64,000 bases of DNA, taken from assembly GCA_963796275.1 (NCBI GenBank), contig CAWCKY010000002.1, forward strand, positions 288,001 to 352,000. The letters are read 5' to 3'. Within the stretch, counting starts at the first letter, position 1. Every line of letters starts with the position of its first letter. The stretch is from an uncultured Acidobacteriota bacterium. Lineage in GTDB: Bacteria > Acidobacteriota > Blastocatellia > RBC074. The position numbers and the translations under genes were made by a program. Shown piece by piece: positions 1-64,000 of the stretch. The notes below the pieces were generated by a model that searched no databases, was not told the DNA's origin, and saw nothing but the letters and a program-made list of their open reading frames with translations.

Positions 1-48
1 TTGAAATGTTGAAATGCCTAAAATTGAAATGCCAAGAATTGAAATGCT
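1..48 (+). repeat. Short tandem repeat of TTGAAATG(C), 4 copies, later ones at ~15-bp spacing
   Basis: ttgaaatg-ttgaaatgcc-taaaattgaaatgcc-aagaattgaaatgct read directly; truncated by the window edge. Confidence 0.6.
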
Positions 49-165
49 TAGAATCGAGCCCGGCAGTCTGCGTCAAGATCAAAGTGGCCTCGGGTGATAC
101 ACATCGGCAGCGATAATATCAACCAAGGAACTGAAGTCTGTTAAGAGCCGGGGATTGGCAGCGTC

Positions 166-732
166 ATGAAGAAAGTACCGAACCATGAGAAGAACACTCT
201 GCCGGAAGGCAAAGCACAAATGGACACTGAGCAGGGCGATATAAAACGGCTGAAGTCAGAGAATGACCAGTTGAGGGATGAGAACGCACAGCACAAAGAG
301 AAGTTGCGCCGCGAGCATGAAATCTACTTGCGCAGCATCGCCGACTTTAATAACTACCGCCAGCGCATTGAACGCGAACACGCAAATGCTGCTCAGATAG
401 GTAAACGAGAGATGATACTTTCCCTGCTCGATTTCCTGGATGACTTCGAGCGCGCGCTCAAACATATCGATGAGTCAGAAATATCCGTCTCAGAAGGGCT
501 GCACGCGATTCACCGGCGTTTGGCGAAGCTGCTCGAATCGCAGGGAGTGACCACTTTCGAGAGCGTGGGCCATCCCTTTGATCCGTCGCTGCACGAAGCG
601 GTGGGGTCAGCAGATAGTGATGAACAGGAACCGGACACCGTGTTTGATGAATTGAGTCCAGGTTATCGCTGGGGAGAGGAGTTGCTCCGCCCAGCTCGTG
701 TTCGTGTGGCTCGGCAAGCCAGTGGTCGGTAG
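166..732 (+). CDS. grpE: Nucleotide exchange factor GrpE
   Basis: YLRSIADFNNYRQR, LLDFLDDFERAL, FDPSLHEAV and GY..GEELLRPARVRV motifs; first gene of a chaperone cluster. Confidence 0.93.
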   Translation: MKKVPNHEKNTLPEGKAQMDTEQGDIKRLKSENDQLRDENAQHKEKLRREHEIYLRSIADFNNYRQRIEREHANAAQIGKREMILSLLDFLDDFERALKHIDESEISVSEGLHAIHRRLAKLLESQGVTTFESVGHPFDPSLHEAVGSADSDEQEPDTVFDELSPGYRWGEELLRPARVRVARQASGR

Positions 733-800
733 TCAGCAGTCAGTTCGCCGCCACAGTTTACTATAAGAGGAGATTACTCTAGTTGAAAGCTGACTACTGA
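730..800. repeat. Heptamer-type inverted repeat (tagtcagcagtcag ... gctgactactga) between grpE and dnaJ
   Basis: Complementary short repeats flank a ~45-nt spacer; could form an mRNA hairpin. Confidence 0.4.
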
Positions 801-814
801 GGCAGGGCGCAGCT

Positions 815-1837
815 ATGGCCGTGAAATTCAGAGATTACTATGAGGTTCTCGGTGTCGCTCGCACGGCGAGCGCAGATGAGATAAAGAAGGCTTATCGCAA
901 GCTCGCTCGTAAATACCATCCTGACGTCAATCCCAAAGACAAAACGGCCGAAGAGAAATTCAAAGAGATCAACGAGGCCTATGAAGTCTTATCCGATTCT
1001 GAGAAACGCAATCGCTATGATCAACTTGGGGAGAACTGGAAAGCTGGCGCTGACTTCACTCCCCCACCGGATTGGGCGCGGGAAGGCGCGCGCGCGGGGT
1101 TCGACTTCAGCGAGATTTTCGCCGAGGGGCGTGGCTCGAGCGGTTTCAGCGATTTCTTCGATGCTTTCTTCACAAGCGGGCGAGGAGCGCGGGCGGGCGC
1201 GGGCTTTGCCATGCGCGGCTCGGATGTAGAGGCCGAGATACCACTCACGCTTGATGAGGCCCATCGTGGCGTCATGCGGACGATCACAATCGAGGCGGCC
1301 GAGCGTTGCCCGGAATGCGGCGGGAGCGGGATTAAGGACAAACAAAATTGCCCGATGTGCCGTGGGAGAGGTTCCATCCGCCGTCCCAGATCGCTGGAGG
1401 TCAACATCCCGGCAGGGGTGCGCGACGGATCGGTCATTCGTCTCGCAGGGCAGGGCGACCCCGGTCTCGGCAAAGCGCAGGCGGGCGATCTCCTCCTGCG
1501 GGTGCGGATCAAACCGCATTCTATCTTCCGTATCGCCGGCGAAGATGACATTCAAATTGAACTGCCGATTGCGCCATGGGAGGCCGCTCTCGGGGCAAAT
1601 GTCAGCGTCCCTACGCTTGATGGCCAGGTGGAGATGACCGTTCCGGCAGGAGCGCAGGGGGGACAACGAATGCGATTGCGCGGGCAAGGCTTGAATCGCA
1701 GGCGTGGCGGACGCGGAGACGAGTACGTCAAAATCAAGATCGTCATCCCGCGAAAACTTTCCTCCATAGAGAAAGAATTGTTTGAGAAGCTGGCCGCCGA
1801 ATCAGAATTTGACGCGCGCGAGCTGATAAAAGTTTAA
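815..1837 (+). CDS. dnaJ: DnaJ/CbpA-family co-chaperone
   Basis: J domain with HPD (KYHPDVN), G/F-rich region, two CxxCxGxG motifs, DnaJ C-terminal domain. Confidence 0.93.
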
Positions 1838-1935
1838 ATTGTGGATTGGGGTTTGCAGTTGTGAATTTGCGTCTTTTCAGGGTTCCCCGCCGTTCCGACA
1901 TGCGCCATCCCAATCCGCAATCATAGGGAGAGACG

Positions 1936-2247
1936 ATGACCGAGCGACAATTTCAAATCGTCCTCTGTCGCAGGGAACGCGAACAGCTGACCTTGGATAC
2001 CCTCGCCAGCTCCGCGGGTCTCCATCCGGACCTGGTTGAGCGATTCGTTGAGTTCGGCTTGCTTGAACCGGCTGAGAGGGAGGGGACGCAGTTAATCTTC
2101 GAGGCTGCGGCGGTCCTGCGCTTGCGAATGATCGAACGATTGCGAAGCGACATCGGCATCAATCTTACTGGCATTGCCGTCATTCTCGATCTGCTCGACC
2201 GGCTGCAAGCCTTGCAGGGTGAAAATGAGCGGCTGCACGTTCATTGA
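1936..2247 (+). CDS. cbpM: Chaperone modulator CbpM / MerR-like HTH
   Basis: 103 aa with VEFGLLEP...RLRSDIGINLTGIAVILDLLDRL; directly downstream of the dnaJ/cbpA-like gene; GGGAGA RBS. Confidence 0.8.
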   Translation: MTERQFQIVLCRREREQLTLDTLASSAGLHPDLVERFVEFGLLEPAEREGTQLIFEAAAVLRLRMIERLRSDIGINLTGIAVILDLLDRLQALQGENERLHVH

Positions 2248-2385
2248 TCGCGAGGATTCGGCGATCGAGTATGTCATTTGGATAGCAAATGTTTGGAGGG
2301 AAAATGAGATATCCCCACACATCCCGGGCTATAGGCGCATTCTTCCATCAGCTATTTTCACGTTTCCGCATCGTGGAGGATAAGA

Positions 2386-5034
2386 ATGGATCTCAACCGT
2401 TTTACTGAGAAAGCGCAACAGGCGCTCGGCTCGGCGCAGACCAGGGCGGTCCGCTACAGCCATCAACAGGTCGATGTCGAACACTTGTTGGCCGGCCTGC
2501 TCGATCAGGAGGGAGGGCTGGCGACCTCGATTTTGAATAAGGCTGAGGTCAATGTCGACGGCCTCAAACGACGTGTCGAGCAGGAGCTCGATCGGCTGCC
2601 GAAAGTCTCGGGTCAAGCGGGCGCACCCGATCAGGTCTATATCACGGGCCGACTGAATCGACTCCTAACGCAGGCAGAGGACGAAGCCAAGAAGATCAAG
2701 GATGATTATCTCTCCGTCGAGCATCTGCTGCTCGCAATGACTGATGATGCGGGCGCGATGCGCGGTATCTTTAAGGAGTTCGGCATCACGCGCGAACGGC
2801 TCATGCGCGCGCTGCTGGAAGTTCGCGGGAACCAGCGCGTCACCTCTCAAAATCCCGAAGCGACGTATGAAGCCCTCGAACGCTACGGGCGCAACCTGAC
2901 CAAACTGGCTGCACAGGGCAAGCTCGATCCCGTCATCGGCCGCGACGATGAAATCCGTCGAGTGGTTCAGGTCCTCTCGCGACGCACGAAAAATAATCCC
3001 GTCCTGATCGGTGATCCTGGTGTCGGAAAGACCGCGATCGTTGAGGGCCTGGCGCAGCGTATCGTGCGGGGCGATGTCCCCGAGGGCATTAAAAATAAAC
3101 GCGTCACATCCCTGGATTTGGGCGCGCTGATCGCCGGCGCCAAATACCGCGGCGAGTTCGAGGAACGCCTCAAGGCCGTTCTCAAAGAGGTTCAGGAATC
3201 GAACGGTGAGATCATCCTGTTCATTGACGAGCTGCACACTGTGGTTGGCGCCGGCAAGGCTGAAGGCGCGATGGACGCGGGCAATCTGCTCAAGCCGATG
3301 CTCGCGCGCGGCGAGCTGCACTGCATCGGCGCGACGACTCTCGCTGAGTATCGCCGGCATATCGAGAAAGATGCCGCTCTCGAACGTCGCTTCCAGCCGG
3401 TATTTGTGGATCAACCGTCGGTCGAAGACACGATCTCGATCCTGCGGGGGTTGAAGGACCGCTACGAGATACATCACGGCGTGCGGATCAAAGACTCGGC
3501 ACTGGTCGCCGCGGCCGTCCTCTCGAATCGTTACATCAGCGATCGCTTCTTGCCTGACAAGGCGATTGATTTAGTCGACGAGGCAGCGGCCAAGCTCCGC
3601 ACCGAGATCGACTCGATGCCGGCAGAGTTGGACATGATCTCGCGCCGGGTCATGCAGCTTGAAATCGAACGACAGGCATTGAAGAAAGAGACTGACCCGG
3701 CCTCGAGAGATCGGCTCTCCCAACTCGAAAAAGAGTTGGCGGAATTGAAATCACAGGCAGATGCGCTCAGGGCACAGTGGCAGGCTGAAAAACAGGTCGT
3801 GCAGCGCCTGCGTTCACTGCGTGAACTGATCGAGCAGACACGGATCGAGATCGAACAAGCGGAGCGCCAATACGATCTCAACCGGGCTGCAGAGCTGAAG
3901 TATGGCCGCCTGACTGAGCTCGATCGCAAGCTTCAAGCGGAAGAAGAGTTACTGACCAAGAAGCAAGGGGGAACGCGACTGATCAAGGAAGAGGTGGATG
4001 AAGAAGACATCGCCGATGTCGTCAGCCGCTGGACGGGGATCCCCGTCTCGAAGCTGCTCGAAGGCGAGCTGCAAAAACTTCTCAACCTCGAAGAGTATCT
4101 GCACCGGCGCGTCATCGGCCAGGACGAGGCGGTGACCGCAGTGGCTGAAGCTGTGATTCGCGCCCGCTCGGGGCTCAAAGATCCGAATCGTCCCATCGGC
4201 AGTTTCATCTTCCTCGGGCCGACGGGCGTCGGCAAGACCGAGCTGGCCAGGGCGCTCGCGGAATTCCTCTTTGATGACGAGCACGCGATGATTCGAATCG
4301 ATATGTCCGAGTACCAGGAGAAGCATACCGTCGCCCGCTTGATAGGAGCGCCACCCGGCTACGTCGGATATGAAGAGGGCGGACAATTGACGGAGGCCGT
4401 GCGGCGGCGTCCCTACTCGGTGATCCTCTTCGATGAGATCGAGAAGGCTCACCACGACGTCTTCAACGTCCTGCTCCAGATTCTTGACGATGGCCGCCTG
4501 ACCGATGGTCAGGGTCGCGCGGTCAATTTCAAGAACACTATTGTGATTATGACCTCTAACATAGGCAGCCACAGGATTTTGGAGTATCGCGGTGCGTTCG
4601 AGGGCGAAGGCTACGAGCGAATGAAGGCAGCAGTGCTGGAGGAGATGCGTCTTCACTTCCGGCCCGAGTTCCTCAACCGTGTAGACGAAACAATTGTCTT
4701 CCACTCGCTCTCGGAGGAGCACCTCAAGCAGATCGTGGAGATTCAGCTCAACTTGCTGCGCCGGCGCCTGGACGAGCGGCACATCGAGATTGAATTGACC
4801 GAGGCTGCAAAAACACATTTGGTACGTACTGGCTACGATCCTAACTATGGTGCGCGTCCGCTCAAGCGGGCGCTTCAGCGGGAGATTGAGACAGCGCTCG
4901 GACGGCGGATATTAAAGAGTGAAGTACGTGATGGGCAAAAAGTAGTCATAGATTTTGACCGCGCGAGTGGCGAATTGGCCTTCACTACCGAGGCGCCCAT
5001 AATCAGGGAACAGGTTGCCTCGGGCGGCGTTTAG
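2386..5034 (+). CDS. clpB: ATP-dependent disaggregase ClpB
   Basis: Clp N-domain, two AAA+ modules ([16 protein letters not shown]), coiled-coil middle domain, GARPLKR; GGAGGA RBS. Confidence 0.97.
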
Positions 5035-5089
5035 GCGAGGTTGATCGACTCCGCTCAATTTTCAACAGCTTGATCCAAGTGAGGTGCAT

Positions 5090-5539
5090 ATGGCATTCGT
5101 GAGAATTTTGTGCGGGATTGATTTCTCTCAAGCATCATTGGCGGCATTTCAGCAGGCTATGGGTTTGGCGCGGATGGGTAAGGGTAGCCTTTGCATCTTT
5201 CATTCTATCGAAGCACAGCCGTTTATCTCGGACCTGCTCGGAATTGACGAAATGGGTGAAATGGCAGTCAGGCTCAATGAAAAGGCGGCGGCCGCTCTGG
5301 AATCGCTCGTCGCGTCTTCAGCCTCGACCTTGGAAGGCATCCCGCTGACCACGGAGATCACCGCCGGCCGGGCATTCGTTGAAATACTAAACTACGCCCG
5401 CGACTGGTCGGCTGACCTGATTGTTCTAGGGGCTGAGGGCGAGGCATCATTTGGGCAAATCATCGTTGGCAGCACAGCCGAGCGCGTGATGAAAGGCGCA
5501 CAGTGCTCGGTGCTGATCGTCAAGCCGCCGCTGTCTTAG
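5090..5539 (+). CDS. Universal stress protein (UspA family)
   Basis: RILCGIDFS start, DLIVLGA..G.......GSTAERV, CSVLIVK; ATG at 5090 follows GAGG. Confidence 0.9.
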   Translation: MAFVRILCGIDFSQASLAAFQQAMGLARMGKGSLCIFHSIEAQPFISDLLGIDEMGEMAVRLNEKAAAALESLVASSASTLEGIPLTTEITAGRAFVEILNYARDWSADLIVLGAEGEASFGQIIVGSTAERVMKGAQCSVLIVKPPLS

Positions 5540-5745
5540 AGGAAGAAACGGCCAGTAACTGACAAACTGACTCTAGATCAGCGATTTTTAAGCAGATCTA
5601 GGGATTGCGAAGCCTTGGTGTGGGACATCTGCATGCCCCGAAACATGTTCGATTGGAATCCCCAACTCTCACCTAACCAAATAAAGGCTTGCCAACATAA
5701 CGGGCTACGTTTTTTTGTGCCATTTATCCGAATCATTGAGTTGTA

Positions 5746-8577
5746 CTACGCCGCGCCGCCCACACCTGTTTGCGAGGGCCGGCGGCGTTGCTCTTCCTGC
5801 CGCTTTTGCTCCTGCTGTCGTCGTTGTTCCTCCTGCCGCCTTTGTTCTTCCTGCCGTCTCTGTTCCGAGGCTCTTTGGCGTTCTTCATTCTGTCGTCGCT
5901 GTTCTTCCTGACGTCGTTGGTCCGCCTGACGTCGTTGATCCTCTTGGCGCCTCTGTTCCTCGACTCTTTGGCGTTCTTCATTTTGCCGCCTCTGCTCTTC
6001 CTGTCGCCGCTGATCCTCCTGTCGCCGCTGCGCTTCTTGCTGCCTCTGTCCCTCGGCTCTTTGGCGTTCTTCATTTTGCCGCCTCTGCTCTTCCTGTCGC
6101 CGCTGATCCTCCTGTCGCCGCTGCTCCTCTTGCTGTTTCTGTCCCTCGACTCTTTGGCGTTCTTCATTTTGCCGACTCTGCTCTTCCTGTCGGCGTTGAT
6201 CCTCCTGTCGCCGCTGCTCTTCTTGCTGTCTCTGTCCCTCGACTCTTTGGCGTTCTTCATTTTGCCGACTCTGCTCTTCCTGTCGTCTTTGTTCCTCCTG
6301 TCGTTTTTGCCCCTCGACTCTTTGGCGGTCTTCATTCTGCCGTCTCTGTTCTTCCTGTCGCCTCTGTTCTTCCTGTCGCCGCTGATCCTCCTGTCGCCGC
6401 TGCTCTTCTTGCTGCCTCTGTCCTTCGACTCTTTGGCGTTCTTCATTCTGGCGTTTCAGTTCCTCGGCTCTCTGGTGTTCTTCTTGCCGTTGACGCCCAT
6501 CATCCCGATTCGGCTCTTCCGATCGGCGAGGTATGTCCCTGTCAACCGGTCGCGTCGGTAGGGTCGGTCGAGGAAATTCTTTATCGTCGGGTCGCGCCGG
6601 CCGAGTTTGATGGGGCGCGTCTTTGTCGCCAGGCCTCGTCGGGAGAACGGGCCGATTTGAATTTCCATCGTTAGGCCGTGTGGGCTGAGCCGGTCGTGGT
6701 CCCTCTCCGTCGTTCGGCTGTGTGGGTTGAGCTGGTCGTGGTCCCTCTCCGTCATTCGGCCGCTTGGGCTTCGCCGGTCGCCCCCCATCATTCGGACGGG
6801 TCGGATGGGTTGGACGCGGTACGTCCCCGTCGTCATGCCGCACGGGTTGAGCTGGTCGCGGTATGTCTCTGTCGTTCGCCTGCCCTGGCCCAGCCGGACT
6901 ATCACCATCTCTGCCTTTTGGCCGTGTCGGCAGAGACGGCCGAGCCACATCCACATCGTTTGGCCGCGTCGGTCGAGCCGATCGAGGACCGTCTTTTTCA
7001 ACCACCCGTGTCGGCAGGGACGGACGAGGTGCATCTTTATCGGCTGGTCGCCCTGGTAGAGCGGGACGGGCAACATCTCTGTCCTTCGATCGTGTCGGAT
7101 GGCCCGGATGATTCGGTCTCGCAGGCCGTTGAACTATCGGTGTTTCGAGCCTGCGCCTGATCTCCGGGCGCTCAACAAACTTAGCACGAGTCGGAACCAC
7201 TCGAACCGGTTTAATCTGGTCCCAATTAACCCACGCGGGTTTCGCTGAGTTATTCGACCTTCTGTCGCGTTTAATGGAAATCAGAGCATCACGCGTGACG
7301 ATCGCACGCCCATTATGGAATCGGCTGCCATCCATGCCGCTGACGCCGCCAGGCGCACGGTAGTTCCGTAGAGAGCCGACAGCTCCACGAAATTTGTTGA
7401 ATCGCCCCTTGTGGCTGTGATGCGCCTCACCGGGCGCTAGCGGACACCATCCCAACCATCGATGACCATTGCGATCTCGATCATGACCCCGATGATCCTT
7501 TCTATCACCCCAGCCAAAAAAGGCGACCAGATGCGGGGACCATCTCCACGGCCGGCCGGTGTGAAATTTTACGCTGGGCACCCAGCACCAACGTTTGCCA
7601 TGAAATGCCCATCGCCCATAATGATATGGGAGCCAACCCCACGGCTCATTTGAGATCCAGGTCCAGCCATATGCTGGACTCCACCGCCAATTCCCGTGAC
7701 GGTATGGAGCCCAATCGGTAGAAGCGCCGCGCGGACACCAAACCCGGCCATAATCTGGGGTATCGAGCCATTCGCCGTACACATCCAGCTCGTGGACGCC
7801 GGGCAGGACATCCGGTACATAACTCGGACTTTGATTGCTTTCTGCTCGCGCGAAGAGCTCTTCATCACGCCGATCGTTCCAAATATCCCAACTGTCCTTC
7901 TCATCGACCGAAGCACTTTGAAATGTGCCCGGATCATCGCCCCTCAACACAACTCGCTGTCCCTGATTGATGACGACCGAGTCTATCTCCTGATTGTCGA
8001 TTAAGGCTTCGCCACGCCACACTACGACCTCTGTCGTACCATCTTCGTCTACATTGATTCGATAAAGACCTTCCTTGAGAAAAACGACAGCTACGGTAGG
8101 AGTGTCGACCTCGAAATAGACAGGATCATCGGTACCATCATCCTTCGCATCCTCTATCTGGAATTGTCGTTTATCCAGACTATCGATCCGGAATGTTGCC
8201 GTTCCGACCGACAGCGCTAAACGAATTGTGTCGTTATTGAATTGGGTAAAGCGAAGGTTGGTATTGTTATTTATTCGGACGATGTTGCGACCGCTCAATT
8301 GGATTTCGGCACGCCCATCGGGTCCGCTGTAAAGCTGATCGCTTTCATCGAGCGGGAGGTTCAGTGTCGCGTCGAACCACTCTTCATTCGAATCGTTGGC
8401 CCGCCGGTAGTTGATCTCGCCCTCGATCAGGCTGACACGGGCGACGTGAATGACTGGATCATCAGCCAGAACGACCGACCCGAACGCCATCTGGGAACAG
8501 ATCATTATCACCATCGGCCAAATACTGCAGGCGCGGTGACGGGGGAAATAATCAACAAGTTTGTGAAAAAACTTCAT
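5746..8577 (-). CDS. Exported FecR-like + DUF6600-type protein with Pro-rich and QEEQRR repeat tail
   Basis: ARVSLIEG and FecR-like GRAEIQL; LDVYGEW..TPDYGRVW.P, WAPYRHGNW, EPWGWLPYHYGRW (DUF6600-type). Start set to ATG 8577 (MKFFH) because it abuts the IS end and matches the displaced RBS. Confidence 0.8.
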   Translation of the reverse strand: MKFFHKLVDYFPRHRACSIWPMVIMICSQMAFGSVVLADDPVIHVARVSLIEGEINYRRANDSNEEWFDATLNLPLDESDQLYSGPDGRAEIQLSGRNIVRINNNTNLRFTQFNNDTIRLALSVGTATFRIDSLDKRQFQIEDAKDDGTDDPVYFEVDTPTVAVVFLKEGLYRINVDEDGTTEVVVWRGEALIDNQEIDSVVINQGQRVVLRGDDPGTFQSASVDEKDSWDIWNDRRDEELFARAESNQSPSYVPDVLPGVHELDVYGEWLDTPDYGRVWCPRGASTDWAPYRHGNWRWSPAYGWTWISNEPWGWLPYHYGRWAFHGKRWCWVPSVKFHTGRPWRWSPHLVAFFGWGDRKDHRGHDRDRNGHRWLGWCPLAPGEAHHSHKGRFNKFRGAVGSLRNYRAPGGVSGMDGSRFHNGRAIVTRDALISIKRDRRSNNSAKPAWVNWDQIKPVRVVPTRAKFVERPEIRRRLETPIVQRPARPNHPGHPTRSKDRDVARPALPGRPADKDAPRPSLPTRVVEKDGPRSARPTRPNDVDVARPSLPTRPKGRDGDSPAGPGQANDRDIPRPAQPVRHDDGDVPRPTHPTRPNDGGRPAKPKRPNDGEGPRPAQPTQPNDGEGPRPAQPTRPNDGNSNRPVLPTRPGDKDAPHQTRPARPDDKEFPRPTLPTRPVDRDIPRRSEEPNRDDGRQRQEEHQRAEELKRQNEERQRVEGQRQQEEQRRQEDQRRQEEQRRQEEQRRQNEDRQRVEGQKRQEEQRRQEEQSRQNEERQRVEGQRQQEEQRRQEDQRRQEEQSRQNEERQRVEGQKQQEEQRRQEDQRRQEEQRRQNEERQRAEGQRQQEAQRRQEDQRRQEEQRRQNEERQRVEEQRRQEDQRRQADQRRQEEQRRQNEERQRASEQRRQEEQRRQEEQRRQQEQKRQEEQRRRPSQTGVGGAA
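5770..6490 (-). repeat. Coding tandem repeat: 18-bp units (QEEQRR/QEDQRR) in a ~93-bp higher-order unit (QNEERQRVEGQRQQEEQRRQEDQRRQEEQSR)
   Basis: Visible in DNA (cttcctgtcgccgctg, ctttggcgttcttcatt) and in the protein. Confidence 0.9.
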
Positions 8578-10214
8578 CAGAAACCTCAAAAGGATACCCC
8601 ATCCATAGCAGCCATCTTGGGCGGCTTGGATGGGGAGGAATTTTGAGATCGTGCGCTAGCACGATTAATTCCGTAGCCGTCCGCCTTATGAATCACCCGG
8701 CAGTATCGATGGCTGATCCCCTGGATCGTGCCTGCCGCAGTCTTCACATTGAATGAGCCGCTGCTACGCACAGCGACTCGCCCCACATAGCAGCCGATCT
8801 TTTTGCCGGATCTGACATTTGCCTCGACCATATCTCCGGTTCTGAAGCCTTTGACCGTACGTGGGCCTTTGGCTGATGTGCGTGGAAACCCGTACTTGTC
8901 CATCCGGCACATCTGTCGGGTGTTATGCCCTGTCGCCTTGATCTCCAATGGGATAACTCCGTCGACAACGACCTGTGCGGGCGTTGACTTCCCGACGCAG
9001 GCCGCGTCGATCCAGTGCGCCTTGGGCAGGTCTCGCATCGTCCGGTTGTATTTGGTCAGTCCGCCTGATCCTGTCTCGACCGGCAGTCCGAAGCCCTTTA
9101 ACCGCTCCAAGAGCGCCCACCGCGTTGCATTCAACGCCGCCGCATCCTTCAATGGTTCTTTGACCTGCTGCTCGATCTCAGGAAATCCAAACTCGGCTGC
9201 GGTTCTAGTACCCTTCCGTTGATTGCAACCAGCACAGGCCACCGTCAGATTCGAGACTCGATCACTGCCTCCTCGTGATTCCGGAATGATGTGTTCGATC
9301 TGCAGGGGAATATCTGTCTTTGAACAGTAGGCGCACTTCCGGCCCCACTTCTCAAGCAGATACTCTCTCACCTCGTATCCGGCCAACTCACCCTGCTGAT
9401 ACTCGATTCCGGAGATATCCGGATTCTCCAGCAACTGAGTGTCGAACTTTACCAACTCCATTGAGAGGCCCGAGATCGGATAGAGCCGAGCCAGCCGATT
9501 GACCCACGTCTCAATATTGCTGATCCGGCTCTTGAGCGAAGGTGGCAGCCACCCTTCTGGCCGCCTCCGGTTGAGAAATCGCGGCTTCCGGTATCTGGTC
9601 TTTCTTGAGCGCCGACTGCACCGGATCGCTCTCCGTGCAGCTAAAGCCTGCTTGATTGCCTCTCCTCGGTGCTCAATCTCGGCTGCAAAGACGACCTGTC
9701 CGGATCCCTGATTGACTATCGCCACTCCGGTCTTTCTGGATCCTGGATCCAGCTTGAGCCGAAGATCCGGCACTTGTTCCTCAACCACGCGCTTGAGGAT
9801 GATCGTGAATGGCGCTCTCCTGAAGACTGCGGCCTTGCCTTCCTTCAGCAGGAGTCTGGCCCGTACCGCCGAAGTCGGCGCCAGAGGTCTTCTGTTTTGA
9901 TCGATGACTGCTACTTGCATTGTGAGAATGGCCCTTTCGAGCCGCTGGCATTGCTGCCGTTATGTTAGCCTCGACAATGATGCCTGAGCTTGTTAGTTCA
10001 ACGCACTGGCGATTACCCGTAACCGATATTTAACGCTGAACGACAGTTGCCACGGACTGGCTATCGCATCCGTGGGTGTCTCGGTTTAATAACCTAACTC
10101 AAACATCGTAGCTGCATGCCTTTCGGCTATCGCTTAGTCTGGTCAACCAGGCTCATCGGTGACCCGACAAGCCCCCACTATAGTTGCAAAGCAACTTAGT
10201 GGCGGGTGGGTGAC
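8578..10214. mobile_element. Non-autonomous IS200/IS605-superfamily OMEGA element (iscB + omegaRNA, no tnpA), ~1.64 kb
   Basis: TTCAT (8573-8577) precedes a subterminal hairpin ccccatcca..tggatgggg (8597-8635). The other end has hairpin ccacta-tagttgc-aaa-gcaact-tagtgg and terminal TGAC (10211-10214). Removing the element restores GGAGGAAGCT|ATG. Confidence 0.88.
8586..9920 (-). CDS. iscB: RNA-guided endonuclease IscB (PLMP/RRXRR, split RuvC, bridge helix, HNH)
   Basis: PLAP..ARLLLK.GKA (PLMP), LKLDPGS (RuvC-I D), Arg-rich RRSRKTRYRKPRFLNR, MELVKFD (RuvC-II E), CAYC..IEHIIP.SRGGSD.VSNL..AC..CN (HNH), HWIDAAC (RuvC-III). Confidence 0.95.
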   Translation of the reverse strand: MQVAVIDQNRRPLAPTSAVRARLLLKEGKAAVFRRAPFTIILKRVVEEQVPDLRLKLDPGSRKTGVAIVNQGSGQVVFAAEIEHRGEAIKQALAARRAIRCSRRSRKTRYRKPRFLNRRRPEGWLPPSLKSRISNIETWVNRLARLYPISGLSMELVKFDTQLLENPDISGIEYQQGELAGYEVREYLLEKWGRKCAYCSKTDIPLQIEHIIPESRGGSDRVSNLTVACAGCNQRKGTRTAAEFGFPEIEQQVKEPLKDAAALNATRWALLERLKGFGLPVETGSGGLTKYNRTMRDLPKAHWIDAACVGKSTPAQVVVDGVIPLEIKATGHNTRQMCRMDKYGFPRTSAKGPRTVKGFRTGDMVEANVRSGKKIGCYVGRVAVRSSGSFNVKTAAGTIQGISHRYCRVIHKADGYGINRASARSQNSSPSKPPKMAAMDGVSF

Positions 10215-10230
10215 AGCTTCCTCCGGCCAA
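9921..10230 (-). ncRNA. omegaRNA (HEARO-like): scaffold 10214->9921, 5' guide from flanking host DNA (~10215-10230)
   Basis: Minus strand begins GTCACCCACCCGCCACTAAG..GGGGGCTTG..GTTGACCAGACTAAG..CTACGATG..GACACCCACGGATGC..CCAGTCCGTGG..CATTGTCGAGG, the motif order typical of iscB-associated RNAs; non-coding and directly upstream of iscB. Confidence 0.85.
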
Positions 10231-10767
10231 GTCAAAAGAGCTTCTAACTACTTAATTAGATCGATCAGAACCTGCATCATTCTATTCAGAGCTCACGCCA
10301 TGCCCATGACAGCTTCGAACAGATTAGAAAACAGCTCGAAGCCCCCCCGATTCGCGCGCGGAAAGATTCAGCCCGCTTAGCGGTGCGGGGATGAACAGTA
10401 AAATAGTGGTCGAGGGTTACGCCAATCGGGCAGATGACTAAGATGGACTGTCATTACCTCTGGGTAGCTCGCACGGCGGATATCATTCGGGTCGATGTTA
10501 CGTCTTTCGTACACGGGTGACTGGAAAAAACACGCTCTGTACGGATGAAGGTTGATCTGGTCACACTGCGGTATGAGAGCCGTCGGCTCGTTTACCGGCG
10601 AAATCTTTAATATGTTCCGTTTTATGAATATCGAAACGCCGAAGGCTGAAATTCGCCCCTAAGTCCGTTTATTTTGGTGATTGGGAGCTCATCGGCAGGA
10701 TAGGGCACAAGTAATTTACAGGATTTAAATCCTGAACTGGCGCTTTGTGTAAAGCTCTTTCTACGGT

Positions 10768-11748
10768 TCACTGACCACTCAGATTGGAGCCGGGTTTCCG
10801 AGGATCGATCCGAGGCTCGATTGGAAGTCTGATAGGCGGGATTTTGATCGGGGGGAGACGCCGCTTCTTTTTGGTGTCGGCAGGCTTCCAATCATACTCC
10901 CCGATCTCCGGGCGATCTTTAGCCGTGATGAACCCGGAGCTGTTGAGTTGGTATTCATTTTTCTTAGGAAAGCGAGCTACCAGCTTGCTCGTATATCGAA
11001 TCCGGTCCTCGTTCATAGGATGAGTGCGAAATCTATTGCGCAGCGGGATCTTAGTCTTCTTCTCCTGCTTCCGCAGCTTTTCCAGGAAAGTAATCAATGC
11101 CTGTGGATCATATCCGGTCTTCCATAGATACTGTGCAGCCAGTCGGTCTGCTTCCTTTTCTGCATCGCGTGAGAATTTGAAAGATAGTACGCTCGCAGCC
11201 TGATTGATGGAACCGTTTCCGCCTCCGAGGAAATTCAACGAACGCGAAACCCAGGCGATCAGTTCCCTTCTTGATGCCTGTTCGATGCTGTGTCGCGCGG
11301 CTATATGCGCGACCTCATGCGCAATCACGGCTGCCAACTCAGCTTCATTATCGGCAGCCTCAATCAAACCGCGGTTGACGTAAAGATACCCTCCGGGTAG
11401 AGAAAATGCGTTTATTTCTGGGGAATCGATCACTTTGGCCGTGACCGCCGATTTGCTGTCTGAATTGATAACGATGTTTTGCGTGACGCGATTGATAAGC
11501 TCCTGGATGCCAGGATCCTTGACCAATTCTGCGCGCGCTTCCAATACACTCGCCATTCGCTTACCCAGCTCAGCCTCTCGTTCCAGCGAATAGATATTGA
11601 CCTGGCGCTTATTGATATCTCGCTTGCCGATCAAGTCCGGATCTTCCCTCTCCTTGAGCGGTTTCTTCTCTTTATCTGATGCCGCCACCGACATTACAAT
11701 AAGCGAAGAAGTCAGTAGCGTGATCAGTAGCTGCCTGATCAGATTCAT
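10768..11748 (-). CDS. Secreted M48 family Zn metalloprotease
   Basis: Signal peptide, INAFSLPGG, AHEVAH, FSRDAEKEAD, RTHP; ATG 11748 follows AAGGGAG. Confidence 0.9.
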   Translation of the reverse strand: MNLIRQLLITLLTSSLIVMSVAASDKEKKPLKEREDPDLIGKRDINKRQVNIYSLEREAELGKRMASVLEARAELVKDPGIQELINRVTQNIVINSDSKSAVTAKVIDSPEINAFSLPGGYLYVNRGLIEAADNEAELAAVIAHEVAHIAARHSIEQASRRELIAWVSRSLNFLGGGNGSINQAASVLSFKFSRDAEKEADRLAAQYLWKTGYDPQALITFLEKLRKQEKKTKIPLRNRFRTHPMNEDRIRYTSKLVARFPKKNEYQLNSSGFITAKDRPEIGEYDWKPADTKKKRRLPPIKIPPIRLPIEPRIDPRKPGSNLSGQ

Positions 11749-12384
11749 CCTACTCCCTTTCCAATTAGTTAACATGAATAGTCGAACCAGCGATCTGTTC
11801 TCATCACTTGCTGGCAAGGGTTTCTCCGATTAGCCCTTGATGTTACTTTGGCTTAATGCCAGAACCACCTTGGCCAACAACTGATTTTGTAATAATCATT
11901 CAATGCAGTGGGCACGATAATGAGAAAACGCGGAACTACAGCTTTGAGGGATAGCTGGGTCTCATTGACTTATTCCAACAGAGTTTTCACTCCTTAAAAT
12001 ACATCCCTTTCTAGGTGCCATGATGTGAGATATCACACACGGGTTACTGATATCTCGATTCCGGTTATTCGCGATCGACGAGAATTGCCTAACCTATCTC
12101 AGACGACTGCAGCCGATAGCTACTGGAATCAATGCTTTCGGCTCTGCAGGCTAGGCGCAAGGCTCTAATGTATTCGATCATCCAATCTCTCAAGCTCCAA
12201 GAGCGACAAATATGATTCAGGTGCCTCCCTTTTCGAGAAGACAATCGTTAAAGTTATGAGCAACTGGTTCATCCGCAGCTGAAGAGATGTCATCGATAAT
12301 AATCAGCTTTGATTTTAAACTTTGTTTAAAAAAGTTATTTAGGGATTCAAAGTATTACGGTACGTGGCGGTATTATCATCCGCG

Positions 12385-12440
12385 AAAGAATACTCCATCC
12401 ATAGCGAGCATCTTGGCGAGCTTGGATGGAGATGAATTTC
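12385..12440. repeat. Solo copy of the IscB-element left-end hairpin
   Basis: aatactccatccatagcgagcatcttggcgagcttggatggagatgaattt versus gataccccatccatagcagccatcttgggcggcttggatggggaggaattt at 8593-8643. Confidence 0.8.
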
Positions 12441-12478
12441 GCATCGTGGGCGAATCATTTCGGAGGAACGGGTCGCAG

Positions 12479-13751
12479 TCATTCGTGCCGGAATGCCACC
12501 AGTGGATCGACCTTCGTTGCCCGCCGCGCCGGCAGGTAACAAGCCAGCAGCGCCACGCCGAGCAGCAGCACCGCCGCCGCCGTGAAGGCTTGCCCGTCGT
12601 GTGGCTTGATCTGGAAGAGCAGCGTTTCCAGATAGCGTGCCAACCCGAAGGCCGCCACAAGTCCGACTGCCGCGCCCATCGCGGCCAGCAGCATCCCGCG
12701 CCCGATGACCAGGCGGAAAACATCGCGCGGGCGCGCGCCGAGCGCCAGGCGAATGCCGATCTCGTGCGTCCGTTGCGACACCAGATAGGCCATCACGCCA
12801 AACAGCCCGACCGAAGCCAACAACAGCGCGACAGCGGCGAAGCTCCCCAACAAGAACATATTGAAGCGACGCGGACCGAGTGAGGCGTAAAGCAGTTGCT
12901 CGATGGTCTGGATGTCGATAACCGGCACGTTTGCGTCTATTGAGCGAAGCACGCCGCGCACCGCCGCTGTTTGCGCCGCCGGCTCAGTGCGTGTGCGGAC
13001 GACTAACTTCGATTGTATGGCCCGTGCCATCACTGCTGTCGCGATATAGATCGTCGGCCCTGGCTCGGTCGCCGGCCCGAGGCTGCGGACATCGCCGGCA
13101 ACGCCGATGATCGTGTACGTCTGGTTGCCCAGGCTACGCAGTGTGACCGTCTTGCCGAGCGGGTCTTCGCCGGGCCAGTAACGGCGCGCCATCTCTTCGC
13201 TGATGATCGTCACGGGCTGGCTCTCCGGCACGTCGCATTCATCGAAATCGCGCCCGCGCAGCGTGATGCCGAGCGTGCGCCAATAGCCCGGACTGACAAC
13301 CCGCCAACCGGCCGAAGGCTGACTGCCGTCGGGCGCGACGGCTCTGCCCGGAATCTGCACCTCGCTACTGGTGGGTTCCCGAGGCCGCTCAATGGCACTG
13401 AACTGGTGAGCGCAGCGTCCTGCACGCCGGGCAAGGCTTTGGTTTCACGCAGCAGGCGCGTGTAGAACGCCCAAGATTCTTGATGCCCCGAATAGCGATT
13501 GCGCGCCAGGTTTATCCGCATAGTCAGCAAGTTCTCTGGCTTAAACCCTAGTTCGACATCTTGCAGCTTCGCGAAACTGCGCAGCAGCAATCCAGCGCCG
13601 ATCAGCAGCGCGACTGAGAGCGCCACCTCTGCGATCACTAACGTGCCGCGCAGACGTTGTCGTCCGCCCGCGCCGCCGCTATCTCCTGCTCGACACGGAC
13701 CTTGCGTAGCAGTCCGTAGAGCCGCGTATAGATCAGTCTCAACCAGAACAT
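12479..13751 (-). pseudogene. ADOP-type (MacB/FtsX duplicated) ABC permease, internally deleted and frameshifted
   Basis: ATG 13751 reads MFWLRLIYTRLYGLLRKVRVEQEI, then jumps out of frame at 13681/13680 to the mid-protein SGGAGGRQRLRGTLVIAEVALS. A second frameshift lies near 13370. C-terminus PARRATKVDPLVAFRHE is intact. Confidence 0.85.
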
Positions 13752-13765
13752 CGGTCGCAGTCCCC

Positions 13766-14098
13766 TTAAGTAGTTTGCATGACTTTGTAGACGGCCCGGG
13801 CGAGCCGCCCCCAATTCTCTTCCTCAATCTCTAGCTGTTTGCGGCCGGTGCGAGTCAGCTTGTAGAACTTGGCGCGGAGATTGTTCTCTGACACGCCCCA
13901 TTCGGCAGTTATCCACCCTTGCCGCTCGACCCGGTAGAGCGCTGGGTAGAGCGAGCCCTCTTCCACACGCAGCACGTCCTCAGACATTTGCATGATGCGC
14001 TGACCGATGCCGTAACCGTGCCGCGGCCCGAGTGAGAGGGCCTTGAGAATCAACATGTCGAGTGTGCCTTGCAGCAGCTTGGTGTCTGGGGTTGGCAT
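13766..14098 (-). CDS. PadR family transcriptional regulator (acidobacterial type)
   Basis: LLQGTLDMLILKAL, HGYGI, EEGSLYPALYR, SENNLRAKFYKLT..GRKQL. Confidence 0.93.
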   Translation of the reverse strand: MPTPDTKLLQGTLDMLILKALSLGPRHGYGIGQRIMQMSEDVLRVEEGSLYPALYRVERQGWITAEWGVSENNLRAKFYKLTRTGRKQLEIEEENWGRLARAVYKVMQTT

Positions 14099-14475
14099 CG
14101 TCGTTTTTCTCCATAGTTCCTAGATTATCTAGGACAACATAGAACGAAGTCCCTAGATTGTCAAATTACCGAAGGAGAGGAGTGGGAAATTAGATGGCGT
14201 CCGGCGGATCGAGGGTTTAATTCTGGGTCATTATGAAGGGAGCAACGAAGCCATCGAATTCCGGCAGTATTATCTAGCTTTGAGTAAACTATCTTCCAAA
14301 TATCAACGCAATGTCCTTTTCACGGCCTATAGGACGGTTGGGATTTGTATTTGTTTCATCAAGAGCACCGTATGCCGAATTTGAGTTCCAAACCTAATCC
14401 GTCAAATGTGCCAGCGATGTCTTTAGCGGGAGCAAAAAGAATCGACCTCAACTGCTTACTCTGTGTTTTCTCCAT

Positions 14476-16113
14476 TCAAGGTTCCCGGTAAAGCAGGAGC
14501 AAGATGCCAATGATCGCGAAGCACAACGGCCAGACCAAAGAAGGAATGCGGCGATCACCTTCCGGCAGCCGCAACTCCAGCCAGCGCGCGCACCCCGCCG
14601 CAATAGCGAGCAACGCGAGCGGCACGTGGGTCAATTCGGCGAGCAACTCCTTCTTTACGTTTTCCGATGAATGCGAGTGTGTAAGGAGCAGTGCCCCGCC
14701 CAGCGCACAAATCAACGGGAAGACCAGAGCCGCACGCTTTGAGCGGATACGATCCGTCCGCACGGCCCACTCGAAGAGGCCGAAGGCTATGGTCAGGACG
14801 GCAAAAGCCCGGTGCTGCAAAACCTCGGAATTGTCGAAGCTTTCCCAGAACCCGTTGGGGCCTAGCGGCCAGTTCTCCGGATCCGCGCGCAGGAAGATGA
14901 AAGCGGCGAGCGCCAGAAAAACGAGCGGCCAATGCCTCGCCCATCTCACGTGTCCCGTCCACCATGCTAACTGCAGCAGCCCGGCAACTAAAACCATTAA
15001 CCCAGCCCAGTGGTGATTGTACTCAGACCAGGCTCTGTCAGCCTGCCTATTCAGAATAGGAGCGTCTCCTCCCATAACTGGGGATCGCGTCTCCAGTGCA
15101 TCAACGTCTTTCATCCTCTGCCGCGTGGGCTCCGACAATTCCTCCAGACTGGGGCTTCGCAGACGCGGCCAGTGCGGTGCCATTCGTTCACCAATTTCGG
15201 ACAGGTTCAAGCGATCATCCGTGACGTCTGCCGCGGGCGGGACCGAGGTCAACGATGCGGCCGCCAGGATGATTGCGAAGCCTATCCCGACCTCTACCTC
15301 GGCCAGCGGGCGCAGCCGGTTGAACTGCAAAGTCGGGGCCGAGTTCATCCGTCTGACTGTTAAGAAGTTCAGCGCTCCGATAAGGAGCAACGCCCCGAAG
15401 AGCAGAACTTTGGCGCTCACCATCAATCCGTAGGCCGTCCCATAAACAGCGCCCGGTGCATCAATGTAAAAATACGAAAGAGTAAGTCCCGCTGCAGCGA
15501 TGACCGCGACGCTGGCTATTGCCAGTGAGGAGAATCGGCGTGCGATTGTCTCCCGCACCTGCTCATCTGAGCAGCGCGAGATTGCAATCAGCAGATATGG
15601 CAGCCCGCCTATCCAGGCGGCCGTCGCGGCGCAGTGCAGCGCGGTGACTACGCCGAGCAAGGCCCGGTCCGTTAAGCGCGATGCGGCGTGGCTCGTCATG
15701 ACAGATGCGCCGATGATAACGACTGCAAGCCCGAAAGCCCACTGCCATCTGCGACGAAAGTGAGCACGTGCAACGAGAGCAAGCCCCGACGAAGCGGCGA
15801 TCAATACTATGCCGGCGCGAAAGAAGCTCGCTCCCACGACTTCTCGCAATGGCAGCTCAGCTGTGGCTATCAGTGCAGCAGCATTGAGGCACAGGAGGAT
15901 GAGTTGAAAAAAAGCCAGACACATCGCCGCCCAGGTGATCAGGCGCCGGAATGAGCAGAGCGCCAACTTCCAGCTCTCGTCGCCGGGCAATCGGTGCAAC
16001 CGTGCAACCAACAGCGCGAAGACTACGCCACCCACCGCCAGGCTTTGCGCGACGATCGCCAACGCATGCAAGACCACAGAAAAGTACGCGAAGAGATCGA
16101 GGAGTTGAGCCAT
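14476..16113 (-). CDS. copD: CopD family copper transport membrane protein with extended C-terminal TM domain
   Basis: TSHAASR, LHCAATAAWIGGL, RRFS, YGTAYG..K; start MAQLL (16113) is 4 nt after the copC stop. Confidence 0.85.
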   Translation of the reverse strand: MAQLLDLFAYFSVVLHALAIVAQSLAVGGVVFALLVARLHRLPGDESWKLALCSFRRLITWAAMCLAFFQLILLCLNAAALIATAELPLREVVGASFFRAGIVLIAASSGLALVARAHFRRRWQWAFGLAVVIIGASVMTSHAASRLTDRALLGVVTALHCAATAAWIGGLPYLLIAISRCSDEQVRETIARRFSSLAIASVAVIAAAGLTLSYFYIDAPGAVYGTAYGLMVSAKVLLFGALLLIGALNFLTVRRMNSAPTLQFNRLRPLAEVEVGIGFAIILAAASLTSVPPAADVTDDRLNLSEIGERMAPHWPRLRSPSLEELSEPTRQRMKDVDALETRSPVMGGDAPILNRQADRAWSEYNHHWAGLMVLVAGLLQLAWWTGHVRWARHWPLVFLALAAFIFLRADPENWPLGPNGFWESFDNSEVLQHRAFAVLTIAFGLFEWAVRTDRIRSKRAALVFPLICALGGALLLTHSHSSENVKKELLAELTHVPLALLAIAAGCARWLELRLPEGDRRIPSLVWPLCFAIIGILLLLYREP

Positions 16114-16117
16114 GGCC

Positions 16118-16516
16118 TCAGCCTTTCGAACCTTTGACGTTGAAAGGAATGCCGCCTCGCGTAATGTGTCCGTCGATCGCAAGCACCTGCCAACGCAGAT
16201 GGTAAGCCCCCGCGCCGAGCCCGGTGGCACGCGACGAGAGCATGTCCGGCGCTCCCTCTTCATTGATCTTGAGAGCGACCGTTTTGCCGTCGGGTAGGGC
16301 CAACATCAGACGCGAGCGACTGCGATCAATCCGTACGTTGAAGCGCAGTTTTATGGCTATATCTGGTCCCGCGATGGCCGAGTCAGCCGCGGGATTTGCC
16401 TCGACAAGTACAGCGTGAAGCACAACATGCGCATTGGCAGAACGGCCCGGACCAATCAGAACAAACAATCCAAATGCGAATGCCCGAAGAAAATCTGAAC
16501 GTCTACTAGCTTTCAT
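16118..16516 (-). CDS. copC: CopC copper-binding periplasmic protein
   Basis: Signal peptide, HAVLVEANP, LRFN, Y.LRWQVLAIDGH.TRG.IPF.V. Confidence 0.9.
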   Translation of the reverse strand: MKASRRSDFLRAFAFGLFVLIGPGRSANAHVVLHAVLVEANPAADSAIAGPDIAIKLRFNVRIDRSRSRLMLALPDGKTVALKINEEGAPDMLSSRATGLGAGAYHLRWQVLAIDGHITRGGIPFNVKGSKG

Positions 16517-17359
16517 ATTTCACCACGCGTAGGTATCATTTTCTCCTTCACCAAAACTCCATCTTTATAACTCCAGCTTTCGCCGCGACGACAATCCATC
16601 CTTAAATCGCCCGAGTTTTAGGGCCTTGTTAATTGCGGGCTTAAGCCTGATGACCATCGGTAATCTCCAAACATGAAACATCCGGCCCGCTATTCGCGGT
16701 GTTAGCTCATAATCCGACAGGATTCGAATCTAAATGGTTAGGGGAAAAAGTTCTTGAGCAATTATTCGGGAAGGAGGGCCCTCAAGATTTCAGAGGATGA
16801 TGTTGGCTAATTCCAAACGCTTTCTCAAATCTATGTTGCACTCTAAAATTTGAGAAAACTCTCTAAAATTATAAATTGGCGATAAAGAGCTTTCAATCTC
16901 TCTAATGCCAACTCATTTGTTCAATTACATTTATGAAGGCCCGCTCGCGAGTTGGCGGCGAGCCCCCTGATTTTTGGGAGTGGTTTAATCGGCGCTCGAG
17001 AGAGGATGCCCGCTCTGGATCCAGGCATTAGTGCCGCCGACGACATTGAATAATTTTCGGAGCCCCTGCCTGGCGAGTAGACTGACAAGCAGCGATAGAG
17101 CGATAACCGCTGGCTCAAGCGATAGCTGCCGGGCGTCGCTGGTCAATCTCTGAAATTTGCTCGGTCAATTACGACAGGGGGATGTTGATTGCTCCTGGGA
17201 TGCTGAATTATTTTTTCCAGATACCTCTCGAAATTTTAGCTTTACCGGATTGTTTCCGGAGGAAGCTCATGTTTCACGAACATTTGAATATCAAGAAATG
17301 CAAACAAACCGAGTTATGTCCAGAACTGCGCGCGCAGTTGAGCAGCGTATCGATTTCGC

Positions 17360-18778
17360 TTACCAGGGCGAACCGGATCTGCGCACGCCCGCGGAAGACT
17401 GGGCCGTCGAGATGGTAGTGTGCAGCACGAAAGTGCCCGTACCCGTCCCATCCGGGTTGCGGTTCATGGAGACTCCGTCCGTGCCAGCCAGCCCCGACGT
17501 GTAAGAGAAGCTATTCCTGGCTGCTCCACCGCTGTCCCTGATGGTGACCGTGTCTCCGCTGTTGCCCAGGTTGAGTCCACCGCTCGAAGCTGCCACCGCG
17601 TTGCTCAAACCCGCGGGTATGGCCGAAGCGTCCGCAAAAATTACCACTGCTTTACCGGGGTTCAGCGTCGTGCCCGATGCGAAGATGTGGCGCACTGCCG
17701 TCCCATCAGAGATAGTCCAGCCACCGATATTTGCCGCCGTACCACCGACGTTGACCAGTTCGATGAACTCTCCCGCAGTATCGCTGCCCGGTTCATTTGC
17801 GAGAATCTCATTGATGATCACTTGAACTGGCGGCGGCGTCCCATCGCTGCCGAAACTATAGCGTGTAAGGACGGGGTAGTGATCGCTAGTCGTGGCGTCG
17901 TAGTTCGAGATGAACTGATCGACCCGGAACACCTCCACTGATCCGTCGATGTATGTGGCGTTTGCCTCGTTCGTGTTGAGGTGGTGGTCGATGGTATCCG
18001 AGAAGCTGGTGGTCGAGGAAATGCCGAAGTCAGAGAGCCGTTGGGTAGGAAAACGATAGTCAGCGACGTCATTGACGAAGTTGGCATAGGGGGACGCCCT
18101 ATTGGGAGAGATGGAGGTATCCACGTCATCGTTGAAATCACCGATGACCCACACCTTACGCGTCGGGAAATTCGTATCGAGGTACGATTTCAGGGCAGTC
18201 GAAGCGTTTCTACGTTGCGTCCAGCTATCTGTATCGCTGCAACACTTCGCGTGGAGAATGATGACAACGATGCTCTCCGTCGTCCCATTGAGCGTGACGC
18301 GCAGGGTGACCTGCAAGGGCGGGCGGCCGGCGAAATCCTGGTCATTCGCCGTCAGGATGACACGCGCATCCGTCACTGTCGCGACTGAAGTCTTGTAGAG
18401 GATGCCTACATTCTGCTCAGCGTTGTTGAACCCGCTGTAGAAGGCAGCGCCGTTTACGACGTTCGACTCTTTGGCGAGGAACCCGGCGTAGCCCGGTAGC
18501 TGGGACTTGAGACTGTTCCACTGCGCCAGGCTGACAATCTCGGCTACGCCCCAGATATCCATGTCAGCGCCGGCGATCACGCTACGTACGTTTTGGAGTT
18601 GCAGCGTTTCATTGGTAGGACCGTTTCCCGTATCGCCAAACCACTCAATGTTCCAGCTCGCGATATCGAGCGTCGTGTCCGTGCCTTTGCCAGGCACAAC
18701 TTGCGCGAAAGCGGTCGTGCTCAGGCACAATGTGAGCAGGAATAGATAGATATGAGTGGTAGAGAGTGTTCTTCTCAT
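17360..18778 (-). CDS. Secreted endonuclease/exonuclease/phosphatase (DNase I-like) with C-terminal lamin-tail domain
   Basis: Signal peptide, SWNIEWFG, GDFND, IDH, SDHYPV; INEILAN..EFIEL.N..LGNSGD (LTD). Confidence 0.88.
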   Translation of the reverse strand: MRRTLSTTHIYLFLLTLCLSTTAFAQVVPGKGTDTTLDIASWNIEWFGDTGNGPTNETLQLQNVRSVIAGADMDIWGVAEIVSLAQWNSLKSQLPGYAGFLAKESNVVNGAAFYSGFNNAEQNVGILYKTSVATVTDARVILTANDQDFAGRPPLQVTLRVTLNGTTESIVVIILHAKCCSDTDSWTQRRNASTALKSYLDTNFPTRKVWVIGDFNDDVDTSISPNRASPYANFVNDVADYRFPTQRLSDFGISSTTSFSDTIDHHLNTNEANATYIDGSVEVFRVDQFISNYDATTSDHYPVLTRYSFGSDGTPPPVQVIINEILANEPGSDTAGEFIELVNVGGTAANIGGWTISDGTAVRHIFASGTTLNPGKAVVIFADASAIPAGLSNAVAASSGGLNLGNSGDTVTIRDSGGAARNSFSYTSGLAGTDGVSMNRNPDGTGTGTFVLHTTISTAQSSAGVRRSGSPW

Positions 18779-19220
18779 TCATGTCCTTTCGTGTTTTTTT
18801 TAGGTGTACAACGTCTGACGGGGCGTCGTCTGAATTCGCTTTTTAGATATGTAGACTGTAACCGTTCGAGGCGTGTATGAGGTTACGGTAATGTTAAATC
18901 AGAAAAGGCCGATTGCGCCGGTTGCCTTCGCAATCGCCCGTGGTGGAAGAGACTCAAATAGACAATGACGTGCTCGCTCATCGCCGTTTCGAAAGAGTGT
19001 GAGGGTTGAATCCCTTGCCACCGGAGAAAATTTGATTCCGTTTAGATATACTCAGATCAATCTGTCATTCAGTATTGGAACTGTACTGCTAGTTCAAAAC
19101 TGTTTCGCTTCCCTTCCTCGTGCATTAAGGTCACTAGTATCCCGTTCGACACGATCGATCCCGGATCGTTAATTGCGAATCCGCACTAGTAACAAACAAT
19201 CATTGCAGCTTCGACTTATA

Positions 19221-19994
19221 TTACAGAGTTCGCGTCTGCCCACCGTCGATATCAAGAAGTGCGCCCTGACAATAATCAGCCAGCGGCGAAGCCAAAAATG
19301 CGACAGCCCGCGCGATTTCAGTGGGTTCTCCGAACCGCGCCACACGCGAAACCCGCGTCATCTCGCGCGCGGCATCTGACTCTTCGATCCCCTGCTCTGC
19401 AGCGAGCGCACGTAATCGTAACTGCAATCGTTCAGTAACGATCGACCCGGGGTTGATCGCGTTTACACGTACGCCATCGATTACGCCTCGATCGGCCAAT
19501 GCCTTGGTCAAATTGAGCAACGCGCTATTGACGGCACCGCCGATCGTGAAATCGGCGCTCCCGGTGCGGCCACCGATTCCCGCGATGTTGACGATGCTGC
19601 CGCTGCTGGCTTGCAGGTATGGCCAGGCCGCCCGGCAGCAACGCATGGCTCCATAAAACTTCAAGGCGAATCCGTCGATCCAATCATCATCTGAGAGATT
19701 GAAAAAATCACCCCGCTTCGTTGCGCCCGCATTGTTTACCAGTAGATCGAGCCGCCCATAAATGTCGATCGCCGAGGCAACCATAGATGAGGGAGCTTCC
19801 GGCGTACGCAGGTCCGCCACATATACATAACTCTCGGATACCAGCGAAGCGGACAATGCTTCAAGCTGGTCCTGCGAACGCGCGATCAGTACCAATCGCA
19901 TGCCTTCGCCTGACAACGTTTGGGCGATGGCACGGCCAATTCCACGACTGGCGCCCGTAACAATTCCGACTTTGCCTCTTAGTTGAAGATCCAT
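19221..19994 (-). CDS. SDR family NAD(P)-dependent oxidoreductase
   Basis: TGASRGIG, LVNNAG, VRVNAINPG, DIDGG; TGATG overlap with the upstream oxidase. Confidence 0.9.
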   Translation of the reverse strand: MDLQLRGKVGIVTGASRGIGRAIAQTLSGEGMRLVLIARSQDQLEALSASLVSESYVYVADLRTPEAPSSMVASAIDIYGRLDLLVNNAGATKRGDFFNLSDDDWIDGFALKFYGAMRCCRAAWPYLQASSGSIVNIAGIGGRTGSADFTIGGAVNSALLNLTKALADRGVIDGVRVNAINPGSIVTERLQLRLRALAAEQGIEESDAAREMTRVSRVARFGEPTEIARAVAFLASPLADYCQGALLDIDGGQTRTL

Positions 19995-21367
19995 CACGCC
20001 AGGTTCAGATCAAGAAATTCATTCCTGAATTTTCCTTGAGGGTCATATTGACGTAATAATTGCTGAAAATCCGCATACTTTTCATAACGGGATTTTAACT
20101 GTGCCGGGGGGATAGTAAACAATTTTCCCCAGTGAGGGCGCGCGCCAAACGGAGCCAATTGCTCTTCGACGAGGGGAATAAGCTTCATTACCGAATCGGT
20201 ATTCTGCTTCCAGGTAAAATGAATTGCGATGCTGGGCCGATTGTAACACGTGCTCATCCATAGATCATCGGCGGCAATGGTTCGTATCTCGGAAATAAAA
20301 AGGTCTTGTATCCATCTATCGCCCATTTTGTTAATGGCTTTGAGCGCCGCGTACGCATTGCTCGATGGCACGAAATACTCAGACTGCAGTTCTTTTCCGC
20401 TGCTCGGCGTGAAATCCATGCGAAAGTGCGGCAAACGTTCGTGCCAGGGACCGGGGACGCCCATCTGTTCCGTGCAATTTTCCGCCGCGAGCTCGACAAT
20501 CGGATGCAGGTTCTGCTTGGCCGGCGTTGCGCCATAAAAATCGGGCTTTATGACGAGCGGTTTCCCGTCGATGATTCGGCTCTTCACCCAGACTTCGCTG
20601 ATGTTATTTTTCTGCCAATCCGTGAACAGGCTGACGCTGTAACCGCTCGACATAATGGCATCGAAATTCTTCTCCAGTTCGGGAAAAGGCAGGTTCTCAT
20701 AAACATTTTGCCGGATTTGATAGCTCGGCTGGATGTCGAGCGTCACCTTCGTTACGACGCCAAGCCCGCCGAGGCCAACTACCGCGCCGAGGAATTGATC
20801 GCCATCCTTATCTTTCGATAAAGTAACGACCTCGCCCTCTGCCGTGACAAACTCTATGCCGGAAACGGCGGTCGCTAAATTCCCATTATTCACGCCTGAC
20901 CCATGCGTCGCCGTAGCAATCGACCCTGCTACGGAGATATGCGGCAGGGATGCAAGATTGTGCAGAGCGTAGCCCGTGTCTTGCAAAAATTTGCCCAATG
21001 TCCCATAGCGAATGCCCGCCTCGACGGTAACCGTCTTTTTGGCAAAGTCCAGTGCGATCACTCTGTTCAGGTTCTTCGTCGAAAGCAACTGATGGGTGGA
21101 GTCCGCAATTTTGTTGAAACAGTGCTGCGAGCCGAGCACACGTAATTTGTCCGCCTTCTTCACGATGGCCTGCACTTGCTCGACCGATTCGGGATAGACG
21201 ACGTTCTCGGTGCTGTATTCCAGATTCCCCGACCAATTATTGAGGCGCGCAGTTGCCGGGCTGGCCGGTGTAGCGGCCGAATCATCTTGCTTGCAGGCGC
21301 TTATCGGCACGAGTGTTGCTCCCGTGAGCGCGGCGGAAGACAGCTTCAGAAACGTTCTTTTTTTCAT
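19994..21367 (-). CDS. FAD-linked alditol/xylitol oxidase (ALO family) with Tat-like lipoprotein signal
   Basis: KKRTFLK..ISAC leader; GSQHCFN, NLASLPHISVAG..ATATHGSG, ELQSEYF, ARPHWGK. Confidence 0.85.
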   Translation of the reverse strand: MKKRTFLKLSSAALTGATLVPISACKQDDSAATPASPATARLNNWSGNLEYSTENVVYPESVEQVQAIVKKADKLRVLGSQHCFNKIADSTHQLLSTKNLNRVIALDFAKKTVTVEAGIRYGTLGKFLQDTGYALHNLASLPHISVAGSIATATHGSGVNNGNLATAVSGIEFVTAEGEVVTLSKDKDGDQFLGAVVGLGGLGVVTKVTLDIQPSYQIRQNVYENLPFPELEKNFDAIMSSGYSVSLFTDWQKNNISEVWVKSRIIDGKPLVIKPDFYGATPAKQNLHPIVELAAENCTEQMGVPGPWHERLPHFRMDFTPSSGKELQSEYFVPSSNAYAALKAINKMGDRWIQDLFISEIRTIAADDLWMSTCYNRPSIAIHFTWKQNTDSVMKLIPLVEEQLAPFGARPHWGKLFTIPPAQLKSRYEKYADFQQLLRQYDPQGKFRNEFLDLNLA

Positions 21368-21557
21368 ATGTTTTATCTCATTATTTCAACTCCATTGCAG
21401 AGGCGCGATTCTATCAAAACCGCTGCCGGAGCTGTAATGGTGAACCGCGGCACCCAAGAATAACTCGCGGGTAATCAATCTCGTTCTTGATCACCGATTC
21501 GCTCTTACGACACGCCCCCATACTTCCCCGTTCATCCCGATCGCCACCTTGACGCGG

Positions 21558-22730
21558 TCACTGATAAACCGCGTTTCTCAATTCGGTCGGGAAACGGCCG
21601 GCCATCCCTTCTATCGCCGTATTGGTCAGTGCTACCACCGTCAGGTTTTGCGCCGAGTCGATGAACCATGAGTGGCCGTAGACTCCGCCCCATCCCCAAG
21701 TGCCGGTCGAGTGCGGCGATCCCGCTTTGCCCGGATCCATCAGTACGGCGGCACCGAAGCCGAAGCCCCAGCCCGGTCCGCGCAAGTTGACTGGCAAGTC
21801 GCCCACTTGGTTGCTCATCATTGCAGATGCTGTTTCTGACTTCATCATTGAACCCCCGTCGCCGCGCACGGTCTCCAGAAATCTAAGGAAGTCGGGCGCC
21901 GTCCCCACCATGCCCGTGCCACCGGATGGGTAGGAACTTGAGTCGAACACGCGTGATGGCGCAAAGGCGATCCCCGCACCGTCAGCGAATGGCACGATAT
22001 GCGATTCGCTCATACGTACGGGTCTGTCCGCGCCATCGGCATACGCGGCAGCCATGCGATCGGCGTCGAGCAGTGCGAAGTCGGTATCCTTCATTCCGAG
22101 CGGCCCTGTCACCAATTGCCTCACGGCTTCCGGGAACGTATGTCCGCAGACCCGTTCGATCACCGCTCCCAAAACATCCAGTGATAGCGAATATTGCCAT
22201 CCCTCGCCCGGACGGAACATCAAGGGAACCGATGACAGACGTGCCAGGTTGTCTTCCATCGAACGCCCCGGTTCATCCAATCCGTCGGAAATCCCCGCTC
22301 GATGGTATTCGCTTCCCGGGGTCTGCAAAAAGCCGTAGCTCAGTCCCGAGGTATGTGTAAGTAATTGGCCCACCGTGATCGGAGGACGCTCACCGCTCGT
22401 CAGGGCGGGGCGGAAGCCTGGCAGCCATCTGGTTACAGGATCGTCAAGCGAGAGTCGACCGCGTTCCACCAGTACCATCGTTGCGGCTGAGACGATGGGC
22501 TTGGTAAGCGAGGCGAGCCGGAACAGCGTATCTATCCGCATCGGTCTGCCGGCCTCTCTGTCTGCCAGTCCTGCCGCGCGCCGATAAACGAGATTACCGT
22601 CACGCGCGATGAGCACCACTGTGCCAACGATGCGATCGGATGATAACGCCTGATCTATCACACGATCGATTTCCACTGACATCGCTGACGTATTTGTATC
22701 TACCTCAAATTCATAGAACTCTTTCATCAT
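21558..22730 (-). CDS. Serine hydrolase, beta-lactamase class C / esterase family
   Basis: FRLASLTK (SxxK), LLTHTSGL, WQYS, WGGVYGH; ATG 22730 follows GAGGAG. Confidence 0.9.
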   Translation of the reverse strand: MMKEFYEFEVDTNTSAMSVEIDRVIDQALSSDRIVGTVVLIARDGNLVYRRAAGLADREAGRPMRIDTLFRLASLTKPIVSAATMVLVERGRLSLDDPVTRWLPGFRPALTSGERPPITVGQLLTHTSGLSYGFLQTPGSEYHRAGISDGLDEPGRSMEDNLARLSSVPLMFRPGEGWQYSLSLDVLGAVIERVCGHTFPEAVRQLVTGPLGMKDTDFALLDADRMAAAYADGADRPVRMSESHIVPFADGAGIAFAPSRVFDSSSYPSGGTGMVGTAPDFLRFLETVRGDGGSMMKSETASAMMSNQVGDLPVNLRGPGWGFGFGAAVLMDPGKAGSPHSTGTWGWGGVYGHSWFIDSAQNLTVVALTNTAIEGMAGRFPTELRNAVYQ

Positions 22731-22910
22731 CGAGCTCCTCAAAGTAATGAAATAAATTTGCCCAATACACAAGCTATCTGTGCGCAAACTCGGGCCTCAA
22801 ATGTTCAAAAATATAAATATATTCAGAATTCTGAAATTACAAAGTAATCCAATACTCTGAACAGCTTCCTAACTCAAGCCAAATAAATGTATGAGCGTAT
22901 CAATTTAAAT

Positions 22911-22926
22911 TGGCATATATCTTGCG
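22911..22926 (+). promoter_or_regulatory. Putative sigma54 (-24/-12) promoter for the TonB-dependent receptor
   Basis: TGGCAT-ATATC-TTGC matches the TGGCAC-N5-TTGC consensus with exact spacing, ~160 bp upstream of the ATG in an AT-rich intergenic region. Confidence 0.6.
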
Positions 22927-23087
22927 GATAAAAATTCGACCGATTTTTCGATTGGCTAGACGCAAACAAACCTGAAAAAAAGTTGTGAATTTCTATATTC
23001 GTCCGACGATCAGCCGTACTCGGCAAGTACCATTAGTCGGTCGGGCGATATAACCACCAGAAATCTTACAGAAGGACAGGACCTACC

Positions 23088-26000
23088 ATGAAATTTGCAA
23101 AGTACTGTTTATTCATCGCCTGCATGTCTTGGCTTCGGTAGTTGTTCACGGGCAAGCTGTCTCCGTTGGTGACATCGAGGGCACGGTGACGGACCCTACG
23201 GGAGCAGTTCTCCCAAGCGCCTTCGTGACCACAACCAATAAAGGCACCGGGGCCACACGCACCGTCACATCCGACAACAATGGATACTATCGGATCGCGG
23301 GTCTAGCGCCCGGCATCTATACGGTCAAGATCGAGAGCAAGGGCTTCACCGCCCAAGTTACGGAGGGCGTGACGCTTAACGTCGGCACGACGATAACGCT
23401 CAACGCCTCGCTCAAGCCGGCGGGGACGACCGAGACAGTGGTGATCAATGCCGGAGATGCTGCGCTGATTGAGACGACACGGACCGAGCTGGGCGGAGTA
23501 GTCAACAACCGCGAGATAGAGAATCTGCCGCTAAACGGACGCAGCCTCGCCGGTCTGGCGATACTCATCCCTGGTGCGCGTCCGACGCAATCGTTCGACC
23601 CCACGAAGAATCGGAGCTCCTCTTTCTCGATCAACGGCGGCGGCGGTCGCAACATAAACACCACCGTGGACGGCGGTGACAACAAGGACAACACGGTGGG
23701 CGGCATCGTCATGAACTTTTCACTCGAGGGCGTCCAGGAATACAAGCTCGAAACGCAGCGGTTCTCGGCGGCCTCGGGGCGTAGTGAGGGATCATCGCTC
23801 AACGTCATCACCAAGAGCGGCACCAATGAGTATCACGGGTCGGGGTTCCTCTTCGCGCGTGATAAGAAATTCAACGCCAACGACCATATTTCGAAGGTCA
23901 CCGATCTGCCGAAAGCCGAGTACAGCCGTCAGCAATTCGGCGGGAGTTTCGGCGGACCGATCAAGAAGGATCGCTTCTTCTTCTTCGGCGTCTATGAAAG
24001 GACGCGCGAAGAATCGGGTTTCAACGTGAGCGCGGATGTTGTGAACGAGTTGCAATTTGCCCGTTCCATTGGGGCGAGGCCGATCGAGTTCGTGCCCACC
24101 CCATTTCGCGACAATCTGTGGCAGGTGCGGTTAGACGGCAACCTCAACGACCGGAACACGGTCTTCGTGAAGTGGGCGGAGCAGACCAACAATGCACTCA
24201 ACGACCAATCGAACATCAATGATGAGTTGAGCGGCAATTTCACCAGGAACACGCTCTATCAAGGCACATTGGGACTCAATTCGACCATCTCTCCTAAGCT
24301 CGTCAATCAATTTACCTTCGCTTATCAATACTGGAACAACCTGATAGATTCCGAGACCTTCGTGCCATTTCTCATTTTTCCCACCACCGGCTTCGGAACC
24401 AATCCCAACATTCCGCAGCAGTCGATTCAAAAAAAGTTTCAGATGAGGAATGATATGTTCCTATCGGCCGGCAACCACGGATTGAAGTACGGTGGCGATT
24501 TCGTGGTGATACCGAAGCTCGGCGGTTTCTTCCGCACTCCGCCCACGCCGAACGTGACATTTACTGACGATCCTTCTGAAATCACCACTAACACGGCTGA
24601 TTACCCGCAGGGCTTCGCCACTCCCGGCGCGGTGCAGACATTGGCGGCGACCTCGGGTGACCCGTCTTTTGATTATCACGACACTTCGATGCTCGGCCTC
24701 TATTTTCAGGACGATTGGAAGGTCAGTCGGCGCCTAACCCTCAACCTGGGAGTGCGCTACGATCTGGATATCAATTTCCTGCCGCCGCTGCCGGAAAATC
24801 GGACATATCTGATCCTGAAGCAAATAAATCATCCCGTGGCAAGCAAGCTTCTCGGTAACGACACGAACAACTTCTCACCGCGCTTTGGCTTCGCCTGGGA
24901 CATCAATGGCGATGCCAAAAACGTCATCCGAGGTGGATATGGCATCTATTATGGTCAGGTATTCCAGAACATCCCGCTCTTCGCACAGCAGCAGACGAAT
25001 GACACCGTCTTTACCACGTTCAGTTTGACGAACGCCGAGCTGGCAACTTTCCGCTACGGAATCGACCCGATCAACATCCCGCCGACGTCTACCGTGCTGG
25101 CTACCGGCTCCACCGGCCGGATCATGCATCCCGACAGCGAAATTCCTTACACGCAGCAGTGGAACATCGGGTACAGCCGTCAGTACGGGAGAGACTTTGC
25201 CGTGGAGGTGGACTACATTCATATCCTGGGCCTCCACGAGTTCGTTCGGCACCGGTTGAACCCCCAGGTTCCCGGCAATTCCGTCACCAATATTGACGGT
25301 ACGACGATCACTAATGCACGGTTGCTGGCGACCGATTTCCTCCGCGCGGGATTGCCGGCCAATCGTCTGGGCGATGTGGTCTCCGAAGAATCGATTGGGC
25401 GCTCGCGGTACGACGGGCTCAACATTCAATTGAGGAAACGGTTCTCCAACCGTTTCACCTTTCAGAGCTCTTACGTGCTCTCGCGTTCGCTGGCCTATAC
25501 CGGCGCACTCAACATCAGTGCGGCAGCGGGCTTCGCCGGTCAGGCTCAGGATCAGAACAGAATATTGGATCCGAGCGAACTGGGTCCAACCTCGAATGAC
25601 GAACGTCATCGTTTTGTCTTCTCGGGAATCTTCGACTTGCCGTTGGGGTTGCAGATCTCACCGATCGTCCAGTTGGCTTCGGCTCGTCCCTACACGCTCC
25701 TTGATGGTACGGATCGGAACGGGGACGGAATCAATAACGATCGCTATCTCGATCCTGCGACTGGACAGATTGTGCCGCGAGGTTCGGCGCGCGGAGGCTT
25801 CGACATCGTAAATGCGGGCATCGATCCGGAGACGGGCCGCCCGATCTTGGTTCGTGGCGATCGGGTCTCAGGACGCACCTTCACCACAGATCTGCGCATC
25901 TCGAAGTACATCAAGCTCGGCGAGCGCACCAAACTGGGATTGTTCTTCGAAACTTTCAATATGACCAACCATGTGAATTTCGGGGACGGCTTCCAGGCCA

Positions 26001-26137
26001 ACCAGCAGACCGGGGCAACCAATGAATTCCAGAGGGTGACCGGTTACCTGGGCAATCGAACGGCTAGCATCCCGCCGGCTCAGGGTGGCGCGGGCAGCCC
26101 GTTCCAGGCGCAGTTCGGCGCTCGCTTCTCTTTCTGA
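23088..26137 (+). CDS. TonB-dependent receptor (Oar-like, carboxypeptidase-regulatory N-domain); 1-nt frameshift in the signal peptide
   Basis: GTVTDPTGAV, LPLNGR, VITKSGTN.YHG, QDDWKV...LNLGVRYD, terminal F. ATG 23088 (MKFAKYCLFIACM) is out of frame with the long ORF starting at 23129. Confidence 0.88.
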
Positions 26138-26202
26138 GGCGCTCGAACAAATTAATAAAATCAATAAATCCGAAACGTCATCAATAACGATTCGGATAAT
26201 GG

Positions 26203-26248
26203 AAGGCCGTTGATGATTTCGGAATTGTCAGCGGCCTTTAAATTTTTT
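26203..26248 (+). terminator. Probable intrinsic terminator between convergent genes
   Basis: aaggccgttgatgatt-tcgg-aattgtcagcggcctt stem followed by a T-rich tail. Confidence 0.6.
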
Positions 26249-26321
26249 AGACTGATAGTAATTCATCTGACCACTCTTGGTGGCCAAATCCACCGGGTAC
26301 CGAAACCTGACGATATGCGCT

Positions 26322-29003
26322 TCACTCCTGTCTCAAAATCGTCATCGGATCAATTTTCGTCGCACGCCGTGCAGGCAGATAACCGGCCAGCACTGCGACG
26401 GCGAGCATCAGCGATACGGCCAGCGCTATCGTCAACGGATCATTGGCGCTGAGGCCGAACAGGAACCCCTTAATCAACCGGATCGCTGCCAGAGCTACTG
26501 GTAACCCAATTGCGATACCGATCGCCACCAGGAACAGCGTCTCACGCAAGACCAGCCACCGGACGTTACGCGCATGCGCGCCCAGCGCCATGCGGATGCC
26601 AATCTCGTGCGTGCGGCGCACCACGGCGTTTGCCATCACGCCATAAAGTCCCAGCGCGGCCAGCAGCAGCGCGATGACGCCGAAGAAGCTGGAGAGCAGC
26701 GCAATCAGCCGCTCCCGGCTGATTGACTCGTCGATATGGTCGGCGAAAGTTTTGATGTCGAAGACCGGCAGGTTCGGATCCAGGCTGTGAACTACATTAC
26801 GAATGGCCGCCACAAGAGCGCTGGCGTCGCCCGTCGCGCGCACGCACAATCTCTGCCTTCCAAGAAAGCGCTCGCTTTCGACATAGTAGACCGTGCGTGA
26901 CATTGTTTCCCTGAGGCTTGCCAGCATGGCGTTTCCGACCACGCCGACGATCTCCAGGTTTTTAATCGGTCCCATCGAAAATCGCTTACCCAGCGGGTTT
27001 TCATCACCGAAGAAGTAGCGCGCAAAACTGTCATTGACGATGACGGCTCTGTTGTAAGCTCCGATCGAGTTCTGCGCCTCGAAATAATCTAATCCCGAAT
27101 CCTGCGCGTTGAAATCGCGCCCCCTCAGCAATGATATTCCAAATGTGGCGAAGTATTGTGATGTAATTGGGTGGAATCGCGTGGTTTGCCTTTCGTTCGG
27201 TGGAATCTGAGAGCCGGGGACTTCGATCTCCGCCTCTCCTCCGAATCCTCTAATCGGCAGTGGACCATAGGCGGCTGATTTTATGCCCGGCAGCGCCCTC
27301 ACACGATCGATCAATTGGGCATAGAAATTCCGCTGCTGATCACGGGTGTAACCGCTGCCCTCGGGCCAGGTCTCCATTGTTATGATCTGATCGGTCGTGT
27401 AACCGAGATCGACCGCTTTCAGATTTCGCAAGCTGCGCGCGAACAACGTCCCGCTGACCAGCAACACCAACGACATTCCGACTTGAAGCACAACCAGCAG
27501 CCGGCGCATTTCCCATCTGCGTCTACGCCCTGCCACGCCGGCGGCCTCAATTTTGAGCGCCGGAATCAGGTCTAAGCGCGTCGCCTGCAAAGCGGGCACC
27601 AGGCTGAATAGAAGCCCCGTCAATACCGAGATGCCGAGCGTAAAGACCAGCATCCGCCAATCAGGTTTGATATCGAGCGTCGCGTCCTGCGGCAGGAATC
27701 CTAGCAGCGCCTGCGTCCCCCAGCGGGCAAACACTAACCCCAGCGCGCCGCCCAGGGCGGAGAGCAACAATCCTTCGGTCAACAATTGGCGTACGAGCCT
27801 GAAGCGTCCCGCGCCAACGGCAAGACGCACTGCGATCTCACGCCTCCTCGTCAGCGCGCGCGCGAGCAGCAGGTTGGCGATGTTGAGACAGACGATGAAC
27901 AACACCACGCCTACCATACACATCAGCAAGATGAGCGGCTGTGAAAATCGGCTTCGAAGATTTGTGGTGGGGACGCCTGTTCTGGCCGAGTGGAGCTGAA
28001 TGCGCGGCGCGAAAATTCGTTCGGTTGGCGAATTGCCGGCTGAAGTCCGGAGATTGTTTTGCCGGATAATGTTTTGATAGAGGGAGTCCGTCGCGGCCTG
28101 AGCCTGCGCAATGCCGATTCCGGGTTTCAGACGCGCCATTACCGGCGCGGCCTGGACATGGTCCAACATCTCGCGCTTCATCATCATCGGAATGCGCAGA
28201 TCGGGCGCGACGCCGATCTCCACGTCATTAAATCCCTGGGCGACGACCCCGATTATGGTGAATAGATAATTGTTGACGCGTATCTTCCTGCCGACGATTT
28301 GAGGGTCGGCGCCAAATCGCCGGCGCCAATAGTTGTAGCTGATGACCGTCACGAAATGCTCGCCCGGCAGTTGGTCATCGGCATCGCTAAAAACGCGGCC
28401 AAGATGCGCTCCCACGCCCAACACCTTAAAGAAATTACCTGAGACCAACTCTGCGATCACGCGCTCCGCCTGATTGCCGTCACTCACAGTCAACGCTGTC
28501 GAGTGAAAGCTGAACATCCCGGCAAAGGACGAAATCTTCTCGTTCAACTCCGGGAAGACCGGATCGGGGTAAGCGAAAGAAAGGCCATCCACAAAAACTA
28601 ATTGCTCAGGTTGCCCGACCGGCAGCGGCTTCAATAGCAGCGCGTCGAGCAGACTGAAGATCGCTGTGTTCGCGCCAATGCCCAGCGCCAATGAGAGCGC
28701 GGCCACGGCGGTGAAGCCTTTGCTCTTAAGCAACATACGCACGCCAAAACTCAAGTCTTGAAAGAGCGTTTCGATAAATCTGATTCCACGCATATCGCGA
28801 TGAGCCTCCTGCAACAAAATGACGTTTCCGAACTGGCGGCGCGCAGCCCGAGCCGCCTCAATCTCGCTCATTCCCCGGCCGACAAATCGCTCGGTGAGCA
28901 GGCGCAAGTGAACCTCGATCTCGTCGCCGAACTCTCGATCCGCTCTGCGGCCTCCGAACAATCCCCGAAGCCTGGCCGCCAGTTCACGCAAATAATGGAT
29001 CAT
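26322..29003 (-). CDS. ADOP-type ABC transporter permease (duplicated MacB/FtsX)
   Basis: EIEVHL..ARRQFGN, LALGIGANTAIFS, C.NIANLLLAR, REIAVRLAVGA, PARRATKIDP; start MIHYL at 29003. Confidence 0.92.
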   Translation of the reverse strand: MIHYLRELAARLRGLFGGRRADREFGDEIEVHLRLLTERFVGRGMSEIEAARAARRQFGNVILLQEAHRDMRGIRFIETLFQDLSFGVRMLLKSKGFTAVAALSLALGIGANTAIFSLLDALLLKPLPVGQPEQLVFVDGLSFAYPDPVFPELNEKISSFAGMFSFHSTALTVSDGNQAERVIAELVSGNFFKVLGVGAHLGRVFSDADDQLPGEHFVTVISYNYWRRRFGADPQIVGRKIRVNNYLFTIIGVVAQGFNDVEIGVAPDLRIPMMMKREMLDHVQAAPVMARLKPGIGIAQAQAATDSLYQNIIRQNNLRTSAGNSPTERIFAPRIQLHSARTGVPTTNLRSRFSQPLILLMCMVGVVLFIVCLNIANLLLARALTRRREIAVRLAVGAGRFRLVRQLLTEGLLLSALGGALGLVFARWGTQALLGFLPQDATLDIKPDWRMLVFTLGISVLTGLLFSLVPALQATRLDLIPALKIEAAGVAGRRRRWEMRRLLVVLQVGMSLVLLVSGTLFARSLRNLKAVDLGYTTDQIITMETWPEGSGYTRDQQRNFYAQLIDRVRALPGIKSAAYGPLPIRGFGGEAEIEVPGSQIPPNERQTTRFHPITSQYFATFGISLLRGRDFNAQDSGLDYFEAQNSIGAYNRAVIVNDSFARYFFGDENPLGKRFSMGPIKNLEIVGVVGNAMLASLRETMSRTVYYVESERFLGRQRLCVRATGDASALVAAIRNVVHSLDPNLPVFDIKTFADHIDESISRERLIALLSSFFGVIALLLAALGLYGVMANAVVRRTHEIGIRMALGAHARNVRWLVLRETLFLVAIGIAIGLPVALAAIRLIKGFLFGLSANDPLTIALAVSLMLAVAVLAGYLPARRATKIDPMTILRQE

Positions 29004-29006
29004 CTC

Positions 29007-29210
29007 TATTCCTGGACCTCCAGCTTCAACAGTCGCCCGATCACCACCACGGCGATCCGTTCCCAATCCCCCATCTCACGTGCGCGCTGTTTTCGGCCGC
29101 TTTCGTGATCAAATAGTATTTATCCTTGTGCCTGTTGTGATTGTTTTCCGACGTCCTCCAGTCCGAAACGATCCATTCCCGCGCCGCAGGAGTGAGGCGT
29201 AAACCATTCC
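29007..29210 (-). pseudogene. Degraded PadR-family regulator
   Basis: Minus-strand fragments VYASLLR, IVSDWRTSENN, KYYLITK, GRKQR, WERIAVVIGRLL in shifting frames, directly upstream of the ADOP gene. Confidence 0.65.
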
Positions 29211-29657
29211 TTCATTCATCAGGTCGAGCGTCCCTTGGAGAACCTCCGCTTTCACTGCATTCTGTTCTTTGGGCATTACATATGAAGATAACCCTCTTCC
29301 ACTGGAATGTCCATAGGTAAGCGGTAAGGTGAGGCGAGTCTACGGGCATCTGCCAGAATCGAGTTATCAACTTTTTTATTACTTCATTACAGGCTGGAGG
29401 GGACGTCGAGCTTGGCGTTAGCTCACGTTTCATCAACAACGTTAGGTTTCGGAGAAGGGGTTCCAAAGTTGATCCGCCAAATAAGCCAGCGAGGTCATTA
29501 GCGGGCGCAATGTGGAGCATAGCTTGGTTGGGAAGGAGGTCTGGCGTCACGCACGGCCTTGCGCCTAAGCATTCTCTTCGCTATATGAAGCTGCGCGGCG
29601 ATACGGCATAATTGGTCCCCTGATCTGATCATTTTATGTTAAAGGAAGAGCAATTTA

Positions 29658-30857
29658 ATGCAGTCACCATTCACACACATTGAACAGGCTCCGCCCGATC
29701 CAATCATTGGATTGACCGAAGCCTTCAATCAGGATCCGAATCCGGCCAAAGTCAACCTCGGCGTCGGCGTATACCAGGACGCGTCGGGGAAGGTGCCGGT
29801 CCTCAAAGTCGTGCGCGAGGCCGAATCGCGCTGGTATCAGGAAGAGGCGACCAAAAGCTACTTGCCGATCGATGGCCTCCCCGCATACAACAAGGCGGTT
29901 CAAAAGCTGCTATTCGGCCTTGATTCCCAGCTCATCGCCGAGTCTCGCGCCGTCACCGTTCAGGGGCTGGGAGGAACCGGAAGTTTGAAGATCGGCGCCG
30001 ATTTCCTCAAACGCTTTCTGCCCGATTCCGAAGTCTGGATCAGCAATCCGAGCTGGGAAAATCACCAGATGCTCTTTGAATCGGCCGGTTTCCGAGTCAA
30101 TTCATATCCTTATTACGATGCCGAGACCCACGGACTCGATTTCAATGGGATGCTCGAAACCCTGAAGCGCTTGCCGGCGCGCAGCATAGTCGTGCTTCAC
30201 GCCTGCTGCCACAATCCGACCGGAGTCGATTTGAACGCGGAACAATGGTCTCTGGTGATCGACGTGGTGAGGCGGGCAGACATCGTGCCGTTCCTGGATT
30301 TCGCCTATCAGGGATTCGGCGAGAGCCTCGACGAGGATGCCTTTGCCATCCGCGCTTTCGCAGAGGCCGGCATTCCGTGTTTGATCTCCAGCTCTTTTTC
30401 CAAATCTTTCGCGCTCTATCGCGAACGCGCCGGCGCACTCACTATCACCACGACTGGCGCCGAGGAGTCGAAGCGTGTGCTCAGCCAGGTCAAACGCATC
30501 ATTCGCACCAATTATTCCAATCCATCGTCACACGGCGCGCAAATCGTCGCGATGACGCTGGCCGATGCCGAATTGCGCCAGGCTTGGGAGGCCGAATTGA
30601 CCGAGATGCGCCAGCGCATTTTTCAGATGCGGGGAAAGTTCGTCGCCAGGCTGATCGAGAATGGCATCGAACAGGATTTTAGCTTCATCAAGAATCAACG
30701 CGGGATGTTTTCTTATTCGGGCCTGACGTCTGAGCAAGTCAAATCTCTCCGCGAAAAATATAGCCTCTATATCGTCAGCACAGGACGCATCTGCCTGGCG
30801 GCGATAAATGATAAAAATATCGACTATATCTGCAATGCGATTGCGGATGTCCTGTGA
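29658..30857 (+). CDS. Aspartate/aromatic amino acid aminotransferase (AspC/TyrB family)
   Basis: KVNLGVGVY, LHACCHNPTG, DFAYQGFG, SFSKSFALY.ER (PLP lysine), GMFS. Confidence 0.93.
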   Translation: MQSPFTHIEQAPPDPIIGLTEAFNQDPNPAKVNLGVGVYQDASGKVPVLKVVREAESRWYQEEATKSYLPIDGLPAYNKAVQKLLFGLDSQLIAESRAVTVQGLGGTGSLKIGADFLKRFLPDSEVWISNPSWENHQMLFESAGFRVNSYPYYDAETHGLDFNGMLETLKRLPARSIVVLHACCHNPTGVDLNAEQWSLVIDVVRRADIVPFLDFAYQGFGESLDEDAFAIRAFAEAGIPCLISSSFSKSFALYRERAGALTITTTGAEESKRVLSQVKRIIRTNYSNPSSHGAQIVAMTLADAELRQAWEAELTEMRQRIFQMRGKFVARLIENGIEQDFSFIKNQRGMFSYSGLTSEQVKSLREKYSLYIVSTGRICLAAINDKNIDYICNAIADVL

Positions 30858-30887
30858 TTTAAAGGCATCACACAACCGGGGGTAAGG

Positions 30888-31070
30888 GCTACGCTTCACA
30901 GCCATTGGTGCTACGTACTGTGAATTTGAAATTCCCGGTGGCTGGAGATATATCCCTCTTCGTCGCGGAGCGACGGCGTGAATTTAGGCGTGCGTTATTA
31001 CGCCTTGTTATTACATAAACTTTTGGTTTTACGGTGGCGCAGCGGATTGTATCCGGTGGTGAAGCGTAGC
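30888..31070. repeat. REP/REPIN-like palindromic unit
   Basis: Perfect 12-bp inverted repeat gctacgcttcac (30888-30899) / gtgaagcgtagc (31059-31070), with central palindrome cgtcgcggagcgacg (30961-30975). Confidence 0.55.
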
Positions 31071-31134
31071 TGAACCACGGCTAATATCCGCTGTCCTTAC
31101 CATCTTGCCAAATGGCACACCGGTGATATTCCGT

Positions 31135-33414
31135 TCAATTCCCCGAATTCCCGGTAATAACTTTTGTGGCGCGATCGATTTCGGCCGTGAACCGTTGGAG
31201 GACCGCCGCGGTGACTTCCACCTGTTCGGATGCCTCTTTCCAGTTTCGTTGTTCTATCGCTTCCCTCACTCCTGGCAGCGTCTTTACACCATATCCGGTA
31301 TAGAAGCCCGGAGCATAGATTTGATGTCGATACCAATTACGCCGGGGCAATCCCTCATTTCGAATTAGTGCGCGCTCAGTCTTCATGAGTATCTGATCCA
31401 ACTCGTCCTGCATGTCGCGCGGCAATAGGCGTCCGTCAGCCGTAGCACTTGTTCTTTCATTCTGGTAACGTCGCGCACTCTCCTGCAATCGAATCAGAGC
31501 GTTTTGCAGCGGCGCAAAGTTGAGGTAAGGGACCGGCTCTTTGGGCCGGGGAGCGACATATGGCTTCATCGGATCAGAGACCGCTTCCAAAAGTCTCTCG
31601 TTGATCAACCTGTTCCCGCGCTTTGTCTCTTCACGCGTGTTATCCAGCAACCTGGTAACCTCGGCGAGATATTTCCCGACCGCATCGGCGAAGCCCAGAA
31701 ACTCGAAAGGCAGTACCTCGGCATTCGCGCTTCGCAGCACCGCCCGGCCAGTCGTCTGCATAAGTGCAACACCATAGTCAAAGTTTGGATCGACGAATCT
31801 GGTGAAATGATCGAAAGAGTCATAGACCGAATGGTAAACGCCGTTGTAGTCCTCCTCGCCTGCAAATCCAATGTTGAGCGAGGCGATCCCAAGATGTTGG
31901 AGGAAAGGAGTGTAATCGGAGCCGGATCCGAGAGCCTCGATGCGCAGATCATCGCGATCTCTCGCTTCCCGCTGCTCTTCCGGACTGCCTCTGACGATTA
32001 GCGATGCTCGCAAACGATCGGCCACCGTAATCTTTTTCTTTGGATCGCTGACGTCACGCGCCACTTCATTGATAAATTTCTCAAGCGTGTGGGACCCACC
32101 CATACTCAGAAATCCGCGCCCGTACATATCCGTGTTGATATAAAGCGCAGCATGCTTTTTGAGCTGTTCCGCATGCGTTTCTACCCATTCGGTCGAACCT
32201 ATGAGGGCCGGTTCCTCGCCATCCCACGCCGCATAGACTATCGTGCGCTTAGGCCTCCGGCCCTGCTTTGCCAACTCGCCGATCGCGCGCGCCTCTTCCA
32301 TCAATGTGACCAGACCGCTCACAGGGTCGCCAGCGCCGCACACCCACGCATCGTGATGATTGCCGCGAATGATCCATTCGTCCGGTCGCTCTGAACCGCG
32401 TAGCCTGGCGATCACGTTATAGAGCGGAGCCTGCTTCCAATCGAACTCCAATTTTAGATGAACCATCGTTGGGCCGGGCCCCAGATGGTAGGTCAGCGGT
32501 AAGGCCCCTCGCCATTCCAGCGGCGCCAGAGGTCCGTCGAGAGCCCGCAGAAGAGGAAGAGCGTCGGCATAGGATATCGGAAGCACCGGGATTTTGGTGA
32601 TCGTCGGAGCCTCTTTCACGGTCAATCGTTTTGCATCTCTGGTGGCCCCGATGGCCGGAGTCAGCGGGTCGCCGGGATAGAGCGGCATATCCATCACCGA
32701 ACCGCGTTGCGCTCCGTATTCATTGCGCCAGCCACCTTTCGGATAAACATCCCCTCGGTAATAACCGTCATCGCGTGGATCGGAATAGATGAGACATCCG
32801 ATAGCCCCGCGTTCAGCCGCAACCTTCGGCTTGATCCCTCGCCAAGAGCCGCCATAGCGCGCGATGACGATCTTTCCTTTGACATCGATACCATGCTCGG
32901 CCAACACTTCATAGTCCGCGGGTATGCCGTAATTGACGTAGACAAGCTGACCCGTCACGTCGCCATCGACCGAGTAAGCATTATAGGGCGGTAGTTGCTC
33001 TTCAATCAGACCCGAGGTCGAGTCTTCTTTGAGCGGAGGTTCGGCCAGGCTGGCCTTGAATTTTGCCGGCTCCAACATCTCCAGCAGTCGCAACTTCGGC
33101 GTGGGAAATAGAACATCGAACTGCTCGATCTCGGTCTCATAACCCCAGGCGCGGAATTGCGAAGCTATGAACTCCGCATTCTGCTTACCGTGAGATGAAC
33201 CGAGGTGATGCGGTCTGGCTGTCAACCGCTTCATCCAATCACGCAGGTTCTCCCGTTTGAGCGAAGCATCGAACTGCTCCTCGATCGAGCGCTGCTTCTC
33301 CATATTCTCACGGCTGAATCCGAGAAGTAGCCTGTCATCGGTCGCGTCGACATGCACCATAAAGCTGAATGTTATGCAAAATATTAATAGCGAGCGGGTA
33401 AGGATATCGCGCAT
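31135..33414 (-). CDS. M28 peptidase, glutamate carboxypeptidase II-like (PA and TfR-dimer domains)
   Basis: RGNHHDAW, DPVSG, WDGEE, GSGSDY, YHS.YD; signal peptide; ATG 33414 follows GAGGAG. Confidence 0.9.
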   Translation of the reverse strand: MRDILTRSLLIFCITFSFMVHVDATDDRLLLGFSRENMEKQRSIEEQFDASLKRENLRDWMKRLTARPHHLGSSHGKQNAEFIASQFRAWGYETEIEQFDVLFPTPKLRLLEMLEPAKFKASLAEPPLKEDSTSGLIEEQLPPYNAYSVDGDVTGQLVYVNYGIPADYEVLAEHGIDVKGKIVIARYGGSWRGIKPKVAAERGAIGCLIYSDPRDDGYYRGDVYPKGGWRNEYGAQRGSVMDMPLYPGDPLTPAIGATRDAKRLTVKEAPTITKIPVLPISYADALPLLRALDGPLAPLEWRGALPLTYHLGPGPTMVHLKLEFDWKQAPLYNVIARLRGSERPDEWIIRGNHHDAWVCGAGDPVSGLVTLMEEARAIGELAKQGRRPKRTIVYAAWDGEEPALIGSTEWVETHAEQLKKHAALYINTDMYGRGFLSMGGSHTLEKFINEVARDVSDPKKKITVADRLRASLIVRGSPEEQREARDRDDLRIEALGSGSDYTPFLQHLGIASLNIGFAGEEDYNGVYHSVYDSFDHFTRFVDPNFDYGVALMQTTGRAVLRSANAEVLPFEFLGFADAVGKYLAEVTRLLDNTREETKRGNRLINERLLEAVSDPMKPYVAPRPKEPVPYLNFAPLQNALIRLQESARRYQNERTSATADGRLLPRDMQDELDQILMKTERALIRNEGLPRRNWYRHQIYAPGFYTGYGVKTLPGVREAIEQRNWKEASEQVEVTAAVLQRFTAEIDRATKVITGNSGN

Positions 33415-33714
33415 TGAAATCTCCTCGGGAAAATACATCAAATTTAAGGTTTCATGTTTCTGTTGACGGCATATCAATATGTTATTTTCTTGCCGGTATT
33501 GGAGTCATACTAAAGCGGATTGCCCAATCCACCAAATCAGTTCTCGTCTGGATTTCTTCAAGTTCGATTAATCGGGCGGACTACAATCAGCTGGACACGA
33601 ACCTCACCTCATGAAACTTGGCGGGATCGCGAACGCGGGCGGCTTGAGCCGTATCCAGATCGGCCTGAAACTCTAACATTGACGGCACCGGTTAACGAAG
33701 GCTAAAAGAAAATA

Positions 33715-33795
33715 CGGTATAAACGAAAAAAAAACGAAACATACAAAAATCTTAAAACCTTTCGTATGTTTCGTATTAACCGATTGTTCGTGTTC
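33715..33795. repeat. AT-rich inverted repeat (acgaaacatac / gtatgtttcgt), possible terminator
   Basis: Complementary short repeats downstream of the 33822..34601 ORF. Confidence 0.4.
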
Positions 33796-33821
33796 TCTGA
33801 CCCGGCAAAGAGCGTGGCTGC

Positions 33822-34601
33822 TTATCGATCTGCATTCAGCGCAACGCTCTTCCGCGCAGTCGCCGATTCGTAATACGCATCGCCGGCGAAATCCATGAAC
33901 ACGGTCTGCTGTCCAAATATCTGTGAAGTAGCGATCTGGCAGCGCGCGACTCCATCGGCGCGCGTCACGCCCGAGCACTTCCGGGCGTCTGGTCCCGAAC
34001 CCACGGTGAACACGATTGTGCGCTTTTTGATCGGTTTGCCGTCATCGTCGGCCAAGAGCGCTGTCAGCGTGACATAACGCCCGCCTGCTCGATTCGCATC
34101 GGCAAACCACTGGACGATAGTTCTCTCTTTTGCCACCAGGAGGGAGTCCTGCTTCTCTATCGAAAGGTTCTCTGTGTCGCCGCCGAATGACACAACCAGT
34201 GGTATGGCGAGCGCGAGATGCGGCTTTCCGTCAATCGGATCACTTCGCAGAAGCTTGAGCGACTTCAGGTCCTCTTTGGGCGGGCTGCCCGCGCTCTCCT
34301 TCAAAGCGACGTTGTAGGAATAGAGACGTCCCGGCAAGAGCGCATTTTCCTGGGAAAGTTTAAACGCGACGACCGCGATGTGGAGATGGTCGCCGATGCG
34401 AATAGTCTTGGCTAAATCCGTTTCGGGCTTAATAATCGGCTGGCTGACATTGAACAGAAGCGATGCGCCATCATCTTTGACCAATCCCTCCCAGAGACTG
34501 AGCTGCACCTGGCGTTCCTCGCTTAACGCTACCCAAACAGTTACCAGAGTTGGCTCCACTCGTCGAAGAATCGGGCCAGCAAGAATCTGCGGCAGAGGCA
34601 T
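33822..34601 (-). CDS. Hypothetical protein, probably chimeric (PhoD-associated-type N-terminus joined to an Ig-like C-terminus)
   Basis: LAGPILRRVEP..VTVWVAL resembles starts of much longer PhoD-like proteins; after ~aa 130 it switches to LTALLADDDGKPI..TRADGVA..FAGDAYY (Ig-like). Confidence 0.5.
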   Translation of the reverse strand: MPLPQILAGPILRRVEPTLVTVWVALSEERQVQLSLWEGLVKDDGASLLFNVSQPIIKPETDLAKTIRIGDHLHIAVVAFKLSQENALLPGRLYSYNVALKESAGSPPKEDLKSLKLLRSDPIDGKPHLALAIPLVVSFGGDTENLSIEKQDSLLVAKERTIVQWFADANRAGGRYVTLTALLADDDGKPIKKRTIVFTVGSGPDARKCSGVTRADGVARCQIATSQIFGQQTVFMDFAGDAYYESATARKSVALNADR

Positions 34602-34801
34602 AAATCAGTACTCCTACAAAAGGCATTCCATAAGAACTTAATGGAGAGACACCAATTACGGCGCCCCAGCATCAGGTCCACATAGACTATTAGCTATTCA
34701 ACGGTCGTGTAACGAAAGAAAGCCGAAAAAAAGGCGATAAATCGGCAAATGCCGACGATTGACATTCAGGTTCTACAATTAACCAAAATTTTTTCGCAGG
34801 T

Positions 34802-34905
34802 CAGCCCGCGTAGGCCGGCGGAAGAATCTAGCCCAGGGCGGAGCCGAAGGCGAAGCTTTGGGTATGCTATTGATGTAGTTTGGAGCCCATGAAAAGGGCG
34901 ACAGA
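34802..34905. repeat. REP-like palindromic element
   Basis: agcccagggcggagccgaaggcgaagctttggg hairpin and agcccatgaaaagggcgacaga. Confidence 0.5.
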
Positions 34906-35219
34906 GTTTGGGATCAAAGCCCAAGTTTGTGAAAAATGATTAGCAGAAGATCAATAAATGATGGGAAGACACGGTGATCGTCTAAGCCGCCATAACTGGC
35001 GAAATGTACGGGCGTCATCTGACTAAACTTGTGAAGGGAAAATCGTTAGGTATAAACATTGTGCGTTCTTCGCGGAGCCGGTTTTCGGACTCGTTGTCTA
35101 TGCGCGGGATAGGGTTATCGAGCTGATAACGTATATCTAACTGGTCCGAGCGCGAATTGTGGATGGAGCGCTCGTTTTGATGCGAGGCACCGCTTTTCGT
35201 GAGCGATGGCGGCCGGAGT

Positions 35220-35567
35220 TTAGCTTACCGCCACACCCCCTTTTTCGAATATTTCTTCAAGCACATCACACCCGAATCTCTGATAAACCTCAAGTGCCGT
35301 CAGCATTACGTCATCTGGTGACATTCGCCATGACCTGAGCCAGCCATCCATGTCTAGAAAACAGACCTTTTCTGAACGAACAAGCGCGAGCCGCACCATG
35401 TCATCGGGCAATACATAGTCAAGTTTCGATCGGTCTTGTTCTCGTACCAGTTTTTCAAAATCATCAATCCATATCCCGAATTGTCTCCAGCTACTCTGCG
35501 ACGATGCTATCGACTGAAGTAGAGCTTTATCGCCGTCCATGATTGCCATAAGTTGCCAAAGTTTCAT
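35220..35567 (-). CDS. Hypothetical protein
   Basis: 115 aa ORF with AAGGA RBS and plausible composition; no family recognised. Confidence 0.5.
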   Translation of the reverse strand: MKLWQLMAIMDGDKALLQSIASSQSSWRQFGIWIDDFEKLVREQDRSKLDYVLPDDMVRLALVRSEKVCFLDMDGWLRSWRMSPDDVMLTALEVYQRFGCDVLEEIFEKGGVAVS

Positions 35568-35833
35568 CAGTCACTATCCTTCATCGTTTTCCGAACGGTA
35601 TTGGATTCACTTTACACCCAAGATACTCCCAAAGCTTAACCGTTGCATCCCATCGTTGAGGAGTAATCCCAGCACCCATCACCGAAGCGTCCGGATCCCG
35701 CATTAATAGTCACCATGCTGTCCGCCCCAAACCAGGCCTACCCACCTATTGCCGCTTCAGAGCTGCTATTTTTGGGAGTACGCTCCATTCGGTCGCGAGG
35801 ATGCGCTTTACCGTCCAAGGTTCGATTCACTAT

Positions 35834-37813
35834 TCACTTGGTGCGGCGTTTTATGCGTTCCAGAATGGCGCGCATCGTGTCGGGGTCGTTATCAAACGCG
35901 GTGTGCGAAGTGGCACGACAACGCATAGCCAACACCGCGTCGGGTGCGGTCGGCGCGTTGATAAAGTCCCAGACTTTTACTTTGCTCGACGGAGATTTTG
36001 CAGGGTTGACAAAGTGAACGAACTTCTCCATCCCGAGTATCGGCGTGCTGGGCTTACGCTCGCAGGCATTCGATACCAGGTAGAGTAGAGAGCGATTGTA
36101 AAGACTCGCGCAGTTGTCGTCCTGTTCCACCTTGTCGGTCAGGTGGAATTGCGTATACGCTGAAACCTTGCCGGCCTCGTACGCGGGCAGCACATTCTGC
36201 CGGAACAGATCGATCCGACAGGCGGGAGCCATCAAATACATTCCATGTACCGTAAATTTGGACTGTAACAACTCGGGCAGCAGGTGCGCGTGGAAGACAG
36301 CGCCGGCGCTGTGGCCTATCAGATGAAAGCGCATCCGCCTGGTCAACGCCTGCGGTAAAGCGTTCAGCTCTCTGGCCAACAACCGCACCCCGCCATTCGG
36401 GCTGGTGGTCGCTTGTAAGGCGTTCTCCTTGATCTCTTCCCAAATGGGCGTGCTCACCGGAGCGATCAGGCCTTCAAGACGATCGTCGACAAAATCGGTT
36501 AAACGATCCCTGAAGCCTCCCGCTGCCTGACTCATGCCCAACGCCTCAGTGAAAATATGGTCGATCGTTCGCAGAAGCCCCGTCTCCCACATAAAAAATA
36601 CGGGAAAGATTTTGCGGGCATAAAGCGCTGGAATCCATTGCGACGCCGTCTGCGCCGCGCCGTCTTCGGAGACCAGGCCACCATGCGCGTACAGAGCTAT
36701 ATCGATCGGCTCATCATCATTCAGCTTCCAATCGTTGAGCGCGTTGGGCAAATAGTGATGTGCCATCTCATGCAGATCATCTCTGCTGGTCCTAAATTTA
36801 CCGTGGTCTGAGAGCTTGCCGTTGTTCTCTAAATTGACGATATACGGGCTGATCTGTTGCGCGCGCACGGCGCCGTTGGAAGACACCATCGCTTGCGCAA
36901 ATCCCAGCGGGTCGGAATATCTGGCCGTGCGACGGGCTTCGATGGCACGCTCGAGTCTCAATCCTTGACCCAAGCTATCCGTATGCGAGGTGACGTAAAC
37001 GCCCAATTGGCCGATCCATGCGTCCATGCCGTTTTCCAGCCAATCAGTATAAGCGAGATGTGCGAATCCGTTGCGCCCCCATTTTCGACCCCACGAATTC
37101 TGAATCCAGAAACCATGCGTATCGTAGCCGACCAGCAAAAAAGCGTGTCCACCCAAATTTGCCGGGCCCCGATGGTTCAAAATCCGTCCATCCGGTTGCG
37201 GGGACATCCAGCCTTCGTGAATCTGCGCTGTTACATAGACGACCCCGATCTCGTTCAGTGCCGCGTGCAGATCGGCGACAGAAAGATGATCCACGCGGTA
37301 GTAAGCGCCAAGCGGCTTGCGAAAAGCGTCGCTGACCCAATTTCCATCTGAATTTACCGCCACGCTCTTCTTTCGCCCGATGGCTTTCCTGGCGGGAGCG
37401 AGCAGCGGCATCTCCATCCTGGGCCAGAGCTCGAACCGGCATACGCCGTGTTTGTTCCAAGATTTCATCGCGCCGCGCGCCGTCGAACCATCAGCCGCGT
37501 CGCTGCCCCGCAATTCGTCGTAGCGGCGCGCGAAGTGATAGAGCATAAACGGCGAGACATCACCGGGCTGCTCGCCTTGCTGCTGGTGTACATCCCAACG
37601 TTTGAAGGTGAGCAATTCGACCATCGCCGCCAGCGCGAAACCGGTACATGCCGAAGTAACCCCCTGATCTTTCACTCGGTCGCGCCATGCAGGATGATCG
37701 AATGGACGCGCATTGTACTCCGGCTCCAACGAGCGAAGGATGGGGTTGTAGATCCGGTCGCGCAGGTCAGGCGGATCCGGACGCATATTCATTATTCTCT
37801 GTTTGTCTGCCAT
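35834..37813 (-). CDS. Papain-like C1 cysteine peptidase fused to an alpha/beta-hydrolase-like domain
   Basis: DQG.TSACTGFA, GGHAFLLVGY, IQNSWG (Cys/His/Asn); then YAHGGL, IGHSAGA, MAPAC. Confidence 0.85.
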   Translation of the reverse strand: MADKQRIMNMRPDPPDLRDRIYNPILRSLEPEYNARPFDHPAWRDRVKDQGVTSACTGFALAAMVELLTFKRWDVHQQQGEQPGDVSPFMLYHFARRYDELRGSDAADGSTARGAMKSWNKHGVCRFELWPRMEMPLLAPARKAIGRKKSVAVNSDGNWVSDAFRKPLGAYYRVDHLSVADLHAALNEIGVVYVTAQIHEGWMSPQPDGRILNHRGPANLGGHAFLLVGYDTHGFWIQNSWGRKWGRNGFAHLAYTDWLENGMDAWIGQLGVYVTSHTDSLGQGLRLERAIEARRTARYSDPLGFAQAMVSSNGAVRAQQISPYIVNLENNGKLSDHGKFRTSRDDLHEMAHHYLPNALNDWKLNDDEPIDIALYAHGGLVSEDGAAQTASQWIPALYARKIFPVFFMWETGLLRTIDHIFTEALGMSQAAGGFRDRLTDFVDDRLEGLIAPVSTPIWEEIKENALQATTSPNGGVRLLARELNALPQALTRRMRFHLIGHSAGAVFHAHLLPELLQSKFTVHGMYLMAPACRIDLFRQNVLPAYEAGKVSAYTQFHLTDKVEQDDNCASLYNRSLLYLVSNACERKPSTPILGMEKFVHFVNPAKSPSSKVKVWDFINAPTAPDAVLAMRCRATSHTAFDNDPDTMRAILERIKRRTK

Positions 37814-37919
37814 ATTCTGGGTGCCTCATTGTTAAGTCAAACCTCAATTGACGAGCAGATGGCTTCGGCGGAGGCATTCCAACTGGCTCATCCACGATTC
37901 CATCAGCCCAATTATCCGG

Positions 37920-38385
37920 CTATTTGAGCGTCAGGGTCGCTTTACGGACCGAGAAGCTATCATCTCCTGAAAATACGAGGTAAAGAGTCCGCCCGTCCGC
38001 GCTCATCCACTTTGTGGGGAAGCTTGCCGTATCACCCGGGCCAACATCCCATCGATTGGTAAAGTACACGGTCGTCCACCGTCCCCAAGGTTCGGGAGCG
38101 TCGTAAATCGCGAGACCGCCGCTGAAGCGGACATCGATTCTGCTCTTACGACCAGGGAGGCCTTTGTCTGCGGGCAGCCAGAGCATCCTTGAGAGCGTCG
38201 AGTTTAACCTGGGACATCCCATGGCTTTCAGGCCTGGTTGTTCGCCATTCAAAGGTTGAAGCGGCACAGCTTGAACGCGCATACAAATTTTTATAGTGCG
38301 GTTTCAGGGCCAGGTAGCTGATCTGCGCAATGAGCGCCCAAGCCAGGCAGGTGAGTAATAGAGGACAAACTGATGATCTTTTCAT
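37920..38385 (-). pseudogene. Internally deleted serine-hydrolase-type N-terminus joined to a beta-propeller-like (DUF4185-type) C-terminus
   Basis: Signal peptide and PESHGMSQVKLDALKD.L..(TKASLVVR) joined near 38140 to GGLAIYDAPEPWG.WTT..SFPTKWMSADGRTLYLVFSGDDSFSVR. Confidence 0.6.
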
Positions 38386-38597
38386 TCGCGCTGATCTATT
38401 GGTCGCTTACGAATTTTCGAGGCGATCGGACTCAGATGCCATAACTCCGGCGGCGTACGCTTTTGCGAGCCCGCCATTTATATAACTCCACGTCGCTGAC
38501 GGCCTGACACACGGTCGAAACTATCAATGAATTGTTGTCACAGTTTATGCTATTTACCCATAACAAACTAACAATTCCCTGCTCACATTATCTTCAA

Positions 38598-39344
38598 TCA
38601 GAGCCGCGGTGTAGGCCGCTGGGTCCCACCAGCCCAGAAGTAATTCCCAACTGCATCTTTATACCAGTGTGAGTTGCCGCTCACCGTTTCGCCGCTGCTC
38701 GACCATCCCACGTAAGCCAACTCCGCTTCTGCGTTCACGGTTTTTACTTTCTTGGCCGCGGTCGTGGGCGCGCCTTTCCGCAGATTGAGCCTGCCCAGAG
38801 TTTTGACCACGCCCGGGTGGGGAATGAAATTGTAATTGGAATCATTCAATGCCTCCGCTCGGGCCATTTTGACTACTTTGTCTATGCTGACGACGCTTCC
38901 CGGGCAAGTCTTGAAACTATAAATCTCGCGATGGCCGATTATATGATCGCGATCAAGCGGGATAGACCAGCGCATACAAATGTCGCGTATCAAAGCGGTG
39001 GTGGCTTCGTACATAGCCTGCGGCCAGACACTGCCATCATCACCTTCATGCTCAATACCGATCGTGTAAAGATTGGGGTTGACACCGTTCTTGATCAGAC
39101 CCCAGGTCGGATTCTTACGGCGCCCGGCGTGGAACGCCGTGTCGGTTTCCGACACGTACTGGTGAACCGTGCCGTCACGGCCGACGCCGTAGTGGGCGGA
39201 GACGTTGGAAGCCGGATTATTGAACCAGGAATCGGTACCTACCAGCGTGCCCTCCATGATGTGGATGACCACCGCCTCCGGGCGAAAGCCCGCCCGGCCT
39301 CTGGTCTTGTTACTGCTGCCAATCCATTTGATATCAAGCGACAT
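38598..39344 (-). CDS. N-acetylmuramoyl-L-alanine amidase (Amidase_2) with SH3-like C-terminus
   Basis: VIHIMEG, VSAHY, AFHAG, IGIEHEG, IIGHREI..KTCPG; LNLRKGAP; GGAGGG RBS. Confidence 0.9.
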   Translation of the reverse strand: MSLDIKWIGSSNKTRGRAGFRPEAVVIHIMEGTLVGTDSWFNNPASNVSAHYGVGRDGTVHQYVSETDTAFHAGRRKNPTWGLIKNGVNPNLYTIGIEHEGDDGSVWPQAMYEATTALIRDICMRWSIPLDRDHIIGHREIYSFKTCPGSVVSIDKVVKMARAEALNDSNYNFIPHPGVVKTLGRLNLRKGAPTTAAKKVKTVNAEAELAYVGWSSSGETVSGNSHWYKDAVGNYFWAGGTQRPTPRL

Positions 39345-40072
39345 ATCGTTCCCTCCGAAAATGTATAGTAGATCGACTAAACTTCTATACCATCCGATCG
39401 ATCCTAATCAGGAATTCTTCGGTTGGTCATCAAACCCGTTTAATCAACCTACGCTACATCGTTCAAAGCTTTCATAATTACCAACGCTCACCTGCGTTGA
39501 TATAACTTCAATTCGTAAGTGTTGCGTTAGTCCATAAACCTGCTGCAGTTAAAAGTGCCGCTGATTTAATTAACAAAAATAATTGGATCTAAACCGCATC
39601 CCGAGCTAAACCAATAATAAACAGCGATAAATCCGTTTCAATTTGGGTGATCGGCGGCAAATGGCATGAATATGACGAGAGCACACGATTTTGGAAGCGG
39701 GGTCTGCCATAAATAGCTCCGTAGTGATGGTGAATCGTCTATGATGCTGAGAGTCATTATCCAGCTAAGGTAATGGCCGGCACGAAGTCTACTCGCAACG
39801 CGTGCGGATTGCAATGTTTCGAGGGGACTGCATCGATCATCTCGCACGATTAACGAGCAAATCCTGCACGAAACTATCTTGTAAGAACCGCAAGATAGTT
39901 GGTTACCAAATGCGAACATTAATACAGAGAGTGACTACTCCGCCAGCATGCGCAATGATCCGGCTCGCCAAAACGAACTAATGAAGATAAGCTACAAACA
40001 CCAGGTGCCACGCTCTTTTGTGCAGACTGTAGATAAACCTTCTGTCAGGTTGCATATTACGGAGTACATATT

Positions 40073-41221
40073 GTGGAAACGAAGTTCAAGAAAGTTCTAG
40101 TACTCTCGGCTTCGGCCGGTGCGGGTCATGTGCGCGCCGCCCAGGCCCTCGAACGTGCACTCATCGACCTCGATGCGGCCGAGGAGGTGCGCCACATCGA
40201 CGCTCTTGACTACACAAACAAGCTCTTCCGCAACCTCTACACGAGAGCCTATCTCGATCTGGTTAACACCACGCCCGATTTGTTCGGCTGGCTCTACGAC
40301 CGGCTCGACAAGCCATGGAAGAGCGATCGCTTGCTCCTGGCATTCGACAAGCTCAATACCCGGCCGCTGGTGCGCTTGTTGAGGGAGTACATGCCGGAGA
40401 TTTTGATCTGCACTCACTTCTTGCCATCCGAGATTATCTCATTGCTCAAAGCCAGGGAGCGACTGGCTTACCGGCAGGCGATCGTTGTCACTGATTTCGA
40501 CGCTCACGCGATGTGGTTGTGCAACCACTATAAGCATTATTTCGTGGCGCTCGACGAAACGCGCGTTTACTTGACGGCGCTCGGAATCCCGGCGGAAAAA
40601 GTCTCCGTCACCGGCATCCCGATCGATCCTGTTTTCGCGCAAGCGAAAGACAAGCGCGCTATGCGTGACAAGCACGGGCTCAAACAAGATCGAGTGACAA
40701 TCCTCGTCTCAGCGGGCGGTTTCGGCATCGGCCCGATCGACACCCTGATCAAATCGCTTTTGCAGCTCCGGAACAAGGCGCAAGTGATCGTGATCTGTGG
40801 CCGCAACCAAAAGTTGAAAGGCCGGCTCGATCATATAGCCGCACGTCTATTGCCCGACAATCCGGTGGCCCTCAAGGTAGTTGGCTATACAACGGAGATG
40901 GATGAATTGATGGCTGCCTCAGATCTTGTGCTCGGCAAGCCGGGCGGACTCACAACCTCTGAGGCGCTGGCCAAAGGTTTGGTCTTCGTTGTAGTCAATC
41001 CGATCCCAGGGCAGGAGGAACGCAACGCAGACCATCTGCTAGAAGCAGGCGCCGCGATCCGCTGCAATAACTTACCAGTACTCGCCTATAAGATCGATCT
41101 GTTACTTGATGATCCGGCGCGCTTCGCCGCAATGCAGGCGAACGCACGCCGCCTAGCGCGCCCGCGTGCGGCTTACGAAATAGTCAACAAATTGTTGTCG
41201 CTGAGAGAGAAAGTTGTTTAG
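40073..41221 (+). CDS. MGDG synthase / UgtP-like glycosyltransferase (GT28)
   Basis: SASAGAGHVRAA, ICTHF, VVTDF, TGIPI, KPGGLTTSE, PIPGQEERN. Confidence 0.9.
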   Translation: METKFKKVLVLSASAGAGHVRAAQALERALIDLDAAEEVRHIDALDYTNKLFRNLYTRAYLDLVNTTPDLFGWLYDRLDKPWKSDRLLLAFDKLNTRPLVRLLREYMPEILICTHFLPSEIISLLKARERLAYRQAIVVTDFDAHAMWLCNHYKHYFVALDETRVYLTALGIPAEKVSVTGIPIDPVFAQAKDKRAMRDKHGLKQDRVTILVSAGGFGIGPIDTLIKSLLQLRNKAQVIVICGRNQKLKGRLDHIAARLLPDNPVALKVVGYTTEMDELMAASDLVLGKPGGLTTSEALAKGLVFVVVNPIPGQEERNADHLLEAGAAIRCNNLPVLAYKIDLLLDDPARFAAMQANARRLARPRAAYEIVNKLLSLREKVV

Positions 41222-41416
41222 CAAGGTCCTTAGACTTCACCACAAGGCGAGTTGAACACCGAGCTCGATTAGGTAAGGCGGTAATGAACGATCAGGACGC
41301 CATTCAGTCCTTCTTCGCGAAAGATGCCTGAACCGTTGTAATCCCGCCCCACCAGATATTCACACGCCGACCCTTTTGCAGAGTTCGATCGTCCCCGGCA
41401 ATCCTGGATCGCGATA

Positions 41417-44400
41417 TCAGAAAAGCAGCTTCAGTCCAAATTGGATTATGCGCGGGTCTTGCGCTGCCGTATAAACCCCAAAAGTCGCCGGCACGCTCAC
41501 GTTGTTCCCTACACCACTAGTGAGTCCGAACATCGTGCGATTCGGCAGGTTGAAAAACTCGGAACGGAACTCAATATAACGAGTCTCGTCGATGCGGGTC
41601 TTCTTCACCAACGAGAAATCCAGGTTGTTCTGGCCGCTGTAACGCATAATCCCGCGCCCGCCATTGCCGAACTTGCCGAGCTGAGAAGGAGCAAAGCAGG
41701 ACGTATCAAACAAGCGCGTGCGGCCCCTCTGATCCGAAGAGAGCAGGCCGTCGCACAGGCGGTCGGCGCGCTCCGCGCCTCCGAATGTCCCGGTCCGGTT
41801 CCCACTCTGGATTATGTTGAATGGGAAACCTGACTGGACTTGCCAGATACCGGATACATGCCAACCTTCGAGCAGCTTGCCGATGAAACCGCGCGTGTTC
41901 CGCAGGAAGTAGCGCCCCGGGCCGAACGGCAAATCGTATAAGCCACTGAACGTGAAGCGGTGGCGGACATCGAAATCCGAAGGGCCGCGGTCCTGGCTCG
42001 AGTTGCGGTCATCCATAATAATGAACTGTCCACCGCTTCCGCCGCCTTCTCCCGAAGAGTTATCGATAGCGTGCCCATAATTGTAAGAGCCGATGAAAGT
42101 CGTGCCCTGCGAAAAGCGCTTCGTAACTTTCGCCTGCAATGAATGGTAGTTCGAGTCGCCGAAACTGTCTGCCGTAGTAAACGTCCCGAAAGTCGGAAAC
42201 GGCCTTATATACGCGGCATTCGTAGCTCCGGGGAGCGCTCCCTGATTGAGGATGCGCAATCCGTCGAGCGAGGTGCCCTTGTTCGCCAGATATGTAATTT
42301 CCATCCCCACGTTACCGGTCAATTGCCGCTGGATGCCGAGGCTCCACTGCTGCATATAGCCTTGCTTGAACCACGGCGTCAGTGACAGGCCGCCGGGAAG
42401 TCCGCCGGCGAGCGGGTTGGAAGAGAACGGGCTGGCGAACGGCAAAACCACGCCCCGCGCCGGGTCGGCCTGATACGTTTGCGAGACCACAAACGGCGCA
42501 TTGATCGCGGCCAGGAACTGCGAGTTGAAGATCGCCAGGTTATAGAAGATTCCGTAGCCGGTGCGCAGCACTGTCTTGTTGTCTTCGGTCAGGCTCCAGG
42601 CGATGCCGATTCGCGGTGCGAAGTTCTTCTTGGGCGTAGGATACAAGGAGCGATTCTCCCGGCCGCTGAGACCATTAGCCGGGTCGCCGGAGATAAGAAA
42701 GCGCCCCTGACCTTCTGGAAGGAAAACACTCAGATGGTCTCCCTTATCGATGAACGCCTGCCGTAGCTCATATCGCAGGCCGAGATTGACCGTCAAACGA
42801 GGGCTCACCCGGAAATCATCAGCCACGTAGAAATTGAACAGAGTGGCACGTGCATCCTCGCGCGCAATGCCGACATCCCGTACAGCCTGCTGCGGCAGCC
42901 CCAGCAGAAAGTCGGGCAAACCCGTGGTTGCCCTGCTATGGAGGTTCGTGAAAGTGAAGGCGCCACGCTGATTCCCCGAGACGAACACGCCGTTCAACTG
43001 GGTGGGCCAGATGGTGGTCCCTGCACGCAAAGTGTGCCGCCCGATGATCCGAGTGTAATTGACGATGAACTGTTGAGAGTTTTCCACACGCCCCTCGGGG
43101 CTGAACCCCGCATCGCCGATGTTGTTGAATCCCTGGATGGCTATCGACGGCACGCCATCGATCTCCGGCGTGACGAAAAGGCCGGCAATCCCGAACGACG
43201 AGCTCTGTTGTTTGCCGACCTGCTCGGAACCGTTGAGCGCGTTCTCCCGATTAAAGCCGACGCGCACGTCGAGTGTACTGGTCGGACTCAGGCTGATGCT
43301 GGATCCCACCGATGCGTTGTGAACCGTCATCAGGTTGATCGTTCCGAAGTTGGGGATGGCGCCTGGAGTCAGCCGATCGGTGTTCGAAATCGTGTAACGC
43401 GCAAACGCTTTCCAGTTGTTGGAGAATGAGTGGTCCAGCCTCGCAACGTACTGGTATTCGTCGATCCTGTCCGAACTCGGATTGATGAAATTGGGCGCCG
43501 CCAGGCCGCTATTGGGAGCGGGATATAAGGCCGCGAACTTTCGGGCGACATCCGAGATTCGAGCCGATGGAATAATATTACCCTGAAACGGCATTCCGGT
43601 CAGTGGATCGATGACGGGGTTGGAATCGGAACTGAAGTCGCCGTTTAACTGCGCTTGCGTGGGCACCTGCGCTCCCGCCGCCAGACCGCGACGCGATTTG
43701 AAGCCCTCATATGTTCCGAAGAAGAAGGTCTTCTCTTTGCGGATCGGCCCGCCCACCGAGCCACCGTATTGGTTCTGACGGTATGGCGGTTTCTCCAGAT
43801 CGAAGAAATTTCTCGCATCCAGACGGTCGTTACGGAAAAACTCGAATAATTCACCATGAACTTGGTTGCCGCCGGACTTTGTGATTACATCTACTGTCAC
43901 ACCGGAGACCACGCCGTATTGCGAGTCATACGGCGAATTAAGGACTTTAAATTCCTGGATCGAAGCGACCGAAGGCCGCAGACTGGTGTTCTTGAAACGG
44001 AATCCGAATGAATCCACTCCATCTATGATGTAAGTATTGTTTGTCGGCCGATTGCCCCCGAGTTGCACACCTACGTTACGCGGTCCGCCGCCTCGCGCGG
44101 TCGGCTGGCCGCCCGCATTGGGCGATACGCCTGGTAGCATCAGACTGAGTTGGAGAAACTGCCGCCCGTTTAGCGGCAGCCCTTCGGTATTGACGTTGTC
44201 TACAACTCCGCCGATGTTCGCATGGGTAGAATCAACCAGCGGCAATATCGCCTGAACGGTGACGCTTTCCGTAGTGGCGCCGACCTCCAGGGCGATATTG
44301 AGCTGCGGTCGCTGGTCCACATTGAGAACAAGTTTACGCTGCACATATTGCTTGAAGCCCTGCGCCTCGGTGCTGAGCGTATATGGGCCTGGCGGGAGGT

Positions 44401-44620
44401 CCAATAGCGTGAAGTTTCCGACTTCGTTCGTCTCAACAATCCTGGTGATTCCCGTATTGTCGTTGATGACCTTTACGATGGCGCCCTGAACTACTGCGCC
44501 TGCCTGATCGGTCACCCGACCGAATATGGAAGCTGAGTTTCTCTGTGCGATTCCGGCTCCAGCGAATAAAAGCGTCAACAACAAAGCGAATCCTACGATG
44601 CCAAATACACGTTTTCTCAA
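41417..44620 (-). CDS. TonB-dependent receptor (Oar-like)
   Basis: GRVTDQAGAVV, LPLNGRQF, TKSGGN, DARNFF, PRIIQFGLKLLF; probable TTG start at 44620 after AAGGA. Confidence 0.92.
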   Translation of the reverse strand: MRKRVFGIVGFALLLTLLFAGAGIAQRNSASIFGRVTDQAGAVVQGAIVKVINDNTGITRIVETNEVGNFTLLDLPPGPYTLSTEAQGFKQYVQRKLVLNVDQRPQLNIALEVGATTESVTVQAILPLVDSTHANIGGVVDNVNTEGLPLNGRQFLQLSLMLPGVSPNAGGQPTARGGGPRNVGVQLGGNRPTNNTYIIDGVDSFGFRFKNTSLRPSVASIQEFKVLNSPYDSQYGVVSGVTVDVITKSGGNQVHGELFEFFRNDRLDARNFFDLEKPPYRQNQYGGSVGGPIRKEKTFFFGTYEGFKSRRGLAAGAQVPTQAQLNGDFSSDSNPVIDPLTGMPFQGNIIPSARISDVARKFAALYPAPNSGLAAPNFINPSSDRIDEYQYVARLDHSFSNNWKAFARYTISNTDRLTPGAIPNFGTINLMTVHNASVGSSISLSPTSTLDVRVGFNRENALNGSEQVGKQQSSSFGIAGLFVTPEIDGVPSIAIQGFNNIGDAGFSPEGRVENSQQFIVNYTRIIGRHTLRAGTTIWPTQLNGVFVSGNQRGAFTFTNLHSRATTGLPDFLLGLPQQAVRDVGIAREDARATLFNFYVADDFRVSPRLTVNLGLRYELRQAFIDKGDHLSVFLPEGQGRFLISGDPANGLSGRENRSLYPTPKKNFAPRIGIAWSLTEDNKTVLRTGYGIFYNLAIFNSQFLAAINAPFVVSQTYQADPARGVVLPFASPFSSNPLAGGLPGGLSLTPWFKQGYMQQWSLGIQRQLTGNVGMEITYLANKGTSLDGLRILNQGALPGATNAAYIRPFPTFGTFTTADSFGDSNYHSLQAKVTKRFSQGTTFIGSYNYGHAIDNSSGEGGGSGGQFIIMDDRNSSQDRGPSDFDVRHRFTFSGLYDLPFGPGRYFLRNTRGFIGKLLEGWHVSGIWQVQSGFPFNIIQSGNRTGTFGGAERADRLCDGLLSSDQRGRTRLFDTSCFAPSQLGKFGNGGRGIMRYSGQNNLDFSLVKKTRIDETRYIEFRSEFFNLPNRTMFGLTSGVGNNVSVPATFGVYTAAQDPRIIQFGLKLLF

Positions 44621-44892
44621 GATGCAATCCTTTCGCTCCCATAGCGCCGAATGGCGATGGTGATTGTGATGAATCCCAAAACGACATCCAGTCAACTTGT
44701 TGAATAATCGATTCAGGTAAGGAATATCTTTATTGGTGCATTCACTGGTTCGAGGATGGACGGGGTAAGTGTATTTATTCTCATCGTTTTTGTCTATTAG
44801 ATTTCATAGACTATCGGAGGGATATCAGATAATCCGTCTAGATCTGTCCGGCATATTGTATTAGCACAGCAATTAATCACCCGAGAGGCTGG

Positions 44893-45485
44893 ATGATGAC
44901 AAAGGTTTCCGATCAAACTCACAAGAGCTTGGATCAAATAACAGATGAAGAGTGGATGGCGATCTGGAGAAGGCTACGTTTATACGCTATTCACAATTAT
45001 GGCTGGACGCAAAGCACTGTCGGTGTGGGCCTTGATTTAGAGGCTATCGTTCAGGAAGCAATCTTGGACACACTCACCGGCGTAAGACGTTGGCCGCCAG
45101 TTGATAAACAGGGTACCCCTAAAGATGAACCTCTTTTTTTTCTCTGCCAAACTGTTCGAAGCAAGGTCAGCCACGCCACGGAGAGAGAGAAAGGAAGCTG
45201 CCTATAGAATCTCTTGACCCCCGCTCTCCTGTCCTAATCGATAGTGAAAATAAGCAAGAACAGAAAGTTCACTACGATCAATTGCGCGAATCCATTATGG
45301 CGGAAGCTCGTTCAGATTCTGGACTTACCGAAACCGAAAGACTGATGACCGAGACGCCTGACATAACCGCCAACGACATCGCGAAAGAGAGGAATGTGCC
45401 AATCAAGACAGTTCGTAAGGATATAGAACGGTTGAAAAGGCGGCTCCGCAATTCACGAATGGCATGGATAGATTCGATAAAATGA
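44893..45485 (+). pseudogene. ECF-sigma-like/HTH regulator split by a frameshift at a (GA)5 tract
   Basis: DLEAIVQEAILDTL.G.RRW (region 2-like) and TANDIAKERNVPIKTVRKDIERLKRRL (region 4 HTH). Deleting one GA at 45181-45190 gives a single 196-aa ORF. Confidence 0.6.
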
Positions 45486-45501
45486 AAATTGTGGGCTAAT
45501 T

Positions 45502-45933
45502 ATGAACTATTATAAATACGGCTTTCAGGACAAAAAGAGGGACGCAGAGTACGCGCCCGAAATTCCGCAACTAGGGCATATAGCGATTGAGGTAAGTGAA
45601 AAATTGTCTCCCCAGGCAATCGCTTCCATGTCGATTGATGAAGTCGAAAAGGAGCTTAGGCGGTTGGGATGTGATCCTAATCAGCGGTTGTCTGTCAAGG
45701 TACAGCTCATGATTCAAATACACCGATCTAAAATACCATACAAGTTGGCGAGTTCTTGTGAGCCTATGATGCCCGATCTCAGTATATCTCCATCTTCACT
45801 AGGCTCCAGTTCGGACAGATCGCCTATCCTCCAAGCAGTTAAGGCGCTGATCAAGACGATTGAGGCGCTGATCAAGACAATTGAGGCGCGAATCATTGCT
45901 TTCAAGCAAGAGCTTAAACGACGCACAGTGTAA
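45502..45933 (+). CDS. Hypothetical protein (possible anti-sigma partner) with a 21-bp ALIKTIE duplication
   Basis: 143 aa ORF directly after the sigma-like gene. Confidence 0.45.
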   Translation: MNYYKYGFQDKKRDAEYAPEIPQLGHIAIEVSEKLSPQAIASMSIDEVEKELRRLGCDPNQRLSVKVQLMIQIHRSKIPYKLASSCEPMMPDLSISPSSLGSSSDRSPILQAVKALIKTIEALIKTIEARIIAFKQELKRRTV

Positions 45934-45978
45934 TACTATTTATCTGCCACTGACCAAGGTCGGCAGAAAGGGGATGCC

Positions 45979-47487
45979 ATGAAAAGCACATGTAAAATGA
46001 TAAAACGCCATCCTGTATTGCTGATTCTGCTGGCCGTCTCACTTCAGGTTTTTGGTCAGACCTCGGATCCTGGTGCGGCGGTGAAAGGACCCGAAGGCGT
46101 CTGGCATGGAACGCTCGAAGTTGGTGGTGCGCGACTCCGCCTCATCCTAACGATCACGAAATCTGGCGCCGGCGTTTACTCCGGCAAAGTGAACAGCCTC
46201 GATCAGGGCTCGACTATTCTCATAGATACGATCGCAGTCGCTGGCGACGCAGTGCGGCTGGAGTTGAAATCGGTCGGCGCCCTTTACGAAGGCGTGATGA
46301 ATAAAGACCGGTCGGAGATGAGTGGGAAGTTCACTCAGGGCGGCGCGCCAATTCCGCTCGTCTTCGCGGCTGGCGCTCCGCCTCAGTCCGACGCCGCCGC
46401 GAAATCCCCGCCCGCGCCCCCACAAAGACCGATCAGCGTTCCCCTGGACGTTTCGGTTCCGGTAGCGCCGACCGCCTTCAAAGCCGGCGGAAAAACACAT
46501 CTTGTTTATGAATTGCACGCGACAAACTTCAGCCGGAGCGATTGCGTGTTGACGCGCCTGGAAGTAATCGGCGCCGGCGATAGACCTCTGGCGCGTTACG
46601 AAGGAAATGAACTGGCGTCGTTGCTGGCGCGTCCTGGAGCGCCGCCTGATGTCGAAAAGACGAAGGTCGGCGCAGGATTGCGAGCTATCATTTTCATGTG
46701 GCTGACGCTGGAAGCGGGCGCGGAAGTTCCAGCCACGCTACACCATCGCTTTGGCGTCAAAGTGAGCGACTTCCCGGAAGAATTGTTTCTCGATTGCGCA
46801 CGCGTCGCGGTCGCTCAGAAGCCATTGATGATCAGCCCTCCGTTACGCGGCGGCGAATGGTTGGCCGCCAACGGGCCGTCCAACACTTCAGGCCATCGCC
46901 GGGCGCTGATTCCTGTCGCCGGGCAGGCTCACATCGCGCAGCGGTTCGCGATCGATTGGGTTCGGCTGCGCGAAGACGGGCGCACATTCACGGGCGATCC
47001 GAAAGACAATAGAAATTATCGTTGCTACGGCGACGAGGCGCTGGCCGTGGCCGATGCGGTCGTCGTGTCGACCAAAGACGGCATCCCGGAGAACGTGCCC
47101 GGGCCGGCCTCGCGAGCCGTGCCCATCACACTTGAAACGGTCGGCGGCAATCACGTCATCCTCGATCTGGGTCAGGGCCGATACGGCTTCTACGCGCATT
47201 TGCAGCCCGGCAGTCTGCGCGTCATGGTGGGCGATAAAGTGCGCCGCGGCCAGGTAATCGGCCTGGTGGGAAATTCCGGCAACTCGACCGAACCTCATCT
47301 GCACTTTCACATCAGCGACGCCAATTCGCCGCTCGGCTCCGACGGGCTGCCTTACCTTCTGCCCGCGTTTGAAATACAGGGCAAAGGCTGGGGCTGGAAA
47401 GCTTCGGAAGCGAAGGCGGCGGCGGAGAAGCGCCAGATGGAAATCCCATTGGAGGGCGACGTGGTGCGATTCCCTGACATTCCATAA
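45979..47487 (+). CDS. Secreted M23 family metallopeptidase
   Basis: Signal peptide, RFAIDW, GNHVILD.G..Y.FYAHL, GNSGNSTEPHLHF. Confidence 0.9.
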   Translation: MKSTCKMIKRHPVLLILLAVSLQVFGQTSDPGAAVKGPEGVWHGTLEVGGARLRLILTITKSGAGVYSGKVNSLDQGSTILIDTIAVAGDAVRLELKSVGALYEGVMNKDRSEMSGKFTQGGAPIPLVFAAGAPPQSDAAAKSPPAPPQRPISVPLDVSVPVAPTAFKAGGKTHLVYELHATNFSRSDCVLTRLEVIGAGDRPLARYEGNELASLLARPGAPPDVEKTKVGAGLRAIIFMWLTLEAGAEVPATLHHRFGVKVSDFPEELFLDCARVAVAQKPLMISPPLRGGEWLAANGPSNTSGHRRALIPVAGQAHIAQRFAIDWVRLREDGRTFTGDPKDNRNYRCYGDEALAVADAVVVSTKDGIPENVPGPASRAVPITLETVGGNHVILDLGQGRYGFYAHLQPGSLRVMVGDKVRRGQVIGLVGNSGNSTEPHLHFHISDANSPLGSDGLPYLLPAFEIQGKGWGWKASEAKAAAEKRQMEIPLEGDVVRFPDIP

Positions 47488-47735
47488 ACGGTGAGGCCCG
47501 CTACCTTTTACCATTGGCTTGATCGCGGTCGTCGCGCGGGATTTCCTGGTAAAAATTGTGAAGAGGTACAACGAAAAAGTCGGTGAGAAAGACTATGAAT
47601 ACTTGCCTCTGGGTAAATACATCGTAGCTGCCCATGGTGTTTCTAATGGCCGGCGGCAGGGCCATCTTGCGCATTGAGCCCTTCGAGAGTAAGCAAGTAA
47701 TCACCCGGCCTAAACAGGCTGGAATAGAAGCTTAG

Positions 47736-47806
47736 TAGGCAAAAAGGGCTATGTGTATTCCGCATGCCCTTTTGCCTATTTTGTTTCTTTTCGCCCTTTT
47801 TGCTTC
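47736..47806. terminator. Hairpin/short-repeat element between convergent genes
   Basis: taggcaaaaagggc ... gcccttttgccta followed by T-rich repeats. Confidence 0.45.
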
Positions 47807-47825
47807 CTCTCCTATGAGTGTTTCG

Positions 47826-50800
47826 TCACTTAAGAGATATCGCCGTGCCCCTGGCAGTCACCCCGTCTACCGAGACGACGACATCGGCCCGCCGCCTTCC
47901 CAACTTGGTCAGCCCGGCTGGAACCTTGACGATTATCTTATCCAGGCCGTTCAACTTGCCGTATGCGCCGGCATAGAGTACGCGTGCCTGATATCCGTCG
48001 ATCGTAACCTCGACCGCTTCGGCAATGCCGTTCTCGTCGTTCGGGTTGGCAGCTCGTGCGCCGCGGATGCCCGTGACAAAGAGCGTGAGAATATCCAGCC
48101 TGTTTTCGCCGAGCTTCTCGAATTTCGGAAGTCTTAATCCGGTTCCAGTACGTGGCGCCGGGTCATCGCCACCGAGAATAGCTGGCGCGACATCGACAAT
48201 CTGCGCAGTTCCAATCGAGTAACTGCCGGCGGAGTTGCGTATGACGACTGTCGCGTTGCCCGCCTCAACACTCGGCGGAACGAGAAAGTCGACCCGGTCG
48301 GGCGAAACGGAAGCCACCTGAGCCTTGATACCATTTACAGTGACGGTAGTACCAGCCAACTCGAGCGGCAATTGCTCCGCCTCAGCCGTCATGGAAGCGA
48401 AAGCCAGATTGGCTCCGAATGCGCTAGCTATCGAGTCTGCCGCAAGCCGCCCGTCTCCGGACCCCGCCGCATTCGCCAGCGTCAATTCCGAACATTCGAC
48501 TGCACGAACAGTTACTACTTTCGTATCGATCGAGCGCCCATCGCTCGCGGTGAAGGCGATATTGAAACTGCTTCCGATATCGGCGGCCCTCGGCTTCCAT
48601 CTGAAAGTTCCTTCCGTTCTGTTGTTGGTGATGACGTTAGTGGTGAAGCGAGCGCGCTCAGGCATCCCCTCGGCTGTGATCGAGAGCGGCGCGCCAGAAC
48701 CGAGATCGCTGGCAGTGACCTTAAACCTGATCTCCGTATTCGCGGTTCCTACCTGCGCCGCGGGCGCCGACAGAATCGGAGGGCGATCGACAAAGGATGT
48801 CTCCAGCGGGGCGATTGACAGGCGGGAGACTTCGTCAGGGAGCGAAGAAACTACATGGAAATATCCGCCGATCACTCCGCTCCCGTTCACGAATAAAACT
48901 CGCGGAGTATTTGGATCGACCAGATCGAACGAATTATCCAGCGCAATCCACCGGTCGTTACGGACATCGTAAACCTCCGCGTCCTTGACAAGGCCACCAC
49001 CGAATAAGAGCCAGAAAGGATTTCCTTCCGCATCTTGGACGACGACAGACTGGGCGTCCGTACGACTATGATTGAGCGGCGCAATCGGCGACCACTGCCC
49101 GGTCTCAAAATCATAGACCTCGCCGGTTATGGTAGAGCCTGAGGGGTCGTTCCCGGCAGCCACATAAAGTTTTCCTTCGATTACCGCGGCATTATGGCCA
49201 GCCCGGGCCGTGTTCATCGGCGGCAGGTCCGTCCAGGCATTGGTCGATGGATCATATCTCCTGACTGCCGCCGAGAAGTTTGTGGGCGTGACGCCGCCTG
49301 TGTGATAGTAGACGCCTCGCGCAATATCCGCCGCTACCGCATACAAAGTTGTCGCGTCCGGCGCCTCAGCCTGAGTTGACCACGTGTTCGCCGCAATGTC
49401 GTATGCGAGGTGAAGCGGTGATAAAGTCGAGGGTGTTGTTCCGCGGTTCACTCCGCCCGGAATATAAATCTTGCCATTGAGGTAAACGGCCTTAGCGCCA
49501 AACAGAATGGACGGCGGCAGAGAGAGCCCATCGCCCGTCCAGACATGGGTCTCCGGGTCGTAGCGAAGGATAATGTTCTCGGCTGGCGCCCCCAGTCGTT
49601 GCCTCTGTCCGATGGCATAAAGATATCTCTCATCAGCGACATACGTGCTGCCAAAGGGGGGGGATTCCGAGAGCGTCGTATTCGTCTCCCAGCGTCTTGC
49701 GATGACGAACTGGCCTGAAACCGCCTCTGTCACAGCTCCTTCATCGTCGGTTGCCGTAACGGATATGCGGGCCTGTGCGCCGATCGGCAGGTTGGTCGGG
49801 ATAATCCAGGTAAATGAGCGCGCCTCGCCTTCCAGCTGGGGCGCAACGTCGATCGTTTGCTCTGTCGGTAACCCGATAGACGGCAGATAGCTGAACCTGA
49901 CGCTATGTCTAACGAGTTCGCGATTGTCGGACGATTGCCAGCGAATAGAAATCAGGCTGCCCATGTATATTCTCTCGCCGCCCGCTGGATTTAACACCTG
50001 CACTGCCGGCGGTGTGGGCTCAACGTAGCTGTAACCGCCCGCGCGCGTCGTCTGCAAACTGCCATTTCGGACTATAACATCCACCACTGCCGGGGCCCCT
50101 GTCGTCACGGCAGTGGGCGCTATCACCCGCAGTGTGTTCCCATTGATGTATGTGACCGGCGCCGCTTGAGATCCGAACAGGACCGCTGTTTCAGGCGTAA
50201 AGTTCAGCCCGCTCAATGTCACCGCCGTCCCGCCCAGCACAGAGCCGGAAGCGGGAGAGACGCCGCCGAGGATCGGTCGCATCTCGTTTCCACCTGGCTC
50301 GTAGTATGTGAAACCTCTCGAGCTCCTGGCCGTACCACGGCGATTAGTGACGCGCACGCTGACGGCTCCGGCGCTATGCGCAGGAGCGACGGCCGTGATC
50401 GTGGAGCTGCCCAGCACCGCCACCTGCGCGGCCGGCGCATCACTGAAGGTGACACTGGTGTCAGAAGTTTCGGTGAAATTTGAGCCACTGATAATCACCT
50501 GCGTACCGCCGCTCGGAGGTCCGAAGGCAGGGCTGATCGCGGTAATAATCGGCTCCGGAGCGTCGCCCGGTGGGATGATCCGCGGATTCGCAGATCGTGC
50601 GGTGAGGCGTATATCGTCGATCGCCCAGAAAATCGGATTCAGGTCCAACAAACCCACAAGCTGGAACCGCAGCCGCGCCCACCCATCCAATCTCGGCAAC
50701 AACACGCGCGAAGCGACAAAGCCGGTCTGGTTACCTCCGAATGATTCAACCGCAGTCCAGGTTACGCCGTCGTCAACGGAAATCTCGATTCGTCCAAACA

Positions 50801-53519
50801 TGAATCGCGTAAACTGCCTGCTTTGCGAGAAGGAGAGTGTGACTTCATCCAATCCCGTCAGATCCAGCAGTGGTGAGGTGAGGGCATGACTCGGGAGACT
50901 CGGCGCGAGAGCCATAATGTTTATTCGCCAGGAATGCGAAGGAGATCCGGAAAGATCGTCGGTGATCGCCCAGGGCCCATCGATCAGCCAGTTCTGATTT
51001 CCACGCTCGACATCGTCATCCAGTAGCGTCAGTTCACGTGTCCACTCGGCTGCAGCCGTGACTGAACCGGAGTCGCGGTCCAGATAGACTACTCTGATCT
51101 TATCCCTGACCAGATCCGAGCCCTGCAATTCGCCATCGCCCCTCCTGAGCCGGCCGTCATCGAGGCGAATCGAACCGCTGAAAAGACCGGGAGTGGAGGC
51201 GTCGGGCTCCAATCTGATTCTCTCCCAGTCGCCGGTTCTGGAACTCGCCACATCGACGAAAACCGGGGCCTTGGCATTGCCGTCGCCGAGCGTGATCCGG
51301 ACTGTCTCGTTATCGACATAACTGCTCTTATCCAACTGCAGCGCGGCGGTCGTGCTGCAAGCCGGTGAAACCTCGAAAGATTCGACGACGGCGTTATCAC
51401 TGGGGCTCAGCGTGTCTGCAAAAAATCCCATGCCCCGTTTGGCGAAGGCTTGCCAGATCAGACACTGATTGGCGCCGCCATTATTCATACGGTCGGCGAG
51501 CAGTATCGCGTCACGCGCATCGATAAAAGTCGGCTCCGTCGGAGTCAACTTCAGTCCGTCGACGACCAGCTGTATGCTCTGGCGCTGCCCCGCGACAAAA
51601 CCGTAGCGCTCGAGCAAGAGCGCACGCATTTCCCACAACATGCCGCACCAGATCTCGCCGCCGTCATGTACCGTGAACGCGTCGCTCAAATTTCTAAAAG
51701 TCAGCGGATTGACTTGCATATCTGTGCTGTAAGGATGGCGGCGGACTCCAAGGTTATAGTTATTTATGACGTACCCGCCGATCACGTAGGCTCCACGTGG
51801 ATCATCCTGTTCACTACGCATCAAGGTCAGGCCGAAGTAATCAGACCAGCCCTCTCCCATACTGGCGCTTTGGAAGTTGCCGAGCCCTACACCGTTGCCC
51901 ACCAGCCTGTTGCTCAAACCGTGCGTCAGCTCATGAATAATGACGCCCTGATCGAATGAACCGTCGAGCTGAGGCGAAGCCGTGTTCCAGAGAAACATCT
52001 GAACACGCCCGGGCTGACCGTCCGGCGGAGTCGAGAAGTTTGCGTTGTTAATTCCAAGGCCGTCCTGCGCATCTCCGAGCACTGCATCGCCGCCAGCGCC
52101 ACCTAGTCCGAAGTTGCCGGTCTGGAAGTTTCCGGCAGCTTCGGTGAAGCCGAATGAATAAAGAATATCGTGGTAGCGGTTGATCCAGTAGAAGAGATTG
52201 ACCTGGGCCGCCTGCGAATTGGCGCCGGCAGACGGCTCGCTCCCCAGGTTGACCGGGAATGAGAAATTGCCGTCTAGGACCTCCAACAGCGGCAGGTCCG
52301 GCTGGTTTGGTGTCCCATCACGGTCAAGATGAACATCGGTGTTGTTGCTGATCAACCGGGTGGCTGGGACGCCCGACCACCAATCGTAATGCGGGTCGCT
52401 CAGTTCGAAGGTGGCCGCGCCGTTGAAGGGAGTCGCATTGAATAATAAGTCCCCGCGCTCCACGACCGGCGGCGAATCGCTGGTGTGGGGAACATCCGGA
52501 CGCGGGCTCTCTTTCGTGTAGACCAGGCCGTGCGGGTTGAGCGGGTTCTGTTCATAGTTGGTCAGATTTTGACGGAAGAGCATGCTGTTCCGCTCGGCAT
52601 CGATCAAGATCAGATAGACATCCGGAGTCTCGCGCATCCAGATTATGAATTCCCATGCCAGACGCGCCTGCTCGGCTGAGAGCGGGAAATAGACCAGCCT
52701 TGTATTGACGTCCCGCCCGAAACTCTGGCCTCTCGCAAACACCCGGCGCGAATCGGCGCCAGTAGGAGATAGAAGCAAGCCTGGCTGCTCTCTGATTTCG
52801 GCGCCGGATTCCTCCGCCGCCTTGCTCAAAGCATCGATGGCCGTGATCTTCGGCTGGCTGAGATTGGCGGATATTGCCGCGCCGGGCAGCAATTCTCCGC
52901 TGGCCGCGATGATCGCGCCCTCACGATTGAGGTGCATAGTCATCGCCGCCTGGAAGACTGCGACGCCGCCGATCTCTTGTTGGAGCGTAAGGTGGGTCAC
53001 GCCGTTGTGCTCGCTTCGGTACCGCCGCGCTTCTTTCAACCCATCCACTTCCGCGGCGCTTAAACGAAAGAGGTCGTCATTGCTTTTGAGGAAGCCGCGC
53101 GCTACAGAGCCGGCGCTCGCCGTCGACGGATCGCTCAGTGTCTCCGTGTGGCTGAAGAGACGGCTTGGCGTAGCGGTCAACGAACTCCAGCGCATTCTGA
53201 CGCTGGGACGCGACTGTTTCAACCTGTAGGTCTGAGCTGCTGGCCTTGCAGCCTGTCGCCCGCTACCAGTTGCGGGCGGCGCCGCGAGCGTCCGTTGATG
53301 GTTGGCGCGCGCATCGAAATTTTCGCGGGTGGATGGTCGTCTCGCCTGCGCGCGCGCTGAGATAGGCGATCCTCCGGCGCCGGTCTGCATCGCTGTCCCG
53401 CGCGCCGCAAAGGAACGATGCCCCCAGGTAAAGAGCAGGAACGCGGCCGGAATAATAAATATAACGGCCGCCCATTTTGACAAAATACATCTTGCAATAA
53501 AAGACTGCTTAATCGGCAT
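47826..53519 (-). CDS. Large secreted M36 (fungalysin) metallopeptidase with FTP propeptide, IPT/TIG, Kelch and acidobacterial C-terminal domains
   Basis: YSFGFTEAAGNFQ, NNANFSTPPDG, IIHELTHGLS, MGEGWSD; two SP..G...GGT.V...G.NF IPT repeats; Kelch repeats; LAADSIASAFG..LAGTTVTVNG tail. Start MPIKQ at 53519. Confidence 0.9.
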   Translation of the reverse strand: MPIKQSFIARCILSKWAAVIFIIPAAFLLFTWGHRSFAARGTAMQTGAGGSPISARAQARRPSTRENFDARANHQRTLAAPPATGSGRQAARPAAQTYRLKQSRPSVRMRWSSLTATPSRLFSHTETLSDPSTASAGSVARGFLKSNDDLFRLSAAEVDGLKEARRYRSEHNGVTHLTLQQEIGGVAVFQAAMTMHLNREGAIIAASGELLPGAAISANLSQPKITAIDALSKAAEESGAEIREQPGLLLSPTGADSRRVFARGQSFGRDVNTRLVYFPLSAEQARLAWEFIIWMRETPDVYLILIDAERNSMLFRQNLTNYEQNPLNPHGLVYTKESPRPDVPHTSDSPPVVERGDLLFNATPFNGAATFELSDPHYDWWSGVPATRLISNNTDVHLDRDGTPNQPDLPLLEVLDGNFSFPVNLGSEPSAGANSQAAQVNLFYWINRYHDILYSFGFTEAAGNFQTGNFGLGGAGGDAVLGDAQDGLGINNANFSTPPDGQPGRVQMFLWNTASPQLDGSFDQGVIIHELTHGLSNRLVGNGVGLGNFQSASMGEGWSDYFGLTLMRSEQDDPRGAYVIGGYVINNYNLGVRRHPYSTDMQVNPLTFRNLSDAFTVHDGGEIWCGMLWEMRALLLERYGFVAGQRQSIQLVVDGLKLTPTEPTFIDARDAILLADRMNNGGANQCLIWQAFAKRGMGFFADTLSPSDNAVVESFEVSPACSTTAALQLDKSSYVDNETVRITLGDGNAKAPVFVDVASSRTGDWERIRLEPDASTPGLFSGSIRLDDGRLRRGDGELQGSDLVRDKIRVVYLDRDSGSVTAAAEWTRELTLLDDDVERGNQNWLIDGPWAITDDLSGSPSHSWRINIMALAPSLPSHALTSPLLDLTGLDEVTLSFSQSRQFTRFMFGRIEISVDDGVTWTAVESFGGNQTGFVASRVLLPRLDGWARLRFQLVGLLDLNPIFWAIDDIRLTARSANPRIIPPGDAPEPIITAISPAFGPPSGGTQVIISGSNFTETSDTSVTFSDAPAAQVAVLGSSTITAVAPAHSAGAVSVRVTNRRGTARSSRGFTYYEPGGNEMRPILGGVSPASGSVLGGTAVTLSGLNFTPETAVLFGSQAAPVTYINGNTLRVIAPTAVTTGAPAVVDVIVRNGSLQTTRAGGYSYVEPTPPAVQVLNPAGGERIYMGSLISIRWQSSDNRELVRHSVRFSYLPSIGLPTEQTIDVAPQLEGEARSFTWIIPTNLPIGAQARISVTATDDEGAVTEAVSGQFVIARRWETNTTLSESPPFGSTYVADERYLYAIGQRQRLGAPAENIILRYDPETHVWTGDGLSLPPSILFGAKAVYLNGKIYIPGGVNRGTTPSTLSPLHLAYDIAANTWSTQAEAPDATTLYAVAADIARGVYYHTGGVTPTNFSAAVRRYDPSTNAWTDLPPMNTARAGHNAAVIEGKLYVAAGNDPSGSTITGEVYDFETGQWSPIAPLNHSRTDAQSVVVQDAEGNPFWLLFGGGLVKDAEVYDVRNDRWIALDNSFDLVDPNTPRVLFVNGSGVIGGYFHVVSSLPDEVSRLSIAPLETSFVDRPPILSAPAAQVGTANTEIRFKVTASDLGSGAPLSITAEGMPERARFTTNVITNNRTEGTFRWKPRAADIGSSFNIAFTASDGRSIDTKVVTVRAVECSELTLANAAGSGDGRLAADSIASAFGANLAFASMTAEAEQLPLELAGTTVTVNGIKAQVASVSPDRVDFLVPPSVEAGNATVVIRNSAGSYSIGTAQIVDVAPAILGGDDPAPRTGTGLRLPKFEKLGENRLDILTLFVTGIRGARAANPNDENGIAEAVEVTIDGYQARVLYAGAYGKLNGLDKIIVKVPAGLTKLGRRRADVVVSVDGVTARGTAISLK

Positions 53520-53555
53520 AACTATGGCTCCTGATTGAAAGCATTTGTAACTCTT

Positions 53556-54034
53556 ATGGGTAAGTACGAGATCGTGATCACCGTCGAAAGCACGCGCGAA
53601 TGGGCGATCTGCGCCAAGTGCGGCAACCAGATGAGTTCCACAACTATGGGCGGTTGCTGCGGTTGCGTCACTTGCCAATCCTGGGACGACCACTGATCAT
53701 CGAGATTCGGCCGAAGCGGTTTCGTTGCCCGACCTGTGATGACCATCCAACCAACACGCAGCAACTGGACTGGTATGACGCGCGCCTTCCACACACCAGG
53801 GCTTATGACCAATGGTTGCTGCTTCAGCTGATCGGCAGTGCGATCTCTGATGTCGCGCGCAAAGAGGGTCTGAGTGAGGAGTTGGTGCTGGGCACCGTGC
53901 AACGGCAGATTGCCCCGACAGTCAACTGGGAAGAGATCGAGCAACTGGAAATTCCCGGGCTGGATGAGGTGGCTTTGAGGAAAAGACATCGAGATTTCGT
54001 GGTGTCAGTCACCAGCCGACAGGCCGATGGATAA
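53556..54034 (+). mobile_element. Truncated, frameshifted ISL3-family transposase remnant
   Basis: AICAKCG..LRHLPILGRP..IRPKRFRCPTC (zf-ISL3), HTH, GLDEVALRKRH (first catalytic D); the rest is missing. Confidence 0.8.
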
Positions 54035-54061
54035 TTTGAAGCTCTCGGGGCAACGATCGTC

Positions 54062-55612
54062 TTAGTGAGGCAGAGCTGAAGGCAGCGGCGTAGCCCCCGT
54101 TTTGGAACGCTCTCTGGAATAAGCGCTCAGCTCCGATACATATGCAGATAAGTAGATTCCTTGACTCAAGCGCAACAATCGCCTTTGGTACTGCTCCTTT
54201 GCGTCCCAACGAAATTCTACTTGAGGTACCCCCGACACCGGAACATTGGTTAGTCCGATGAGACGCCCCTCTCCGGTCGCAGTTGGGTTGATAAGGTCAG
54301 GCTTTATATTATTGCACTTGTCAAAAGGGAGTTTCCTGATCTGAGGAAAATAGAAGTCGACAAATGGTGTAAACATCCAGTCACAACAGATTGTATCTCG
54401 ACCCGGTTCAATATTGCTCTTTAAATAATTCAATGCGCGGATCGGTGGGCTTACCTCGTTATGCCTCATCTTGATAATAGGATAGACCCAATAAGCGCTA
54501 AGGATGGTCAAGAGCAGAACAGAATAGAATCCCAGGTTTGTTGGTATCGCCCAACCTCTGATCCTTGGGACCAACTCCGGTAAATTGATCAGGCCGTAGG
54601 CGGCAAGCCCTGTAAAGAAAGGGATGTAAGGCAGCGAGTAAAGCGGCGCATTTGCTGGTGCGTTTAGGATGAAGGTAAAAGCCATATAAGGCAAACACCC
54701 GAGCGCTAATAACCCCGCATCACCCCATCGATCTTTTTTGATAAGGATATATATTCCTAGGAATGAAAATAGATAGATTGGCACTTTGATCCACGATCTA
54801 CCCCAGATATCGTTTAAGTACCTATTGAACCGACTCGTAAGTCTTCCGCCCGAGAAAATAGTATCTTTTTGCAATATATACTGACTATGCGCGTCCATTA
54901 CCAGACGGTACTTTTCCCAGGTAACATTTAAAATGAAAGGAATAAACCAAACAAGTAGACAAAATATACCGGTAAGCAACGCAAGCATGACTGGTCGCCA
55001 TTGACGTCGCTGCAGACGCGCCAGAAAAATTAAGCCAATGGTTGGTCCCATGACAGGTAACAAGGTGACACGCACTCCCATTCCCAATCCAAAGACGGCA
55101 CACCCGGCGATCAGTGATGCCTGGGACTCAAGCCCCCTGATAATTAGTGTCAACCCTATGATACCAATGGTGAAGCTTACCGCGTCACTACGAGCTGATC
55201 CACTATAAAACCAAACATTTGGAACGAAACAACATAGCAAAGCCCCTGCAAACGCAATGCGACGGTCTTTGAGTATCGTCAGGTAGAAATAATAGAGAGC
55301 CGGGGCAATTAATGATGAGAAGATGAGTGAGATAGTTGTTAACGCTAGATATTCGTCATTTAACGACCAGTAAGCCACACGCGACATCGCGAAAAAAACA
55401 GGAAAGCCAGGTGGATGTGGTGCATTCACCGTGAGATCGTAGTTTTGTAGAGCGCGAGCAAACAATATATCATCCCATTCCCAGAGCGAAGCCGGAACCG
55501 TGAGCAATCGCGTGAGCGTAACGAAAAGCAACATAAATAGGGCAATATATCGGTCATTCGATTCTATATAATTCAAGGGAGGCTTAAGATATGTCGTTGG
55601 CATCAAATACAT
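54062..55612 (-). CDS. Polytopic membrane protein, GT-C (PMT/ArnT/DUF2723-like) glycosyltransferase
   Basis: WEWDDILF..PHPPGFP luminal loop, ~11 TM segments, SDA motif; noticeably AT-richer than the flanks. Confidence 0.7.
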   Translation of the reverse strand: MYLMPTTYLKPPLNYIESNDRYIALFMLLFVTLTRLLTVPASLWEWDDILFARALQNYDLTVNAPHPPGFPVFFAMSRVAYWSLNDEYLALTTISLIFSSLIAPALYYFYLTILKDRRIAFAGALLCCFVPNVWFYSGSARSDAVSFTIGIIGLTLIIRGLESQASLIAGCAVFGLGMGVRVTLLPVMGPTIGLIFLARLQRRQWRPVMLALLTGIFCLLVWFIPFILNVTWEKYRLVMDAHSQYILQKDTIFSGGRLTSRFNRYLNDIWGRSWIKVPIYLFSFLGIYILIKKDRWGDAGLLALGCLPYMAFTFILNAPANAPLYSLPYIPFFTGLAAYGLINLPELVPRIRGWAIPTNLGFYSVLLLTILSAYWVYPIIKMRHNEVSPPIRALNYLKSNIEPGRDTICCDWMFTPFVDFYFPQIRKLPFDKCNNIKPDLINPTATGEGRLIGLTNVPVSGVPQVEFRWDAKEQYQRRLLRLSQGIYLSAYVSELSAYSRERSKTGATPLPSALPH

Positions 55613-55893
55613 TAAGATTTATCATGCTAGACTTCAAAATTGTCCGTGGTCTGGGTGTTTAGCAGCTGGCGGAGGATGCACCCGCTTTTGCGGAATCGGA
55701 CGCGAATAGACTGGAGGAGGCGGCGCATTTAAACCGAATAGCCAGGTTCTTGGAGCTGGTAAATCAACCTGAAAACACCGGGACACATACTGGGTACAGT
55801 ACGGGTGTAAGATATGTGCCCTGATGAATGTTCCACTCCCGTATGCGCAGGTCGCTATCGCTCCCCGACTGCACCAAGGTTCGTTGTTTCGAT

Positions 55894-56256
55894 TTAGATA
55901 TTAGGGGCTGCCGGAACTGGAATGCCCGCCAGCAGATTCCTTAACGCCTGATTGATGTATCTCAGTATCTTTCCAGCTTTTCCGGCTACCTGGAATTGAG
56001 CAACGGTTAATACAGAGCTTGCGACTATAAGCGAGACACGAGCTATACCGGAAATCTTTTCAGTCGTCCCGGCTCTGATTATCTCCGGCAACCCTGGAAT
56101 TTCTTCTTCCACCGCAACTGCGGCAATTACTTCCCCAGCATAGATAAGTAGCTCGCCCGCGAAATCATCACCCCCGGTTCTATCTTCGTCGAGATTAACC
56201 AAGGTGGTTCCCGTTGCACCCAAGTATGGGGCGACACTCAAAAAGTAATCAGCCAT
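55894..56256 (-). CDS. Hypothetical protein
   Basis: 120 aa with GGGAGA RBS; no family recognised. Confidence 0.55.
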   Translation of the reverse strand: MADYFLSVAPYLGATGTTLVNLDEDRTGGDDFAGELLIYAGEVIAAVAVEEEIPGLPEIIRAGTTEKISGIARVSLIVASSVLTVAQFQVAGKAGKILRYINQALRNLLAGIPVPAAPNI

Positions 56257-56317
56257 ATATTATATCTCCCACTCGGGATATTAGAGCGTGATCACAAGCT
56301 GCCTTGACGCCCTGAAT

Positions 56318-56496
56318 GGCACTAGATTATAGCCAGGGATGTAGCGAAACCTCTCCCCTGTGACGCATCACCAAGAAGCATCAAGTCCAGAAAAGGCGTG
56401 ATACTAACCGATTATTGCACCCCTAAATTGCTTGGTGCAGCGCTGACCGCTTATCAGGGGCTGCGCTCGCTCCACCCTTGGCTATAATATTGGTGC
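56318..56496. repeat. REP-doublet/MITE-like element
   Basis: Imperfect ~20-bp terminal inverted repeat gcactagattatagccaggg / ccttggctataatattggtgc with internal palindromes. Confidence 0.55.
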
Positions 56497-57044
56497 TACT
56501 CTGGAGTTGCGGTTAAACCAACCAGCTTGTAACACGCTGTTACGCGATTTGGATAATAGAGAACGCAAGTTCCCATCGTCTGTCCCGCGAAAGACTAATA
56601 CCTTGTTGGCCACTAAGTAACGAAGAATTAACGAAGAAGTTACGAATATGTGACGAAATAGCGGCTAAATGTCGATGCCAGGCATCATTGGAGCCAATGT
56701 ATGGCATCAGGATTTGCGCTTGGGGTTCCGCGTTTACGCGGTCTTTCCATTCCGAACGTGATGTTCTGACCGCCTGAAGGCGGAACTCCAAACAATAATC
56801 TCCACTGATGGTTCCATCGAGAGATTGCGGTAACCAGATCGAAACAATGAAACTACGAAAGATTAGTAAAGAGAATAACAATCCAGTAGACGAATTTTGT
56901 AAAAGCTGATACCAAAGCATCCAGCGATCTCTTCTCAATGACATTCTAAAATTAGATGTGGGATACGGATATTTAGTCTGGCGAATTACATATAACAATA
57001 AACTCCGTCCGCTGACAAAGCTTGCTCTCCAGGATATGTAAATG

Positions 57045-60000
57045 TCAGAAAATCAAACGCAGTCCCAGCTGCGTGATTCGCGGATCGCGCGCCGATGTAA
57101 TCTGGCCGAAGTTGGCTGATCCCAGTGAAGCTGATACTCCAGCCCACTGTGTATGGTTGAAGAGATTGAAAAACTCCGCGCGAAATTGCAACGAGATATT
57201 TTCTCGAATCGCCGTACGTTTACTGAAGGAGACATCCCAATTATTGATACCCGGTCCGCGAACTACGTTTCTACCGAGGCTGCCGAACGTTCCTAGTGCC
57301 GGAAGGGCAAAAGAGCCGCTGAACCAGCGAAGCTGGTTCTTCTCTCGCTTGATCGGCCCCGTGACGTCGGGTCGTTGTCCGCCTGTACCCACTCCGGCTA
57401 TATCGCCTGGTATCGTGATCGAGAGAGGCGTCCCCGATTCGAAACGGCTGATGCCGGACACCTGCCATCCTCCCAGAAAATGCTTGAGAAAGCCGTGCTT
57501 TACGCGGAACAGAGGCAATTCGTAAACATAACTCAATACCAATACGTGCGTGCGGTCAAAACCCGATAATGCCCGTTCCATCCGGTTATCCGCGTAGCTG
57601 TTGATCGGCGTCGCAACGTTGTCGATGGAGCGAGAGAAAGTATATGAACCTTGTAGCGCCAGTCCCTGGACGAAGCGGCGATTGGCCGAGAGCTGAAGGG
57701 AATGATACATCGATAGCCCGGCGGTCTCGCTGGTGGAGATTCCAGCAAATCCAAGGTACGGGCGAGCGGCGTTAACGTTCAATCGTTCGGCGGCGACGTC
57801 CACCGATGCGCGCGGCTGATTGATGTCTCGCGACCGCACGAGCGAGACGCCGCGAGAACCGACATAATTTGTGTCCAGAAGAATCTGACCGGGGAAGGCC
57901 CGCTGAATGCCTAACGACCACTTCATGTAGTACGGGATGTTCCAGGGCGATGAGTTGTTGGAGATACCGATCGGGAAGAAGCGTCGCTCACCTTGTCCCG
58001 GATTGGAGAAACTGGTAGCGAAGATAGAAGCGTTCTGATTGAAGGGGAAATTATTGCGAGCGCTGGAAACAAGCTGTGGCCAGCGGTCGTGGAACATTCC
58101 GAAACCACCGCGTATCACCGTGTCATTCGCTTTGCCTAGAGCGAGAGAGAATCCTCCCCGCGGAGCGATTGTGTTATAGACCGCATTGATCACCGCTTTG
58201 CCGAACGGCGCGCCGGGAGATTCCACAACCACCATGCCGTTCCCGTAGTTCTGCGTGCCGGTCACGATCTGGCCATTTTCCGACAGGATGGTAGCCGCCT
58301 TCGCGGGATCGAACCGCGCGGGATCGAAGAACGATAATAAGCCGTCATCGGCCTTCTCCGGCTCGTAGATTTCATAGCGTACGCCAAAATCCAAGGTGAG
58401 CCGGTTGGTTGCGCGCCATTGATCCTGAACGTACAGCGACCAGTTTTCCCAACGGGCGCTACCGAACACATGGTTCGAGTTTTCGGTGTACTGAAAGGCG
58501 CGGCCGATGAGGAGATCGGCGAGCGCATCTCCGGTGGTCTGGCCGTTGAAGGTAAACGAACCATTGTTATTGGGGTTGCTGGAATTTTGAGACTTGTTTT
58601 CCTTGTCGATGGAGCCGCCGAATTTAATTGTGTGACGTCCGCGCGTCCAGGAAAAGTTATCAATCAGTTCCAGCGAATATCCCGCGATGTTCTGTGGCCA
58701 GATTATCTGAATACCGGCATAACCTTGCGACATCGATATAGATGGTATGAAACCCGCAGAGCCTGTCTGGGCGTCAAGGACGCGTGGTACTTGAAATTCC
58801 GAGTCCCGGCCGCGCGACGCATTGGGCGAAGTTGAGATGGCCAGCGACTGGCCGTAAAGCGCCCCCGTGATTTGATTGACCATGTTCGAATTGATCACCC
58901 ACGTCGCCGATACGTTGGCGCCGCGGATAATGTGGGATTGGTCGCTGTCCGCCACATAAGGCATCGGATTGCTGGAAAAGAGGCCGTATGGGCTGATAAG
59001 ACGCGTGGAATCGATGTTGTATCGGGCGAACAGAGTGAAGCTGTCCTTCACCTTCCAGTCAAATCGTCCTAGCGCGGAACGGTAGTTTGTGCCGTCCGGT
59101 TCAGAAGAAGTGAAATTCAGCGCACCTTGTTGGAAATTGGGGCGGCGGTAAAAGGTACGCAGGAGCGCCTGTGCATTGCTGTCGAGCCGATCCGCGGGAA
59201 TGCGGTTCCCCGTGAATTGCTCGCCCGTGACCGGGTCTCGGATATCGCGTGTTCCCGAGAAGTTGCCAGCAAGTTGGGCATCGGTGGGCACGATGCTGGT
59301 TCGCGTACCGGTGCTCTGCCAGATGCGGCGGTATTCATTTGAGAGGAAAAAGAAAAGCTTGTTTTTCTTGATGGGGCCGCCAAGGGTGCCGCCGAAGTTG
59401 TTGTAGCGGTTCTTGGGGCGTTCGTTACTGAAGAAGTTGCGGGCGTCGAGCTTATCGTTGCGGAAAAACTCGAAAAGTGTGCCGTGGTAGTTATTCGTGC
59501 CCGCTTTTGTGACAACGTTCAACTGAGCTCCTCCGTTTCGGCCATACTCCGAACTATAGGCATTGCGCTCGATTCGTACTTCGGCAATCGCATCAAGATT
59601 CACCATTGCCAGGTTGTTGCCATTAAAAGGATCGATGTTACGGCCGCCATCGAGCGTCCAGTTATTGGCGCTGCTCTGCCCTCCATTGAAAGAGAACTGG
59701 ACTCCCGTATTTGAGCCGAAGCCGGGTTGTTGGGCTTGGGACGAGCTTACTCCCGGTTGCAGAGTCATCAATTGCGTAAAACTGCGGGTATTCAACGCCA
59801 GTTCCTGCACCTGCTTGCCGTAGACGGTCGAGCCGATGTTGGCCGAAGCCGTATCTACCTGCGTGGTACTCGCCTCAACATTTACTATCTCACTGACAGA
59901 TCCAATATGTAGCTGTGCGTCAATTCGCAACTGCTGAGCCGCGTTCAGATTTACAGCGGCAACTTGTACCTTTTGAAACCCGACTTTTTCGAACTCCAAA

Positions 60001-60359
60001 TGATAGTCACCCGGTGGTATTAAAGAGATCTGAAAATTCCCAGCATCATCTGTGCGCGCCTCACGATGAAAGCGCGGATTGTCGCGCCTCACGCGAACTG
60101 TCGCGGCGGGAACAGCGGCCCCCGAGGGGTCGGTTACCGTTCCCAAAATGGTGCCGTTGTTGAAGGTTTGCGCCGTCGCGGAAAGAGTGAGGACCACCAT
60201 GAGGGCGGCAATCAGGAAATATTTGGTACTGGCAATGAGAACAATTGAATAGAAGGAAGAGCCATCTATTCGTGCCGAGTTCCTGGTTGCCTGAGCTTGT
60301 GCGTCCGACTGGCGCATAGTTGCGGTTAAAAACTCAGAGGGACTGGGAGGAAGATGCAA
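57045..60359 (-). CDS. TonB-dependent receptor (Oar-like)
   Basis: GTVTDPSGAAV, VVTKAGTN, DARNFF, QDQWR, PRITQLGLRLIF; start uncertain. Confidence 0.92.
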   Translation of the reverse strand: MHLPPSPSEFLTATMRQSDAQAQATRNSARIDGSSFYSIVLIASTKYFLIAALMVVLTLSATAQTFNNGTILGTVTDPSGAAVPAATVRVRRDNPRFHREARTDDAGNFQISLIPPGDYHLEFEKVGFQKVQVAAVNLNAAQQLRIDAQLHIGSVSEIVNVEASTTQVDTASANIGSTVYGKQVQELALNTRSFTQLMTLQPGVSSSQAQQPGFGSNTGVQFSFNGGQSSANNWTLDGGRNIDPFNGNNLAMVNLDAIAEVRIERNAYSSEYGRNGGAQLNVVTKAGTNNYHGTLFEFFRNDKLDARNFFSNERPKNRYNNFGGTLGGPIKKNKLFFFLSNEYRRIWQSTGTRTSIVPTDAQLAGNFSGTRDIRDPVTGEQFTGNRIPADRLDSNAQALLRTFYRRPNFQQGALNFTSSEPDGTNYRSALGRFDWKVKDSFTLFARYNIDSTRLISPYGLFSSNPMPYVADSDQSHIIRGANVSATWVINSNMVNQITGALYGQSLAISTSPNASRGRDSEFQVPRVLDAQTGSAGFIPSISMSQGYAGIQIIWPQNIAGYSLELIDNFSWTRGRHTIKFGGSIDKENKSQNSSNPNNNGSFTFNGQTTGDALADLLIGRAFQYTENSNHVFGSARWENWSLYVQDQWRATNRLTLDFGVRYEIYEPEKADDGLLSFFDPARFDPAKAATILSENGQIVTGTQNYGNGMVVVESPGAPFGKAVINAVYNTIAPRGGFSLALGKANDTVIRGGFGMFHDRWPQLVSSARNNFPFNQNASIFATSFSNPGQGERRFFPIGISNNSSPWNIPYYMKWSLGIQRAFPGQILLDTNYVGSRGVSLVRSRDINQPRASVDVAAERLNVNAARPYLGFAGISTSETAGLSMYHSLQLSANRRFVQGLALQGSYTFSRSIDNVATPINSYADNRMERALSGFDRTHVLVLSYVYELPLFRVKHGFLKHFLGGWQVSGISRFESGTPLSITIPGDIAGVGTGGQRPDVTGPIKREKNQLRWFSGSFALPALGTFGSLGRNVVRGPGINNWDVSFSKRTAIRENISLQFRAEFFNLFNHTQWAGVSASLGSANFGQITSARDPRITQLGLRLIF

Positions 60360-60626
60360 GGTGTGTCTCCATTCTTGGCGATGTTTGATGTTGCCTTCTT
60401 CTTAAATTTCAGAAAAAAACGGTGAGGCGGGTAATCGCCTCTGGATGGGATAATTTGCATTGGGAAGAAAGAGCGTTCTTAATTCAGCGGCCGGAGTATA
60501 TACTCTCCCGGTTTACCGCTTCAAGTGGGAGAGCTGGCGTACCAGGGTCGTGCCTGTGTCCATCCACTTGGCAATCTCTGCCGCCAATTCGCCGAACGAC
60601 TATCTCTTAGAAAGGCCGTTCCTACA

Positions 60627-62591
60627 ATGCGTGAGCGTTTTATTCTCGATCCACACCAGAATATTCTCTTCATCGACTTCGCCGGGCTGAGGATTGAAAG
60701 CCGGAATCAGGTTGATGAGATGCAGGAGATCATCCAGAGAATTTATCAGGATCACGGCCGCAGGTTCTATGCCATAGTCAATTACGAAGGCACGGAGATT
60801 ACACAAGAGATATTCGACTACTATGGAGAACGCATCAAGAAACTATACGATCTTTATGGGATCGCTACCGTCCGTTATTCATCCAGCGGATTCACGCGCT
60901 CAGTGCTGCGCTATCTGGGTGCGGCCAAGGATGTAGAATCCAATACATTTGCCACTCGCGCTGAAGCCATCCGCGCCATTCAGGAAGTGGAAGGCCGCAG
61001 CCGCGCTGAAGACGCCGCCTCCGCCTGGTCGATGTTGAACCCTGCTCGCAGCATTCTCGGTAAAATTCTTTCAGTCTGGTGCTCAACTTTATTTACGACA
61101 CTCGCAATTTATCTATTTTCAACCGGGGAAGTTTTCGCGATTTTCCTGGCGGCGTTCTTGTCGACTATATTTGTTTCCGCCGCCATTCTGTTTTACACCG
61201 TCGTCAAGCCGCTGTGGATGATGGAAAGGTTTGCGCGGCGGCTGATCGGCGGGGGCGCTTTCGAGCCTCTGAAATTCGCGGGGCAAGATGAACCCGGAAG
61301 ACTGGCGCTCGCTCTTAATGAAACGGGTAAACAACTGAAACGAGACATCGACCGGCTGAGCGGTTTGTATCACATCTCACTGTTAATCGGAGCCGGCACG
61401 GAGGTCAGCCGCGTTAGCGAATTATTGACGCGTAAGATCGCGCGGCTGCTCAATGCGGAAATATGCCTCATTCTGATCTACCACGAACGGGATCGATCGA
61501 TTCTCGCGCAACTACCCGGATTCGGTCTGAGCGACGATCGGTTAGATTTACGGCAGACGAAATTTGACGGAAATAGTATCGCTGCACATGTCATCAAAAC
61601 CGGAGAACCTTATCTGACCAACGATGCAAGGAATGATCCGCTCATCAATCAAGCTGCCGCAGAGCGTCTGGGTGCGCGCGAACTGCTCGCAGTTCCGCTG
61701 CAGGCGGGCGAGCATCGATTCGGGACGCTGGAAGTGATCAATAAACAGGGCGGTTTTCTCGAAGAAGACCGGCAGCTCGTGATTATCTTTGCATCGCAAG
61801 CCGCGCAACTCCTCGCCAACGCGCGACATTTGGAAAAAGAGAGACACCTGGCTCAGGAGTTGATTATCTCAGAACGACTCGCTGCCATCGGCGAACTGGT
61901 CGCGGGCGTGGCTCACGAAGTCCGCAATCCGCTCTGCGGCATCACGACGACTCTGAGCGCATTGACTCGCAAACTCGAAGACCGCGATGCCTTACGCCCC
62001 TTTCTCGATGTCATCGAAACCGAGGTCGATCATCTGAATCAGTTGATGGAACAGTTGCTTGAACATAGCAGCCCGGTCAGACTGAGCCCCGGAACCACTG
62101 ACATCCGCGATGTGATTGACGAGGCGATAAACGAATTCAGATCACAGGCCGAAGCAAAGAAAGTCAGATTGAAATTCGATTGTGCGATCGCAGTACCCGG
62201 GATGCGCATGGACCGCCGCAAAATGTATCGTGTTTTCACAAACCTCGTCGACAATGCGATTCAGCATACCGGCGAGAATGGCCTGGTGAGCATTACGATC
62301 GAAGAGAACGGCAGTTCAATGAACGGCTATGAAAACAAGCAGTTGCAAATCGAAGTCAGCGATACCGGCTGCGGTATTGCGCCGGAGGACATCGGCAGAA
62401 TATTCGAACCGTTCTTCACGACCCGCGCGAGAGGAACAGGGCTCGGGTTGGCGATCACGCGCAAAACAATACTCGATCACGGGGGCGCTATAACGGTGAA
62501 ATCGGAACGAGGTAAAGGAACTTCATTCTTTATAACATTGCCGCTGAAAAGTGAGTTGGCGGCCGTGAACGGTACGGACAATAGATTCTAG
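60627..62591 (+). CDS. Sensor histidine kinase (N-terminal cytoplasmic domain, 2 TM, HAMP, GAF, HisKA, HATPase)
   Basis: VAHEVRNPL, NLVDNA, DTGCGI, FEPFFTT, GTGLGL; start MRERF at 60627. Confidence 0.92.
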   Translation: MRERFILDPHQNILFIDFAGLRIESRNQVDEMQEIIQRIYQDHGRRFYAIVNYEGTEITQEIFDYYGERIKKLYDLYGIATVRYSSSGFTRSVLRYLGAAKDVESNTFATRAEAIRAIQEVEGRSRAEDAASAWSMLNPARSILGKILSVWCSTLFTTLAIYLFSTGEVFAIFLAAFLSTIFVSAAILFYTVVKPLWMMERFARRLIGGGAFEPLKFAGQDEPGRLALALNETGKQLKRDIDRLSGLYHISLLIGAGTEVSRVSELLTRKIARLLNAEICLILIYHERDRSILAQLPGFGLSDDRLDLRQTKFDGNSIAAHVIKTGEPYLTNDARNDPLINQAAAERLGARELLAVPLQAGEHRFGTLEVINKQGGFLEEDRQLVIIFASQAAQLLANARHLEKERHLAQELIISERLAAIGELVAGVAHEVRNPLCGITTTLSALTRKLEDRDALRPFLDVIETEVDHLNQLMEQLLEHSSPVRLSPGTTDIRDVIDEAINEFRSQAEAKKVRLKFDCAIAVPGMRMDRRKMYRVFTNLVDNAIQHTGENGLVSITIEENGSSMNGYENKQLQIEVSDTGCGIAPEDIGRIFEPFFTTRARGTGLGLAITRKTILDHGGAITVKSERGKGTSFFITLPLKSELAAVNGTDNRF

Positions 62592-62629
62592 CTGTACCAT
62601 CGCTACTCCGCGGTATATAGGTATCTGCA

Positions 62630-63985
62630 ATGTCAGCAAACGTGGACAAAATTCTGATCGTTGACGATCAACCTTCCGTAAGGTTCGGGTTGCGCAGTCT
62701 ACTCGAAACCGAAGGTTATCGCGTGCTCGAGGCTGAAACTGGTGAAGGGGCGCTTGCAAATATAACCGAGCATGCGCCTCAACTTATCCTGCTCGACCTG
62801 AGGCTTCCAGACGCCGACGGGATTACGCTTCTGCCGCGCATACGAGCGATCGATGATGAAGCCCCGATCATCATCCTGACCGCTCACGGCACCATCGAAA
62901 CAGCGATCCACGCGTTGAAGAGCGGAGCCGAGAATTTCCTGACCAAACCGTTCGACGCTGACAGCCTCCTGATCCTGATCGCCCGGACGCTTGAACAGAG
63001 CCGTGCGCGCCGCGATCGAAGGTTGATCGGTCTCGCGCAGGAACAAGTCGCGGCCGAGTACTTTCTCGGCCATAGCGAATCGATCAAAAACATTCATACA
63101 ACGATCGAGAAGCTGGCGTCATCGGAGACAACGGTCTTGTTGCAGGGCGAGACAGGAACCGGCAAGGGGATGGTCGCCAATTTGATACACCGCCTGAGCG
63201 AACGCCGGGATAAACCCTTTGTGGCGATCAACTGTGCGGGATTAAGCAAAGACCTGCTCGAATCGGAACTATTCGGCCACGAGAAGGGCGCATTCACCGG
63301 CGCGGTGGCCAATAAGGCCGGGCTGTTCGAGCTTGCTCATCATGGCACGATCTTTTTCGACGAGATCACAGAGATGGAGCCGGCGATTCAGGCGCGGCTC
63401 CTCAACGTGCTCGAACAGAAAAGGTTCCGCCGCGTCGGCGGTGTGCAGGAGAAGGAGGTCGCCGTGCGCATTATCGCCGCGACCAATCGCAATCTGCAGG
63501 GCGAAGTCAAACGCGGACGGTTCCGCGAAGACCTTTTTTACCGTCTGAATGTAATGCCGATCATACTCCCACCTCTGCGCGAACGGCGCGAAGACATCCT
63601 GCCACTCGCCGCGCATTTCATCGAACACTTCAATAAACGGCTCAATCGGCGAGTGCTGGAAGCGACGCCGAAGGCCGAAACGCTGCTCGCCGATTACAAT
63701 TGGCCCGGCAACATCCGCGAACTACGCAACATCGTCGAACGCGCGATGATACTGTGCGGGGGCGAACGTATTCACGCGACCGATCTTCCATTAGGCGGCG
63801 CGGGCCCGAACGAAAACGACAGTGAAGAGTTTCTTTCGCTGGACGAAATTGAATGCTTACACATCCGGCGCGTGCTCGAAGCCACCGAACGCAACCTAAG
63901 CCGAACCGCCGACATCCTCGGGATAACCCGCACCACTCTTTACAATAAATTGCGGAAATATAACCTCGACGATCAACCTGTCTAA
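62630..63985 (+). CDS. Sigma54-dependent NtrC/AtoC-family response regulator
   Basis: Receiver (VDD, LLDL, KP), GETGTGK, ESELFGHEKGAFTGA, WPGNIREL, Fis HTH. Confidence 0.95.
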   Translation: MSANVDKILIVDDQPSVRFGLRSLLETEGYRVLEAETGEGALANITEHAPQLILLDLRLPDADGITLLPRIRAIDDEAPIIILTAHGTIETAIHALKSGAENFLTKPFDADSLLILIARTLEQSRARRDRRLIGLAQEQVAAEYFLGHSESIKNIHTTIEKLASSETTVLLQGETGTGKGMVANLIHRLSERRDKPFVAINCAGLSKDLLESELFGHEKGAFTGAVANKAGLFELAHHGTIFFDEITEMEPAIQARLLNVLEQKRFRRVGGVQEKEVAVRIIAATNRNLQGEVKRGRFREDLFYRLNVMPIILPPLRERREDILPLAAHFIEHFNKRLNRRVLEATPKAETLLADYNWPGNIRELRNIVERAMILCGGERIHATDLPLGGAGPNENDSEEFLSLDEIECLHIRRVLEATERNLSRTADILGITRTTLYNKLRKYNLDDQPV

Positions 63986-64000
63986 AATTTAAACACTGAC

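What the first reader, a model, noticed from the sequence alone, without database searches (positions are those of the whole stretch)
8573..10232. IscB transposon inserted between a host gene's RBS and its start codon, supplying a replacement RBS
Seen in the sequence: deleting 8578..10214 gives the minus-strand junction ...TTGGCCGGAGGAAGCT|ATGAAGTTTTTTCAC. This is a GGAGG Shine-Dalgarno 5 nt before the ATG of the DUF6600-type gene (MKFFH...). In the filled allele the element end reads ..TTT-TGA-GGTTTCTG|ATG, so the iscB stop codon overlaps a new GAGGT SD and lies 8 nt before the host ATG. Established: IS200/IS605 elements insert without duplication next to a short TAM, and IscB takes its guide from flanking DNA and recognises a 3' TAM. 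Inference: a TAM of ATGAA (TTCAT on + strand) is a start codon plus a Lys/Asn codon, so this family would tend to land at translation starts. It could then use the host promoter and 5'UTR to express omegaRNA and iscB, and keep the host gene on through its own SD and translational coupling. This would be a splicing-free way to make an insertion nearly neutral. I do not recall it being described as a strategy.
Basis: partly seen in the sequence, partly recalled or inferred. Interest (0 to 1): 0.9.

Follow-up and report, generated by a model that had tools for sequence, protein, structure and literature searches.

The report
IscB transposon parked on a start codon
A small RNA-guided-nuclease transposon sits exactly between a gene's ribosome-binding site and its start codon, and relatives of this transposon in several bacterial phyla sit at gene starts far more often than chance, which suggests a little-noticed way for such elements to get expressed without breaking their host genes.

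Summary
On the minus strand a 1,637-bp IscB element (10214..8578: HEARO/omegaRNA, 444-aa IscB, subterminal hairpin) lies between GGAGG-AAGCT and the ATG of a DUF6600 gene. Orthologous loci in relatives are uninterrupted and read GGAGG + 5-9 nt + ATG, so both boundaries are exact. The flanking motif ATGA(A) is the known TTCAT/N|ATGA target of IscB elements.

The tendency to land on start codons is real. In this genome, 7 of 15 ends of this subfamily abut a Pfam-validated gene start, against at most about 6% expected. In 79 IscB loci from other phyla, 21 of the 36 with a mechanically placed motif start an ORF of 80 aa or more (null 18%). The ATGA-type clade scores 13 of 13.

The "replacement SD" is plausible but confounded. 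The GAGG and the iscB stop codon lie in the 3' strand of a conserved lower stem of the element end, and a sister subfamily has a compensating non-SD sequence there. Stop-to-start proximity (8 nt) is an equally good route to translating the host gene.

My searches found the target site, the TAM and the orientation bias in print, but not the start-codon link. It is a new variant of a known kind. The functional steps are inferred.

The parts
10215..10232 (-). 5' flank of the element. It is the displaced native 5'UTR end of the DUF6600 gene, with GGAGG at 10224-10220 and the spacer AAGCT at 10219-10215. By position it is also the guide segment that an IscB omegaRNA would take from flanking DNA.
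   Evidence: One search gives the sequence. Searches show orthologous loci reading GGAGG + 5-9 nt + ATG with nothing in between. The guide role is inferred from Meers et al. (passages).
9959..10214 (-). omegaRNA scaffold (Rfam HEARO RF02033). Its first base is the element's first base.
   Evidence: 108.8 bits against a gathering score of 83, model positions 1-211 of 211; 7 of 7 copies share this end with unrelated upstream flanks.
8586..9920 (-). iscB gene, 444 aa plus the stop TGA at 8588-8586. It is the only full-length copy in the genome.
   Evidence: ORF. (RRXRR E 6.5e-68; HNH_5, HNH, HNH_4). (OgeuIscB chains E 1.5e-30; TbaIscB E 3.7e-42). (tblastn: only this copy covers residues 1-444).
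8585..8647 (-). TAM-proximal subterminal structure (the left end in TnpA convention). It has a lower stem (8647-8641 with 8591-8585), an internal loop, and an upper hairpin (8635-8597). It lies inside the iscB 3' coding end.
   Evidence: RNA z -5.4, DNA z -7.6. (upper hairpin: 13 pairs, 2 with compensatory changes). (lower stem in the MFE of 11 of 14 subfamily-A and 3 of 6 subfamily-B copies).
8578..8587 (-). Element terminus GAGG-TTTCTG. The SD-like GAGG (8587-8584) overlaps the iscB stop codon and lies 6 nt before the host ATG.
   Evidence: TGAGG(T/G)TT is present in 15 of 15 subfamily-A ends. The 16S 3' end contains CCTCC.
8573..8577 (-). TAM/target ATGAA (TTCAT on the + strand). It is the start codon plus the first two bases of codon 2 of the host gene.
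   Evidence: ATGAA in 11 of 15 ends, ATGAT in 2 of 15. (the ATGA is retained in empty sites). (contig matches end at 8573/8574).
5746..8577 (-). Host gene: a DUF6600-family protein, 943 aa, with an intact reading frame.
   Evidence: DUF6600 E 9.9e-25; orthologues align from residue 1-2 (G011, G002, G001, G020).
10279..10306 (-). Promoter-like consensus match about 65 nt upstream of the element. It is a possible source of the read-through transcript. The evidence is weak.
   Evidence: 1 site found against 1.4 expected in shuffles, so not above chance.

Best explanation
A non-autonomous IscB-omegaRNA element of the IS200/IS605 (ISC) kind was inserted by a Y1 TnpA, supplied in trans, immediately 5' of an ATGAA that is the start codon of a DUF6600 gene. 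This pushed the gene's conserved GGAGG 1.64 kb upstream. Shown here: the element's anatomy, the exact insertion point, the identity of the flanking motif with the start codon, and a strong excess of such ends at gene starts. Inferred: the element is transcribed from the host gene's promoter as 5'UTR-omegaRNA-iscB-host gene. That would give it the outside transcription its omegaRNA needs and put the host gene in the position of a downstream cistron. The host start codon is then served by ribosomes that finish iscB 8 nt upstream and melt the end structure, and/or by the GAGG 6 nt upstream of the ATG. The bias for start codons most likely arises because the target ATGA/GTGA is itself the commonest start context. 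Such sites are transcribed in the right sense, and insertion there does not cut a reading frame, so these insertions are retained.
For: Anatomy.

Exact insertion: uninterrupted orthologous sites in 19 of 19 relatives' loci, with GGAG(G) 5-9 nt before the ATG. The same-genus G001 matches 13 of 16 of the last flank bases.

TAM: 13 of 15 subfamily-A ends are followed by ATGA. This matches the TTCAT TAM of GstIscB (Meers preprint, passages) and the N|ATGA ISC target (Kapitonov 2016, passages).

Start-codon excess in this genome:
- 9 of 15 TAM ATGs open an ORF of 90 aa or more.
- 7 of 15 are Pfam-validated genes. In SDR, GT2, VOC and Phd the domain starts at residue 1-7. In the a/b hydrolase it starts at 27, in DUF6351 at 39, and DUF6600 is the seventh.
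- Background: 24,831 ATGAA sites; 22.9% are open for 90 codons or more and 5.5% are the 5'-most start. The binomial for 7 of 15 against 6.4% gives 1.9e-5.

Start-codon excess in other phyla:
- 21 of 36 loci with a mechanically placed TAM start an ORF of 80 aa or more, against 18.2% of 11,935 control sites (p 8.9e-8).
- The ATGA-type clade scores 13 of 13 (p 1.9e-10).
- 24 of 30 such ORFs carry Pfam families. Six have the domain starting at residue 1-11.

Coupling and SD:
- The stop-to-start distance is 8 nt here. It is 6-29 nt in the ATGA clade, with overlapping ATGA/TGATG in L060, L113 and L116.
- The organism has the anti-SD CCUCC and uses SD motifs: 37% of likely starts against 7% in a control window.

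The DUF6600 frame is intact at 943 aa. Y1 transposase genes are present (9 hits).
Against: - No transcript or translation data. The runs found were metagenome contigs only, and the promoter-like site is at chance level.
- GAGG conservation is confounded. Its GAG pairs with CUC in a lower stem predicted in 11 of 14 subfamily-A copies. Subfamily B has GCGAAA/TTTCGC at the same place. In the predicted RNA the SD is therefore partly sequestered.
- The clade with the tightest start-codon association has an SD-like motif in only 2 of 13 ends.
- 6-8 of the 15 ends in this genome are not at a recognisable gene start.
- The cyanobacterial GTGA clade is only weakly enriched (8 of 21, p 0.058).
- A displaced native SD next to the 5' end is clear here and in a few other loci (L071, L063, L087) but absent in many.
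- Copies within one genome and clade are not fully independent.
Confidence: 0.68

Rival explanations
1. Survivorship only. The element has no adaptation for the host gene. Insertions at ATGA start codons simply persist because they break no reading frame and are transcribed. The terminal GAGG exists because it is the 3' strand of the end's lower stem, needed for transposition or RNA structure. Host translation is reduced, or relies on incidental re-initiation.
For: The lower stem CUCAAAA/UUUUGAG covaries with GCGAAA/TTTCGC in subfamily B. The ATGA-type clade is at starts in 13 of 13 loci, yet only 2 of 13 have an SD-like motif.
Against: Three observations sit better with selection on the junction. 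The SD-like motif and the distance from the stop are inversely distributed: the GTGA clade has SD-like motifs in 16 of 20 ends with the stop 31-114 nt away, while the ATGA clade has 2 of 13 with the stop 6-29 nt away. In several lineages the iscB stop overlaps the host start (L060, L113, L116). Subfamily B, whose motif ATAA cannot be a start codon, lacks GAGG. All three comparisons rest on few clades.
Confidence: 0.22
2. Raw target preference. TnpA, or homing driven by IscB cleavage, intrinsically prefers translation-initiation regions (for example exposed single-stranded DNA at highly transcribed 5' ends). The excess would then be made at insertion and not by retention.
For: Nothing here separates insertion from retention. 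Meers et al. themselves leave open 'preferentially generated or preferentially retained' for the orientation bias (passage).
Against: Upstream flanks of the 7 copies share no sequence, so no extended target beyond ATGA(A) is visible. 6-8 of 15 ends in this genome are at other ATGA/ATAA-type sites.
Confidence: 0.07
3. The insertion silenced a dispensable gene. DUF6600 is no longer translated, and the neat geometry is a coincidence of the ATGAA target.
For: The gene's strongly conserved SD (19 of 19 relatives' loci) has been moved 1.64 kb away. No expression data exist.
Against: The 943-aa frame is intact, with its domain. The element copies are 88-96% identical to each other, so they are not brand new. 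The same geometry recurs at 6 other validated genes in this genome and at dozens elsewhere.
Confidence: 0.03

Closest known systems
ISGst5 (GstIscB) of Geobacillus stearothermophilus, Meers et al. 2023 preprint 10.1101/2023.03.14.532601 (passages read)
   Same: It is a non-autonomous IscB element of the IS200/IS605 family. The omegaRNA overlaps the end upstream of iscB, and the guide is taken from outside DNA. The TAM is TTCAT next to the other end, which is the same pentamer as here. It needs transcription that begins outside the element, and iscB is biased to the orientation of the upstream gene. PATE-like derivatives exist.
   Different: The passages I read say nothing about the TAM being a start codon, about a ribosome-binding site at the element end, or about stop-start proximity to the downstream gene. 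'Start codon' occurs once in the text, in a figure legend on distances. The IscB here was not compared directly with GstIscB.
ISC transposons with N|ATGA, GT|GA and GT|GG targets, Kapitonov, Makarova & Koonin 2016, PMC4810608 (passages read)
   Same: The element class is the same, with 5'-GT(C)A termini, no target duplication, insertion just 5' of ATGA, and a shared TAM-side end with tnpB elements that carry the gene on the opposite strand. That arrangement is seen here at C6:2821558-2822716.
   Different: That paper treats ATGA/GTGA purely as target sites. 'Start codon', 'initiation codon' and 'Shine-Dalgarno' each occur 0 times in its main text. Its supplementary figures with flanks could not be seen.
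IStrons (IS200/IS605-type elements fused to a group I intron). Recalled, not read here.
   Same: They are an IS200/IS605-family solution to the same problem, making an insertion nearly harmless to the host gene.
   Different: Neutrality there comes from RNA splicing out of the transcript. Here there is no ribozyme: the Rfam scan of the whole window found only HEARO. Neutrality would come from where the element sits in the transcript.
Insertion sequences that drive neighbouring genes from outward or hybrid promoters. Recalled textbook knowledge.
   Same: A mobile element's end supplies expression signals to the adjacent host gene.
   Different: Those supply transcription signals and land at variable distances. 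Here the proposed contribution is translational (SD and/or termination-reinitiation), at a fixed position set by the target motif, and transcription flows from host to element.

Membership tests
IscB / OMEGA element (ISC transposon, IS200/IS605 superfamily) | A protein of about 400-500 aa with an N-terminal RRXRR/RuvC segment interrupted by an HNH domain | tested here: met
   RRXRR residues 3-177 (E 6.5e-68) and HNH_5 196-245. OgeuIscB chains E 1.5e-30.
IscB / OMEGA element (ISC transposon, IS200/IS605 superfamily) | A structured omegaRNA (HEARO) directly upstream of iscB on the same strand, starting at the element boundary | tested here: met
   RF02033 at 10214-9959, full model. The boundary is shared by 7 of 7 copies.
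IscB / OMEGA element (ISC transposon, IS200/IS605 superfamily) | Insertion next to a short specific motif, without target-site duplication or terminal inverted repeats | tested here: met
   Empty orthologous sites. 13 of 15 ends are followed by ATGA. No duplication is visible at the junctions.
IscB / OMEGA element (ISC transposon, IS200/IS605 superfamily) | An imperfect subterminal hairpin at the TAM-side end | tested here: met
   (z -5.4 and -7.6); 13 consensus pairs, 2 of them compensatory.
IscB / OMEGA element (ISC transposon, IS200/IS605 superfamily) | A Y1 (HUH) TnpA available for mobilisation | tested here: inconclusive
   There are 9 Y1_Tnp matches in the genome. One lies beside a subfamily-B end but has an in-frame TGA. 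None is shown to act on this element.
IscB / OMEGA element (ISC transposon, IS200/IS605 superfamily) | RNA-guided, TAM-dependent DNA cleavage | not testable with these tools
   Only sequence is available. LDPG, IEHI and HWIDA stretches are present in the ORF. Their catalytic roles are recalled, not tested.
IStron | A group I intron ribozyme within the element | tested here: not met
   the only Rfam match in the 64-kb window is HEARO.
Translationally coupled cistron pair | The upstream stop lies within a few nt of, or overlaps, the downstream start on one transcript, and downstream translation depends on upstream translation | tested here: inconclusive
   The geometry is met: 8 nt here, 6-7 nt in 9 of 13 ATGA-type loci, and overlap in L060, L113 and L116. 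A single transcript and dependence were not testable.

The most novel reading that the evidence does not exclude
The ATGA/GTGA target of a large branch of IscB (ISC) elements is not an arbitrary motif. It is the start-codon context itself. These elements live as selfish leader cistrons, wedged between the ribosome-binding site and the start codon of host genes in many phyla. They take transcription, and hence their guide RNA (whose guide is then the host's own translation-initiation region), from the host promoter. They hand ribosomes on to the host gene in one of two ways: stop-start coupling when iscB ends at the boundary, or an SD built into the end structure when it does not.
Probability: 0.45. 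Interest if true: 0.85.

Novelty: new variant of a known kind. Interest (0 to 1): 0.72.

Why it matters
IscB is the transposon-borne ancestor of Cas9, and its natural biology is still being worked out. Three things are in print: its target or TAM (ATGA/GTGA; TTCAT), its dependence on outside transcription, and an orientation bias. If the target is in effect a start codon, these facts are tied together. Such a site is the one place that is transcribed in sense, is not coding upstream, and can pass ribosomes on.

This would be a splicing-free counterpart to the IStron route to harmless insertion. It would also predict that natural IscB guides are enriched for 5'UTR and SD sequence.

It matters for annotation too. 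Genes downstream of iscB should be called from the TAM codon, including GTG starts. It gives simple, testable reporter experiments. The comparative evidence here is solid for position and enrichment. The functional half remains inference.

Tried and rejected
- Does the ATGAA belong to the element? Rejected. The uninterrupted orthologous sites keep ATGA(A/C/G) directly after the SD spacer.

- Does the host gene start at the TTG at 8589 listed by the ORF listing? Rejected. Orthologues align from the ATG (MKIFHKL, MTIFHNL), and the TTG lies inside the element.

- IStron-type neutrality. Rejected, because there is no group I intron.

- Promoter scan. There was one consensus match, no better than shuffles, so I did not use it as evidence.

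- Sequencing runs. Only small shares of the stretch were held, mostly in soil-metagenome DNA contigs.
  - Laying four runs gave boundary support.
  - It also gave one weak joint (8577 to 10264, one contig, depth 2, side 26, at 88% likeness) that may be an empty allele of a relative.
  - Contigs from an RNA library (X20) run from the element ends into other flanks. DNA carry-over cannot be excluded, and contigs cannot show a transcript.
  - Stretches without cover mean nothing.

- RNAalifold on the 20 ends found the upper hairpin. It missed the lower stem because the two subfamilies are offset by one column in the alignment. I therefore read the lower stem from single-sequence folds. That is weaker than a covariation test.

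- The mechanical rule for placing the TAM in foreign loci (end of BLAST similarity) placed one in only 36 of 79 loci.
  - It misplaced it in 3 (L094, L103, L127). I left these in the 21 of 36 count and dropped them only for the SD and distance tallies.
  - An earlier, stricter version gave 20 of 32.
  - L111 ran off its contig and was dropped.

- Hand reading of 17 singleton loci (hairpin plus about 20 nt).
  - 12 were positive (L060, L063, L064, L065, L067, L071, L075, L077, L105, L113, L116, L138).
  - 5 were negative or doubtful (L061, L062, L078, L090, L139).
  - The 25 of 30 figure mixes mechanical and hand-read rows and is therefore softer.

- A displaced native SD at the 5' flank in other lineages: the result was mixed and I did not count it as support.

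- TnpB-bearing relatives as a control. Only one clear case is adjacent to an A-type end, which is too few.

- A 16S motif search by regular expression found nothing. The Rfam family search then located the gene.

- Papers. Weinberg 2010 (PMC2864571) holds no mention of HEARO. PMC4140389 is not held. Supplementary files were not consulted, and those of Kapitonov 2016 and Meers 2023 may show flanks that bear on the novelty claim.

- The statement that the start-codon link is not in print rests only on searches and on the passages.


Full report
WHAT IS THERE. All features are read on the minus strand.
- The region 10214..8578 is a compact IscB element. Rfam's HEARO model (the omegaRNA of IscB) matches 10214-9959 over its full length, at 108.8 bits against a gathering score of 83.
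- A 444-aa ORF follows at 9920-8586, with RRXRR (E 6.5e-68) and HNH domains. It resembles solved IscB proteins (OgeuIscB E 1.5e-30).
- The last 60 nt of the ORF fold into a strong stem-loop (RNA z -5.4, DNA z -7.6).
- The element ends ..TTTTGAGGTTTCTG and is followed by ATGAAG, the start of a 943-aa DUF6600 protein.
- Upstream of the element the flank ends GGAGG-AAGCT.

IS IT AN INSERTION AT EXACTLY THAT POINT? Yes.
- The genome (9.46 Mb, 7 contigs) holds 30 BLAST pieces of the element. Seven copies hold the 5' end. All seven begin GTCAC(C/T) and have unrelated DNA before it.
- A profile of the 3' end finds 26 copies. Fifteen form a subfamily A that ends TGAGG(T/G)TT + 2-5 nt. Nine form a subfamily B that ends TTTCGCG... 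Two are truncated.
- After 13 of the 15 A ends comes ATGA (ATGAA in 11, ATGAT in 2), and then the sequences diverge.
- The decisive test is the orthologous locus in relatives. The DUF6600 orthologues align from residue 1-2. Their upstream DNA reads ..gcgcGGAGGaacct ATGAAGATCTTTCACAAGCTT in same-genus G001 and ..gcgcGGAGGaagtt ATGACG.. in G002.
- All 19 loci examined have GGAG(G) 5-9 nt before the aligned ATG and nothing in between. One of these 19 is from the unpublished G004 and is not relied on.
- The window's left flank (ttggccGGAGGaagct) matches G001's last 16 bases at 13 positions.
- So the element was inserted as N|ATGAA, without duplication, between the spacer of a strongly conserved SD and the start codon.
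- Soil-metagenome contigs that carry related elements in other contexts also stop matching at 10214/10215 and at 8573/8574.

WHAT IS ALREADY KNOWN.
- Kapitonov et al. 2016 (PMC4810608; passages) defined ISC transposons and their targets GT|GG, GT|GA and N|ATGA.
- Meers et al. 2023 (preprint; passages) showed four things: the TAM of GstIscB is TTCAT next to the left end, which is the same pentamer as here; the omegaRNA overlaps the other end with its guide outside; transcription must therefore start outside the element; and iscB is biased to the orientation of the upstream gene.
- None of the passages I read links the target to start codons. 'Start codon', 'initiation codon' and 'Shine-Dalgarno' occur 0 times in Kapitonov's main text. 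'Start codon' occurs once in Meers, in a legend about distances.
- Seven full-text searches and a 2026 OMEGA review (passages) gave nothing on it. Supplements and subscription papers could not be checked.

DOES THE FAMILY LAND ON START CODONS? In this genome, 9 of the 15 A-type TAM ATGs open an ORF of 90 aa or more. Seven of the 15 are validated genes whose domains leave no room for another start:

| Gene family | Pfam domain starts at residue |
|---|---|
| SDR (adh_short) | 7 |
| Glycosyltransferase 2 | 7 |
| Glyoxalase (VOC) | 5 |
| Phd/YefM | 1 |
| alpha/beta hydrolase | 27 |
| DUF6351 | 39, after a signal-like segment |
| DUF6600 | confirmed by orthologues |

- The other eight ends are as follows. 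Two ORFs (96 and 142 aa) have no family. Four ORFs are short (11-48 aa). One end has a degenerate motif. One has the motif ATTAT with a real gene's ATG 3 nt further on.
- Background: of the 24,831 ATGAA sites in the genome, 22.9% are open for 90 codons or more, and only 5.5% are the first start of such a frame. Seven of 15 against a generous 6.4% gives p = 1.9e-5.

Outside this genome I fetched 80 loci with IscB proteins 48-67% identical, from Chloroflexota, Cyanobacteria, Nitrospirota, Acidobacteriota, Bacillota and others.
- I placed the TAM mechanically, at the point where similarity among loci ends. This gave a TAM in 36 of 79 usable loci. In 21 of those 36 the TAM's ATG or GTG opens an ORF of 80 aa or more, against 18.2% of 11,935 control sites in the same loci's host flanks (p 8.9e-8). 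Three rows are misplaced by the rule and were left in.
- The ATGA-type clade (six Chloroflexota MAGs, each locus with a different downstream gene) scores 13 of 13 (p 1.9e-10).
- The cyanobacterial GTGA-type clade scores only 8 of 21 (p 0.058).
- Hand reading of 17 singleton loci adds 12 positives and 5 negatives.
- Of 30 such ORFs scanned, 24 carry Pfam families. In six the domain starts at residue 1-11: LeuD-type Aconitase_C at 1, Pyr_redox_2 at 5, Lactamase_B_3 at 4, NIL at 3 from a GTG, AAA_16 at 11 from a GTG, and luciferase-like at 11.

HOW MIGHT THE HOST GENE STILL BE TRANSLATED? Two routes are visible.
- (a) An SD. GAGG lies 6 nt before the ATG. The organism's 16S ends ..CACCTCCTTTCT. 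SD-like 4-mers precede 37% of 3,842 likely starts, against 7% in a control window.
- (b) Coupling. The iscB stop lies 8 nt before the ATG. In the ATGA-type clade it is 6-7 nt away in 9 of 13 loci, and it overlaps the start (ATGA or TGATG) in L060, L113 and L116.

There is an important caveat on route (a).
- In the predicted structure of the end, UUUUGAG pairs with CUCAAAA to form a lower stem under the hairpin. This stem appears in the MFE of 11 of 14 A copies.
- Subfamily B, whose motif ATAA cannot be a start codon, has GCGAAA/TTTCGC at the same place.
- The conservation of GAGG (15 of 15) may therefore reflect the stem and not ribosome binding, and in the RNA the SD would be half-buried.
- Because the iscB reading frame runs through this whole structure and stops inside its 3' strand, a ribosome finishing iscB would open it. 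This favours coupling as the primary route in full-length elements.
- Across clades the two signals are distributed inversely. SD-like ends occur in 16 of 20 GTGA-type loci, where the stop is 31-114 nt away. They occur in 2 of 13 ATGA-type loci, where it is 6-29 nt away. This is suggestive, but it amounts to only two clades.

WHY START CODONS? This part is inference.
- The target ATGA/GTGA is the start codon followed by A.
- A site of that kind is transcribed in sense, which the omegaRNA needs according to Meers et al.
- Insertion just before it cuts no reading frame and leaves the coding sequence untouched.
- Insertions elsewhere are either harmful or silent, and a silent IscB cannot protect its element from loss by excision.
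- Retention at start codons would follow from these points. Whether TnpA also prefers such sites at insertion cannot be told from genomes.

STATUS OF THIS COPY.
- It is the only full-length iscB in the genome. Another copy is cut at residue 364, and the rest are internally deleted mini-elements or solo ends.
- Nine Y1 transposase matches exist and eleven TnpB-type matches.
- The DUF6600 frame is intact.
- No RNA evidence could be obtained. The runs found hold small shares as contigs, and the single promoter-like match upstream is at chance level.

VERDICT.
- The functional half remains inferred: host-promoter read-through, a replacement SD, and coupling. The SD part is confounded by structure.
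- The element class, its target and its TAM are known. The start-codon reading appears not to be in print, within the limits of my searches.
- I rate it a new variant of a known kind, interest 0.72.

Noticed in passing
window 12376-12452 (-): A solo subfamily-B element end: the same hairpin, ending TTTCGCGGATGATA and followed by ATAC/ATAAT. It lies just downstream of the stop (12479) of an FtsX-like permease ORF and is not at a gene start. Subfamily B has 9 copies in the genome, mostly followed by ATAA.
   Followed up: partly
G000 C6:2593506-2593894 (L029, L032): A Y1 TnpA match with one in-frame TGA lies directly upstream of a subfamily-B end. This is the likely autonomous, or formerly autonomous, partner of the family. 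Its motif ATAAAT corresponds to TTTAT on the other strand, the TAM that Meers et al. report for a TnpB element.
   Followed up: partly
G000 C2:48061-48141 (L020): A palindromic hybrid in which one hairpin is shared by an A-type end facing one way (..GAGGTTTGG then ATGAAC) and the reverse complement of a B-type end facing the other way. The profile hits it on both strands.
   Followed up: no
G000 C7:908801-908985, C7:1014011-1014504, C7:675439-676368, C2:398260-398367: Internally deleted derivatives that keep both ends (positions 1-42 joined to 1494-1637, 1-337 to 1477-1637, 1-498 to 1201-1634). They are PATE/MITE-like. One sits at the start of a Phd/YefM antitoxin gene and one at an alpha/beta hydrolase gene.
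   Followed up: partly
G000 C6:2821558-2822716 (L012): A 418-aa open TnpB-type frame on the opposite strand lies about 0.9 kb from an A-type end. This is the iscB/tnpB opposite-orientation arrangement that Kapitonov et al. describe for elements sharing one end. This copy, and a related one at C4:80318, are not at gene starts.
   Followed up: partly
window 5784-6489: The 3' third of the DUF6600 gene is a tandem array (units of 93 nt with sub-periods of 18 and 75 nt, 10 copies in register). It encodes an R/Q/E-rich repeat (..RRQEEQRRQNEERQRVEGQ..).
   Followed up: no
L073:1715-1777 (-): A type-P5 twister ribozyme (50.7 bits, gathering 37.6) lies about 1 kb upstream of the HEARO/IscB element in a Blastocatellia MAG.
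   Followed up: no
A1 alignment; window 8585-8647: The TAM-side end has a two-tier structure: a lower stem, an internal loop and an upper hairpin. Reading the printed tails by eye, without a test, the lower stem changes sequence between lineages while keeping pairing: CTCAAAA/TTTTGAG, GCGAAA/TTTCGC, GGCGC/GCGCC in Chloroflexota loci, and CTTCCT/AGGAGG in cyanobacterial loci.
   Followed up: partly
loci L080-L137: Cyanobacterial IscB elements end ..GAGGAGGTTCG or ..GGAGGT(C/T)T(1-3)AG directly before GTGA. Where an ORF follows, it starts at that GTG (for example a NIL-domain protein in L098 and an AAA_16 protein in L093). Gene callers that prefer ATG may therefore mis-start these genes.
   Followed up: partly
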